In this document: positions 1 through 43,492 of the stretch, piece by piece
Layout: every line of letters begins with the position of its first letter
How positions within the stretch are numbered: position 1 is the stretch's first letter
DNA from: a virus
Lineage: Duplodnaviria > Caudoviricetes
Strand: one strand, 5' to 3'
Virus record (IMG/VR): IMGVR_UViG_3300033487_000326
Span: 1 to 43,492 of that record
DNA length: 43,492 nucleotides
The notes under the pieces: model-generated
Databases searched by the model: none
Told to the model about the DNA's origin: nothing
Seen by the model: only the letters and a program-made list of their open reading frames with translations
Translations under genes and position numbers: made by a program

Positions 1-1490
1 AAGTCCCTAAGGATGGGGATTGTGATAAATGCATTGTAAACCATAAACAAAAACATCAACGTGAAATTCAAAGGATTATATCCCTGATACAATCTTAAGA
101 TAAACAAACTAAATAATAATATTTGTGGTCCAATACATAAGACCATAAATAAAACTTTAAAAGACTCATACCTATTAGACTTCGCATTCTTATCTCCCGT
201 AGGAACCCACGCTTCGAGAGTATTAAACAAATAATCCCTTAAAGCATATAAATGAGAAAAATAAGAAACTTGTCTTGATCTTTGAATATAAAATCCGAAT
301 GGACACTTTAACCACCAAGCCATGAACAATGTTCCGTAAATAAAACTTGGTACGCTAAACAAAAGATTAAACCAATGCATCTTATCTGGACAAACAGAAA
401 GGATAAATATGCTTGGAATTGGGGAAAACAAAACAGATACTCCTGTGCTCAAATAATAAAAAATCCCATTCGCATAACAAAGCCTTTGCATGAATGATAT
501 GTTTGCAGTCCAAAACTCCTTACTAAAAAACAAGGATATAGAACCCATTGACCATCTCATTTGCTGAACAAAGAAACTTTTTAGATCATCAGGACATATG
601 CCCTTTGCGAGATTTATTGGAATATAAAAGACTCTCCAACCAGAAGAGATAAGCATGAAAGATGTCCTCATGTCCTCAGAATATGGAATAGGGGCAGTTC
701 CACCAAATGGCTCAAGTGCCTTTCTTCGATATAAGGCATTTGTCCCGACACAAATACTAGCGTTAAATGTGTCTCTAGAGGTTTGCATCAAACGATAAAA
801 AAGTTCTTGAACCGCGGAAGCCCCCTTGCCGATCCAAGTTCTGTGATTTTCAACTGTGAAATACTGTGGAGACTGAACGATTGCACACTTTTCGTATTCA
901 AACATATAAGGCAAAAGTTCGATCAGCATATCTTTTCTGGGAGCGAAGTCAGCGTCTAAAATTAATATAAATTCACCAGAAGTTAATGGGAAAGCGTTAC
1001 GTAAATTTCCAGCTTTCTTGAGTTCATTACCTTCTCTTCGTATATATCGATAATGATATTTATCGGCCAGTCTCTCGATAACGTCACTTTTACCATCGTC
1101 CAAAACATATATCTTAATTTGAGGATGAGCTTGTTTGAGTTGATAAACGTAAATCCAAGTATTTTCTATAACATCTACAGGCTCACCACAAACAGGCAAA
1201 TAAATATCGACAGATGCTTCTTCCGATCGATCTAACCACTTGGCGCATATTCTTTGATGATTTTTGAAGTTAAATGGTTTTCCAAGGAAGCCAACGATGT
1301 AAGAAAGCAACAAATAGAAAGCCGTTAATAATACGAATAAACCATACGCCCAGGCGCTAGGATTATAGTAAACAAACAAGATGTTTCCGCTAAGAAGACA
1401 CGCTGTAGAAAAAAATCCGAAGGTATATAAGGACCATCGACCTTGATCTAAGTAAAGATGCTTCTCAGCGTTTGATGGCGCTGAGTGCAT
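1..1490 (-). CDS. Cellulose-synthase-like processive GT2 membrane glycosyltransferase (3' end runs off window)
   Basis: Not in the ORF track; translated by hand from ATG 1490 (MHSAPSNAEKHLYLDQ...). Two N-terminal TM segments, then VDIYLP, VLDDG, KKAGN, LDADF, VQSPQYF, CVGTNALYRR, SED and QQMRW (D,D,D,QxxRW), then TM helices. Still open at base 1. Confidence 0.9.
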   Translation of the reverse strand, partial: MHSAPSNAEKHLYLDQGRWSLYTFGFFSTACLLSGNILFVYYNPSAWAYGLFVLLTAFYLLLSYIVGFLGKPFNFKNHQRICAKWLDRSEEASVDIYLPVCGEPVDVIENTWIYVYQLKQAHPQIKIYVLDDGKSDVIERLADKYHYRYIRREGNELKKAGNLRNAFPLTSGEFILILDADFAPRKDMLIELLPYMFEYEKCAIVQSPQYFTVENHRTWIGKGASAVQELFYRLMQTSRDTFNASICVGTNALYRRKALEPFGGTAPIPYSEDMRTSFMLISSGWRVFYIPINLAKGICPDDLKSFFVQQMRWSMGSISLFFSKEFWTANISFMQRLCYANGIFYYLSTGVSVLFSPIPSIFILSVCPDKMHWFNLLFSVPSFIYGTLFMAWWLKCPFGFYIQRSRQVSYFSHLYALRDYLFNTLEAWVPTGDKNAKSNRYESFKVLFMVLCIGPQILLFSLFILRLYQGYNPLNFTLMFLFMVYNAFITIPILRD

Positions 1491-1493
1491 GGG

Positions 1494-1838
1494 TTACCAC
1501 AATTTATAAGATAAGCTTACGTAGAATTTATTTCTAGATTCTTGAGCGGTGAAGTCCTCTTGCCACTCAAAACCAGGAGCAACTGTCCAGGCTTTTCCAA
1601 CTCCAACTTGTAATTCGTTTTTTAATACAAGCCAATGAGTGCTGTCTTTGTCTTCAAAGGGACGAGATCCATATCCAGTCCAAGAATTTAAAGCAACGTT
1701 TCTCATAAGAGGTTGCCAAACGGCTAACCCAACTTGAGGACGAACATTGCCGTCAGTGACATTTGTTTGAAGTTGAAGTTTTCCACTTCCAAAAGCGCTA
1801 GTTGAGAACAGGAGCATCGCTAACATTAGTTTTTTCAT
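1494..1838 (-). CDS. Small exported beta-rich protein, probable outer-membrane beta-barrel subunit
   Basis: Start reassigned to ATG 1838 (SD AAGGGGG). Signal peptide MKKLMLAMLLFSTSAFG, alternating beta-strand pattern, and C-terminal FYVSLSYKLW with a terminal aromatic (beta-signal-like). Confidence 0.6.
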   Translation of the reverse strand: MKKLMLAMLLFSTSAFGSGKLQLQTNVTDGNVRPQVGLAVWQPLMRNVALNSWTGYGSRPFEDKDSTHWLVLKNELQVGVGKAWTVAPGFEWQEDFTAQESRNKFYVSLSYKLW

Positions 1839-3135
1839 TATTTCCCCCTTTAGGAACATCTAAAAGCGTATAATCGTGAAACATCCACGTCATAGCCTTG
1901 TCATGCATTTCCATTGAAGTATTTCTTATAAAATCCAAAGCATCAAGCGATAACTTCACATATTTGGCCCTAAGAGAGAGGTCCTTTTCTTTAAAGGCTT
2001 TCTGTCTATAGGCTTGAGCAATGGCCATAATAGTTTCTGGACTATTTGGCTTTTTCTTTAATGCCAACTGAAGATATTTAATGGCTTCATCGTTTTTTTC
2101 ATATCTAGACATAATGTCACCGGCAAACATAAGGGCATCTGCAGAATTCGGACAAGCTTCAACCATAGACTTTATAAAAGTGTCTAGCTCGGCTCTGTTA
2201 TTATGAAAATGGTTTCTATTAATTTCATAGTGATGAATCCATGCAGAGACGCAGTTTCGATATAGTTCGATTGCCTTTTTAGACTCATGTTGTTGTAAGT
2301 GGATCCAGACATCCTTTGCTTTGCGCATAAACTCGACGCCATCGGCAACGCTCCATTGTGGTTTTGCCATGCTTGAGTCACCCTTTTTAAGAATATAGGT
2401 GTTTCCGTAGACCTCATCGTTTTTATAAACAACCTCTAATCCGGCTCTATGAATGATCCACTCGAGATGCTTTTCGCTCCACGCATTGATATGATCTGGA
2501 TGCCAATAATATTCTAAATCAAAACTATTAACTCCGTCGCAATGCATTGCTTTAAACCACACGGGAGCAGATAAATAAAACACACCGTCATCTTTTAAAC
2601 AGTCGGCATATTTTTTAAGCATTATGTCTGGATCGAGTTGGTGCTCAAGAACGTGATAAGAAGCAATAAGATCATACTTTTTAGTAAAATCAAAATCTTC
2701 CTCTAGTCGAATACCATACTCAAAAAAAGCAACTTTTATATAAGTACTTGTTAATTCTGTTCCGTTAATATCAGCTTGTGGAAATTTTTGTTTACAGAAG
2801 TTTAAAAACATCCCAATAGCCGACCCGACTTCACCAATAACCGGACGATCAATTCCTTGTTCTTTCCATCCATTAAACAATGGAGTTAAGAAAAAATCAT
2901 GATACTGAACTTTTCTCTCTCCTGTTTTTACAGACTTCGCGTCCGGAACGGACCTGTAGTTTTTTCGGTAGTACTCTTTTATTTCTTCTTCTGTTTTATA
3001 TTTTTCTGGATAAGAAACAAAGGAGCATGTCTGGCACATGTGTGTTCCTTCTGGTTTGATTCTATATTGATCAACATTTTTCCAGTTACCTACTGTTTCG
3101 CATACTGGGCATCTGAAGCTTTTAACTTTACTCAT
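1798..3135 (-). CDS. Class I SAM-dependent methyltransferase with N-terminal Zn site and C-terminal TPR-like repeats
   Basis: CPVC...CQTC, EVGSAIG motif I, YDLIASYHVLEH, LKDDGVFYLSAP, HPDHI (sugar-methyltransferase-like). Helical TPR-like C-terminus (ALMFAGDIM...AIKYLQLALKKKPNS). Confidence 0.8.
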   Translation of the reverse strand: MSKVKSFRCPVCETVGNWKNVDQYRIKPEGTHMCQTCSFVSYPEKYKTEEEIKEYYRKNYRSVPDAKSVKTGERKVQYHDFFLTPLFNGWKEQGIDRPVIGEVGSAIGMFLNFCKQKFPQADINGTELTSTYIKVAFFEYGIRLEEDFDFTKKYDLIASYHVLEHQLDPDIMLKKYADCLKDDGVFYLSAPVWFKAMHCDGVNSFDLEYYWHPDHINAWSEKHLEWIIHRAGLEVVYKNDEVYGNTYILKKGDSSMAKPQWSVADGVEFMRKAKDVWIHLQQHESKKAIELYRNCVSAWIHHYEINRNHFHNNRAELDTFIKSMVEACPNSADALMFAGDIMSRYEKNDEAIKYLQLALKKKPNSPETIMAIAQAYRQKAFKEKDLSLRAKYVKLSLDALDFIRNTSMEMHDKAMTWMFHDYTLLDVPKGGNNEKTNVSDAPVLN

Positions 3136-3947
3136 ATAATTCCCCTTATTTTATTTGTCTTATCTATAATTGATTTTAAAGTTTCAGGTGTCACGGCTTG
3201 ATCAGCGTCGCTCATGGATTTTTCTGGCTCTTCATGGCATTCGACAAGGAGACCATCTGCTCCGACGGCAACACCTGATAGCGCAATGCTCTCCACCAGA
3301 TCACGACGACCAGTCGAATGAGACGCGTCCCATATGACAGGAACTCTGCAAATTGAATTAATAGAAGCCACAACATGAGGAGTGGGAGTCCAACGAACGT
3401 CATTGTGATAAGTAGAAGAACCTCGCTCAATAATTGAAACATCTTTTACTCCTCCGGTTAGTAAATGCTCCACTGATCCAAGACACTCGTCAACCGTAGA
3501 GCCAGGATGTCTCTTTAAAAAAACAGGCTTTCCCCACTTTCCAAGTGTTCTTAATAGAGGGTAATGCTGCATCGCACGCGCCCCTACCTGAAATACGTCA
3601 CAATATTTAGCTAAAATTTCTAGCTGATCTGGCTGATATGAAATGACCTCAATAATGTTTTTTAAACCATTAGCCTTTGCAGCTTCGCTATATGACTTAA
3701 TTAGATGTTCATCTACATACCCATATTTAATAGTTCTGTTTGGATAAGTACCCGCACGATATACGCCACCACGTAGATAATTTGCTCCTGCTTCTTTAAC
3801 AATTTTAGCAATTCGATTTACTTGGTATTCAGACTCTACAGAACAGCTTCCACTAATTATTTTGAATTCATCATTAGGCGGTACATATGCTTTGACGTAA
3901 TCGTATGAAGGATTCGGACCCCAAATTCTTTTGTTTGAAAAGTCCAT
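3132..3947 (-). CDS. DAHP synthase I-beta / KDO8P synthase family enzyme (PEP-aldose aldolase) with atypical substrate loop
   Basis: GSCSVES, LRGG, QVGARAMQ, KPVFLKR, IERG, DASHSTG, GADGLLVECH, SDADQ. Confidence 0.88.
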   Translation of the reverse strand: MDFSNKRIWGPNPSYDYVKAYVPPNDEFKIISGSCSVESEYQVNRIAKIVKEAGANYLRGGVYRAGTYPNRTIKYGYVDEHLIKSYSEAAKANGLKNIIEVISYQPDQLEILAKYCDVFQVGARAMQHYPLLRTLGKWGKPVFLKRHPGSTVDECLGSVEHLLTGGVKDVSIIERGSSTYHNDVRWTPTPHVVASINSICRVPVIWDASHSTGRRDLVESIALSGVAVGADGLLVECHEEPEKSMSDADQAVTPETLKSIIDKTNKIRGII

Positions 3948-4342
3948 TAGAAATTACTCTTCCTAAGAAACATCTCAAATTCCCTATCCCTAAGTTGTTT
4001 CGCTTTTTTAGCATCCATCATATAGTCCATGCGTTTTCCTTTTGCATATTTAGGAATCACAATATCCCCTGGCATTGGATACTTTTGCCTAAGTATCCAT
4101 CTCATGCATCTTTCGAGATTTCTAATTCGTTTAATTACCCACAAATCTAATTTCTCAGAACCAAGTCCTTTTGAATTTATATCTGCAAGTCCGGCCTGAA
4201 GGCCATACCTCCATGCAGATAATTTCTCAACGCTACCTTTTGTGGCAGCCGTCTCGAGACAAGAGCGCCAGTGATCCTCAGTAAGTGTTGAATACATGGC
4301 TAAAACATCAAGAGCTGCGTACTTGCGTTTCCCCTGATTCAC
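3947..4342 (-). CDS. Hypothetical protein
   Basis: Coupled ORF within the operon; GTG 4342 is preceded by a GGGGG SD (the track starts it at 4354). Confidence 0.6.
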   Translation of the reverse strand: MNQGKRKYAALDVLAMYSTLTEDHWRSCLETAATKGSVEKLSAWRYGLQAGLADINSKGLGSEKLDLWVIKRIRNLERCMRWILRQKYPMPGDIVIPKYAKGKRMDYMMDAKKAKQLRDREFEMFLRKSNF

Positions 4343-5648
4343 TTGTTCCCCCAAGTATTTTGTTTTTTATTTTCTCTCGTTCTTTAATATTAGTTTTAGA
4401 CATTGAACTAGGAGTTTGTCGATAAACAAAAGTTGGTTTATTAAGATACCCAATCCTTACCTGTTCCTTGGCTCTTACCCATAAATCCAGACCTTCATAA
4501 TTTCTAAGTTTATCGGTGAACTTAATATGGTTTAGAGCGGAAGTTCTATATATAGTTCCGCCAGCATGATGATTTTCTTTTCCAAGCTGAATATTTTTTC
4601 GACCAACGCCGGCATAACAATTTGGATATACTGCGTCTAGAGATCTGGAATCAATCTCGTTAACTAAGTCAGAGACAGCAGTTTTGTTGGTAAAATAATC
4701 ATCAGCATCAAGACGAATTATATACTCTCCCTTTGCAAGGTTTAGCGCCCTATTAGAGCTTGATGAAAGGCCAACGTTAGATATGTTTTTATAATACTTT
4801 GTGTTTTTATAAGTCTGACAAAATTTTGACGCATGAAGTATTGTCTTATCTTGAGAGGCGTCATCAATAATCAAATACTCATAATTTTTAAAATTCTCCT
4901 GCATAGCAACAGATCCCATGGCTTCTTCAATCCATTTTTCTGCGTTATATGCGCATGTGTAGATCGTCACGTCGGGGAGTTTGTTTATGTTTTTAATCCA
5001 AGGATGCTCTTCGTAAAATGAGAATACATCGTCTATGGAACAATCAGGCCCAAGACTTGTAAACAACAAATCCATCATTTGAACATCTTCTGGATAGTCC
5101 ACCAAAAGCCTTAAGTCACAATCAAGCATCATCTCATAATTTAATTTATTTTCTGTTGTTGCCTTAATTGCATAGGATATGTGCTCAATGTTTTTACCAC
5201 CATATCTTTGAGCGGCCTTTTCTATGACATCAAAAGACATTATCTCAAATCCAGTCCCTGGAATAAAATCACTGGAATAAAGATAATCGAGACTCTTTCT
5301 TTTAAAGACGTCTAATAGAGAATTTAAAAGTACGTCAGAGACGAATATTTTATCGTGAGTAACTCTGATAATCGTGTCTATGTTGTTTTGCTTCGCGCAC
5401 GCGTGAATTCTACCAAGAGGATTGCTGTCGAATCCTGTAGATATGAAAACCTTGTTAGGATACTTCTCCATAAGAAACATGTAGTCGTTAACTTCTGGTG
5501 CAGGAACAGCCAAATATAGAGGTATATCGCTTTTTATAAGTCTCCTTACTAAGTGCTCTATGTGATAAATTTCTTGATACTTAATAAAGCATTTTCCAGG
5601 CACACGAGAAGAGTGTTTTCTTGAACAAAGAATTATAGCAGTACTCAT
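4308..5648 (-). CDS. Cytidylyltransferase (SpsF/NeuA/KdsB-like) fused to GT2 glycosyltransferase
   Basis: N-terminal CSRKHSSRVPGK, IIRVTHD, RLLVDYPED. C-terminal VTIYTCAYNAEKWI, IIDDAS, RLDADD. ATG 5648 overlaps the upstream stop (ATGA). Confidence 0.85.
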   Translation of the reverse strand: MSTAIILCSRKHSSRVPGKCFIKYQEIYHIEHLVRRLIKSDIPLYLAVPAPEVNDYMFLMEKYPNKVFISTGFDSNPLGRIHACAKQNNIDTIIRVTHDKIFVSDVLLNSLLDVFKRKSLDYLYSSDFIPGTGFEIMSFDVIEKAAQRYGGKNIEHISYAIKATTENKLNYEMMLDCDLRLLVDYPEDVQMMDLLFTSLGPDCSIDDVFSFYEEHPWIKNINKLPDVTIYTCAYNAEKWIEEAMGSVAMQENFKNYEYLIIDDASQDKTILHASKFCQTYKNTKYYKNISNVGLSSSSNRALNLAKGEYIIRLDADDYFTNKTAVSDLVNEIDSRSLDAVYPNCYAGVGRKNIQLGKENHHAGGTIYRTSALNHIKFTDKLRNYEGLDLWVRAKEQVRIGYLNKPTFVYRQTPSSMSKTNIKEREKIKNKILGGTSESGETQVRSS

Positions 5649-6595
5649 GAATCCCAAACTTTCTTAAAATTTTTATATGATTCAAAACTAGAACAGTTTC
5701 GACACGGATCTAAATTAAATGCGGACTTATCTTTTAAAGATTTTCTTATAGACTTGGCTTTTTCTGAATTCCAGATTTCTCTCAAACCCTGTTTATTACA
5801 ATCCCCTATTACAAGACGTGACCCAATGTCAGGACAGCAAACGTGGACTTTGCCGTCCCAATCGACCATAAGTCTTGCGTGGGCTTGGACGCATGTTTGT
5901 CTATTTTTTGCATCTCGCTTTTCAACAACAGTTTCTGATAGGTCTTTATTTGTTCTTCCTTCAACGACATCTCTGACTGAGACAACTGCCGAAGGGAATC
6001 TAGATTTAATTTCATGTTCTAAATCCTCATCTTTATTTAGTTGAGTTCGAACGGACTGAACGACAAATACATTATCGCGACCAGGGTAATTATAATACTT
6101 AGACATGTTTGCAAGTGTCTTTTCATAGTTAGAACCTTTTCTTTGTTTCTCAAAAATATCCTTACGAAAAGAATCAAAACTTACTTTGACTTTTGTTTGG
6201 TTGCAGAGCCCTCGAAAGATAGATTCTTTTTCGTAAGGAAAATTAAAATTAGAATTAGTAACTCGATCAATGAATGTAGATCCATGTGCTTCTTTTTTGG
6301 AAATACTGGTTATGTATTCAAATTCAGGATGCATCGTGGATTCCCCACGGTAGTTAAACTTAACAGAATGAACCCCTAAATCAGCGGCTTCGAATATAAT
6401 CTTTTGCGCTAGCAGTGTTTTCATGTACCCCTTTTTAAAAGGGAGTGTTGATCTGTCTGAGTGGTAACAATAGCCACAAGCATTAGTACAATACGAAGAG
6501 AGCTCGAGTGAAACATCTACTGGTTTAGAGAGATTTAAATATGGCGCGTAGTTATATTTAAAACGATATATCTGATAATTTAATTTTTGAAACAT
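5645..6595 (-). CDS. Radical SAM enzyme with SPASM/twitch domain
   Basis: CTNACGYC (CxxxCxxC), NYRGES; C-terminal CVQ...DGKVHVCC...IGD...EIWNS...CRNC. Confidence 0.9.
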   Translation of the reverse strand: MFQKLNYQIYRFKYNYAPYLNLSKPVDVSLELSSYCTNACGYCYHSDRSTLPFKKGYMKTLLAQKIIFEAADLGVHSVKFNYRGESTMHPEFEYITSISKKEAHGSTFIDRVTNSNFNFPYEKESIFRGLCNQTKVKVSFDSFRKDIFEKQRKGSNYEKTLANMSKYYNYPGRDNVFVVQSVRTQLNKDEDLEHEIKSRFPSAVVSVRDVVEGRTNKDLSETVVEKRDAKNRQTCVQAHARLMVDWDGKVHVCCPDIGSRLVIGDCNKQGLREIWNSEKAKSIRKSLKDKSAFNLDPCRNCSSFESYKNFKKVWDS

Positions 6596-6603
6596 ACCAT
6601 ATT

Positions 6604-6631
6604 AAGATATGTCCATTAGACTAAGGGTCAA
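6604..6631 (-). promoter_or_regulatory. Putative sigma70-like promoter for the sugar operon (likely leaderless)
   Basis: TTGACC-16 nt-TATCTT, 8 nt before ATG 6595; no SD. Confidence 0.4.
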
Positions 6632-7731
6632 GTGAGTTTTGTATGGTACAAAATAATAATTCCAGCTCCGCCTGACGCGCCAGATCCACCATTGTCTGGA
6701 GATCCGCCAGACCCGTGACCGGCTCCGCCGCCTCCACCAGCTCCGTATCCAGCGGCATTTGTATTTGCAGGAACGTTTCCGGTTGTTGTTCCATCTGTTC
6801 CTAGTCCGCCAACCCCATAACTTGAACCGCCGCCGCCGCCGCCTCCACCTTTTGATGCTCCACTACCACCGCCAGCACCACCAGAAGCATACCAAGGAGA
6901 CGCCTCTCCTACAGTTCCAGAGGCTTGGAAAGCTCCGCCTGATCCACCAATCAACATCATCGCGTTCATTCCAAATAAACCAGTTAATGCTCTTGCTGTC
7001 GGAGATCCTCCATTTGTTCCGGATCCTCCAACCCCTCCAGCCGCTCCAGGGACATAAATTAAAGTGGTAGATCCTCGCAAAATAGAACTTGCAGAACCAG
7101 AAACACCGTCTCCCCCGCCACCGCCTCCTGCGCTAGTTGTTGCTGCAGCCCCTGCCCCGCCTTGACCGACAGTAAGAGATAATACATCCCCTGCTGTAAC
7201 TTGAAATATTCTTGATAGCATCCAAGAACCGTTTCCACCAGATCCGCCTCCGCCGCCAGTAGTAGTTAGGCCGACACCACCACCTCCACCGCCCCCTGCG
7301 GCCCATGCTTCAACATGCAACTGTGTTATGCCAGCCGGAATAGTGAATGAAGCGTTTGCGGTATAAGTAAATGCAACAGTTGTTCTGGCAGAGGCTTCAA
7401 GACTTGCATTGGTCATTCCAGATGCTCCAATGTATGCCTTAGAAACTCCCTCGATTTGAAAATCAAATGCTCCAGTTGTATTTGAAGTATCACCCTTTAT
7501 GACAAGGGTTGCAGTAGTGGTAGAAGTTAATAGATCAACTTGAGTTACATAAACTCCAGCCCAGTAATGGTCTGGTGCGCCAAGATAATGAAGATTATTT
7601 GAAGCACTGGCCGTACTCTCATTTATTGGCAACAAATCCCCTCTATAATTAGAAAAGTTTTGATTTACCTGAGAGCTTCGAGCCTTGGTGTTTGGTTGGA
7701 ATGTATAGTAGGTAGTAATAGTACTTGGCAT
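6628..7731 (-). CDS. Glycine-rich tail fibre / receptor-binding protein
   Basis: N-terminal anchor-like FQPNTKARSSQVNQNF; FTIPAGITQLHVEAWAAGGGGGG...GGAGIIILY glycine-rich domain. Confidence 0.7.
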   Translation of the reverse strand: MPSTITTYYTFQPNTKARSSQVNQNFSNYRGDLLPINESTASASNNLHYLGAPDHYWAGVYVTQVDLLTSTTTATLVIKGDTSNTTGAFDFQIEGVSKAYIGASGMTNASLEASARTTVAFTYTANASFTIPAGITQLHVEAWAAGGGGGGGVGLTTTGGGGGSGGNGSWMLSRIFQVTAGDVLSLTVGQGGAGAAATTSAGGGGGGDGVSGSASSILRGSTTLIYVPGAAGGVGGSGTNGGSPTARALTGLFGMNAMMLIGGSGGAFQASGTVGEASPWYASGGAGGGSGASKGGGGGGGGSSYGVGGLGTDGTTTGNVPANTNAAGYGAGGGGGAGHGSGGSPDNGGSGASGGAGIIILYHTKLT

Positions 7732-7774
7732 AAAGTTAAGTTTACTCCTTCAAACATTTTAATCAATTAAGACC

Positions 7775-8467
7775 TTAGACTAGCTTCTTAAGGCTAAATC
7801 TAAAATCCTGCATATCGCAACTTAAAGATCCTCCAGGATCATTCTTTCTTCCTAAAGGTACCGCAATTTCATCATGCCCAACAACCCAGTCATAATCAAA
7901 CTCGGGATTAATATCTTTTTGCCATTTACAAAACTGCCACAATGAGTCTTCTTGTTCCTTAGTAAATTTATGATAATAACCTGGAAATTGGTTCATATTC
8001 ATTTCATGAACATATCTAACTTCGTCAGGGTAATATTCCTCACCAAACCAAGACGAGTATTTATCAACCTTACCAGCTAGGGCCAACTTGGGAGATAGTT
8101 TGCCAGCATTACATATCTCCATTCCCATACAATAGCTAGATATGCCTTTAGTCTTAATCCACTCTGAAGATCCACAGTGATAAGCTACGTCATCTAGGAA
8201 TTGATTTTGAGCTCGATATATCTTTCCATGGTCGTCCATTACAAGGCATCCAAGTCCTTTAAACGCTAAATTATTAAGAGTATTTATAGCGTCTTCACGG
8301 CCTTTTCTAGAGTGTCCAGCAGTAAAATGAACCACAAGACCTCTTGGTTGTCCGGTTTTTGTTTTATATTTTCCTTGGGTTTTGACTTGGACATTTACAG
8401 CCTCAATAATAGGAGGTCTTATTTTAGACACTATTCTTTCTGGTTCTTTATTTGTTCTGCAAATCAT
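7775..8467 (-). CDS. Endolysin, N-acetylmuramoyl-L-alanine amidase (Amidase_2)
   Basis: VVHFTAG, AYHCG, GMEI, VGHDEIA...RKNDPG Zn-amidase motifs. Confidence 0.88.
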   Translation of the reverse strand: MICRTNKEPERIVSKIRPPIIEAVNVQVKTQGKYKTKTGQPRGLVVHFTAGHSRKGREDAINTLNNLAFKGLGCLVMDDHGKIYRAQNQFLDDVAYHCGSSEWIKTKGISSYCMGMEICNAGKLSPKLALAGKVDKYSSWFGEEYYPDEVRYVHEMNMNQFPGYYHKFTKEQEDSLWQFCKWQKDINPEFDYDWVVGHDEIAVPLGRKNDPGGSLSCDMQDFRFSLKKLV

Positions 8468-8723
8468 TTTTACACTTATTTAATTCCCTATGAAGTATCT
8501 CATGGTGAGTGTTAATTCTAGAAGATGCTTCTGGTGAAACACACTGAAATCCGATCATATCTTTGATTTGCTTTTCTTCAATAGGACAAAGTTCTCTTGG
8601 AATACAAACTGTATTTTCTCTATCTACGATAATACGAGTTAAAACGAGCGGCTCTTCTATTCCATGCGAAGAAAGGCAACTAGTTAGGAAAAGACTCGCT
8701 AACATTAATTTTAGAGCTTTCAT
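8448..8723 (-). CDS. Lipoprotein, o-spanin-like
   Basis: Lipobox LTSC after a signal peptide; lies in the lysis cassette and overlaps the upstream TM gene. Confidence 0.55.
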   Translation of the reverse strand: MKALKLMLASLFLTSCLSSHGIEEPLVLTRIIVDRENTVCIPRELCPIEEKQIKDMIGFQCVSPEASSRINTHHEILHRELNKCKNDLQNK

Positions 8724-8955
8724 CGACTAACCTTTTTTGAAGTTCTGGAGGTACTGGTTTTCCCTCCGCAATAAGTTTTTTAATTTGCTCGGCAATCTCA
8801 TCAACCACTTTTGATTGATTGATACCGTCTTCATAAATAGATTTTCTTTTTTGATATTCAACGATGAACTGAAAGAGCCAAGAAATACCCTGACCTACCT
8901 TGTTTCCAAGATAGGTGATAATTGGTGTTATTATGGCCCCTACAATCCAACTCAT
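8680..8955 (-). CDS. Membrane-anchored protein, i-spanin- or holin-like
   Basis: Hydrophobic N-terminus plus helical charged tail; overlaps the lipoprotein gene. Confidence 0.45.
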   Translation of the reverse strand: MSWIVGAIITPIITYLGNKVGQGISWLFQFIVEYQKRKSIYEDGINQSKVVDEIAEQIKKLIAEGKPVPPELQKRLVDESSKINVSESFPN

Positions 8956-8956
8956 T

Positions 8957-9163
8957 TTATTCTTTTAGTTTAGCCAAAAGATCTCTCAAGGCATCTTCTA
9001 ATGCAGGAAGAGCCAACTGAAGAGCAGCATCATCAAACTTATTGTCTGTAGAAGCTACAAGAGCCTCTAATTTAGGCTTAACATATTCTTTTAGAGCAAT
9101 TTCTAAAAGAAGCTTTTCAAAATCTACACAGCTTAAAAGCTTTTTAAGTAGTTCGTTATTCAT
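8957..9163 (-). CDS. Hypothetical helical protein (lysis region)
   Basis: Tight packing; SD AAGGGGG. Confidence 0.65.
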   Translation of the reverse strand: MNNELLKKLLSCVDFEKLLLEIALKEYVKPKLEALVASTDNKFDDAALQLALPALEDALRDLLAKLKE

Positions 9164-9164
9164 A

Positions 9165-9434
9165 TTATTCCCCCTTGGTTTGGTTCTCTAACAATAGTTC
9201 TATACGATATGTACGCTTGTCAATTGACCGAAGTGTTCCTTGGACTTCTTCCTGAAACTTATCTTGTCCAGCACTTATATATTCAACCTTCTCTCTGATC
9301 TCCTTGGCATTAAGCTCAACTGTAGTCATCCATGCTGCAAGACCACACAGGGCTACAAACATTCCTATTAAGGCACCGTATGTGACCTTTATCGCCCTAT
9401 CTTCTGATATTTCTAAGATGAAGTCTTTTGACAT
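9165..9434 (-). CDS. Single-TM coiled-coil protein (holin/antiholin candidate)
   Basis: TM segment YGALIGMFVALCGLAAWM followed by a coiled coil. Confidence 0.5.
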   Translation of the reverse strand: MSKDFILEISEDRAIKVTYGALIGMFVALCGLAAWMTTVELNAKEIREKVEYISAGQDKFQEEVQGTLRSIDKRTYRIELLLENQTKGE

Positions 9435-10783
9435 TATTCTCTTCCTATAAACTTACATTCTAAGGTGTCCAAATTCATGTCTATACTTATAAGCCTAAAT
9501 TCTTCTGAATTTAATTTCAAGCCATCTCCAGGAGAAGAGTCCCAAATCATCGCATCATCATGTTGAGCTGCTGTAGTGCTGTCTTCCCAGTTGTACACAT
9601 CCCAAACTCCGTTCTGAGTAGGAAGGGTTGGGTCGTAAGTTATTAAAACTCTGTCGAAAATATCAAGGTGAGGGATAAACGAGGTCGAAAACTCAATCTC
9701 TCGTCGAATGGCAGAGAACTCTAGGAATAGACTATCGGCTATGTTTTCCGCAACCGTAGCAGTCGGTATCCAGAAGTTTTCTATAGAAATAGTTCTTTCT
9801 CCAAGCGTCCACGGACTTGAATCAGACCTAACCCTAAAGTCAGACTCTGCAACCTCATAACTTGAGGCTGTGTCAGCATCTACCCATTTTACAGTAACCC
9901 TTGAATAGTACTTATTAAACCTTTTACCAAACCAAGAAACGTTCTTAATAGTGTGTCCATAATAGGATGAAAACCCACCCACTCCTATGAAGTGATATAC
10001 CGTAGCCGTATCTAAGGTTCTTGGGACAAACCTAAATGTCCCCTCCCTTGTCGCATAAGGGACATAGTTCTCAGCCTCTGCTAGCTTTTCAAGAACGTTC
10101 CAAACTGTAGCCTCAATAATATCTTGAGCCGTTGACGTGTTTAAATTTGTATATTGAACAGTAGTCGATTGTATATCAAAACCAGTCGATGTATCTCCGA
10201 AGAATGGTCTAAAAATATAATCACCATCACCGTCTTGTTGGTCTCTTAACATCTCTACAAAATCACTCGCTGTTAGTGAGCTATTCCATCCAGTTAATCT
10301 TCTGGCGGAAAATTGGCGGAAACACTCAGTTAAAGGAACAACGGGAATAGCTATTTCGTTGTTACCCTTAATATTTATGTCTCCAGAAATAAATCCATTA
10401 TAGACAATATTCTCTGATGGATATTCAGTGACAGACCAAATGCCATTTGTTTTTGTTTCGTATAAAAAACCAGCCTCTATCTTTACAAGGGTTCTTTGTT
10501 GATCTGAATAATTAAACCAAAGAGAGTTTTCGTCATTGTAGTCGTTATATTTTCCAGACGAATTGTCCATTGTTAGAGTAATGTTGGAAAACTTAAATTG
10601 ATTGATCTTATTAGAATCTACTGATTTTTTAATTGTTCCCCATTTAACTACATCATCGGTTAACTCGACCCACGCGTCTTCATATTGACCAGTTCCAGGC
10701 TCACGGCGCTTTATATAAAGCCTTCTATAGACCTTAGATCTAGGGTTTTTAATTTGTCCAACAAGGGAATTAAGTCCGCTCAT
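9434..10783 (-). CDS. Tail tip / baseplate hub protein
   Basis: Second gene after the tape measure; WNVLEKLAEA...EGTFRFVPR and PHLDIFDRV hub-like motifs. Confidence 0.65.
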   Translation of the reverse strand: MSGLNSLVGQIKNPRSKVYRRLYIKRREPGTGQYEDAWVELTDDVVKWGTIKKSVDSNKINQFKFSNITLTMDNSSGKYNDYNDENSLWFNYSDQQRTLVKIEAGFLYETKTNGIWSVTEYPSENIVYNGFISGDINIKGNNEIAIPVVPLTECFRQFSARRLTGWNSSLTASDFVEMLRDQQDGDGDYIFRPFFGDTSTGFDIQSTTVQYTNLNTSTAQDIIEATVWNVLEKLAEAENYVPYATREGTFRFVPRTLDTATVYHFIGVGGFSSYYGHTIKNVSWFGKRFNKYYSRVTVKWVDADTASSYEVAESDFRVRSDSSPWTLGERTISIENFWIPTATVAENIADSLFLEFSAIRREIEFSTSFIPHLDIFDRVLITYDPTLPTQNGVWDVYNWEDSTTAAQHDDAMIWDSSPGDGLKLNSEEFRLISIDMNLDTLECKFIGRE

Positions 10784-11544
10784 GTTTCCTTCAAATCAAT
10801 TGATCCAGTAAATCCTGCATTAGTTGCATCATCCGCATACTTATAGAAATCAAAGTTACCCATCCAGTTGGCTTCAAATAATATTCCATCCCAAGCTGTT
10901 CCGGTTCCGAATGGAACAAAGACTTTAGGAGTAAATTCATTATAGATTTCCAATAGAGAATCTTTAAACGTCTCAGTAATATATTTTAGCTTTACTTTTA
11001 CCGACCATTTCGCTTGAACAGTCTGCCGTCTAGTTCCACCATCAGACAAGTTATGAATTAATTCTTTTGGGTCTATTATTGGAGTATAGCCGCCAGAATT
11101 CGGTATCTTGGCGAATGTTAATTCATTTGCACCGACATAGAAATAACCAACTGCTTTTTCAGAGTTTGCAGTCATGGTTGTTTTAATATCGAATGTTACA
11201 GATGTTACGTCTACTGGAGTACAGGCAAGATATAAATTAGTTGCAGAGTTATTTGTAAATTGAGATGTCGTTGTTGGACTAGTTAGCGTAAAGGCATTTG
11301 CCGTAACACCGTTATAGAATAGATTAAACTGCTTAGCATTGGTCTCCATTATAGCAATTCGATCTACTGTTTGAGTAGAATCAAAAGTAACTCTAATGGT
11401 TGTAGTAGTTAGATCTGAATTATCTCCACTAGATACATATTGTCTTCTTACATCAGGATTCATTATAGAGTCTGATGTAATTGTATTCGTGCTAACAAAT
11501 AATTGAGTTGTTGTTTGAAGTAATGTTTGACTTAAAAATTCCAT
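10780..11544 (-). CDS. Distal-tail-like protein
   Basis: Directly follows the tape measure; beta-rich; C-terminal GSIDLKET. Confidence 0.55.
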   Translation of the reverse strand: MEFLSQTLLQTTTQLFVSTNTITSDSIMNPDVRRQYVSSGDNSDLTTTTIRVTFDSTQTVDRIAIMETNAKQFNLFYNGVTANAFTLTSPTTTSQFTNNSATNLYLACTPVDVTSVTFDIKTTMTANSEKAVGYFYVGANELTFAKIPNSGGYTPIIDPKELIHNLSDGGTRRQTVQAKWSVKVKLKYITETFKDSLLEIYNEFTPKVFVPFGTGTAWDGILFEANWMGNFDFYKYADDATNAGFTGSIDLKET

Positions 11545-13190
11545 TAAACCACATCCGTTTCAAAGGCTACAGATTGATTAGATTGCCTTAATTTTAAAAG
11601 TTCTCTGTCCAAAACCCTAGCGAACTGTTCAGCCTGGCTTTGATCCCCCATAATTGGTCCATTAAAGTTAATAGTTACTCCGCCTCCACCCATGCCAAAC
11701 TCACCAGCCCGATCAAGAGGAATGACGGCTTCTGGTTGTCCGCCTTCACCGATAGTAGCTTGAGTTCCGCCAGGCGTTGGCATTACGATACCCCCTTCTG
11801 CAAGTTGAACACCAGCAACTCTTGCGGCCTGAGAAGCCCCAGCAGCAATGGCTAAAGCAGCAAAGGCCGCACCAACATATGGACCACCTATTTCTGAACC
11901 AAATCTAAAACTACTCGCCGCAGATTGATAAGTATTAATCCAAATTTGAGCAATAGCAGCGGCTTTACCAGCGGCGGCCATTGCTTTATTGTGTGAGTTT
12001 TGTAATGTGGAAACACTAGACAAGAAAGTTTCTCGATCCTTTAGAGTCTGTTTGTTTTTTTCTTCTTCAGACTTAAGCTCTTCTTTATCAGCAACTTTTT
12101 TTCTCATTGCCTCTTTAGCTCTTATGGCATTTAGTCGTTCCATATACGAAGCATTAGAAGCAATAATTTTATCGTAAGTCGCTTGCTTGGCTGCTAATTC
12201 AGCATCACCCTTAATTTGTTCGTCAATAGCTAATTGAAGTACTTCCGCTTCTGTTTGCGCTGCTCTTTGAGCCTGCTCTTGTGCAAATTTATCTTGTTTT
12301 ATTAGTAATGATTGTTCTGCCGACGCTCTCTCTTTTTGGACAATAGCATCTCTGAAGGCAATGGTTTCATCTAGTTCTTTCTGAAGTTGAGCGACGGCTT
12401 CGCCTCCAACTCTTGCTCTCTCAAGGGCCATAATTTGCTTGGCAATTCCAGCGATCTTTTTATCAACATCAGCCAACTTTGCAGTATCTAAATTTGGTCC
12501 AGCAAGTGCTGTAAAAAAATTAAGAACAGACGTTGTCATTCTTGCCAATGAGGATATAAATGGAGCTGATAATCTTCCAATAGTCTCCATAAAGTCGGAC
12601 CAGGCATTACTTAACTGTTTCGTAGCTCCAAGTCCCTGTGCTGCAGTTTCCGCTTGGCCTTTATATTTACTATCAATTCCAGATATTACTTGTGCTAATC
12701 GCTCACCTTCGGTAGCCGTTTTTGAAATCTCAATACCTTGTCTTGCAAGAGCATTTGTTTCTGTCCCTATAGTTTTACCAACTAGTTCGGCAGCAGAGGC
12801 TAAATCCATTCCCTTTGCTGCTGCTAAATCTAATGTTGATTTAACAAGGGCATCGGAAACCTTTTGATTTTTTGAATAGGCCTGAAGAATTGCCGTAGCA
12901 TTAACAATCTCTTCATCTCCAAATGTTGTTACTTTTTGTAGGGCAGAGGCTAAATTTATATATTCATTTTTAAGATCTTGAGTGAAAACACCAGCATTTA
13001 CCATAGATGTGGTAAGCTTGTTAATAGCTGCTTCTTCTTCTCTAAATGCTTCTATAGCCTCGCCTACGAAATCGGCGACTGTTTTAAAGGCACTTACAAC
13101 ATCACCAGCCGTAATTACTAATCTATCTAGTATCTCTGTTCCGGCCTGCTTTATTTTAATTAATAATGTGGCTTCATTATTTGCCATCAT
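11544..13190 (-). CDS. Tail tape measure protein
   Basis: Ala-rich helical 548 aa after the chaperones; C-terminal LAEGGIV...IGEGGQPEAVIPL. Confidence 0.85.
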   Translation of the reverse strand: MMANNEATLLIKIKQAGTEILDRLVITAGDVVSAFKTVADFVGEAIEAFREEEAAINKLTTSMVNAGVFTQDLKNEYINLASALQKVTTFGDEEIVNATAILQAYSKNQKVSDALVKSTLDLAAAKGMDLASAAELVGKTIGTETNALARQGIEISKTATEGERLAQVISGIDSKYKGQAETAAQGLGATKQLSNAWSDFMETIGRLSAPFISSLARMTTSVLNFFTALAGPNLDTAKLADVDKKIAGIAKQIMALERARVGGEAVAQLQKELDETIAFRDAIVQKERASAEQSLLIKQDKFAQEQAQRAAQTEAEVLQLAIDEQIKGDAELAAKQATYDKIIASNASYMERLNAIRAKEAMRKKVADKEELKSEEEKNKQTLKDRETFLSSVSTLQNSHNKAMAAAGKAAAIAQIWINTYQSAASSFRFGSEIGGPYVGAAFAALAIAAGASQAARVAGVQLAEGGIVMPTPGGTQATIGEGGQPEAVIPLDRAGEFGMGGGGVTINFNGPIMGDQSQAEQFARVLDRELLKLRQSNQSVAFETDVV

Positions 13191-13392
13191 CGGCTCCTTT
13201 TGGCGCTTTTAGATGCTCGTTCTTGAGCCTTAATCTCAGCCTCGTTACCTATCGTAGCTACTAATATATTAAACTGTAAATCATCAATTGTACCATTAAG
13301 AATGACACTTGGGAGAACACCATATCTTTTAGAGACTATATCAATGTCTAGTATTTTATCTTTAGCGAAGTACTTTATGTCGTTTTTTTTTT
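13187..13392 (-). CDS. Tail assembly chaperone frameshift extension (gpGT-like)
   Basis: The -1 frame after the A10 run (13383-13392) reads KNDIKYFAKDKILDIDIVSKRYGVLPSVILNG...SAKRSR*; its stop overlaps the tape measure ATG. Confidence 0.8.
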
Positions 13393-13749
13393 ACCGTAAG
13401 TGTATTCCATAACTTTAGCGTAAAGCTCATGGGCCAATTCCCACTCAGTAAAAATGTTATCCACTAAAAGACCATCTGATTCCTTGTCGTTTCTCTTTAG
13501 TTTCGGATGAACTATGGCTGACATGAAAACATCTCTATAGTGTTCTTTAACCTTTTCTAAGGTCTTTTGAGTCACATCAGGAGGAGATGGATTTCCTACT
13601 TTATAGACATCATAGAGTTGAAGCATAACCTTAGACCCTTCTAAGAAACTAGATGGGTCTATTTTTTTAATCTTAAACTTAACTCCACAAACTCGAATCG
13701 ACTTTGTTTTATTTAAAACCGATTCTAAATCATTTGAAAATGGCCACAT
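13375..13749 (-). CDS. Tail assembly chaperone (gpG-like)
   Basis: Between tail tube and tape measure. Start reassigned to ATG 13749, just after the tube stop. Ends GKKKTT at the slippery site. Confidence 0.75.
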   Translation of the reverse strand: MWPFSNDLESVLNKTKSIRVCGVKFKIKKIDPSSFLEGSKVMLQLYDVYKVGNPSPPDVTQKTLEKVKEHYRDVFMSAIVHPKLKRNDKESDGLLVDNIFTEWELAHELYAKVMEYTYGKKKTT

Positions 13750-13750
13750 C

Positions 13751-14800
13751 TTAGTTATAGCTCGTAGTTTTATTTTTAGTTCTAATTTTGGCAGCATATC
13801 CACCAGAAGTAGGATCTCGCAATACGATACAAGATACTTCTGATTTCAATATCTCATCTGGACCACCAATTTCAGGATCGCCAGCGTCGTTAATCAAGAT
13901 ATATGGCATATCAATAGCGATCTCTCTTCGAACTGTAGATCCTGAATATGTAGCCCCTTGGAATGACAGTTGAGCGGCCAAACGGGTCTGGTTGAGCATC
14001 GCAGAATAAGCTGTCAATGTGTCAAATCTCATAGAGAAATCAAATGTAAACTGTGCAATGCCTGGAGGAATGACATCTAGAATATCTGATCCAAGTCTAC
14101 GAGAATCGGAATCCGTCTTAAGGTTATTGTTAATTCCAAACTCAAAAGATTGAACATGCCAGAAGGCAGAGGCTGTCAATGAAGCAAAAGTTGAGTCAAT
14201 GCTCAATCTCATTCCTTCGAAAGAAAGAGGAGTTTGTACAACAGCAGGGAAGAGTGCAGATACGTCGGTGACAGATGTTGTAGAGTCAACGCCAACAAGA
14301 GAAGCAGCAACCATAAGTGCTTCGTCTATCTCTCCTGAAAAGCTAATCTCTCCGACTCGAACTCCGTTATAACCAAAAGTTTTTCCGTTTGTAGAATCAC
14401 CTTTTCGAGCCGTAATACAAAGAGAAGAATAAGTTGTGTCAAAGTTATTTACTGAGAATGTGTGCTCTAAAACTCCGGCTCCAGTAGTGTCACCGGTTGC
14501 TGTTGCGGTACTTACCGTTCCACCGCCCATTGCATTATGAATTATATATTGGCAGGCGTCATTGTCGGCTGCTGCGTAGAATTCCATTTCTCCTTCAAGG
14601 ACCTTACTTAGACCAATTGCATCTTGGTAGGTTCTAGAAGTAGTAATTTGCTCGATTACTTTAGTTTCCTTAAGGGTCTTCATTGAGAAAGATAAAAAGT
14701 CAATACCAGCAGTTGCCGTGTTAAACGTTTTAAAAGTGGTTTCCCTACCAAGTGCAACGTATGAAAATAAACCTACGTTTGCGTTTTGTCCTACTGCCAT
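13751..14800 (-). CDS. Major tail tube protein
   Basis: YVALGRETTF N-terminus, beta-rich, positioned before the chaperones. Confidence 0.8.
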   Translation of the reverse strand: MAVGQNANVGLFSYVALGRETTFKTFNTATAGIDFLSFSMKTLKETKVIEQITTSRTYQDAIGLSKVLEGEMEFYAAADNDACQYIIHNAMGGGTVSTATATGDTTGAGVLEHTFSVNNFDTTYSSLCITARKGDSTNGKTFGYNGVRVGEISFSGEIDEALMVAASLVGVDSTTSVTDVSALFPAVVQTPLSFEGMRLSIDSTFASLTASAFWHVQSFEFGINNNLKTDSDSRRLGSDILDVIPPGIAQFTFDFSMRFDTLTAYSAMLNQTRLAAQLSFQGATYSGSTVRREIAIDMPYILINDAGDPEIGGPDEILKSEVSCIVLRDPTSGGYAAKIRTKNKTTSYN

Positions 14801-14808
14801 GTTACCCC

Positions 14809-15795
14809 CTAAAGAGTTGCAATATTAGCCAACCAGTGATCCTTGGCTATAGCATTTAATTCATTATTCAACTTTTTCAATTCTAACTCAATTTCATTTT
14901 TACGTATTACATTATCCCTAACTATTTTGGCGTCGCTAGTCTTATGTCTATGTTTCATGTTGCTTTCTAAAGAGCGAATTCCACCAAAAGGATTAATCGT
15001 ATCTCGACTGCATTGAGCTACTGGAACATTAAAAGCCTGGATATACATATTTAGCCATGAGGCTGAATTAGATAGATTGTTAGAGCTGTAAATCATGTTA
15101 CTGCTATTACTAAGACCATAAATATGCCTCATGTAATAGTACTTCCCGCCAGCCTCTTGATCAAACGCATAGTATTTACCACCCAATTTCCATGAATAAT
15201 CAAAGCCAATAAGAATGAGCTTATCGTATCCAAATAGGTTTTGTTTTAGGGTATTCTCAGATTGAACCATAAGAACAACCATCATGTTGGAAACATTGGT
15301 TCCGGCAGTAACGGCATTCACACATCCAGATAGAGCCATGAATTCTTTTTCGTATTCCATGACATCTTTATTTACATAAAGATATACATCCTTCCAGTTT
15401 CCGCCTTCAGTCCACTTAGTATTCCCACAGACATTATTAAACAAGATAGTGTCTTGAAGCTTGTCCTTCCAAGGTTGCACATACTTTTCATATGAAACGT
15501 TAGCATCGCACACAACACAAATATATGGAGTTATCCCATGGTCCAGTAGATGGCCCAGCGTCTTATCACAACAAATGACATCAACATTATCTTTGTATTT
15601 TTTAATGGTCTCTAGATTCTCTTCAAATGAATACCCATTAGCTACTAAAAGAGCTGCTTTTCCTATACCTGTACTTCTAAAATCTTCGAACGATTTTGAT
15701 TGAAACTTTTTATGATAAGAAGCGTTTGCTCTCCACTGTTTACACCACTGAGCATAAGCCTGCTTTGAATGCTTAATAATATCGTCTTTATTCAT
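14809..15795 (-). CDS. Maf-like (MAF_flag10/DUF115, MptE-like) glycosyltransferase
   Basis: KAALLVANGYSFEEN...VICCDKTLGHLLDHGITPYICVVCD and GTNVSN...GYDKLILIGFDYSW match the Maf/DUF115 pattern (IVGAGPSL...AAD...GIKPD; GGSV...IILVGQD). Confidence 0.78.
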   Translation of the reverse strand: MNKDDIIKHSKQAYAQWCKQWRANASYHKKFQSKSFEDFRSTGIGKAALLVANGYSFEENLETIKKYKDNVDVICCDKTLGHLLDHGITPYICVVCDANVSYEKYVQPWKDKLQDTILFNNVCGNTKWTEGGNWKDVYLYVNKDVMEYEKEFMALSGCVNAVTAGTNVSNMMVVLMVQSENTLKQNLFGYDKLILIGFDYSWKLGGKYYAFDQEAGGKYYYMRHIYGLSNSSNMIYSSNNLSNSASWLNMYIQAFNVPVAQCSRDTINPFGGIRSLESNMKHRHKTSDAKIVRDNVIRKNEIELELKKLNNELNAIAKDHWLANIATL

Positions 15796-15805
15796 TGTTG
15801 TTTCC

Positions 15806-16309
15806 TTAGTAAAAAATACTTGCCTTTAAAGACATCAAACCAACTCGCATGTGGGTCTCTTCCCCATTTTGGAAATTATGGTATGTAACATCTGTTGGGT
15901 AATGCCATGTTACCGTGCTGTTTAAAGTATCATACGACCTTAAAACAGCCTCCACATTTTCCATTAAAATCTCACATTCTTCATCTGCAGAATCTTCCCT
16001 AAAATCTGATGTTAGGTCACTATAAATAAACCCAGCAATATTAAAAGTTATCTCACACTTTCTTTTGGCACTTGCCTGGTTAACCGCAACGCCAGTTAAT
16101 TCTATGGACTTATCAGCAATAAATACGGTTAGACATGGATATAAATTTACGTCTAATTTTAGCTTCTCGGGGTTTACCTTCATTATATTTTGAACCCTTG
16201 AGGTCATCCCTAGAGATAGGTCTATGGGAGATCCCGTGGTGGTATTTGCACCATCAAGAATGCTACGTATTTGCTCTTTAATATTTCCAATATCTATAGG
16301 ACTTGCCAC
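15806..16309 (-). CDS. Tail terminator/completion protein
   Basis: Position and size; YPCLTV motif. Confidence 0.6.
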   Translation of the reverse strand: MASPIDIGNIKEQIRSILDGANTTTGSPIDLSLGMTSRVQNIMKVNPEKLKLDVNLYPCLTVFIADKSIELTGVAVNQASAKRKCEITFNIAGFIYSDLTSDFREDSADEECEILMENVEAVLRSYDTLNSTVTWHYPTDVTYHNFQNGEETHMRVGLMSLKASIFY

Positions 16310-16310
16310 A

Positions 16311-16760
16311 TTACTCCAATAGCCATTTTTCTGTTGTTGAAACTAGCCTTTTCATGCCTTCTTTAGATAACCACATAAAAGGACGAGCTGGAATATTTTT
16401 ATACCCATATTGATGAGTCGCCCCATATACGACATTGGTAAATAATAAAACCCCAACGTTATTGGTCTTAACTTTGCCTTTTCCTGGAGTCAGAGAATTT
16501 CTAAGTCGTCCTGAGTCTTGAAGGATTTTATTTCCACCCTTACCGATTCTTGCCATGTGGGCTGAATATATGGCAGACCAACTCTTCCATTTACCCTGCG
16601 GCCCCTCTTCGTTTTCAAAGTGATCTATGATGTCTCCAAAGCCAATTACTGACACTAGGTCGGCAAATGACTTTCTTTGCTCTATATCTTTCCATTTTTT
16701 GTTTATTTTCTTAAGGAATGATTGCCACTGGCTGTCTTCGAATTGAAACTCAGCAGACAT
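16311..16760 (-). CDS. Virion morphogenesis protein (Mu gpG / P2 gpS-like)
   Basis: ILQDSGRLRNS, YGATHQYG, IPARPFM. Confidence 0.85.
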   Translation of the reverse strand: MSAEFQFEDSQWQSFLKKINKKWKDIEQRKSFADLVSVIGFGDIIDHFENEEGPQGKWKSWSAIYSAHMARIGKGGNKILQDSGRLRNSLTPGKGKVKTNNVGVLLFTNVVYGATHQYGYKNIPARPFMWLSKEGMKRLVSTTEKWLLE

Positions 16761-16762
16761 GG

Positions 16763-17248
16763 TTAGTCTCTCTCGTCAGAAATAGCTTCCAGTTTATCGC
16801 TTGAGACATCCCAATTTTCAGGATCGTCTTCGTTAAATGTATTTGGATATTGCTCTGTGGTAAATACTTGCCATTCTCCATCTTCTAGTTCGTCAACAGG
16901 AATACCGTCTACTCCTATCAACTGCGCAGAACCTTCGTTAAGTTCTGTGAGATTGTCCATAACGCGCTTAATGTATTTGTCAGACCGTACGTATGACTCT
17001 TTACCCCCACGCGCGAGGTTCTCATACATGTAACCAATGGCAAGCGTCTCAGTTAAAGTAACAATCATTGGGGGGTATGTGGTCGTTGTCAAAAACGGAG
17101 CGGCACTAAAGTCGTACCGCTTTGCTAATCTTTTTTTGATTTCATTCTCAGCATCAGTAATGCATAGCGTTGCAAGAGCTGTTGTAGCCGAGTTAAATGT
17201 CGTTCCTACCATCTTAACTTGTAATGTGGTGGTAGTTGCAAACGCCAT
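16763..17248 (-). CDS. Head-tail adaptor (Mu gp36-like)
   Basis: DAENEIKKRLAKRY...P...LAIGYMY pattern and position. Confidence 0.7.
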   Translation of the reverse strand: MAFATTTTLQVKMVGTTFNSATTALATLCITDAENEIKKRLAKRYDFSAAPFLTTTTYPPMIVTLTETLAIGYMYENLARGGKESYVRSDKYIKRVMDNLTELNEGSAQLIGVDGIPVDELEDGEWQVFTTEQYPNTFNEDDPENWDVSSDKLEAISDERD

Positions 17249-17577
17249 TATAACCTTTCTTTAAGTCTGCCTTCTGATCGAAGACGTTTAATCTGGTTAA
17301 TTAATTGGTTACGTCGAGCCTGATACTCCGGAGGAGCATCTCGTCTTTCTTCGATGGTCCCAACATATTCTGAAACGGTTTTCCCAGATTTTTTTTTCTT
17401 AACAAGACAAAGTTTTTTACCAGCTACTAGCTCGTAATACTTGTCTACTACTGGGTTTGAATCTCTATCAGCCGCATGCTGTTTCGCAAGCTCTACTAAA
17501 TGCTCACCAGGTGCGACTTCTTTTTTTGCAGGTCTACCGCGTTTTTTTGGCGGAGTGACTTGATCAGGTGTGTCCAT
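17248..17577 (-). CDS. Basic hypothetical protein with AT-hook-like motif
   Basis: PKKRGRPAKK; SD AAGGAG. Confidence 0.65.
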   Translation of the reverse strand: MDTPDQVTPPKKRGRPAKKEVAPGEHLVELAKQHAADRDSNPVVDKYYELVAGKKLCLVKKKKSGKTVSEYVGTIEERRDAPPEYQARRNQLINQIKRLRSEGRLKERL

Positions 17578-17594
17578 TGTGTCTCCTTAAGGTT

Positions 17595-17625
17595 TATAAA
17601 GCCGGGGAATGCGAACACTCCCCGG
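17595..17625 (-). terminator. Hairpin/terminator after the major capsid gene
   Basis: CCGGGGAGTG-TTCG-CATTCCCCGG followed by CTTTAT. Confidence 0.65.
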
Positions 17626-17640
17626 GTGGTTTTTAGACTA

Positions 17641-18567
17641 TTAAGCAATAACGCCATTCATGAAGTAGCCGGTCAATGAAGCAACAATTTTAAATTGATA
17701 CTCTTGATCGACTTCAACTGCAGTGGCCTCACGCTCTTCATCTCTCCAGCTCTTAACCATTGGCTTCGGACGGGCAAACATATACCCAGAAGACAATTGG
17801 AAGAAACCAGGAGACGGTGCGCGATAACCAACCCATGCAGAGTTTGAACCCCATACGTTAGTTACTGCACCAGATGCAACAGAAGCGCCGTACAAGCTTG
17901 AATCAGAGTGTGTTACACCGATCAAAAACTCATCAATACCCAGAAGTCCTGAGATAATCGCAGGAGTCATTTCGCGAGAAGTATACTTCACGCGATCGGC
18001 AATGGATGAGTTGTTTTTCAATGCAACGTACACGGCCTGAGGAGCAAGTGCGACGTTTGGTTGCTGACCCGAGTTAGCAATGATTACTGATGTTGCAGTA
18101 TCAAAGTCTTTAATTGGAGTCGAAGTTGTAGTTACCCACAATTCGTCACCACCTAAAGAAGCATTAAGAGACCATGAAGAAGTTGTGAGGAAGTTAGCCG
18201 CACAATCTGTCTCCATTTTCATCTTAATCTTTTCTACAAGATCAAGAGTAACATCTGCTTTAAGGTCAGTAATGTCATAGTTTTCAGCAGCAGAGTCGGG
18301 TATATAGCTTTTTAAAGCTTGTTTCCCAAGCGAGTAGCTGGCTGTTCCGATAGAAAACACATGCTCACGGGCTAAACCGCCAATGGCACGAGTAGTTTCT
18401 GGAATGACCCAGTTACGATCATATGTTCTATACAGGTCTGTCTGTTTTTTAACAGGGACCATGGGGAACAATTTGTCGTAAATAAAATTCTTATTTTCAT
18501 ACTTTACAGCTACGTTTGAGAGTAACTGGTCAGTGTGTAACGCTGATCTTAATGGTGTACTTGCCAT
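17641..18567 (-). CDS. Major capsid protein (HK97 fold)
   Basis: DQLLSNVAVKY...IYDKLFPMVPVKK, SGQQPN, SGYMF; follows the protease and decoration genes. Confidence 0.85.
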   Translation of the reverse strand: MASTPLRSALHTDQLLSNVAVKYENKNFIYDKLFPMVPVKKQTDLYRTYDRNWVIPETTRAIGGLAREHVFSIGTASYSLGKQALKSYIPDSAAENYDITDLKADVTLDLVEKIKMKMETDCAANFLTTSSWSLNASLGGDELWVTTTSTPIKDFDTATSVIIANSGQQPNVALAPQAVYVALKNNSSIADRVKYTSREMTPAIISGLLGIDEFLIGVTHSDSSLYGASVASGAVTNVWGSNSAWVGYRAPSPGFFQLSSGYMFARPKPMVKSWRDEEREATAVEVDQEYQFKIVASLTGYFMNGVIA

Positions 18568-18584
18568 ATATGGTTACCCCCTTA

Positions 18585-18962
18585 TTATGGAACGTCGTTC
18601 ATACGACGAGGTTGAACCAAAACTTCTGCTAAAGTTCCGGTAGCCGATACTGTATTTAGACAAACCCCAAGCGTATATACACCAGCAGTAGATTCTACGA
18701 ATGGAATTCCACGACCAGAGGCATCTGTCATTACAAGAACGCCAGCGGCCATAGTGTCGTTACAGTAAACTCTTGCAACACCCGCAACTGCTACAGGCAC
18801 GCCTTGAGCGGCTGCATTAGCATTGTCAGTTGTTACACCTAAAATAATATCAGTAGTAGCGGAACAAGCAGCCACAGTATTTGGTGTGGATGTCTGTCGC
18901 ACGATACGGTATGCAGTGATTGAACTAGCTTGCTTAAAGCTAATAGGTTCATATGCTCCCAT
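18585..18962 (-). CDS. Capsid decoration/cement protein
   Basis: Small Ala/Thr/Val beta protein (ILGVT, GVARV, DASGR) between protease and capsid. Confidence 0.7.
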   Translation of the reverse strand: MGAYEPISFKQASSITAYRIVRQTSTPNTVAACSATTDIILGVTTDNANAAAQGVPVAVAGVARVYCNDTMAAGVLVMTDASGRGIPFVESTAGVYTLGVCLNTVSATGTLAEVLVQPRRMNDVP

Positions 18963-18991
18963 TTTTCCCCCTTAGATTAAAAATTAAATTA

Positions 18992-19504
18992 TTACTTCTT
19001 TTCTTTCATTACGGCTTTATATGCTTGCACGTAACTACATTTATTTTCTTCCATATACTTTTTGATCTTATCATCATCTTCTTCTTTTTCTTTTCCATAA
19101 GCCTTAGAAGACTCTTCGAAATTAACCTTAGAAGCTTCTGATGCAAGTTTAAGCATTTCTTCAACGATTTGCTCTTTTGTCATAGGCTTTTCATCAATGG
19201 AGTAGTCTTTGTGATTTGCAAGCAATGCACTCACATAAGGCTTCATGGATGGGGTCGAGAGCTTTTTTCCCTCTAATTCAGAAATAAATTGATCGCGCTT
19301 TGCCTCTTCAGCCTTCAGTAAGGCTTCCTGCTCACGCTTTTCTGCCTCCAACTTATACTGTTTTAATTGCTCGATTTCTTTTTCAACGGCTGACTTCTCA
19401 TCAGTCAGTTTCTTAAGATCTTCGTCTTTTTGACTAAATTCTTTTTTAACTGTTTCGAGTTCTTGCTCAAGTGCCAATTCTTTTTCTGATTTATCGTCAG
19501 CCAT
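18992..19504 (-). CDS. Probable internally initiated scaffold protein (Mu gpZ-like)
   Basis: In-frame ATG 19504 (MADDKSEKE) is preceded by GGGGGAACAA, the SD type used by other late genes. Confidence 0.65.
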   Translation of the reverse strand: MADDKSEKELALEQELETVKKEFSQKDEDLKKLTDEKSAVEKEIEQLKQYKLEAEKREQEALLKAEEAKRDQFISELEGKKLSTPSMKPYVSALLANHKDYSIDEKPMTKEQIVEEMLKLASEASKVNFEESSKAYGKEKEEDDDKIKKYMEENKCSYVQAYKAVMKEKK

Positions 19505-20062
19505 TTGTTCCCCCATATTAGGATTTAATTCTACACTATACGTTTTAAAGTTATCTTGTTTTTCAAATAAAGCAATATCTTGAGGTGTCTTTTTAATGTT
19601 TAAATTATATTGACCTAGAATATCGTCTAGGTTCATTACTCCAGGATTCTCAGCTCCCAATAAGGCAATCGCACCAAGCACTCTAGAGTATTTGTTTCCT
19701 TCTACAGTTAAATTCCAATAAATCTCGCAGGAGACTTTTCGATATGCCTTTGCCTTAATTAATTTAAAAATCTTTTCAGGAACGTTTTCAAAATCGGCCA
19801 AAAGTTTAGTCCCTTTAACTTTAAGTTCAGAGACCCAACCTATAGACGGCATCCCGCTTGACTTAGCTAGCTTTTGTTTATCGTCATGGCCAAGCTTTAA
19901 ATAAGGTCTAAATCCAATTTTTAGGGAATTAAATGAATTAACAATTTCGTATAGGTCGTTTATGGAATACTCGTCTTCGTTCCATGTGCCGGCAGAAAAA
20001 ACCTCTATACCCTTTATTCGGTAGGTTTTCATCTCTTCTATTTTATCGAAAATTGCTTCCAT
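18992..20062 (-). CDS. Mu gpI-like prohead protease with C-terminal scaffold
   Basis: LKLGH, IGWVSEL, YRKVSCEI, AIALLG...P; coiled-coil C-terminal half. Confidence 0.82.
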   Translation of the reverse strand: MEAIFDKIEEMKTYRIKGIEVFSAGTWNEDEYSINDLYEIVNSFNSLKIGFRPYLKLGHDDKQKLAKSSGMPSIGWVSELKVKGTKLLADFENVPEKIFKLIKAKAYRKVSCEIYWNLTVEGNKYSRVLGAIALLGAENPGVMNLDDILGQYNLNIKKTPQDIALFEKQDNFKTYSVELNPNMGEQMADDKSEKELALEQELETVKKEFSQKDEDLKKLTDEKSAVEKEIEQLKQYKLEAEKREQEALLKAEEAKRDQFISELEGKKLSTPSMKPYVSALLANHKDYSIDEKPMTKEQIVEEMLKLASEASKVNFEESSKAYGKEKEEDDDKIKKYMEENKCSYVQAYKAVMKEKK

Positions 20063-20123
20063 GCGACCTCCATAAAAAATAATCTCACAATATTTATTAA
20101 CCGGATACTAGTCTTGAGATTAG

Positions 20124-20285
20124 TTATTTAACGGCCTTTAATGCCTGCTGTTTTTCTGACAATACCTTAATGGCTATTGATAGTGCGTTTAATTCAAGAA
20201 AAGAAAATAAGGCCTGCTTCTCTGTTTGAAGAACTTGAACTGCTCTAGCTATTGTTTCAACTGCTTGTTCTGCTGTCATTTCCAT
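20124..20285 (-). CDS. Small helical hypothetical protein (53 aa)
   Basis: Hand translation MEMTAEQAVETIARAVQVLQTEKQ...LKAVK*; abuts the upstream stop. Confidence 0.55.
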   Translation of the reverse strand: MEMTAEQAVETIARAVQVLQTEKQALFSFLELNALSIAIKVLSEKQQALKAVK

Positions 20286-20286
20286 T

Positions 20287-20565
20287 TTATGGTGCCTCCA
20301 ATTTAGCTTTAATACTTAATAGTAAATTCTTTTGAGCTGTCAAGTCAGCTTCTCTTGCCAATTTAGCAGCCTCTAGACCGTCGATATGACTCTGTAACTC
20401 ATTTGCCTTTAATTGAAGCTTATTTATGGTTTGAGTTATTGACGGAGCCCCTGCACTCTTTAAATAAGAAAGGTTTGCAACTAAAACATTCATTAGAGTT
20501 TGTTGACCAAAATCGGCCATAATCTCTTTCATCTTTAATTCTTCTTCTGCCGTAAGAGGGTCCAT
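20287..20565 (-). CDS. Coiled-coil protein, possible fibre chaperone
   Basis: SD AAGGAG; directly downstream of the fibre gene. Confidence 0.55.
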   Translation of the reverse strand: MDPLTAEEELKMKEIMADFGQQTLMNVLVANLSYLKSAGAPSITQTINKLQLKANELQSHIDGLEAAKLAREADLTAQKNLLLSIKAKLEAP

Positions 20566-20574
20566 AAAATCTCC

Positions 20575-23500
20575 TTAGTTTGTGCTTCTGCCTACTTCTA
20601 CCCAGTCCGTTCCGTTGGAAATAAAAGTAATTGTGTCATATTGAGTTGGTGTCCAGTTACCGGCCATGCGATGGTTTCCGCCAGTGCCCTGTGCAGAATC
20701 ATCAATCAATTCTCCTGCGTTGGTACCAGTCCACTCAATCCTTAATAGATGTCCTGCAACCGTGCTTTGTGCAAGAATAAACGTTCTATTAGTCGCCGTG
20801 GCATTATCAGATGATAAAGAAATATATGAGATGTTTGACGTCGTAACGGTAGTGTTGTCAGCCGTCAAAGATACAGTTGATTTCCCGTATGCCACAGCTC
20901 CGTTCACATCACAGTCTACAGAAGGCGCGGTCGTTTTTCCGAATGAGAATTTACCAGAATGGGCACTTTGCGCACTTCCAGATCCATAAATAAACCAGCG
21001 TTTTGTGTCTGAAGTCATGGCGCTATGAACGCCGTAGGTTGCCGTACTTGCAACAGTCAGGTTAGGAATTGATAACCCATAAATATTGTCAATTGTTCCG
21101 CCGGATGTAACTGGGTTATTGGCTTTGAAATGATATAAGTTGGTTATCGTGGCGTTGGTGAAATCTGTTACTAAAAATTCAGAGATGTATGTCACATAAC
21201 CCAAAACGTTATCAATTGTAATTGATGTGGCGGAAGCACCCTTGGTAATCCTGGGAGCGCTATGATATCCGCCCACGTTTGTAATCCTTGGAGTGATACT
21301 TGCCGCCGTCGGATTTACAGTAATGTTTGAGTTAAATCCATATTGCTGTGAGTTTGTATCGGAAGTAGATCCTGTTGGACGAAGAACTGTTTTTGAGAGG
21401 AATGTAGCGTTACTAGATAATACTTGTGCCACGCTATATTCAATAACAATGTCGGAATAAAAACCCCTAGTGTAACTGACACCAATGGCTGTTGTAAAAG
21501 TTCCGGTTAGTTTAATCCAGTCCATACCAGCAACACCACCAGATCCAGTTGCAGTGCAAGTTGCGGTTAAAACAATTGGATCGTTAATATTCACACGACC
21601 AGTATTGGTATCTGTTAGAGTTCCGGTATTCGCTCTAATGGTTAATGAAGAAGAAGTGGCAGTTCCACCAAAAATAGTCCCTGAGAATTCAGCGTTTTTA
21701 TTACAATAAACTTTAATAGCCTGAGTTGGTGTAACACTCGCATCAGCCGTGACCAGTAAAGAAAGGGCTCCAGGCATTGAGGTTGTAGATACCGTTCCTA
21801 AATTACATACTGAAGCTATTACTTGGGCCGCTTTTAAGTATCCAACCGTGGTCGTACCTGAGTATGCATGAAACCCAATTATTCCAATAGAATCATTGGC
21901 TAGAACTGCAGTTGGTGTCCCATGTGTTCCGCGAGATTTAGATAAAACTGTATTTGCAGCAACGGTAGTCGAATCTATGTGAATATGATTGTTAATCCCA
22001 ATCAAATCACTCGTCATGTCTACAGTTAATTTGGCCTGTACTGTTATGCTATTTACTACTAATGAAGAACTCTGTTGGCCTATTGATAGTGCCGATGTTG
22101 AGTTATCCCAATAAAACTCAGTCGCAGTCCCAAGTATTTTAGATCCATTAGAGAATAAAACAGCACCAGACGCGTGAGCGCACGTTAGACTACTTGCATC
22201 AATACCAGCAGGAATTACTGAAAATGAAAAAGCCCCTGTCGTGTCATTATAGTCAGGAGTTATCGTGGCCGTAGTCGTAAGCATGGTTCCTATAGCATCC
22301 TGTGCAGCCTCGTTAAAATCTGTAACTTGGCTTGCGGTGATAGCGATCGCACCAGTGCTAAAATGAATGGAGCTATTCGCAATATGGGTATCTATCTGAG
22401 TATGGGTGTTAGTCCCAGCTCCGGTTAAACTTTGATGGTCAATACCAGCAGGAATAACCGCAAAAGAAAATGCACCAGTCGTATCGTTGTAGTTTGGAGT
22501 TATAGAAGATGTTGCCGTTAATACAGTGCCAATTGCATCTTGCGCAGCTTCATTAAAGTCAGAGACCTGTGATGCCGTGATAGAGATCGCAGATTGTAAA
22601 AAGTGAATACCTGTACTTGCAATGTGGGCATCAATTTGGGTGTGCGTATTAGTTCCTGCGCCCGTTAAGCTTTGATGATCTATACCTGCCGGAATTACTG
22701 ATAAAGAAAATGAGTTGGCGGTATCATCATAAGACACAGAAATAGAAGAAGTAGCTGTTACAGCATTAAATACTGCGTCCTGAGCGGCCTCTGTGAAATT
22801 TGATACTTGAGAAGCGGTAATAGAAATCGCACCTTGAGTAAAATGAATTGTGGCGTCTGCAATGTGAGTATCTATCTGAGCATGAGTATTTGTACCCGCA
22901 CCAGTCAATGATTGATGGTTAATACCAGCGGCCAAAACAGCGAGAGAGAATGAGTTTGCAGTGTCGTCATATGTGGGAACAATAGAAGATGTTGCAGTAA
23001 CTGCGTTAAATACAGCATCCTGAGCCGCTTCACTAAAGTCTGTAACTTGGGAAGCAGTAATTGCGATAGCACCGGTACTAAAGTGAATAGATGTATTGGC
23101 TATGTGAGTGTCAATCTGTGTATGAGTATTGGTTCCGGCCCCTGTGAGAGATTGGTGGTCTATGCCAGCAGGAATGACTGAAAATGAAAATGCACCGGTA
23201 GTATCATTGTACGATGGAGTTATCGTAGCGGTAGCTGTAAGGACATTTCCAACAGCATCTTGGGCGGCTTCGTTAAAGTCTGATACTTGAGATGCTGTAA
23301 TTGCAATCGCTCCGGTGCTGAAGTGAATAGAGCTATTTGCTATATGTGTATCAATAGCCGCGTGATCGTTTGTCCCCGCGCCAGTGAGAGATTGGTGATT
23401 TATTCCAGATGCATCAAAAGAAATTGTATATGTATTAGCAGAATCATCATAAGTTCCTGTGGCCCCACCACTTGTAGTGATGGCTGTAAATACTGCGTCC

Positions 23501-24075
23501 TGTGCTCTTTCATTCGTGAAATATAAATTAGTTCCTTCTGGAAGATCTGTGGTAGATGAAATTCCTCCACCACCACCAATTATTGTAGTATCACCACCAC
23601 CGCCGCTTCCACTAATAAAAGAATAATAGAATTTCCATTTATCTTTTTCTTTATAGAATACTTCCTTGGCTTCGTTAAATACCCAGTCACCCTCTTTACC
23701 TAATTCTTTTTTAGGATATCCAGGCTTTTCTACGTAATGTACAGCCCCTGAATCTTTTCCATCTTTACCACTTCGACCGTCTTTTCCATCCTTACCGTCT
23801 TTTCCTGACGGTCCTTGTGGGCCTGACGGACCAGTGTCTCCTTTATCGCCCTTTTCGCCTTTATCTCCGCGTTCACCTTTATCTCCCTTGTCACCCTTTG
23901 GGCCAGGAAGAGAAAGTCCACGCGGACCTCTCGGGCCAACTATGGATTTTCCAGGAGGGCCTGGAGGACCTTGTTTTCCCTCAGGACCTTGAATCGGAAC
24001 TTGTTCGATAATTATTTGATCTTCTCCTGAAGAGACCTTTTCGATCTTTCCAGTCTTTGGATTATACCTTTGCAT
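20575..24075 (-). CDS. Large fibre protein with collagen-like and 80-aa His-containing repeats
   Basis: Gly-X-Y tract, DLPEGTNLYFTNERAQDA motif, tandem repeats, Thr/Ser-rich beta C-terminus. Confidence 0.8.
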   Translation of the reverse strand: MQRYNPKTGKIEKVSSGEDQIIIEQVPIQGPEGKQGPPGPPGKSIVGPRGPRGLSLPGPKGDKGDKGERGDKGEKGDKGDTGPSGPQGPSGKDGKDGKDGRSGKDGKDSGAVHYVEKPGYPKKELGKEGDWVFNEAKEVFYKEKDKWKFYYSFISGSGGGGDTTIIGGGGGISSTTDLPEGTNLYFTNERAQDAVFTAITTSGGATGTYDDSANTYTISFDASGINHQSLTGAGTNDHAAIDTHIANSSIHFSTGAIAITASQVSDFNEAAQDAVGNVLTATATITPSYNDTTGAFSFSVIPAGIDHQSLTGAGTNTHTQIDTHIANTSIHFSTGAIAITASQVTDFSEAAQDAVFNAVTATSSIVPTYDDTANSFSLAVLAAGINHQSLTGAGTNTHAQIDTHIADATIHFTQGAISITASQVSNFTEAAQDAVFNAVTATSSISVSYDDTANSFSLSVIPAGIDHQSLTGAGTNTHTQIDAHIASTGIHFLQSAISITASQVSDFNEAAQDAIGTVLTATSSITPNYNDTTGAFSFAVIPAGIDHQSLTGAGTNTHTQIDTHIANSSIHFSTGAIAITASQVTDFNEAAQDAIGTMLTTTATITPDYNDTTGAFSFSVIPAGIDASSLTCAHASGAVLFSNGSKILGTATEFYWDNSTSALSIGQQSSSLVVNSITVQAKLTVDMTSDLIGINNHIHIDSTTVAANTVLSKSRGTHGTPTAVLANDSIGIIGFHAYSGTTTVGYLKAAQVIASVCNLGTVSTTSMPGALSLLVTADASVTPTQAIKVYCNKNAEFSGTIFGGTATSSSLTIRANTGTLTDTNTGRVNINDPIVLTATCTATGSGGVAGMDWIKLTGTFTTAIGVSYTRGFYSDIVIEYSVAQVLSSNATFLSKTVLRPTGSTSDTNSQQYGFNSNITVNPTAASITPRITNVGGYHSAPRITKGASATSITIDNVLGYVTYISEFLVTDFTNATITNLYHFKANNPVTSGGTIDNIYGLSIPNLTVASTATYGVHSAMTSDTKRWFIYGSGSAQSAHSGKFSFGKTTAPSVDCDVNGAVAYGKSTVSLTADNTTVTTSNISYISLSSDNATATNRTFILAQSTVAGHLLRIEWTGTNAGELIDDSAQGTGGNHRMAGNWTPTQYDTITFISNGTDWVEVGRSTN
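22198..23505 (-). repeat. ~5.4 tandem 240-bp (80-aa) intragenic repeats
   Basis: AQDA recurs six times at exact 240-bp spacing; unit contains GI[ND]HQSLTGAGTNTHxQIDTHIA...IHF...AITASQV.DF.EA. Confidence 0.95.
23750..23990 (-). repeat. Collagen-like Gly-X-Y repeat
   Basis: GPEGKQGPPGPPG...GPKGDKGDKGERGDKGEKGDKGDTGPSGPQGPSGKDGKDG. Confidence 0.9.
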
Positions 24076-26539
24076 TATCTAACCTTTGGTGAACTAAGGA
24101 TTTAATCTCAAGCTTTGTGTCGTCTTTATAAAGTACTGTTGTTTTTTGAAATGCCTCACCGTTAATAGAGTAAGTAATTATTTCTGTTAGTCCATCAGGA
24201 AATTCTGTGGAAATATCAACCCCGTCATCTGTTATCTTTGGTCTTTGTGGTAACGGCGTTATAACATTGGGCTCCTCAACTGCCTTTACAGGCTCTTCGA
24301 TTCTATAAACAGAAAAACCCTTATCGGAAACTTCTTCTTCTAGGAATTTTTCTACATTTTTGCCCGAGTTAGTCACTTCATCAGATGACCATTCCTCATA
24401 CTTAGTAATAGGTACAAGTACTGATCTACAGTTAAAATGCATAGGAGGGATAGGAGCCTCTCCGGCAGGAAAGGTAAGCCCATGAAGATTTCCACAAACA
24501 TCAGATGTTCTATCATCTAATATAGCAGCAAACTGGTAAGCACTAACAATACCAGTAGAACTAAAGTATTCCATTCGTCCACGGTTAAATACCTCCGTTG
24601 ATTTGGTTCTAGCGTATCTCTCTAAACTAACGTCCGATAATTCTTTGCCATCATCATCTAGCACTCCAACAACATCGGATAAAGGACGACCATCTTTAAT
24701 GGCTGAATTAAGAGCTGTTCTAGTTTTCTTATTAATTGTGTATTCCCAGTCTCCGACATATTGAAATGTTTCTTTCTCCAGATAATTTAAAAACTCATCG
24801 TGTGGGATATTTTGATTTTTCTTTTTAGCATGGTCTGCTCGTTTAAGCTCAGATCCAGCCATAATCTTAGAATCTTTATGGAGTTGTCTAAAATGTTTTT
24901 TAAACACGCCTTGCATTTGCTTTAGGTATTTACCCCTAATGCCTATGTCTTTTGTGATGTCTTGATTAGGAATAATCTTAGCCTTTTTTATGTCTGCATA
25001 AAGGTCTTCAAACGCATCTGATACGATTGGCTCTAACTCCTCTAAGATTTTAAGCTCGGAGTTTTTCATTAAGTTATCAGCCATTTTAAAGTCTACGCGT
25101 CTTTTGTATTCACCGGGAAGGGTAGACATCGCCATTTTAAATTCTTTTTTCTCAGGCTCTTCTTTTCCTTCTTCTTTTGGCTCTTCTTTTTTGTCTTCTG
25201 GCTTTTCGCCTTCTTCTTTTTCAATCGGCTCTCCATCGGGACCCATCTCCTGTTCTATCGGTTGACCATCAGGACCTAACATTTGCTGTCCTGGTATTTC
25301 AAGCTCATCACTTTGAGGGAACTTAACAAGATTTCTAAAATGATTAACCTCATCAAGTGTCGGAGTCCATTTGCCTCCTTGAACACCTTTGATCCACATT
25401 TCAGCTTGTTTCATTGCGTCTACTTCGCTAAGTGGCATGAACTTAAACTTAGGATAATCTTCTTGAAGACCATAATTAAATATCACTAGTGGTCTAATGA
25501 TATGTTGATCCATGATTCTCTCTAGGATTTGTCTACGTCTATAAATGTGTTTATAAAATAGACCTATCTGTTCTTGACCGAGAGAGAAAGAACCCCCACC
25601 GGTCTCCGATCCTTGGAAGCCGATGAGGTCAGGGATGAATAGAGCCCTCCCTATATACATGTTAAATAAATTTAATCCTTTAACGTATGCTTCACCGTTG
25701 GTTTTTGCTTCTAGGAACTCGAGTTCGAACTCTTTAGGAATTGCCATTGCTGACTTAGTTTGAAAGTTCTTAATTGCATCAAAGATCTCTGAAACAACTC
25801 CAGAAGGAGCGCGTCTATCATACTTTGCAACGGGCTTTGGACCAGCAGCGTTTTCTAAGTAAATAGCATAAAATCTAGATACGTGTTTCTTTGTAACGTA
25901 GGCCTGGTAAGCAGCCCACAGGTCTGATCTTCCATATGGGTTTTGAAATTTATCATTATTTATATAATGAATAATACTCTCAGGGTTTACATCAATTGAT
26001 CCGTTAGGGCCTCTTTGCTCATACCTTTCCATGTTTCCATGGTCATCTGTATGAAGTAACCATGTAGATGGATGCCTTGGTTTAATGTCCTTTAAAGCAA
26101 GCTGTCCATCGACTGTCTTTTTAAATAGCTTTTCACTAACAGAAAATCCAAACTCATAGGCTTGTAATATGTCTGTTAGGATCTCACTTAACGGCCTATC
26201 GGTTTCATCACTTAGACAATTCTCAAGCTCTTTTTTAATATCAGCTTGCGACTCGTCAAGGGTCTCAATATACCACCCTGAACCAACGACTAAATCTTTT
26301 TTAAGATTAAGTGCTACATTTATTTGATCGTCCATGAGCATTTGCTCATAAACACCATAGGTAAAATCTTTTTCAACGAGTGGATCTGGATTGTATGGTC
26401 TTTTAAAAGAATCTGGATAGTAGGCGGATACTTTAAATGTGGACTCAATTTCGCCAGTGTATAGCCCTTTCATTATGTCTTGTGATTCTGATTTTTGAGA
26501 TTTAGGACTGGCTTCTGGCTTTTCGTACTCGTCCGCCAT
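24062..26539 (-). CDS. Portal protein (DUF935/Mu gp29-like) fused to a MuF minor head domain
   Basis: AYEFGFSVSE, NPYGRSDL, GGSFSLGQ portal motifs; then ERYART...ILDDRTSDVC...PPMHFNCRS (Phage_Mu_F). Confidence 0.88.
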   Translation of the reverse strand: MADEYEKPEASPKSQKSESQDIMKGLYTGEIESTFKVSAYYPDSFKRPYNPDPLVEKDFTYGVYEQMLMDDQINVALNLKKDLVVGSGWYIETLDESQADIKKELENCLSDETDRPLSEILTDILQAYEFGFSVSEKLFKKTVDGQLALKDIKPRHPSTWLLHTDDHGNMERYEQRGPNGSIDVNPESIIHYINNDKFQNPYGRSDLWAAYQAYVTKKHVSRFYAIYLENAAGPKPVAKYDRRAPSGVVSEIFDAIKNFQTKSAMAIPKEFELEFLEAKTNGEAYVKGLNLFNMYIGRALFIPDLIGFQGSETGGGSFSLGQEQIGLFYKHIYRRRQILERIMDQHIIRPLVIFNYGLQEDYPKFKFMPLSEVDAMKQAEMWIKGVQGGKWTPTLDEVNHFRNLVKFPQSDELEIPGQQMLGPDGQPIEQEMGPDGEPIEKEEGEKPEDKKEEPKEEGKEEPEKKEFKMAMSTLPGEYKRRVDFKMADNLMKNSELKILEELEPIVSDAFEDLYADIKKAKIIPNQDITKDIGIRGKYLKQMQGVFKKHFRQLHKDSKIMAGSELKRADHAKKKNQNIPHDEFLNYLEKETFQYVGDWEYTINKKTRTALNSAIKDGRPLSDVVGVLDDDGKELSDVSLERYARTKSTEVFNRGRMEYFSSTGIVSAYQFAAILDDRTSDVCGNLHGLTFPAGEAPIPPMHFNCRSVLVPITKYEEWSSDEVTNSGKNVEKFLEEEVSDKGFSVYRIEEPVKAVEEPNVITPLPQRPKITDDGVDISTEFPDGLTEIITYSINGEAFQKTTVLYKDDTKLEIKSLVHQRLDNAKV

Positions 26540-26552
26540 TTATCCCCCTTAA

Positions 26553-28043
26553 TTAAGATTTAATTTTTCCCCTTATGTCAGAATATACATCCAACACGCC
26601 TTCTTCAATACACATTTGAAGTGCAATACACGCTGAAATAAACAAATCATCGTGTTTTGTCTCTTCAGCCTCGATCTTTCCTTCATTATTTGTCAACGTT
26701 AAACACTCACCTAAAGTCTGACGATCATTAAGAATTATAGTACCGTTTTCTACGCCTTCTATAAATACATCTATCATCAATGGTCTAGTGACTCGGTCTG
26801 TAGTCCAGCCTAACTTCATTTCTTCTAGTTCTGTTTTCTTATTTTCTTTTCTTGTTCGATAAAGATTTGCATAATTATGGACTTCATCTAGTTTAAGCAA
26901 AACCGCATGGCCGTGATTGTTTCGTTCAACCCCTAAAAGAAGCGGCGGGTAGGCTCTTGAATAAAGATTGGCCATTTCAATTAATACATCGGCAAATTCT
27001 GAAGGCTTAAGATTATTTGCATTAAATGATGCTACCTGTTCTCTGGTACTGACTTTAAATACATGTGCGGCACTATGATCGCCCTCAACCCCTTCGGCAG
27101 GGTCGGAGCCTATTACATATAGTTCGTCTTTTTTCCATTCTTCATAAATTCGTATGCCATTTATTAATTTAATTGGCTTTGGTGCGTTGTCATACATCGG
27201 TTTTATGATCTCTAACCTAAACGGGTTTTGACCTGAGGTTAGAAAACACGTTGCATCATTTTCGCTATATTCCTGGTGGAACATTCCTTTTAGCTCACGT
27301 TGCTTAAATCTGCGAAAAGCAATTTGGTCCATACTTATGTGGACTCCATACTTAGAAAGTCCATATTTCTGTAGACGAACCTCATCTTCAGTAAGATCTG
27401 ATTGTTTTATTTCGTGATTAGAAATTGCATATTCCTCTTGAAAGTACCACGGATAAAATATTTTTTTATAATTTGAATCTTGATCCATGTATGCCTCGTA
27501 AAACTCATTAAGGCCATTAGGAGTGCTTTCTATAGTTATTATGCCGTCGATTGGAACTGATTCTAGAGTTGCAAGAACCCTACTGCGTTCTTTTACAAAC
27601 GCCATTTCAGATATGTGCAACCAATTTACTGTCGACCCCCTGTTTTCTAAGTCACAATATATTCTTGAGTTATTTTTAGGAAAATACATTGCAAACCGGC
27701 TTCCCCCTCCACGATCAAGTTCTGGCTGTAGCTGAGGATGCAAATAATCGTAAGCTCTCTTTGGAATCCTAAATAATTTTTCTAATGCGTCTTGTTCGTG
27801 GGCCAATACCATTGCTGTCTTGTTTTTTCCAAAAAAGACATAATCAGACATTTTCAAAAGCTCATTAGTAGTAATTCCGACCTGACGAGCCTTTAAAATA
27901 AGTTTTCTTTTTGCTGTTTCTTTGTTTAATAGCCTCTGAATATAGTTCGGTTTAAATTTAGATTTATTGCCAGATTTATCGACTATAAAATATAAATTTT
28001 CAAGACGCCAACTTGGGTCCTTAAACCTCGGATCTATGTTCAC
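26553..28043 (-). CDS. terL: Terminase large subunit
   Basis: LKARQVGITT (Walker A), LHISE (Walker B), IESTPNG, GSDPAEG, VERNNHG, HDDL. Confidence 0.93.
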   Translation of the reverse strand: MNIDPRFKDPSWRLENLYFIVDKSGNKSKFKPNYIQRLLNKETAKRKLILKARQVGITTNELLKMSDYVFFGKNKTAMVLAHEQDALEKLFRIPKRAYDYLHPQLQPELDRGGGSRFAMYFPKNNSRIYCDLENRGSTVNWLHISEMAFVKERSRVLATLESVPIDGIITIESTPNGLNEFYEAYMDQDSNYKKIFYPWYFQEEYAISNHEIKQSDLTEDEVRLQKYGLSKYGVHISMDQIAFRRFKQRELKGMFHQEYSENDATCFLTSGQNPFRLEIIKPMYDNAPKPIKLINGIRIYEEWKKDELYVIGSDPAEGVEGDHSAAHVFKVSTREQVASFNANNLKPSEFADVLIEMANLYSRAYPPLLLGVERNNHGHAVLLKLDEVHNYANLYRTRKENKKTELEEMKLGWTTDRVTRPLMIDVFIEGVENGTIILNDRQTLGECLTLTNNEGKIEAEETKHDDLFISACIALQMCIEEGVLDVYSDIRGKIKS

Positions 28044-28479
28044 GATATTTTCTTGCGCGTATTCTATCGCAAGCCCTACATTTACGAAAAATCAATCCTT
28101 TGGACTTATCTTTATAAAGACGAAGATTGTCACCAAATAATGGGTGGTTTCTTTTGCAATGTTTTTTATTCAATTCTGGATTAACTATTCTGCCTTTTTT
28201 TGCGCAATCTTTCATATTTTCAGCATGAGTTCCTAACCATAAATGATCCGGATTTATGCATTTTGGATTATCACATGAGTGGCAAACAGACATGTCTCTA
28301 GGTATATCTCCTTTGGCAATTAAATAACTAAATCTATGTGCCAAAAATACTTTGTTTTTAACCCAAAAATTTGCATAGCCGTCTTTGCGGATATACCCCG
28401 TCCATTCCCAACATTTTCCTGGTTCAAAAAACTTAACCTTATTCATAAATCTTAGTAGTGTTTTGTCATCAATGATCAT
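28021..28479 (-). CDS. HNH homing-type endonuclease
   Basis: CWEWTG, AHRFSY, VCHSCDNPKCINPDHLWLGTHAENMKD; C-terminal CKRNH...CRAC. Confidence 0.9.
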   Translation of the reverse strand: MIIDDKTLLRFMNKVKFFEPGKCWEWTGYIRKDGYANFWVKNKVFLAHRFSYLIAKGDIPRDMSVCHSCDNPKCINPDHLWLGTHAENMKDCAKKGRIVNPELNKKHCKRNHPLFGDNLRLYKDKSKGLIFRKCRACDRIRARKYREHRSEV

Positions 28480-28871
28480 ATCGAGGCTCTCTGTTTATAT
28501 CTTTCTACAATTAAATCTCTGAGCTCTTTTTGTCGATAAAAATAATTATTAGGTATACCAAGGCATAGTACGTTTGGTTTATTTTTTAATTCTATTTGCG
28601 ACAAAATGTTTAAAACAGTCTCGTAATGACCTTCGTCCATACATACTATTTCATCAGCCCAGCTTAAAAGCACATCGTCTAGTTTTATTAAGGCAAGATC
28701 ATCAGAAGCCCCGGCAGATCTGGTATTAAAATTAAATGGTGGAAGTGATAGTACGTACGCAGCAGTGGGTGATCGAAGTAGTCCAGCCGTACATACACAT
28801 AGTACTTTTTTGTACTCTCCTTGACATGGGTTTTGGACGGTATGAGTCCTGTTCATTTCTTGCATGTTCAT
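28476..28871 (-). CDS. Low-molecular-weight phosphatase-like protein
   Basis: P-loop VLCVCTAGLLRSPTA (CX5R), TRSAG, WADEIVCM. Confidence 0.85.
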   Translation of the reverse strand: MNMQEMNRTHTVQNPCQGEYKKVLCVCTAGLLRSPTAAYVLSLPPFNFNTRSAGASDDLALIKLDDVLLSWADEIVCMDEGHYETVLNILSQIELKNKPNVLCLGIPNNYFYRQKELRDLIVERYKQRASI

Positions 28872-29059
28872 TCTTCGTCCAGCTCCTTCATGTATTTTTC
28901 TATCTCTTCTGGAGTAACGTCCTCAACCCATGCTGCTACTTGGTTGCCGCATTTATCACACGTGTAGTATCTGTATGTTCCGACTCTGTCATGAATTCCG
29001 ATTAGCCAGTCGTCAATTTCTGGAAGTTGCATTTTGCACTTTGAGCACTGAGCACTCAT
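28868..29059 (-). CDS. Small Zn-ribbon protein
   Basis: CSKC...CDKC; ATGA coupling. Confidence 0.65.
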   Translation of the reverse strand: MSAQCSKCKMQLPEIDDWLIGIHDRVGTYRYYTCDKCGNQVAAWVEDVTPEEIEKYMKELDEE

Positions 29060-29439
29060 TTCTTTTCAATCTCCGCCATGATTGCATCGTGAAGCTTATA
29101 AACACCGACCTTTAGATCAGCATCTACTTTATCAGCAACTTTTCCTATAGATCTGGCAAGCATTGGTTCAATCCAAGAGAAATCGCCTTTTTCAATAGCC
29201 TTAGTCATGCATTTGATTACTAAAAGATCAATGGCTGGTTTTCCTGTCTGAGTATACTCAGCCTTAAGTTCATCCAGTGACATGTTTATGTATTTGTAAA
29301 TTGAAAGTTCTAATTCTGATTGTCTATGTTGACGTAGTTCTTTTAATTCTGGAGGCAAAGCACGACTGGACTTCTTTCCAGCCAGTGATGCTTCCTTGCT
29401 TCCTTTCTTGAATTTTCTAACAGGATTAGGGTTAGCCAC
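29056..29439 (-). CDS. Probable terminase small subunit
   Basis: Basic N-terminus (FKKGS...AGKKS), AIEKGD...RSIGK helix pattern, upstream of terL. Confidence 0.6.
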   Translation of the reverse strand: MANPNPVRKFKKGSKEASLAGKKSSRALPPELKELRQHRQSELELSIYKYINMSLDELKAEYTQTGKPAIDLLVIKCMTKAIEKGDFSWIEPMLARSIGKVADKVDADLKVGVYKLHDAIMAEIEKK

Positions 29440-30184
29440 TTTGCGTTATCTTTTCGTTAGTTAAAGTGTTACTTGAAGTATTTTGGAGCGCATCGGTCGG
29501 ACTTTCACCGCCCCCTTCAGTCTGGTAGACTGACGTGCCAGATTCAACACTAGATGCGCGTTTAGGATATGGTTTTCTTAATGGTTCGATCTGTTTTCTG
29601 ATCTCTTTTGTTAGCGGCATTAAATATCTATGCTTGAGTGTTGGCTTTCTTGTTTTTATGCCTGGGTTTTTTTCTATAAATTTCTTTCCTTGTACTCCAT
29701 ATGTTGAGCCAACCGATTTTGGATGGGTCCATTTTCCGTTTATAAGATATTCCAAAGATCCTCCAGGAACTTGAGTTCCTGAGTATATCCAGTTTGTTGC
29801 CTGATATATGCCGCCGTGGTGATTTTGTCTCGGATCTGCAAAAGATATAATCAACTTAAGACCAGGGTTTGATTTTTTTAAAAATGACATTGAAACACTT
29901 AGTATTCTTGAAACTGGTGTATCGTGATTATTAAGAGCTATCCTGGTTAGCTCACATCCTTCATATTGGGTTAGTTTGTATGGTTTTAGGAGGTTTGGAG
30001 AAGCCCCACGAGAAAAGAGGACAACTCCTATAAACTTATCATTTTCCCATACTCCTAGCTTAACTATTTTCCCAACAGGAACGCATTTCGAGTAATGCCA
30101 ATTCTCACAAGCGTATTTAGCTGCTGCATGAGTAGCCCAATCAATTTTTAATTTTGGCTTGGGATTTTTCGAACTCTGTTCCAC
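29432..30184 (-). CDS. mom: Mom-like adenine-modification enzyme (GNAT fold)
   Basis: ENWHYS, FIGVVLF, ELTRIAL, LIISFADPRQNHHGGIYQATNWIYSG, KHRY; GTG start. Confidence 0.82.
   Translation of the reverse strand: MEQSSKNPKPKLKIDWATHAAAKYACENWHYSKCVPVGKIVKLGVWENDKFIGVVLFSRGASPNLLKPYKLTQYEGCELTRIALNNHDTPVSRILSVSMSFLKKSNPGLKLIISFADPRQNHHGGIYQATNWIYSGTQVPGGSLEYLINGKWTHPKSVGSTYGVQGKKFIEKNPGIKTRKPTLKHRYLMPLTKEIRKQIEPLRKPYPKRASSVESGTSVYQTEGGGESPTDALQNTSSNTLTNEKITQSG
29484..29559 (-). tRNA. tRNA-Gly-like element (anticodon ACC, encoded CCA) embedded in the mom-like CDS
   Basis: 76 nt: GCGCATC TA GTGT-TGAATCTG-GCAC G TCAGT-CTACCAG-ACTGA AGGG GGCGG-TGAAAGT-CCGACC GATGCGC T CCA. Confidence 0.8.
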
Positions 30185-30656
30185 AGCTTGGACACTCCAT
30201 ATAGACTAATTGTTTCTGATCTAGTTTTCCCTGTTCGTCCTCTGATCCAGGTTCAAAGTTTAAATTAAAGTCTTTTAATCCTAGCCAGTCCAAATCAAAA
30301 CTAGATCCGTCTAATTCTTCAAGATCAAAGTTAATTCCGGATAGATCTAACTCTGCCCAATTTGCAATAGCGTTATCGCTTTGTAGGAATGCATACTCTT
30401 GGTCTTGGTCCTTAAACTCTTGATAAACGACTGGGACAGTCTCAGCCTTTAACTCTTGTAAGGCTAGTAAGGTGCCATGACCTTTAACTATATTTCCTGA
30501 CAATTTACTAACTACTATTGGAGCTCTGACCCCTTGATAGTCGATTAATTTAGCCAAACGTTTAATTTGATCCGTTGGGTGTTTGTTTCTATTTTTAGGG
30601 TGTGGTTTTAGAGATTTTGGAGATACTAATTCGTCGTATTTACATTGAATGTTCAT
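30141..30656 (-). CDS. ParB/Srx N-terminal-like domain protein
   Basis: LKPHPKNRNKH, PIVV...IVKGHG, VPV, SDN; C-terminal CPSCG. Confidence 0.82.
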   Translation of the reverse strand: MNIQCKYDELVSPKSLKPHPKNRNKHPTDQIKRLAKLIDYQGVRAPIVVSKLSGNIVKGHGTLLALQELKAETVPVVYQEFKDQDQEYAFLQSDNAIANWAELDLSGINFDLEELDGSSFDLDWLGLKDFNLNFEPGSEDEQGKLDQKQLVYMECPSCGTEFEKSQAKIKN

Positions 30657-30714
30657 CTATCCTCCGCTTAACAGGTTTGTGAATTGCGTTAATTCGAATT
30701 GTTTCACACAGGTC

Positions 30715-30800
30715 TTTACAAATCAAATTAGACCTTAGTATAGTTTCTCTGCTGGCGCTGTGGGATTTAGCAAACAAGACCTCATGGCGTCAGCACTTTT
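30715..30800 (+). ncRNA. Candidate small antisense hairpin RNA with its own promoter
   Basis: TTTACA-18 nt-TATAGT (30715-30744), then a 15-bp stem 30750-30764/30781-30795 with four G-U pairs, then CTTTT. Confidence 0.4.
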
Positions 30801-30818
30801 ATGTATATATGCATAAAT

Positions 30819-31055
30819 TTATTGATAAGTCGTAATGAACAGTTTCCCATCTTTGTTCACGATAATGATGGCTTGGTCTTTTTGTAATCGATAAACACTT
30901 TCGACATCTACGATAGCCTGACCACAAGTTGTCTCGTTTGTTATGGCGTTCACAACGCACATAGGGGCGACTACGTAGTCTTTTTTCTTTTCTTCTTTTG
31001 GCTGAGAGGCGCAGCTTAAGAAAAGTGTACTAAAGATAATTAAAGCGTATTTCAT
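30819..31055 (-). CDS. Lipoprotein
   Basis: MKYALIIFSTLFLSC lipobox; start reassigned to 31055. Confidence 0.65.
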   Translation of the reverse strand: MKYALIIFSTLFLSCASQPKEEKKKDYVVAPMCVVNAITNETTCGQAIVDVESVYRLQKDQAIIIVNKDGKLFITTYQ

Positions 31056-31752
31056 ATTCACCTGTTTTTTCGTCAACGTCTATTCGTGAGAAACCTGTTT
31101 GCCAATTATCTTTTGACCCTCGATAGTTGAAACAATCTTGGTTAATATCTCCCAGCCATCCGTTTGAAACTGCTGTAACATTATAAGGTTCAGGACCAAA
31201 CTTCTTAGAAGTATAGGACTGGTAAACGTGGCAATGGCCGTATATAATAGACACAACGGATTTTTCTGCTGTTCCCTTTGAATGATTTGCTCCTCCAGCA
31301 AGAGGCTCGTGTCTGACATAAAGATCTTTCGTGTTGCCAACTTTTACTAATTGAGTTGGTTTATAATCATAGAACTTAAAGTTTTTTCTTTCATCAAATC
31401 TGAATAACTTAGGAGCTTCAAGCATTCCCCACAGTTGTGGCGCCATGTCTCTGATATATCGAAAGATCCGATACTCATGGTTTCCACAAATGTAATCTAT
31501 TGGGATATCTCCAAAGAGTTTTTCTAATTGATCAAATTTTTTGTTGGCGTATTCGAGTTCATTAAGAAGAGATTGTTGAGCTCTTGGGGATTTTGGGTGA
31601 GCCGAGACTGATTCAATTTCGCATACATCGCCGTTTAAGTATATTCCTCTTAGGTCGGGATATTTTTCTATAAGCTTTATAGCTTTATAATAGGCATTAC
31701 CTTCGTAGGGGAAATGGATATCGTTAAGGACCGCGTATTGGATCAATCCCAT
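31030..31752 (-). CDS. Calcineurin-like metallophosphoesterase
   Basis: NDIH, NGD, GNHE, RH, GHCH. Confidence 0.88.
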   Translation of the reverse strand: MGLIQYAVLNDIHFPYEGNAYYKAIKLIEKYPDLRGIYLNGDVCEIESVSAHPKSPRAQQSLLNELEYANKKFDQLEKLFGDIPIDYICGNHEYRIFRYIRDMAPQLWGMLEAPKLFRFDERKNFKFYDYKPTQLVKVGNTKDLYVRHEPLAGGANHSKGTAEKSVVSIIYGHCHVYQSYTSKKFGPEPYNVTAVSNGWLGDINQDCFNYRGSKDNWQTGFSRIDVDEKTGEYEIRFNYL

Positions 31753-31781
31753 TAATCATTAAGGTATACAATAATTTAGGT

Positions 31782-32018
31782 TTAGCTATCGGACGATGGT
31801 CCAGAATTGTTACTGGACAAGGTTTCTGGGAGAACTTGAACTATGAACTGACAACGGGTTTTTACTCCGGCTTTTTTGTAGAGTTTCGCAATATGGTATT
31901 TGCTTGTTTGAATGACGATGCCAAGTTCTGTGCAAATTTCTTTGTTAGATTTTCCCTGAAGAATGAGGAGTGCGACTTGTTTTTCGCGCGGAGATAGCAT
32001 GTCTAAGAGATTACCCAT
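31782..32018 (-). CDS. Stand-alone LuxR-type HTH regulator
   Basis: LSPREKQVALLILQGKSNKEICTELGI...TSKYHIAKLYKKAGVKTR. Confidence 0.88.
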   Translation of the reverse strand: MGNLLDMLSPREKQVALLILQGKSNKEICTELGIVIQTSKYHIAKLYKKAGVKTRCQFIVQVLPETLSSNNSGPSSDS

Positions 32019-32051
32019 TTGGCTATATGGAATGGTTAAGTTTAATAAAAG

Positions 32052-32339
32052 TCAAGTGTGTCGTAGTTTTTTAACACCAAATTCATCTATAAAGGTCCAC
32101 CCTTTATAAGAGAGTTGTTTGATCATGATTGGGTATTTTTGGCAGAAGCGATACCAGCCAAGCTGATGGGACTCTTGGTGGTGACGTCTACACATGCTGA
32201 TTAGATTCCAGGATTCATCGGGGCCGCCGGAGCCTTTTGATTGTATGTGACAGACGTCCGTGGGGGTTGTCCCGCATAGGGGACACGCAAAAAGTCTTAA
32301 GTGTTGAAAGAGGGCTTTTTTGTTTTTACTCTTCGTCAT
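32052..32339 (-). CDS. Small HNH-like Zn nuclease
   Basis: CPLC...CHIQSKGSGG...NLISMCRRHHQESH; likely start ATG 32339. Confidence 0.75.
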   Translation of the reverse strand: MTKSKNKKALFQHLRLFACPLCGTTPTDVCHIQSKGSGGPDESWNLISMCRRHHQESHQLGWYRFCQKYPIMIKQLSYKGWTFIDEFGVKKLRHT

Positions 32340-32460
32340 CGTACATAGACAGTATGACGTAATAGATGCACAAGACAAAGGCTAGAAAGGCAAAAAATAA
32401 TGTGAACTTTTCTTGTTCCATTGGTTTAGTCTAGACATATTTTATTTAATAAATCTATAG

Positions 32461-32503
32461 AAAAAGACCCTTGGAAGCGGGTGGTACGCCGAAACCAAGG
32501 GTC
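32461..32503 (-). terminator. Putative intrinsic terminator
   Basis: 9-bp inverted repeat GACCCTTGG/CCAAGGGTC followed by T5 on the minus strand. Confidence 0.55.
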
Positions 32504-32540
32504 ACAACAACTAGGTATATTCGATATATACTGCCTAGGC

Positions 32541-32954
32541 TTAAGAATCAAATGCTCGTAAAATTACTTCTAAATAGTTTTGACCTGTGTCAGATGGAAG
32601 TTTGCGGCTTCCATCATATGATCGTATAATCGCGTCATCTAAGATGACCCCAGCCTTTGTTAGGCAGTCTTCTGGATGTTGAATGATGTTTGATAGATCG
32701 CCTAGTTTTAGGTTCATTTCACCTTTTTTAGTGTAGAAGTTAGTAAAGTAAAATTTAAATTCAGCGTGGATATATTCTTTAAGAGATGGTTTCCCGCCCC
32801 AGGCTTGTCTCATTTGAAGGATAAGATAATTTCGATCATTGATTAGGGCTTGTTGTTTTCCACAAAAAAGGCGTTTCCCAGCCATGCGGATAATATTATT
32901 ATTCTTAGGGCTCCAATGTTTTGGAACGTCGGTAATAAAATGAAATAAAAGCAT
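32541..32954 (-). CDS. rusA: RusA-like Holliday junction resolvase
   Basis: GDLSNIIQHPEDCLTKAGVILDDAII (D-x-x-N...D...DD); the usual Lys appears to be Gln. Confidence 0.7.
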   Translation of the reverse strand: MLLFHFITDVPKHWSPKNNNIIRMAGKRLFCGKQQALINDRNYLILQMRQAWGGKPSLKEYIHAEFKFYFTNFYTKKGEMNLKLGDLSNIIQHPEDCLTKAGVILDDAIIRSYDGSRKLPSDTGQNYLEVILRAFDS

Positions 32955-32963
32955 CCATAAAGG

Positions 32964-33143
32964 TTATGGTCCTCGGTGAAAATCATCAATATATTTTTTT
33001 ATTAATGCTCTTATAACTGCCGACATTGTTAGTCCTTGAGACTTTGCAATACGTTTTAATTCTGATGAGTCTCTTAGTTCTATTTCTAGATATATGGCGT
33101 CAAGCTTCTTTTTCTTTGGAAGATATTCCTTTAAGTCTTTCAT
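32964..33143 (-). CDS. Ribbon-helix-helix (CopG/Arc-like) regulator, 59 aa
   Basis: Hand translation ...AIYLEIELRDSSELKRIAKSQGLTMSAVIRALIKKYID; ATGA-coupled. Confidence 0.7.
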   Translation of the reverse strand: MKDLKEYLPKKKKLDAIYLEIELRDSSELKRIAKSQGLTMSAVIRALIKKYIDDFHRGP

Positions 33144-33343
33144 TGTAAACAGTCTCCTTCTGTTTCGAAATAGAAAACCATTTCATTTATTTTTCTTGCC
33201 CATTGACCATCACAAAGATGCGAACATGAATTGCTCACATCTTTCGGGTTTGCACAATAAGGACTGTATTCATAGTCTGATTTCCCGCAACCCAAAAAGT
33301 AAACAGCGATGATAATTAAAACAATAAGTCTGATGAGACTCAT
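33140..33343 (-). CDS. Small Cys-rich lipoprotein
   Basis: Hydrophobic leader plus FLGC lipobox. Confidence 0.6.
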   Translation of the reverse strand: MSLIRLIVLIIIAVYFLGCGKSDYEYSPYCANPKDVSNSCSHLCDGQWARKINEMVFYFETEGDCLQ

Positions 33344-33600
33344 CGTCCTGCCTTCTTGAGAGCTTTGTTTATTTTATCAAGCGCCTTGGGTGACAAAGCC
33401 GATCCAGATGGATCAATACTATCAACCATTATATATTCAAGAGCTTCGAGTAAGTCAGGAGCAGCGGCGATAAGCCTGGCGTCAGCTTTGTAATTGAAAC
33501 TATCTATATCTGCGATAACGTGTCCAGTTGTGTCGCTTTGTATTCTACAGATACCGCCTTTAAATAAAGATCGCCATGGCCCTAGTGTATAAAAGCTCAT
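33340..33600 (-). CDS. Conserved phage hypothetical protein
   Basis: TLGPW...ADARLIAAAPDLLEAL, a motif common in phage accessory proteins. Confidence 0.75.
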   Translation of the reverse strand: MSFYTLGPWRSLFKGGICRIQSDTTGHVIADIDSFNYKADARLIAAAPDLLEALEYIMVDSIDPSGSALSPKALDKINKALKKAGR

Positions 33601-33782
33601 TTTTTATCTCCCATTAGACTTCTGGTTTTTTCATCCACTTCCCATATTAATAAACCAAATGCCTGTTCTATTTTTGTTTGGTTGCCTGTGTCATCTGGAC
33701 ATAAAAAATCTAGGTATTTGTTTTGAAGTTCAAATAGCTCTTTCCTTAGTTTTCTTAATTTTTCAAGTTTAAAATCAATCAT
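33597..33782 (-). CDS. Hypothetical protein
   Basis: ATGA-coupled in the operon. Confidence 0.6.
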   Translation of the reverse strand: MIDFKLEKLRKLRKELFELQNKYLDFLCPDDTGNQTKIEQAFGLLIWEVDEKTRSLMGDKK

Positions 33783-34420
33783 AGTATTCCTCCTAGATAG
33801 TTGTTAATCTCATCTCCTAAGATTGAATATCCAATTGAGTTAAAATGAACGTCGTTTTGAAGCTCATTATTAGTGTGATATTCCAAAATGCTATTTGAAA
33901 GAGTGTATAGGTCTACAACTGGAATACCTTCGTCAGTCATAACTTGTAAAGCCACGGCTTGATAATCTAGTTCGCACTCACGACAAAACTTCCCGTCAGC
34001 GTTTACCGGAATTCCTGTAGTCATAATAAATACTGGGTTTAAGGTTACAGCCTTAATTTTACTAGCAATGATTCTTAAGTTAGCTTCGTACTCAATAAGA
34101 GACGTTCCGTTTTCTCTTTGTAGATCCCACAGTCCATGATTAAAGGTGATGGCCTTCCAATGGGGCCGCATGGCCAACCAATCATCAATCCGTCGAACTC
34201 CATTAGAAGACCATCTAGAATTACAAGGGGTATGCATAACGTCATATTCAGAGAATTCTGATTTAATAAAAGGTGTGTACCCGATTGAGATTGAATCCCC
34301 TATTACAAGAACGTCTTCTCTTTGATCGTCAGTTGTAACAAGTGTTTCATCACATTGAGTCTTTTCATTTTGACCACACCCGACTAAACATCCAAAAACA
34401 CCCAATATTAAAAGTCTCAT
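33779..34420 (-). CDS. SGNH/GDSL hydrolase lipoprotein
   Basis: LVGC lipobox; IGDSIS, FNHGLWD, DVHF; start ATG 34420 with SD AGGAG. Confidence 0.85.
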   Translation of the reverse strand: MRLLILGVFGCLVGCGQNEKTQCDETLVTTDDQREDVLVIGDSISIGYTPFIKSEFSEYDVMHTPCNSRWSSNGVRRIDDWLAMRPHWKAITFNHGLWDLQRENGTSLIEYEANLRIIASKIKAVTLNPVFIMTTGIPVNADGKFCRECELDYQAVALQVMTDEGIPVVDLYTLSNSILEYHTNNELQNDVHFNSIGYSILGDEINNYLGGIL

Positions 34421-35108
34421 GTTTTTATCTCCTATATACATACTATACTATGGTCTAGTGCATAAGTATAGAGAAAAGTATAGAGAAAAGTATAGGTGTG
34501 TCATAGTAGTACAGATCAAACGTAGTAGACTTAATAGCCAACATAACGCGACAAGACATAGTGTCCTTATATATAGTGTATCGACACATAGTGATAACAC
34601 TACCACTAGTGATCTGGACTTAAAATTTAAACTAGAGTTTTACAAAAATAAGAACTTTAAGTATTTCTAAAAAAGTCCAATATCTCCTTATAAGACGTAA
34701 AAACTAATGGAGCGCTATTTGAAATACCGAAATAGCATTGTTGAAAAACGGTCATGACACCTATTGAGGGGAGCATTTAAATAGGAGCATGAACATAAAC
34801 CCGTATGGGCTACTAAAGGGGTTTAGATTTATCTCAAGGTGGGTTTTGTAGAGTGATGGTCTACGAATTTGATTCAGTACTTACCTAAGTTTATTTTGTG
34901 AACTTATGCGATTACTGAATACATCAAAAGAGGTAAGGGAATAAATACCTTCTAACCACTAGTCGTCTTGATCGCCTAGGTAGGTAGGGGAATCATCCAC
35001 TCTATTCATAAATTAAAATTAGAATAAAAACAACGACACTCCAAGTTATCCATTTACTTTAATTGTTCACAACTATACTTAAGTCTCAACAACAATTTAG
35101 GAGGGGAT
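34421..35108. promoter_or_regulatory. Divergent non-coding control region
   Basis: Strand switch; ~690 bp with no convincing ORF; short direct and inverted repeats. Confidence 0.65.
34464..34495. repeat. 12-bp tandem repeat AAGTATAGAGAA x2.7
   Basis: Read directly from the sequence. Confidence 0.9.
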
Positions 35109-35939
35109 ATGTTTCAATCACAATCCTTAAAAGAGTTAGCAATAGCTCTTAATAAAGCACAGTCTCAGTTAAAAAAAGCTAAGAAAGATTCTCAAAATCC
35201 ACACTTTAGAAGTAAATATGCAGATCTAGAAAGTGTCTGGGATGCATGCCGTGAAGCCCTTAACCAGAACGGACTCACAGTCATTCAAACCGTTGGAACA
35301 ATGGATAATAAAGCAACCCTTACAACAATGTTACTTCACACTTCTGGGGAGTACGTTTCAGACACGGCTTTACTTCCAGTGATCAAAGGTGGTCCTCAAG
35401 AACTAGGCTCATGTCTGACTTACTTAAAAAGATACAGTCTTTCGGCCATAGTCGGAATTGCAGACAGTGATGATGATGGTGAGATCGCAGAAGGCCGTAG
35501 AAACGATTTTCAAAAAACAAGTACTCAGACTGAGCCAATCCCCGTTTACGTGCCGCTAAAATCAAATGTGCGAGAATCCGCACCATCTGTGACAGCAGCC
35601 GAAGTGAACCTTCCCCCGAGTCAGTTTATTAGACAAGTCAGACCACTAACTGCCCCTCAAATAAAAAGACTCTACGCAATCGCAGGATCAACTGGCTGGC
35701 CCCCAGCTTTTGTTGACGCATATGTGAATAAGCATTTTAAAAAGAATGCCGCAGCCCTATCGAAACAAGAATATGACTCGACGTGTGAGACGTTTCAGAA
35801 TCTCAAATGCACAGACTTTCAAAAAGACGAACTCAAGCCTTTTGTGAAAGTTAAAAACGCAGTGGCTGAGCTGGAAAAAGCAAAATACGTTGATCATACG
35901 GCCCCCTCTTTTGACCAAGATGAGCAAGTTCCATTCTAG
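35109..35939 (+). CDS. erf: ERF-family single-strand annealing protein
   Basis: KDSQNPHFRSKYADL, LLHTSGEY, GSCLTYLKRYSLSAIVGI...DDDG. Confidence 0.92.
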   Translation: MFQSQSLKELAIALNKAQSQLKKAKKDSQNPHFRSKYADLESVWDACREALNQNGLTVIQTVGTMDNKATLTTMLLHTSGEYVSDTALLPVIKGGPQELGSCLTYLKRYSLSAIVGIADSDDDGEIAEGRRNDFQKTSTQTEPIPVYVPLKSNVRESAPSVTAAEVNLPPSQFIRQVRPLTAPQIKRLYAIAGSTGWPPAFVDAYVNKHFKKNAAALSKQEYDSTCETFQNLKCTDFQKDELKPFVKVKNAVAELEKAKYVDHTAPSFDQDEQVPF

Positions 35940-35946
35940 GATAATC

Positions 35947-36186
35947 ATGGGGGAGTATTACTTAGCCGTTAAAATAAACAAAAAATGGACTGCCATAAGC
36001 GGCATGCACAACATTGAAAACGCATACAGAAAAACAATCAGACTATCAATAGCGGAGAAAAAAGATGTCGCAATCGTCACAAACCAGCACAAGATTATCA
36101 ATATTTATTCCAACGGCCAATTTATCTACGAAGGGAACTTGCGTGAATACCATCGCAAAAAAAGAAGATCTTTTCAGCTTGATTAA
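35947..36186 (+). CDS. Hypothetical protein
   Basis: ATG 35947 follows the erf stop. Confidence 0.5.
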   Translation: MGEYYLAVKINKKWTAISGMHNIENAYRKTIRLSIAEKKDVAIVTNQHKIINIYSNGQFIYEGNLREYHRKKRRSFQLD

Positions 36187-36658
36187 TTATATCTCCACAG
36201 TCGAAGGAGAAGAAAAAGAAAGAGCCGTCACAACCCTTCGTCAGCTTATTGGAAACGAGATTGAGAACTTTTTTGAGTCCCAAGTCTATGTGAAATCCCA
36301 AATCGAAATGCTAAAAGATTTAAAACACGACGTAAGTGAAAGAATTAAAACTTATGAGAATCAACTTGAAAGACTAGAAGAGTTTGCACTTTATAATCTT
36401 AAAGCCATGGAGATGGACAAACTAAAGTCTGATTTAACCGGACACTACATAGAATGGAAAGTTTCAGAAACAGTTGATGTCTTTAATGAAGACATTGTTC
36501 CTACTGGGTACGATAAAAAACAAGAAAGACAAATCGATATCGCAAAGGTGAGAAAAGCTTTATTAAGTGGAATTACAGTTCCTGGAGCACAACTTAAACA
36601 AACGGAATATGGGTTCATCTCATCACCGAAATCAAGACTTCCAAAGAAGGAGATTTAA
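36143..36658 (+). CDS. Siphovirus Gp157-like protein
   Basis: Coiled coil then VDVFNEDIVP...IDIAKVRKALLSGITVPGAQL; GTG 36143 with SD AAGGGA. Confidence 0.8.
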   Translation: MNTIAKKEDLFSLINYISTVEGEEKERAVTTLRQLIGNEIENFFESQVYVKSQIEMLKDLKHDVSERIKTYENQLERLEEFALYNLKAMEMDKLKSDLTGHYIEWKVSETVDVFNEDIVPTGYDKKQERQIDIAKVRKALLSGITVPGAQLKQTEYGFISSPKSRLPKKEI

Positions 36659-36660
36659 AA

Positions 36661-36870
36661 ATGAATGTAAGAGATTTAGCAGTACACGTCACAAAAAGAG
36701 AAGGACTTAAAGTTTCAGTTTCCGTTGCCCAGGTTAGGGAAATTATTAGAATCTTAGCTATTGTCTTTGCTGAGGAGCACGTTGATGGCAACCCAGACTC
36801 ATGGGAGCACTTTAGAGAATATGCTTATAAATTCACCAAAACCGTTAAAAGAGATAAGTTGAATAAATAA
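36661..36870 (+). CDS. Small protein resembling the HU/IHF N-terminal helices
   Basis: MNVRDLAVHVTKREG...AQVREII; SD AAGGAG. Confidence 0.5.
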   Translation: MNVRDLAVHVTKREGLKVSVSVAQVREIIRILAIVFAEEHVDGNPDSWEHFREYAYKFTKTVKRDKLNK

Positions 36871-36871
36871 T

Positions 36872-37060
36872 ATGTCATGTGTTTATTATTACTGTAACCA
36901 GTGCGGGTACAACGATTTATTAGAATTTAAACAGTGTCCAGTTTGTCTGGATACAAACATTACGAGGGATTATGACGAAACAAATATTGATAAGCTTTTT
37001 ACTTTGTCTGATGACAATAGGGTTCGCACTATTTTTTATGCCGTTTTTTATTTTAGATAA
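36872..37060 (+). CDS. Small Zn-ribbon protein
   Basis: CNQC...CPVC. Confidence 0.5.
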   Translation: MSCVYYYCNQCGYNDLLEFKQCPVCLDTNITRDYDETNIDKLFTLSDDNRVRTIFYAVFYFR

Positions 37061-37064
37061 GATG

Positions 37065-37129
37065 ACCCGTCCGCGTATTTAAAAACGAAATTTCGTTATT
37101 AAAAGTAAAGTCTACGCGGATGGGTTTTT
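37065..37129 (+). terminator. Long hairpin with internal palindrome and U-tract
   Basis: ACCCGTCCGCGTA/TACGCGGATGGGT (one G-U), then TTTT; inner palindrome AACGAAATTTCGTT. Confidence 0.6.
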
Positions 37130-37142
37130 AAATGGAGGGATT

Positions 37143-37337
37143 ATGAATAAAATTGGAGAAACAGGATATAGAGGCGTATCCAAACAATACGATAAATTCA
37201 CAGCAAGAATAACCATAGATAAAGAGATGTTTATTATAGGCAGGTATAACACAGCCATTGAAGCTGCAAAAGCCTATGACTCTTTTGCTAAGAATGTTTA
37301 TCTAAATAGAGTTAATTTTAAGGAAGAACAGAAATGA
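37143..37337 (+). CDS. Stand-alone AP2 DNA-binding domain protein
   Basis: TGYRGVS...FTARI...IGRYNTAIEAAKAYD...VNF. Confidence 0.88.
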   Translation: MNKIGETGYRGVSKQYDKFTARITIDKEMFIIGRYNTAIEAAKAYDSFAKNVYLNRVNFKEEQK

Positions 37338-37464
37338 ATTTTATAAAGGAATTTCTGATGTGTTTTATTTTTGAAACTCACACATATATCAAGGAAGAAG
37401 ACTCTCTTGGAATTGTTAGGTGCAAATTTTGTCGACACATAATTGATTGGGACGGAAGAGTGAA

Positions 37465-37719
37465 ATGAGCAAACTTAAATTCACGCCTGAGGATTTTGGT
37501 AAGCATATTGGCACCATTACTGGGTGGACCACGTTAGGCGCGGATGCAGCATCAAATGTCGCCAACGCCAAATTCGACGAATGGCTTTCTAAGCAAGTCA
37601 AAATGAGAGGTGCTGTTTTTAGTGGAGTATACCATATGTTTTCAGCCAGCAAATTCCACGACACCCACGAGGGATTTCTTGTGTGTATTGAGAAAATCGA
37701 CAAGGATTTAGACAAATGA
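37465..37719 (+). CDS. Hypothetical protein
   Basis: ATGA-coupled chain of small ORFs. Confidence 0.55.
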   Translation: MSKLKFTPEDFGKHIGTITGWTTLGADAASNVANAKFDEWLSKQVKMRGAVFSGVYHMFSASKFHDTHEGFLVCIEKIDKDLDK

Positions 37720-37934
37720 GCGAAGTGGGCTTGGTGGTGGATCGTGCATCGCAAAAAGCATTTGAGGGGAATATTAAAGAGCTGCCGGCGTTTACAGACG
37801 GCTTTAAGGCTGGGGTATCGTGGACGCTGAAATATCATCCTGATGTTTTAGAGTTTTTCAGTGCATTTGAGCAGATTAAGTCAGAATGGGAAAGGCTAAA
37901 AGAAGTCATGTCCAGTAGAATGGAGAAGAAATGA
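37716..37934 (+). CDS. Hypothetical protein
   Basis: ATGA-coupled; GFKAGVSW motif. Confidence 0.65.
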   Translation: MSEVGLVVDRASQKAFEGNIKELPAFTDGFKAGVSWTLKYHPDVLEFFSAFEQIKSEWERLKEVMSSRMEKK

Positions 37935-38287
37935 CCGATCAATACCGTGAGGCTTTAGAAAAAGCAGCTCAAGAGCTTAGTTGGAGAAGTGAGTATCATC
38001 CTGATGTTCTTTTAAAGTGCAGCGAGGGAGATCATTGGCGCATGAAAGAGGATGCCTTTAAAGCCGGTCACGCCTGGGCGCTCAATAATCCGCCGCCTGA
38101 GTGGGTGAGGTTGGTTCATGCCCTGGCAAAAATAAGTCGCGAAGAGGATGCTTATCCATACAAATTTTCGGGTGATGAAAGAATAAATGAAATAGAGGAC
38201 ATAGATGTCGGTCACAGAAGAGAGCTGGCTAATATCGCAAGAAAAGCCCTCGCCGCCTTCGACAAACCTTCAGGAGAAACGAAATGA
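37931..38287 (+). CDS. Hypothetical protein
   Basis: ATGA-coupled; AFKAGHAW motif. Confidence 0.65.
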   Translation: MTDQYREALEKAAQELSWRSEYHPDVLLKCSEGDHWRMKEDAFKAGHAWALNNPPPEWVRLVHALAKISREEDAYPYKFSGDERINEIEDIDVGHRRELANIARKALAAFDKPSGETK

Positions 38288-38538
38288 GTGATTCAGCCGG
38301 TTGCATTTGTGGATCTACTGGGAACTGTCCAGTTCATCCTAATTATACTTTTCCATATAGCATTAGCATGAAAGCAGAACCGACTTATGAGGATGGTTTT
38401 TCTGATGGGTACTCAAGGGCGTGGCAAGAATGCTGGGAGTTTTTATTGGAGAAAATTAACGAAGAGAAAAAAGAGCGAGAAGAGTTGCTTCGGAAACAAC
38501 ATGAAGCGACGCCACAGAAAACTCAAGCGGAGGGCTAA
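38284..38538 (+). CDS. Hypothetical protein
   Basis: ATGA-coupled; CIC...CPVH N-terminus. Confidence 0.6.
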   Translation: MSDSAGCICGSTGNCPVHPNYTFPYSISMKAEPTYEDGFSDGYSRAWQECWEFLLEKINEEKKEREELLRKQHEATPQKTQAEG

Positions 38539-38544
38539 GGCGAG

Positions 38545-39030
38545 ATGAGCGAGTGGGGGGATAAGATAATTTTAGACGCTTGTTGTGGCGGACGAATGTT
38601 TTGGTTTAATAAAAAACACCCAAAAACTCTTTACTGCGATGTTCGTAAAGAGAGTTTCACAGCTTGCGACGGCCGAAAGATTAAAATTGAACCGGATATA
38701 ATAGTGGACTATAAAAAAATGCCTTTTAAAGATAACAGTTTCCACATGGTTGTATTCGATCCGCCGCATCTTAAGGGCGCAGGTGAAAACGGATGGATGG
38801 CTCAAAAGTATGGACGACTCGGATCCGACTGGAAAAACGAAATCAAACTTGGATTTGATGAGTGCATGAGGGTTTTAAAGCCGAACGGTTCATTAATATT
38901 TAAGTGGAATGAGCACTCTATAAAAGTTTCTGAACTAATTTCTGTTATCGGATCCGAACCGTTATTTGGTCATAGAACGCTTCAGTCGTCGAAAACAATA
39001 TGGATGGCTTTTTTAAAGGACGCCCCATGA
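38545..39030 (+). CDS. Small SAM-dependent (probable DNA amino-) methyltransferase
   Basis: ILDACCGGRMFWF (motif I), VVFDPPH (motif IV), RVLKPNG. Confidence 0.85.
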   Translation: MSEWGDKIILDACCGGRMFWFNKKHPKTLYCDVRKESFTACDGRKIKIEPDIIVDYKKMPFKDNSFHMVVFDPPHLKGAGENGWMAQKYGRLGSDWKNEIKLGFDECMRVLKPNGSLIFKWNEHSIKVSELISVIGSEPLFGHRTLQSSKTIWMAFLKDAP

Positions 39031-39239
39031 CACCCACCCCAAGCCGAAAGGTGAGAGAGCTCTATCATGAAGACAAAGTATGGGTTCCTAAGAAAGAATA
39101 CGGCAACTGTTTAAGTCTTCTGCGTGAGGCTTTGGAGGTAATTGCAGGTCACCATTGTTCACCATTGCCATGTGAACTGTGTAAGATGGAAGTAAAACTC
39201 CGCGCAAGCCTTAACGAGAATAAACTACAATCACCTTAG
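39027..39239 (+). CDS. Hypothetical protein
   Basis: ATGA-coupled; HHC...CELC. Confidence 0.5.
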   Translation: MTPTPSRKVRELYHEDKVWVPKKEYGNCLSLLREALEVIAGHHCSPLPCELCKMEVKLRASLNENKLQSP

Positions 39240-41844
39240 ATCCAATATTCCCACTTGGATCCGTCGCTTTCGCCTCAATTCTAAATGTCCCACTGCGTCT
39301 ATTCGGAACTGTCCATGTACACTTATAAGGTGACACAGTCGCAGTACACTTAAGTGATCCATCGACATAAAATGAAACCTTAGTTATAACCCCACTATTG
39401 TCAGTAGCCGTAGCCGACAGAACAACTCTAGATCGTCTTAAAACAGTTGATCCATTGGCAGGGGATACGAAGGTCACAACTGGAAGGATCGTATCTTGTG
39501 GAGGCGGCGGTGGGTCTACAACGACAGATCCAGCCAAAGCGCAGACAACCGAAGACGCACCAGACACAAGACCCATCGAGTCAACGGAACTCACAGAATA
39601 ACAATATTGATTTCCAGCCAAGGTTCCTTCTGTATTAAGAAGCGACAATGAACTAGTCGATGCATAGGGAAGTCCTGATTTGTTAACGATATAACTTAAG
39701 ATAGTTCGACCACCTGAAGCTACAGAGTCTTTCCATTTAATTTGGATTCCCCCTGTCACGGCAGACGCGGTAACTTCCGTTGGAGGAGATGGTTTTGTTA
39801 TTGCGACATTTATTGTCCGTATAGCAGAATTAGTCGATTGACCTATTCCATTATACGCTCTTGCGATGATTGAATGTTTCCCATCCCCCAAAGACTCTAC
39901 TGGTAATGTTAGAGAATAAGGATAACGAGAGACTCGACCAACAACCACCCCATCACTTAAATAATCAATTGATGCGATTCCGTAATAGTTATTCCATGCG
40001 CTAACGGTTAAATTAACCTTCTCGCCTGAAAAATGAATCTCCTTATCAAGAGGCGTCAACAAACTGACGGTGGGTAAAGAATAGGGAAGATAATTTCCAG
40101 ATGAATCCTTCACGCAACTAGGAGGGCCTGTGACGCCAGACTCAACTGCTGGCGTTGAGTTAGATCCTTCTTTTCCTATAACTTTATATTTGTGGAGAGT
40201 AAATAATCCAGGCTGTGTACTAAACTGATCAACCTCTGTCATTCGAGTATCACTACCCACAAGAACGTTAGTGATCTTAACTTCTCCGATCACGTTTCCT
40301 GACCAATCAACTGGGTAACTATAAACATCATAGCTTGTAACTGATTTATTTGTATTGTCCCAACTTAGGGACATGGCAGTACAAATGCCTCCAACCACAG
40401 ATAGATTCTGAGCAGGAGTTGGATCAAATTGGGGAACAGCAGTCTTCAAAATGGTTACTAAATGTGTATTGTGCTCACCAATAATAACACCAGTAGACAC
40501 GAAATTCTTTTCGTCATTGATCATTTGACCTGTGACAGGATCGCGAACAGGTCCACAAGTTTTATAAACTCCGTCAACAATCGCCGTATGACAGACAGGA
40601 GGCAAAAACTTTAGTACGACCGTTCTATCTTCCTTAAGGTAAGGATTAGATTTAACTGTGAAAGTAATTTTTCCTGATAACTGTCCAGCTAGAATTTTAA
40701 CCATACCACTATTAGGTATACTCACATGGTCTGGGTATTTGGCCGTCCCAGAAACATCAACTGGAATATACAAATCTTTCGTCGACGCTCGATCAAGATT
40801 CACAGTTGCTGTAACAGTCCCAACATCTTGGGAAACGGTCTGTGATTCTACAGAGAAGTTTGCAACTGGGAGCTTAAAAGTAACCCCACTCGCCGTAGAG
40901 GGAACAGTAAACACAGTGTTATTTGAGACATAACTGTCTGAACCATCGTTACTTAACTCAAGGGCCGGCTTTCCTTTATATGTAGCGACTCTAACACCAT
41001 AAAATCCAGGTAGCATAAGCTTGCTTGAGTTCCATGAGGTTAAAGGAATCCAGGTATCACTTCCTTCGGTTTGAACTTCAATGTCCCACATGTAGCCACG
41101 TTTAAATCCAGGGAACTCAAAAAACTCTGTTACAAATTCGTTAAGGCTATCAGGGTAAACATATTTCCCAAACATTTCAGGAACTAGATAATCAATTATA
41201 TAATCCTTAGCATCGATGTTTAATTTCAAATGCCATTCTCTATACTGAACGGCTTGACCATTATTCACCAAAGGAAGTGTTGGAACATTAGGACAATCTC
41301 TTCCCCAGTTTTTAAAATCCCCCTGAACAATATCGCCACGAGAAAGTTCGATAGCGACATCTTTGCCGTCAACATCCATTTGAAATGGAGCGCTGAATTT
41401 AAGTTCAAAAGGATTCATGTCTGCATAATGAGCAACGCGTGGAAACATATTTGTATCATGAGGCCTTAAACCAAACGGCCCTGCACCTAAAACGCTATTT
41501 GGATTATTAAAATCCTGCATTGAAATCTCAAGACCTGTACCCCATGGCGCCCTAGTAACACCAGAAGAGACAGATCCAAGAGGCAAAGCCGTGTCACATG
41601 ATCTGTCATTAAGCAGCGTAGGAGTTTGATTAAAGTTGGCTTCAAACTGAATGGCATGAACCGTCGTGTCGGCTGGGTTATAAACTCGACTTACATCAAA
41701 GATAATTCCACCGTTAATAACTGCGTCTTTTCGAATCTTGTGCCTTACCTTTACGACCTTTTGGATTCTTTGAGTATGATCAAGACCAATAACTCCTGCA
41801 TAAGAAAAGACAGGAAACAGCAGTACCAATAAAACCCTTACCAT
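39211..41844 (-). CDS. Secreted/surface protein with Calx-beta-, FN3- and Ig-like domains
   Basis: Signal peptide MVRVLLVLLFPVFSYA. PVANFSVESQTV...VTATVNL (Calx-beta-like); PSPPTEVTA...IQIKW...YCYSVSSVD (FN3); PVVTFVSPANG...VSFYVDG (Ig-like). Confidence 0.8.
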   Translation of the reverse strand: MVRVLLVLLFPVFSYAGVIGLDHTQRIQKVVKVRHKIRKDAVINGGIIFDVSRVYNPADTTVHAIQFEANFNQTPTLLNDRSCDTALPLGSVSSGVTRAPWGTGLEISMQDFNNPNSVLGAGPFGLRPHDTNMFPRVAHYADMNPFELKFSAPFQMDVDGKDVAIELSRGDIVQGDFKNWGRDCPNVPTLPLVNNGQAVQYREWHLKLNIDAKDYIIDYLVPEMFGKYVYPDSLNEFVTEFFEFPGFKRGYMWDIEVQTEGSDTWIPLTSWNSSKLMLPGFYGVRVATYKGKPALELSNDGSDSYVSNNTVFTVPSTASGVTFKLPVANFSVESQTVSQDVGTVTATVNLDRASTKDLYIPVDVSGTAKYPDHVSIPNSGMVKILAGQLSGKITFTVKSNPYLKEDRTVVLKFLPPVCHTAIVDGVYKTCGPVRDPVTGQMINDEKNFVSTGVIIGEHNTHLVTILKTAVPQFDPTPAQNLSVVGGICTAMSLSWDNTNKSVTSYDVYSYPVDWSGNVIGEVKITNVLVGSDTRMTEVDQFSTQPGLFTLHKYKVIGKEGSNSTPAVESGVTGPPSCVKDSSGNYLPYSLPTVSLLTPLDKEIHFSGEKVNLTVSAWNNYYGIASIDYLSDGVVVGRVSRYPYSLTLPVESLGDGKHSIIARAYNGIGQSTNSAIRTINVAITKPSPPTEVTASAVTGGIQIKWKDSVASGGRTILSYIVNKSGLPYASTSSLSLLNTEGTLAGNQYCYSVSSVDSMGLVSGASSVVCALAGSVVVDPPPPPQDTILPVVTFVSPANGSTVLRRSRVVLSATATDNSGVITKVSFYVDGSLKCTATVSPYKCTWTVPNRRSGTFRIEAKATDPSGNIGSKVIVVYSR

Positions 41845-41957
41845 AATTCCCCCTAGAAATATTTCATGATGGTATTGTAATGAATATCTATTGTAAAAAT
41901 TATTATTTAAATTGTCGTCCTTCTAATATAATAATGCACCCTGTCTTAAGGGGTATT

Positions 41958-42596
41958 ATGAAGAAATACTATTTTGCCAAAGGAAGTCCTTTTGATCCAA
42001 AAGACGCTCAGAAGGTTGGTGAGTATTTAGAAAGATATTTTCCTAATTCTAACTTTAAACCAGAACAGATCGTCGAGATTGCTAGACCTCCGACATCCCC
42101 AATTCACAAATACTTTGATTGGGATGATGAGACTGCAGCTAAAAAATATAGACTACAACAAGCAAGAAGAATTGTTAATGCTCTTTATATAAGCATAGAA
42201 AATGTTGAAACAAGAGCATTCGAATCTGTTTACCTAAAAGCAATCGATGAAACATCATACATGAATTCAGAAACTATTTTTAATAGTAAAGATTTGTGGC
42301 TTCAGGTGGTTGACGCCGCAAAGAGAGAACTTTTGTACTGGGAAGCAAAATACTCTCTTTATAAACAACAACTTCCCGAAATATTCCAGGCGATTGAACG
42401 CCTGAAAGAAAGAGAGAAAAAGCATGAAAAAGAAAGCGTCGGTAGAAACCGAAGAACAAATAGTTATTCCGCCAATCGAAACAAAGGTGGCGCAAATTAC
42501 ATTAAAAGGGATAACACCGCTTCTGGTAAACAAATTCGACGAAAAGTCGAAGACAGAAATGCTAGAAAAACAAATGAAAGGCGCAAAGAAGGCTAA
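41958..42596 (+). CDS. Conserved hypothetical protein, partner of the RAMP-like gene
   Basis: ATG 41958 with SD AAGGGG; SPIHKYFDWDDETAAKKYRLQQARRIV; 3' end overlaps the next gene by 173 nt. Confidence 0.7.
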   Translation: MKKYYFAKGSPFDPKDAQKVGEYLERYFPNSNFKPEQIVEIARPPTSPIHKYFDWDDETAAKKYRLQQARRIVNALYISIENVETRAFESVYLKAIDETSYMNSETIFNSKDLWLQVVDAAKRELLYWEAKYSLYKQQLPEIFQAIERLKEREKKHEKESVGRNRRTNSYSANRNKGGANYIKRDNTASGKQIRRKVEDRNARKTNERRKEG

Positions 42597-43047
42597 GGCC
42601 GCGAGAGACCCTCAAGCTGAATTCGAGGCAAGTCTTTATAGAATGCCAGGAAAGAAAAATGTTTATGGGGTTCCGGTCGGAGGAATAAAGAACTGCGCTG
42701 TTTCAGCATGCAGATTTATTGATGGAATACCAATGACTTTAGCAAAAGGCGCATTTCACGTTTTAGACGAAACAGGGACAGGACTTATACCGATTGAAGG
42801 AAGTGATCCAGTTTTAGATAGTAGGATTTGTCGAATAGGACCATTTGGAAAAAAGACGGCGATTTCAAGATTTAGAGGTCGATTTGATAAGTGGAGTCTT
42901 AGCTTCAAGGTTCGCTACAACAGTCGTGTAATATCCCCAGCACAGTTGTTAAATCTTTTTGAAAACGGAGGATTTAGTGTTGGTTTATGCGAATTTAGGC
43001 CAGAAAAAAGCGGTAGTTTGGGAATGTTTGAAGTAGCTCGAAAATAA
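42424..43047 (+). CDS. RAMP/Cas7-like RNA-binding protein (stand-alone)
   Basis: ITLKGITPLL (beta1), VPVGGIKNCAVSA (PxxxxK helix), RGRFDKWSLSF, C-terminal Gly-rich loop GGFSVGLCEFRPEKSGSLGMFEV. Confidence 0.65.
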   Translation: MKKKASVETEEQIVIPPIETKVAQITLKGITPLLVNKFDEKSKTEMLEKQMKGAKKAKAARDPQAEFEASLYRMPGKKNVYGVPVGGIKNCAVSACRFIDGIPMTLAKGAFHVLDETGTGLIPIEGSDPVLDSRICRIGPFGKKTAISRFRGRFDKWSLSFKVRYNSRVISPAQLLNLFENGGFSVGLCEFRPEKSGSLGMFEVARK

Positions 43048-43050
43048 TAA

Positions 43051-43492
43051 ACAGGAAGCGACCGGCACGGCGCTAAAAGCACCGGCGCTTTATTGGATCG
43101 GATAGGCAGGAGAGGCGAGGAATCGTAAAGAGCGGCGGAGTGTCGCTTGCAGAATAGTGGAGTGGCCGGAAACGCATTGGCCATGCGAGGCCTGGACGAT
43201 ACAGGAACCGATAGGCAGGACAGAAATGTTCTATGCTTGATTGGCTCGGCAGGAATGGCTGAAAAATGGAACCGAATTGCACGAAATTGAGCGGACACGA
43301 TTGGCAGTCGTGGCGATTACAGGCGCAGAGGATAAGGGAGATTAATGGCAGGGCAGGATCGGAACTCAATGGCTCGGAATCGTTGGGAGTAGAAGCGACC
43401 GGCAGCAACGGCGGAGATGGGAACGGCAAGCAAAGTCGTCCAGAGGACTGGCAGGAGAGGCACGGAGAGGACCGGAAGAGCGAAGACAGGAC
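43051..43492 (+). ncRNA. 5-nt-periodic (GG[A/C]NN)n array punctuated by GGCAGG; candidate guide-RNA array (runs off window)
   Basis: GG recurs in 5-nt phase. GGCAGG at 43105, 43214, 43248, 43347/43352 and 43450. Abrupt rise in G content straight after the RAMP-like stop. Confidence 0.7.

Follow-up and report, generated by a model that had tools for sequence, protein, structure and literature searches.

Why should a phage gene for a DNA-modifying enzyme run on past the point at which the enzyme ends, and why should the extra stretch fold like a glycine tRNA? The question is raised by one locus in 43,492 nucleotides of viral DNA (hereafter the window), a 43.5-kb tailed-phage record that is 97% complete, whose minus strand, by Pfam and PHROG scans of the open reading frames, carries genes for portal, terminase, capsid and tail proteins. 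The features concerned are the following.

29432..30184, minus strand: mom open reading frame (250 aa), with the RNA at its 3' end
29561..30184, minus strand: Mom core (aa 1-208), ending in YPK (aa 206-208) as Mu Mom does
29432..29560, minus strand: read-through tail of mom, 42 codons, crossing the RNA
29484..29559, minus strand: tRNA-Gly-like RNA of 76 nt, recognised by its fold and by covariation in homologues
29495..29512, minus strand: T arm of the RNA, a five-pair stem interrupted between 51:63 and 50:64 by a bulged A (29497)
30141..30656, minus strand: gene with a ParB-N domain, overlapping the mom start
29056..29439, minus strand: 127-aa gene, coupled to the mom stop
26553..28043, minus strand: terminase large subunit (PHROG 2, E 1.1e-21)

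The protein itself is a close fit to the Mom family. Residues 12-208 match Pfam Mom PF25680 (E 2.6e-48; 164.8 bits against a cut-off of 27.1), and the core is also matched by PHROG 1384 and by PDB 8bv8 (E 2.4e-9). BLASTP against Mu Mom, which ends at YPK241, gave 28% identity (E 4e-15), and the alignment shows all eight of the Mu residues H58, Y59, R111, S124, D149, R151, Y159 and W181 to be conserved in the window protein; these residues, R111, S124, D149 and R151 among them, are needed for Mu Mom activity according to the sections of PMC13219725 consulted. Since Mu Mom ends at YPK and the window core keeps both YPK and the key residues, the 42-codon tail is extra to the enzyme, and the RNA begins two bases past the YPK codons, where Mu Mom stops. 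In the same sections of PMC13219725, Mu Mom transfers glycine from Gly-tRNA-Gly to adenine N6 in double-stranded DNA, accepting all three E. coli isoacceptors and rejecting Gly-tRNA-Ala, so that the first-pass annotation of this DNA, which had named Gly-tRNA as the Mom donor, was right for the Mu enzyme. Going by family membership, the window Mom is predicted to form 6-NcmdA on DNA from Gly-tRNA.

The mom module stands at the head of the late packaging genes, as placed by the terminase large subunit. Upstream, the product of the gene at 30141..30656 scores below the curated cut-off for Pfam ParB_N (E 1.8e-5) and matches a ParB-like PHROG (E 2e-24). Downstream, the 127-aa product of 29056..29439 has no Pfam or PHROG match and falls only into unnamed clusters of the Atlas; by its position it is likely the terminase small subunit, the gene at this place being a terminase subunit in 38 of 53 relatives. 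A scan of the minus strand for promoters and terminators near the RNA returned nothing, with totals at chance level, and no integrase was named among the subset of window ORFs scanned. Elsewhere in the genome, aldolase-like, glycosyltransferase and weak radical-SAM matches follow the endolysin gene at 1798-6595 (minus strand), possibly forming a sugar-modification module; a DNA methyltransferase gene (PHROG 954) lies at 38545-39030 on the plus strand, and the gene directly after that for the portal (20575-24075, minus strand) encodes 1166 aa, among them internal repeats and a collagen-like stretch.

The cloverleaf at 29559-29484 proved to be as exact as first described, and every feature listed for it was recovered in sequence and fold. 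The acceptor stem (29559-29553 with 29494-29488) has seven Watson-Crick pairs, beginning with G1:C72, C2:G71 and G3:C70, and is followed by U73 at 29487 and an encoded CCA at 29486-29484; the D stem is formed by 29550-29547 and 29538-29535, and the anticodon stem (29533-29529 with 29521-29517) presents U33 and the anticodon ACC at 29526-29524. A 4-nt variable loop plus one bulged base accounts for the length of 76 nt. The translation features reported as degenerate are indeed so, for the D and T loops both depart from the canonical form, with no G18G19 and no TTC in the 7-nt T loop, and the T stem is bulged. Position 32 is able to pair with 38, and 33 with 37, which in the minimum-free-energy (MFE) structure shrinks the anticodon loop to 3 nt. 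The cloverleaf is the MFE fold both alone (-28.8 kcal/mol) and within a 301-nt context. The 76-nt RNA alone reached a z of only -1.93, with 8 of 200 shuffles folding as well; folding energy by itself is thus weak evidence, homologues were needed, and the case rests on covariation. Checking the locus with tRNA finders had been suggested as well, and here the fold upheld the cloverleaf while the programs made no call: ARAGORN found no tRNA in the window or in any of the 80 closest mom loci, and an Rfam search of 28500-31000 that admitted E values up to 10 matched no tRNA family. Our model R1, of which the window RNA is a training member, scored it at 88 bits as the sole match in the genome.

In a search that started from the protein, with a query that included most of the tail and thereby biased the ranking, the RNA was present in all 81 loci (the best 80 viral loci plus the window), which represent 56 distinct sequences. 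When only the core was used as query, an RNA match lay at the YPK in 76 of the best 80 viral Mom relatives, a set in which some contigs are shared with the training set of the model. Among the 56 distinct sequences, which are kin and hence do not count as independent events, all seven acceptor pairs form in 55; pairs 1-3 are G:C, C:G and G:C in all 56, U73 is likewise invariant and CCA is encoded in 54, while all four Watson-Crick types are seen at pairs 5-7 and three of them at pair 4. Two size classes can be distinguished, one of 75-76 nt (19/56) and one of 67-70 nt (37/56), the latter having a short linker and a longer anticodon helix in place of the D arm. In the alignment of the 76-nt class (18 sequences), 98.9% of cells are paired, both partners have changed at 17 of 21 pairs and all four arms covary; its covariation of 0.703 compares with 0.212 for shuffled alignments, none of 500 shuffles reached it, and slid controls were 32-46% paired. 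The corresponding alignment of the 69-nt class (19 sequences) has 98.1% of cells paired and 15 of 22 pairs changing on both sides; the two alignments leave aside one 75-nt sequence, one 76-nt sequence of duplicate type and those of 67, 68 and 70 nt. The T stem keeps its bulged A and all five pairs in each of the 56 distinct protein-first homologues, with compensatory changes at four of the five. A conserved, covarying cloverleaf near other mom genes (76/80 in the core-only search; 17/21 pairs), on which the first-pass annotation had staked its claim, is therefore present, and so is the GGx.PTxxLQ peptide that it had predicted as the coding shadow of the T arm. We could also reject a chance cloverleaf, as a structural descriptor matched 188 of 295 loci against 3 matches in three shuffles of 1.04 Mb. 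The comparisons argue for selection on the RNA structure; the RNA is real and widespread, and in the window it is confirmed as a genuine feature despite being missed by standard tRNA finders.

If the RNA is what is conserved, the open frame across it has to be accounted for. Between them, the homologues translate the tail in each of the three registers, and its amino acids are hence not what is selected; a role for the tail as protein was ruled out, given the three frames, its position outside the Pfam model and its being cut short in several loci. The register is nonetheless kept open where Mom uses it: for the three registers in turn, the one used by Mom was free of stops in 14/14, 12/16 and 74/77 sequences, compared with 23/93, 45/91 and 14/30 when the same register was unused, and the stop fell within -20..+10 nt of the next start in 79/96 loci as against 16/72 controls (most commonly at -4, -1 and -8), although these counts come from related sequences and overstate independence. 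In the window, the end of mom, stop included, and the beginning of the following gene share 8 nt. Coupling of translation into the packaging genes is, in our reading, the better account of the open frame.

What the RNA has kept points to glycine. The determinants of bacterial GlyRS given in the available part of PMC10464925 are G1:C72, C2:G71, C35, C36 and U73, and this bacterial tRNA-Gly identity set is complete in the window copy; the set named in the first-pass annotation agrees with it except for G3:C70, which is invariant in our sequences and absent from the list in that part of the paper. CC at positions 35-36 is found in 111 of 130 perfect anticodon hairpins. In the same source, L. plantarum GlyRS is reported to glycylate a tRNA-Gly without D arm to a very low level and to favour purine 4:pyrimidine 69 (PMC10464925, part seen); the RNA differs on the latter point, with C4:G69 in the window and pyrimidine 4:purine 69 in 54/56 sequences; host-type tRNA-Gly in L299 and L302 likewise has C4:G69.

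What it has lost concerns decoding. The T loop has TTC in 1/56 sequences and G55 in 52/56, TTC being kept in 27 of 108 RNA-first copies among the matches listed, and G18G19 occurs in 3/70. U33 is present in 60 of 139 copies, positions 32 and 38 could pair in 126 of them, and base 34, the wobble position, is A in 64, U in 60, C in 12 and G in 3 of the 139. According to the sections consulted of PMC7826273, how tightly EF-Tu binds the tRNA body depends almost entirely on the first three pairs of the T stem, and it is within these three pairs that the bulged A lies (56/56), the pairs themselves being strong G:C; our literature search found no paper on such a T-stem bulge as an EF-Tu antideterminant. 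Mom-linked copies with no bulge and a normal T loop do exist, in the phages Sonny, Sicarius2, Appa and Phonegingi and in L226 and L300. Loss of U8 was also considered as a mark of non-translation and was dropped, host-type tRNA-Gly in L299, L302, L303 and L305 having A8 too.

An RNA-only pattern, consisting of the T arm and the 3' acceptor strand, returned at least 120 loci, with about 1400 stretches estimated in IMG/VR. The 5' acceptor half, which the pattern leaves unspecified, was present in 121 of 122 of the matches listed. Among the listed matches with long flanks, 72 of 80 RNA-first loci have a Mom gene, and all 16 that were tested are Pfam Mom; in these listed loci the RNA overlaps the 3' end of mom in 57 (51 fully, 6 partially), lies on its 5' side in 14 and is intergenic in 1, and at the 5' end it shares the Mom frame in 12. 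As for the eight listed loci with no adjoining Mom gene, one has Mom 1.3 kb off behind another gene, two have Mom fragments at the contig edge whose scores fall short of the cut-off, in three the sequence runs out within 74 nt upstream, one adjoins another GNAT gene and one lacks both Mom and the 5' half. The RNA is on the opposite strand in the Microbacterium phages Appa and Phonegingi, and in L119, L170 and L206 it occurs as D-armless tandem copies, head-to-tail and 1-6 nt apart, with the Mom frame of L170 running through both. The RNA thus behaves as a free-standing unit, found 3', 5', intergenic, on the opposite strand and in tandem. In 151 genomes of the Dehalococcoides class, R1 gave 14 matches, of which 8 are bulged and all at the 5' end of mom, and 6 are unbulged, one of these lying after mom and four resembling host tRNA-Gly.

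Several loci deserve mention in their own right. One genome (G068; L304, L307, L308) holds three mom genes in 91 kb, each headed by a bulged copy, and two of the three copies have the anticodon GCC. In one contig the RNA (L103:558-632) is on the opposite strand right after a GNAT gene outside PF25680 (L103:35-556), and other GNAT clades may use the RNA. A glycosyltransferase gene sits between RNA and mom in L117 (G006), possibly an extended modification cluster. One contig matches the window at 29455-29581 only, that is, at YPK and the RNA, with 4 differences in 127 nt and unlike flanks, and in L021, where Mom is 58% identical, the RNA at 3093-3168 closely resembles that of the window; such RNAs may pass from one mom gene to another.

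The RNA is nevertheless optional, Mu and close Mom relatives from Bacillales and Enterobacterales being without it. A core search of genomes found 15 of 70 loci matching R1 at E < 1e-4, with ARAGORN adding one and 54 having no RNA; Moms 50-58% identical from Paenibacillus, Bacillus, Serratia, Yersinia and Enterococcus lack it and stop at or just past YPK. The whole Mu genome gave no RNA match, and Mu-like loci, many of which are cut at the stop, gave 0 of 45. Among cultured-phage loci fetched by a Mom match, 5 of 22 carry a version of the RNA: an unannotated tRNA-Gly(UCC)-like RNA without bulge or CCA overlaps the mom stop in the Arthrobacter phages Sonny (L082:1780-1853) and Sicarius2 (L285:1583-1656), the copies of Appa and Phonegingi are annotated as tRNA-Gly, and so is the bulged copy of Salinibacter phage B2_17. 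BLASTN of the RNA against cultured phages returned mainly ordinary tRNAs, plus a 70-bit copy in Verrucomicrobia phage P8625 (L282:1503-1578) that has mismatches in three stems, in a record with no Mom. This copy lies within a 65-aa ORF between a ParB-methyltransferase gene and packaging genes, as if the methyltransferase had replaced the Mom core. In L156 (1201-1281), the 3' half of the RNA comes immediately after a ParB gene, with terminase next, and mom together with the 5' half of the RNA appears to have been deleted. A gene of phage SWEP2 (L284) annotated as endolysin matches the Mom core (E 3e-7) and may be misannotated. On a FastTree Mom tree of 207 rows, from which 12 rows were left out (short, with little flank, Mu included, or annotated as endolysin), the RNA occurs in several distant clades with 16 changes of presence; as the sampling is mixed, the tree gives neither a prevalence nor a direction of gain or loss.

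Taken together, the intact glycine identity set, the shedding of decoding features and the varied arrangements in which the RNA accompanies mom are best accounted for by an RNA that is supplied as a donor. We consider it probable, by comparison of sequences, that the RNA is a dedicated glycyl donor for Mom, excised from the late mRNA. RNase P together with trimming at the 3' end would set it free, host glycyl-tRNA synthetase would charge it with glycine, and the bulge between 50:64 and 51:63 would weaken EF-Tu binding, such that the charged RNA stays out of translation and Mom would use it as its own glycine donor for adenine modification. The tail peptide would have no function of its own and would serve to bring ribosomes as far as the gene for terminase. 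Cleavage of a transcript at G1 would deprive the mom message of its stop codon, and translation and release would for that reason compete. The idea of a private glycyl carrier had been put forward in the first-pass annotation; its core is well supported on comparative grounds, through the covariation, the identity set and the tie to mom, while ribosome exclusion and feedback control are inferences. Several observations count against a donor role, namely that the RNA is optional, that Mu Mom accepts all isoacceptors, that unbulged and near-canonical forms exist, that the GlyRS of L. plantarum disfavours D-armless (37/56) and pyrimidine 4:purine 69 (54/56) forms, and that the P8625 copy occurs without Mom. 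More tentatively, and somewhat less likely than not, the RNA could stand for a family of ribosome-excluded aminoacyl carriers that serve DNA modification in many phages and genomic islands, each embedded in the gene of its own enzyme, in which the T-stem bulge keeps EF-Tu off, the D-armless form is charged in bacteria, and ribosome traffic towards terminase decides between enzyme and packaging protein on the one hand and donor RNA on the other.

It is unlikely, though worth weighing, that the RNA is instead a charged tRNA-Gly that enlarges the Gly-tRNA pool late in infection for ribosomes and Mom alike, possibly as a nuclease-resistant replacement. There is a continuum up to near-canonical forms that ARAGORN calls tRNA-Gly, the copies of B2_17, Appa and Phonegingi are annotated as such, and degenerate D and T loops do not keep tRNA-Pyl or mitochondrial tRNAs from decoding. 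The lack of isoacceptor preference in Mu Mom (PMC13219725, sections consulted) would fit a shared pool as well. Set against this are the bulge in 56/56 and the missing D arm in 37/56 sequences, the low count of U33 (60/139) and the pairable 32-38 (126/139), as well as an anticodon whose first base is free and mostly A or U; these changes recur and are not purged.

We regard it as rather improbable that the RNA never carries glycine and remains in the mRNA as a cis-acting tRNA mimic, controlling the expression of mom or terminase by binding Mom, GlyRS or RNase P. Such a mimic would be in keeping with the overlap of coding sequence at the 3' end in 57/80 and the shared Mom frame at the 5' end in 12 more of the loci among the matches listed, with a frame that stays open and is linked to the gene that follows, and with the minus strand near the RNA having yielded no promoter or terminator; yet the RNA is also found on the opposite strand, 1.3 kb off behind another gene and in tandem, its position relative to mom varies, and the U73 and CCA end that is relevant to a free 3' end is kept. 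That the RNA is a relic, for example of a tRNA gene taken from the host or of an attachment site, or else a decoy to host nucleases acting on tRNA, in either case unlinked to Mom chemistry, is very unlikely, for although decayed or orphan copies without Mom occur in P8625 and L156 and the distribution on the Mom tree is patchy (16 changes among 207 rows), compensatory change is seen in all arms, no integrase was named among the subset of window ORFs scanned, the only identity is glycine, and 72/80 of the RNA-first loci among the matches listed have a Mom gene.

The reading of the RNA as a glycyl donor for Mom can be set beside systems already described. The window enzyme belongs to the same family as Mu Mom, with the key residues kept (PMC13219725; PF25680; PDB 8bv8), but Mu has no such RNA and scavenges host Gly-tRNA-Gly (PMC13219725, sections consulted); the terms tRNA-like, cloverleaf and mimic do not occur in the main text of that paper (Silva et al. 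2026). Closer at hand, the RNA likely works like the non-proteinogenic tRNA-Gly of S. aureus, judged by analogy: NP1-NP3 share with it glycine identity, what may be a comparable alteration of the T stem at the EF-Tu site, and a GNAT-fold transferase as partner (PMC7826273, in the part consulted). They differ in being chromosomal, in having weak but paired T-stem bases and in serving as donors for FmhB/Fem cell-wall synthesis (PMC7826273, same part), whereas the RNA described here has a bulged T stem, frequently lacks the D arm, overlaps its partner gene, which in phages is mom, and has DNA as its putative acceptor. The irregular tRNAs of Mukai et al. 2017 (allo-tRNA, selC* tRNA-Cys; PMC5389517) are also non-canonical cloverleaves of bacteria and phages, and the available part of that paper includes some with a T-stem bulge and some that are charged but not translated; there, however, the acceptor branches are 8/4 or 9/3 and the bulge is 51a, as opposed to the 7/5 branch, 3'-strand bulge and glycine identity of the window RNA.

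The nearest precedent is a pseudo-tRNA described by McMurdie et al. 2011, a locus of 76 bp that resembles tRNA-Gly and falls within the first 150 bp of a mom homologue, found in 16 Dehalococcoides ssrA islands and a marine fosmid with the anticodon DCC (PMC3146451, in the part seen). It has in common with the window RNA a 76-nt tRNA-Gly-like fold, an NCC anticodon and a place inside a ParB-linked mom, but it lies at the mom 5' end in an ssrA island, whereas the window RNA replaces the stop at the mom 3' end in a phage late operon. The bulged R1 matches 5' of mom in the Dehalococcoides class suggest that the two are probably the same RNA class, and the embedded RNA is to that extent partly in print already (PMC3146451). 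The sections of PMC3146451 available propose no function for the mom-embedded pseudo-tRNA and describe no T-stem bulge, D-armless form or spread across phages, and a literature search with subscription journals outside its coverage found no paper in which RNA linked to mom is proposed to donate glycine. Within the same coverage there was no published account of the read-through form at the 3' end, of the bulge signature or the D-armless class, of coupling to terminase or of a donor role.

Because cultured phages carry versions of the RNA, its role is testable now. Whatever that role, a large RNA family has been missed by standard tRNA finders, one strict pattern alone accounting for the roughly 1400 stretches estimated in IMG/VR. 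If the donor reading is true, the RNA would offer a natural EF-Tu antideterminant together with a D-armless bacterial tRNA form; it would link the pseudo-tRNA seen inside mom in 2011 (PMC3146451, part seen) to the use of Gly-tRNA-Gly by Mom reported in 2026 (PMC13219725, sections consulted), and these phages would be making an aminoacyl carrier of their own, dedicated to DNA modification.

What the first reader, a model, noticed from the sequence alone, without database searches (positions are those of the whole stretch)
42424..43492. Stand-alone RAMP/Cas7-like gene plus 5-nt-periodic GG array: candidate non-CRISPR RNA-guided phage system
Seen: a few bases after the stop of a 207-aa ORF the DNA becomes G/purine-rich with a pentamer phase. 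In 43109-43215, 11 of 22 pentamer positions carry GG and 17 of 22 have G at the second position. 43454-43490 reads GGaga GGcac GGaga GGacc GGaag AGcga AGaca GG. GGCAGG motifs, each a 4-nt phase step, split the tract into units of 109, 34, ~104 and 98 nt. Established: RAMP/Cas7 proteins have the beta1 'TPL', PxxxxK and C-terminal Gly-loop features seen here, and polymerise along guide RNA with a fixed nucleotide step. Inference: each protomer binds one GG[A/C] anchor, the variable NN bases specify a target, and GGCAGG marks processing sites. No cas1/cas3 or repeat-spacer array is present. I recall phage RAMP + GGY-NN arrays being reported recently as 'VIPR'; I cannot verify that here, and this array would be a GGA/GGC-type variant.
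Basis: partly seen in the sequence, partly recalled or inferred. Interest (0 to 1): 0.93.

Follow-up and report, generated by a model that had tools for sequence, protein, structure and literature searches.

The report
Phage VIPR system with GGA guides
This 43-kb phage carries a VIPR system, a CRISPR-related device first described in 2026, whose five-base guide repeats read GGA or GGC instead of the published GG-pyrimidine; decoded, its first guide matches the same gene in related phages, so it likely silences rivals' VIPR systems, making it a variant of a known kind.

Summary
Real, and a variant of a published system. ORF 42424-43047 is a Vipr protein: its model has a RAMP fold, and its family profile hits the solved SUSP1 Vipr (E 3.9e-8). 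It is not stand-alone: a conserved partner gene lies upstream. The tract has period 5 (z 5-6). It is a staggered array whose units overlap at GGCA|G and are mostly 10-11 pentamers long. Of 56 GG, 28 are GGA, 24 GGC, 0 GGT. GGA-rich arrays mark one protein clade (18 loci), whereas SUSP1 Vipr is reported to exclude purines there. The published one-base-skip code still holds in silico. Guide 1 matches a relative's vipr gene at 22/22 once one extra T is skipped; its own gene scores 17/22 and other skip rules at most 16. Part of guide 2 spells the integrase catalytic motif (18 of 19 viral matches). Expression and silencing are untested. Staggered arrays and anti-vipr guides are in print. This scan noted a GGA VIPR before on another genome (e1-5330577).

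The parts
41958..42596 (+). vap-like partner gene (212 aa; conserved core about the first 155 aa; its tail overlaps vipr by 173 nt in another frame)
   Evidence: tblastn hits in 91 of 105 vipr loci, own record included; phrog_15946; the overlapping tail also occurs in P0122-P0124; no fold or family assigned
42424..43047 (+). vipr gene, 207-aa RAMP/Cas7-like protein
   Evidence: model pLDDT 87; top matches Csm3/Cmr/Cas7, VIA Z 9.4, rmsd 4.0, 149 aligned; profile hits PDB 36pp SUSP1 Vipr, E 3.9e-8; hhalign 96.6% over residues 129-205
43049..43492 (+). staggered pentamer guide array (GGA/GGC + NN), cut off by the contig end
   Evidence: 3-5 stops in each + frame; no structure beyond shuffles, z 0.4
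43054..43109 (+). guide 1: 11 pentamers plus one extra T; decodes to the G-loop codons of other vipr genes
   Evidence: 22/22 in L034/L035, 17/22 in own gene; other skip rules at most 16/22; 2000 unit-order shuffles at most 19
43109..43218 (+). guide 2: 22 pentamers, possibly two fused guides; 43169-43213 decodes to the tyrosine-integrase HxLRH motif
   Evidence: 19 exact viral matches, 18 in frame in PF00589 integrases; first half has no target found
43218..43307 (+). guides 3-4: 7+11 pentamers with a junction at 43248 and one extra A, or one 18-pentamer unit
   Evidence: no convincing target
43307..43454 (+). guides 5-7: three 10-pentamer units at exactly 49-nt spacing (junctions 43352, 43401, 43450)
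   Evidence: searches gave 0, 1 and 0 exact viral matches
43454..43492 (+). guide 8, truncated by the contig end

Best explanation
This is a phage VIPR locus (partner gene, vipr, staggered guide array) of a clade whose pentamers read GGA/GGC, and it likely works as published VIPRs do, with Vipr predicted to coat each roughly 50-nt guide and bind rival DNA through the NN bases while skipping every third target base. Shown by sequence: the fold and family, the array layout, the GGA bias, and guide 1's match to other phages' vipr genes in wobble register. Inferred from SUSP1 work: transcription, cutting into guides at the GGCA|G overlaps, one protomer per pentamer, triplex binding and transcriptional silencing. 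The likely targets are rival VIPR phages (guide 1) and an integrase-bearing element (guide 2). A changed G-loop (GLCE[YF]R in place of G[VI]GEWR) may be what admits a purine at position 3.
For: Fold and family. Catalogue: tailed phage, 97% complete, no cas1. Arrays: 67 of 76 non-redundant homologous loci with at least 300 nt downstream hold 25 or more parsed pentamers; by a stricter test, 36 of 76 reach z>=4 against 0 of 76 inside vipr. Positions 4-5 carry 0.02-0.06 bits, positions 1-3 carry 0.65-1.4 bits. Code: guide 1 scores 22/22 under skip 1 and at most 16/22 under skips 0, 2, 3 over 432 kb. The skipped base falls on the third codon position and equals the anchor's third base in only 61 of 198 cases. 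Of 300 parsed guides, 6 reach 18/20 or more on a vipr gene under skip 1, none under the other skips. The integrase pattern gave 19 hits, against 1, 0, 0 for three other 18-base patterns. Clade: position-3 A is 69% of 745 GG anchors in 18 loci against 4% of 2093 in 43 loci; the split is one branch, SH-aLRT 99.
Against: No RNA, binding or silencing data. Guide 1 needs one base skipped: read as assembled it scores 15/22. Only 2 of 102 GGA-clade guides have an 18/20 vipr match. Over all fetched loci, 3 of 101 reach 85% under skip 1 against 2 under skip 0, so the code rests on few guides. The integrase motif was picked by eye, and no integrase matches all of guide 2 (best 30/44). Six of eight guides have no credible target. 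The tree is the quick search with no reliable root, and it shows one change only, so G-loop/GGA coupling is not shown. 7 of 95 close homologues keep W191 and 25 keep H36; their arrays were not seen.
Confidence: 0.85

Rival explanations
1. Guide 1 is autoregulatory: it damps the phage's own vipr operon through a partial match rather than attacking rivals.
For: The best self site is in the own vipr gene at 17/22.
Against: 21 of the 22 other clade genes score higher than the own gene (18-22). The own gene has G182 where 90 of 94 homologues have A. L034's first guide shows the same pattern: 21/24 on L031, 18/24 on self. 17/22 is under the 80% used in the April paper.
Confidence: 0.08
2. The array is a decaying VIPR array: GGA and the broken anchors are drift, and the system no longer works.
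For: G1 and G2 are only 63% and 71% conserved here. There are one or two single-base insertions in homopolymer runs, and most guides have no target found.
Against: A at position 3 is as conserved as each G across 21 clade loci (0.8 bits each). Both genes are intact, and NN positions match a target 22/22.
Confidence: 0.05
3. The tract is a low-complexity or protein-coding repeat unrelated to the RAMP gene.
For: A 75-aa open + frame and a 139-aa open - frame cross it.
Against: The period is 5, not 3. The phase steps are one base, there are stops in all + frames, the tract recurs behind homologues, and decoding gives vipr and integrase codons.
Confidence: 0.01

Closest known systems
VIPR systems with staggered vrRNA arrays and NNNGG repeats (bioRxiv 10.64898/2026.04.26.720920; methods and legend of fig. 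S18)
   Same: Phage-borne vipr plus vap; pentamer array; units overlapping by one base; 1-nt skip code; some guides aimed at other VIPR systems.
   Different: The held text names GGY, NNNGG, YNNNG and NNNNG but no A-dominant third position. Figures S16-S18, tables S2-S3 and data S4 were not seen and may already cover this clade, so no type number could be assigned.
Type II VIPR of Escherichia phage SUSP1 (PDB 36pp; bioRxiv 10.64898/2026.04.26.720927 and 2026.10.15.759431)
   Same: Homologous protein. R138, D177 and R179 correspond to R151, E190 and R192 here. SUSP1 guides hit a recombinase active-site stretch, and solo guides hit vipr genes in wobble register, as here.
   Different: 19% identity. 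The SUSP1 locus shows GGT 37, GGC 4, GGA 2. Its Y3 pocket is said to exclude purines, and GGY>GGA is listed among anchor changes said to abolish silencing (figure not seen). It has a pseudoknot tail per guide. Its vap1 shows no similarity to this partner (hhalign 0.3%).
Non-canonical VIPR clusters in COMPASS (bioRxiv 10.64898/2026.10.21.760802)
   Same: 21 clusters with non-GGY pentamers beside Vipr-like folds.
   Different: Examples given are GAC, CAC, WGT and TGH; 'GGA' occurs 0 times in the main text; fig. S10 not seen.
Class 1 CRISPR Cas7/Csm3 backbones
   Same: RAMP fold.
   Different: No cas1, no repeat-spacer array, and a non-contiguous code.

Membership tests
VIPR | RAMP protein with thumb and G-loop, homologous to Vipr | tested here: met
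VIPR | Minimal locus, vipr plus vap, no cas genes or CRISPR array | tested here: met
   partner in 91 of 105 loci; no cas1; no repeat-spacer array in the tract; cas3 not searched separately, none among 40 ORF scans
VIPR | Tandem pentamer array, GGY/NN or a related consensus such as NNNGG, about 9-16 units | tested here: met
   five units of 10-11 pentamers, plus outliers of 22 and 7 (or 18)
VIPR | Targets read by NN with a one-base skip on the wobble position | tested here: met
   in silico only: guide 1; guide 2
VIPR | vrRNAs expressed, bound by Vipr, silencing DNA targets | not testable with these tools
   no RNA holder listed; nothing laid
VIPR, staggered architecture | Neighbouring guides overlap by one base | tested here: met
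   six firm and one ambiguous -1 phase step at GGCA|G; GGCAG is 117 of 151 parsed junctions in the clade; processing not tested
Type II VIPR (SUSP1-like) | GGY anchors | tested here: not met
   GGA 28, GGC 24, GGG 4, GGT 0 of 56
Type II VIPR (SUSP1-like) | Structured 3' tail after each guide, and vap1 | tested here: not met
   guides abut with no tail between them, though the array end is cut off; no vap1 similarity
VIPR types I, III-VII | Place in the published Vipr tree and vap class | not testable with these tools
   figures and data S4 not held
Class 1 CRISPR-Cas | cas operon with repeat-spacer array | tested here: not met

The most novel reading that the evidence does not exclude
The GGA clade is an orthogonal VIPR subfamily. 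A rebuilt G-loop pocket reads GGA/GGC, so its guides cannot be loaded by GGY-type Vipr and its protein ignores GGT-rich decoy guides, while the same gapped code is turned on its own clade's vipr genes from the first slot of the array. It would give a second, non-cross-reacting programmable silencer.
Probability: 0.3. Interest if true: 0.65.

Novelty: new variant of a known kind. Interest (0 to 1): 0.42.

Why it matters
The solved VIPR structure says position 3 of the anchor cannot be a purine. Here a whole natural clade prefers A there, yet its guides still decode with the same skip rule onto real genes. That separates anchor reading from target reading. It names candidate residues (C189, F/Y191, L188; less surely N36, G86, G87) for a direct swap test and suggests an orthogonal guide-protein pair. 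The targets fit the published picture of phage-against-phage silencing and do not change it.

Tried and rejected
Expression and read check: no RNA holder listed, and none of three runs laid any contig. The extra T and A and the array's continuation therefore stay unchecked; this is no evidence either way. Target hunts that failed: the 20-base integrase pattern gave 0 viral hits and 1 genome hit in a 39-codon frame, taken as chance. The first half of guide 2 gave 15 hits, none extending beyond 20/24. Guides 5 and 7 gave 0 hits. Guide 6 gave one 19/20 in-frame hit in a baseplate-wedge gene (L132), but about one chance hit is expected, so it is inconclusive. Guides 3 and 8 were not scanned in public collections. 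Third-base pairing was rejected (61 of 198), as were readings at other pentamer positions (15-17 of 22). No Rfam match of weight; promoter-like sites at chance level. No integrase in the own contig. The host was not identified. The careful tree did not finish. Literature searches; term searches.

Full report
Observation. After GG the base is A 28, C 24, G 4, T 0 times. GG phase drops by one base at GGCA|G at 43105, 43214, 43248, 43303, 43352, 43401 and 43450 (spacings 109, 34, 55, 49, 49, 49). A parser that knew nothing of targets found six of these, read through 43248, and placed one inserted base in the T run of guide 1. The contig is a tailed phage (terminase, portal, capsid, tape measure), linear and 97% complete by CheckV, with no cas1 or tyrosine integrase found. 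It ends inside the array.

The protein. No Pfam family; phrog_4652; 161 homologues. A model from 95 sequences (pLDDT 87) matches Csm3/Cmr/Cas7 chains: 69 Foldseek hits at E<=0.001 and VIA Z 9.4, rmsd 4.0, 149 aligned. The profile's only PDB sequence hit is SUSP1 Vipr, 36pp (E 3.9e-8), and it finds one gene in the SUSP1 genome. hhalign supports residues 129-205 only (96.6%). So the thumb and G-loop mapping is firm, while the mapping of SUSP1 H17, E71 and M72 to N36, G86 and G87 rests on a 19%-identity global alignment.

The partner. ORF 41958-42596 has relatives in 91 of 105 vipr loci, own record and near-copies included. It lies upstream of vipr in every GGA-clade locus where it was found. In most other loci it lies downstream, behind the array (exceptions L095, L105). 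It has no known fold or family and no similarity to SUSP1 vap1. Its function is open; a role in silencing is inferred from the SUSP1 result that loss of vap1 mimics loss of vipr (10.64898/2026.10.15.759431).

Relatives. I fetched 29 viral and 80 metagenome loci (the best 80 of 187 were kept, and one search pattern was the clade's own G-loop, so sampling favours the clade). 67 of 76 non-redundant loci with at least 300 nt downstream carry 25 or more parsed pentamers. The parser had no false-positive run, so a stricter test matters: 36 of 76 reach z>=4 against 0 of 76 inside the gene. In a quick tree of 82 proteins, the 18 GGA-rich loci fall on one side of a branch (SH-aLRT 99), with 43 GGY loci on the other; 5 mixed and 16 unscored rows were not counted. 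A at position 3 is 69% against 4%. In the clade, degenerate anchors keep the A (CGA, GTA, GCA), and each of the three positions holds about 0.8 bits. The clade differs in the G-loop: L188 18/18, C189 16/18, Y/F191 15/18, against V/I 40/43, G 41/43, W 34/43. This is one event on the tree, so it suggests and does not show that these residues admit the purine. S-G at 86-87 also occurs with GGY arrays (L005, L056).

The code. Applying the published rule (pair NN, skip one target base) to guide 1 gives the codons of LYENAGFAVGL, the G-loop region of vipr. It matches L034/L035 at 22/22 and six more genes at 21/22. Skips of 0, 2 or 3 give at most 16/22, and 2000 shuffles of unit order at most 19. The skipped base is the third codon position. 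The own gene scores 17/22, lower than 21 of the 22 other clade genes, partly through A182G, seen in 2 of 94 homologues. Some of the mismatches are codon choices that a 39% GC genome could make anyway. The match needs one T skipped (15/22 otherwise; units 1-7 give 14/14 and units 8-11 give 8/8). The extra base may be an assembly error, a weakening slip or a tolerated bulge; reads could not tell. L034's first guide behaves likewise (21/24 on L031, 18/24 on self). Overall 6 of 300 parsed guides reach 18/20 on a vipr gene under skip 1 and none under the other skips; only 2 of the 6 are GGA-type.

Nine units of guide 2 decode to the integrase motif TFHDLRHTY. An exact scan found 19 viral matches, 18 in frame in PF00589 integrases and one not (L115). 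About one match is expected: a 16-base pattern gave 15, and three other 18-base patterns gave 1, 0 and 0. The motif was chosen by eye, and no hit extends over the whole guide, so the gene class is likely and the actual target unknown. The other guides have no credible target.

Mechanism. Shown: anatomy, fold, family, anchor bias, in-silico code. Inferred from the SUSP1 papers: the array is transcribed with the operon and cut at the overlaps; one Vipr binds each pentamer; the filament forms an R-loop triplex on DNA and blocks transcription. Silencing a rival's vipr gene and an integrase would suit a phage competing with co-infecting VIPR phages and with a resident prophage or satellite.

What is known. 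10.64898/2026.04.26.720920 (whole held text read; supplement PDF by term search only; figures, tables and data files not seen) defines VIPR, staggered arrays, NNNGG variants and guides against other VIPRs. It says anchor perturbations abolish silencing and lists GGY>GGA among them. 10.64898/2026.04.26.720927 (parts 1-2 of 6) describes a Y3 pocket that excludes purines. 10.64898/2026.10.15.759431 (parts 1-3 of 8 and passages) reports recombinase-targeting guides, solo anti-vipr guides and decoys. 10.64898/2026.10.21.760802 (passages only) reports 21 non-GGY clusters. I found no text describing a GGA-dominant clade (searches; term searches), but unseen figures and supplements may hold it. This scan has noted staggered VIPR loci many times and a GGA one once.

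Verdict. Member of VIPR (about 0.95), not of canonical type II; a new variant of a known kind. Interest 0.42.

Noticed in passing
L030, L034, L022, L083 (first full guide after the vipr stop); L094, L079 (later guides): Of 6 guides reaching 18/20 or more on a vipr gene, 4 are the first full guide of their array, and all 6 score lower on their own gene. The proximal slot may favour anti-VIPR guides.
   Followed up: partly
window 42424-42596: The partner gene runs 173 nt into vipr in another frame. P0122-P0124 show the same tail, and gene callers shorten vipr to 157-162 aa as a result.
   Followed up: partly
Mycobacterium phages Quico, Florinda, Saal and others; Gordonia phages ODay, UmaThurman; Pseudomonas LESphi2: Cultured phages carry 28-33% identical vipr homologues annotated as hypothetical proteins (36 records). 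They are possible lab models; their arrays were not examined.
   Followed up: no
L065, L074: Arrays with G at position 1 in only about a third of pentamers but G2 near 0.9 (YNNNG-like).
   Followed up: no
L101, L103, L023, L024, L097: Mixed arrays with 15-45% GGA outside the clade; possible intermediates or separate gains.
   Followed up: no
L048-L050: The vipr match spans 813 nt instead of about 600, suggesting an insertion of about 200 nt in the gene.
   Followed up: no
window 39211-41844 (-): 877-aa protein with a signal-like N-terminus and Ig-like domains (Big_7), divergent from the vap-vipr operon; a possible host-derived or surface protein.
   Followed up: no
window 3132-6595 and 29432-30656 (-): Glycosyltransferase, aldolase-like and radical-SAM-like genes beside tail genes; a Mom-like DNA-modification gene with a ParB-like partner.
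   Followed up: no
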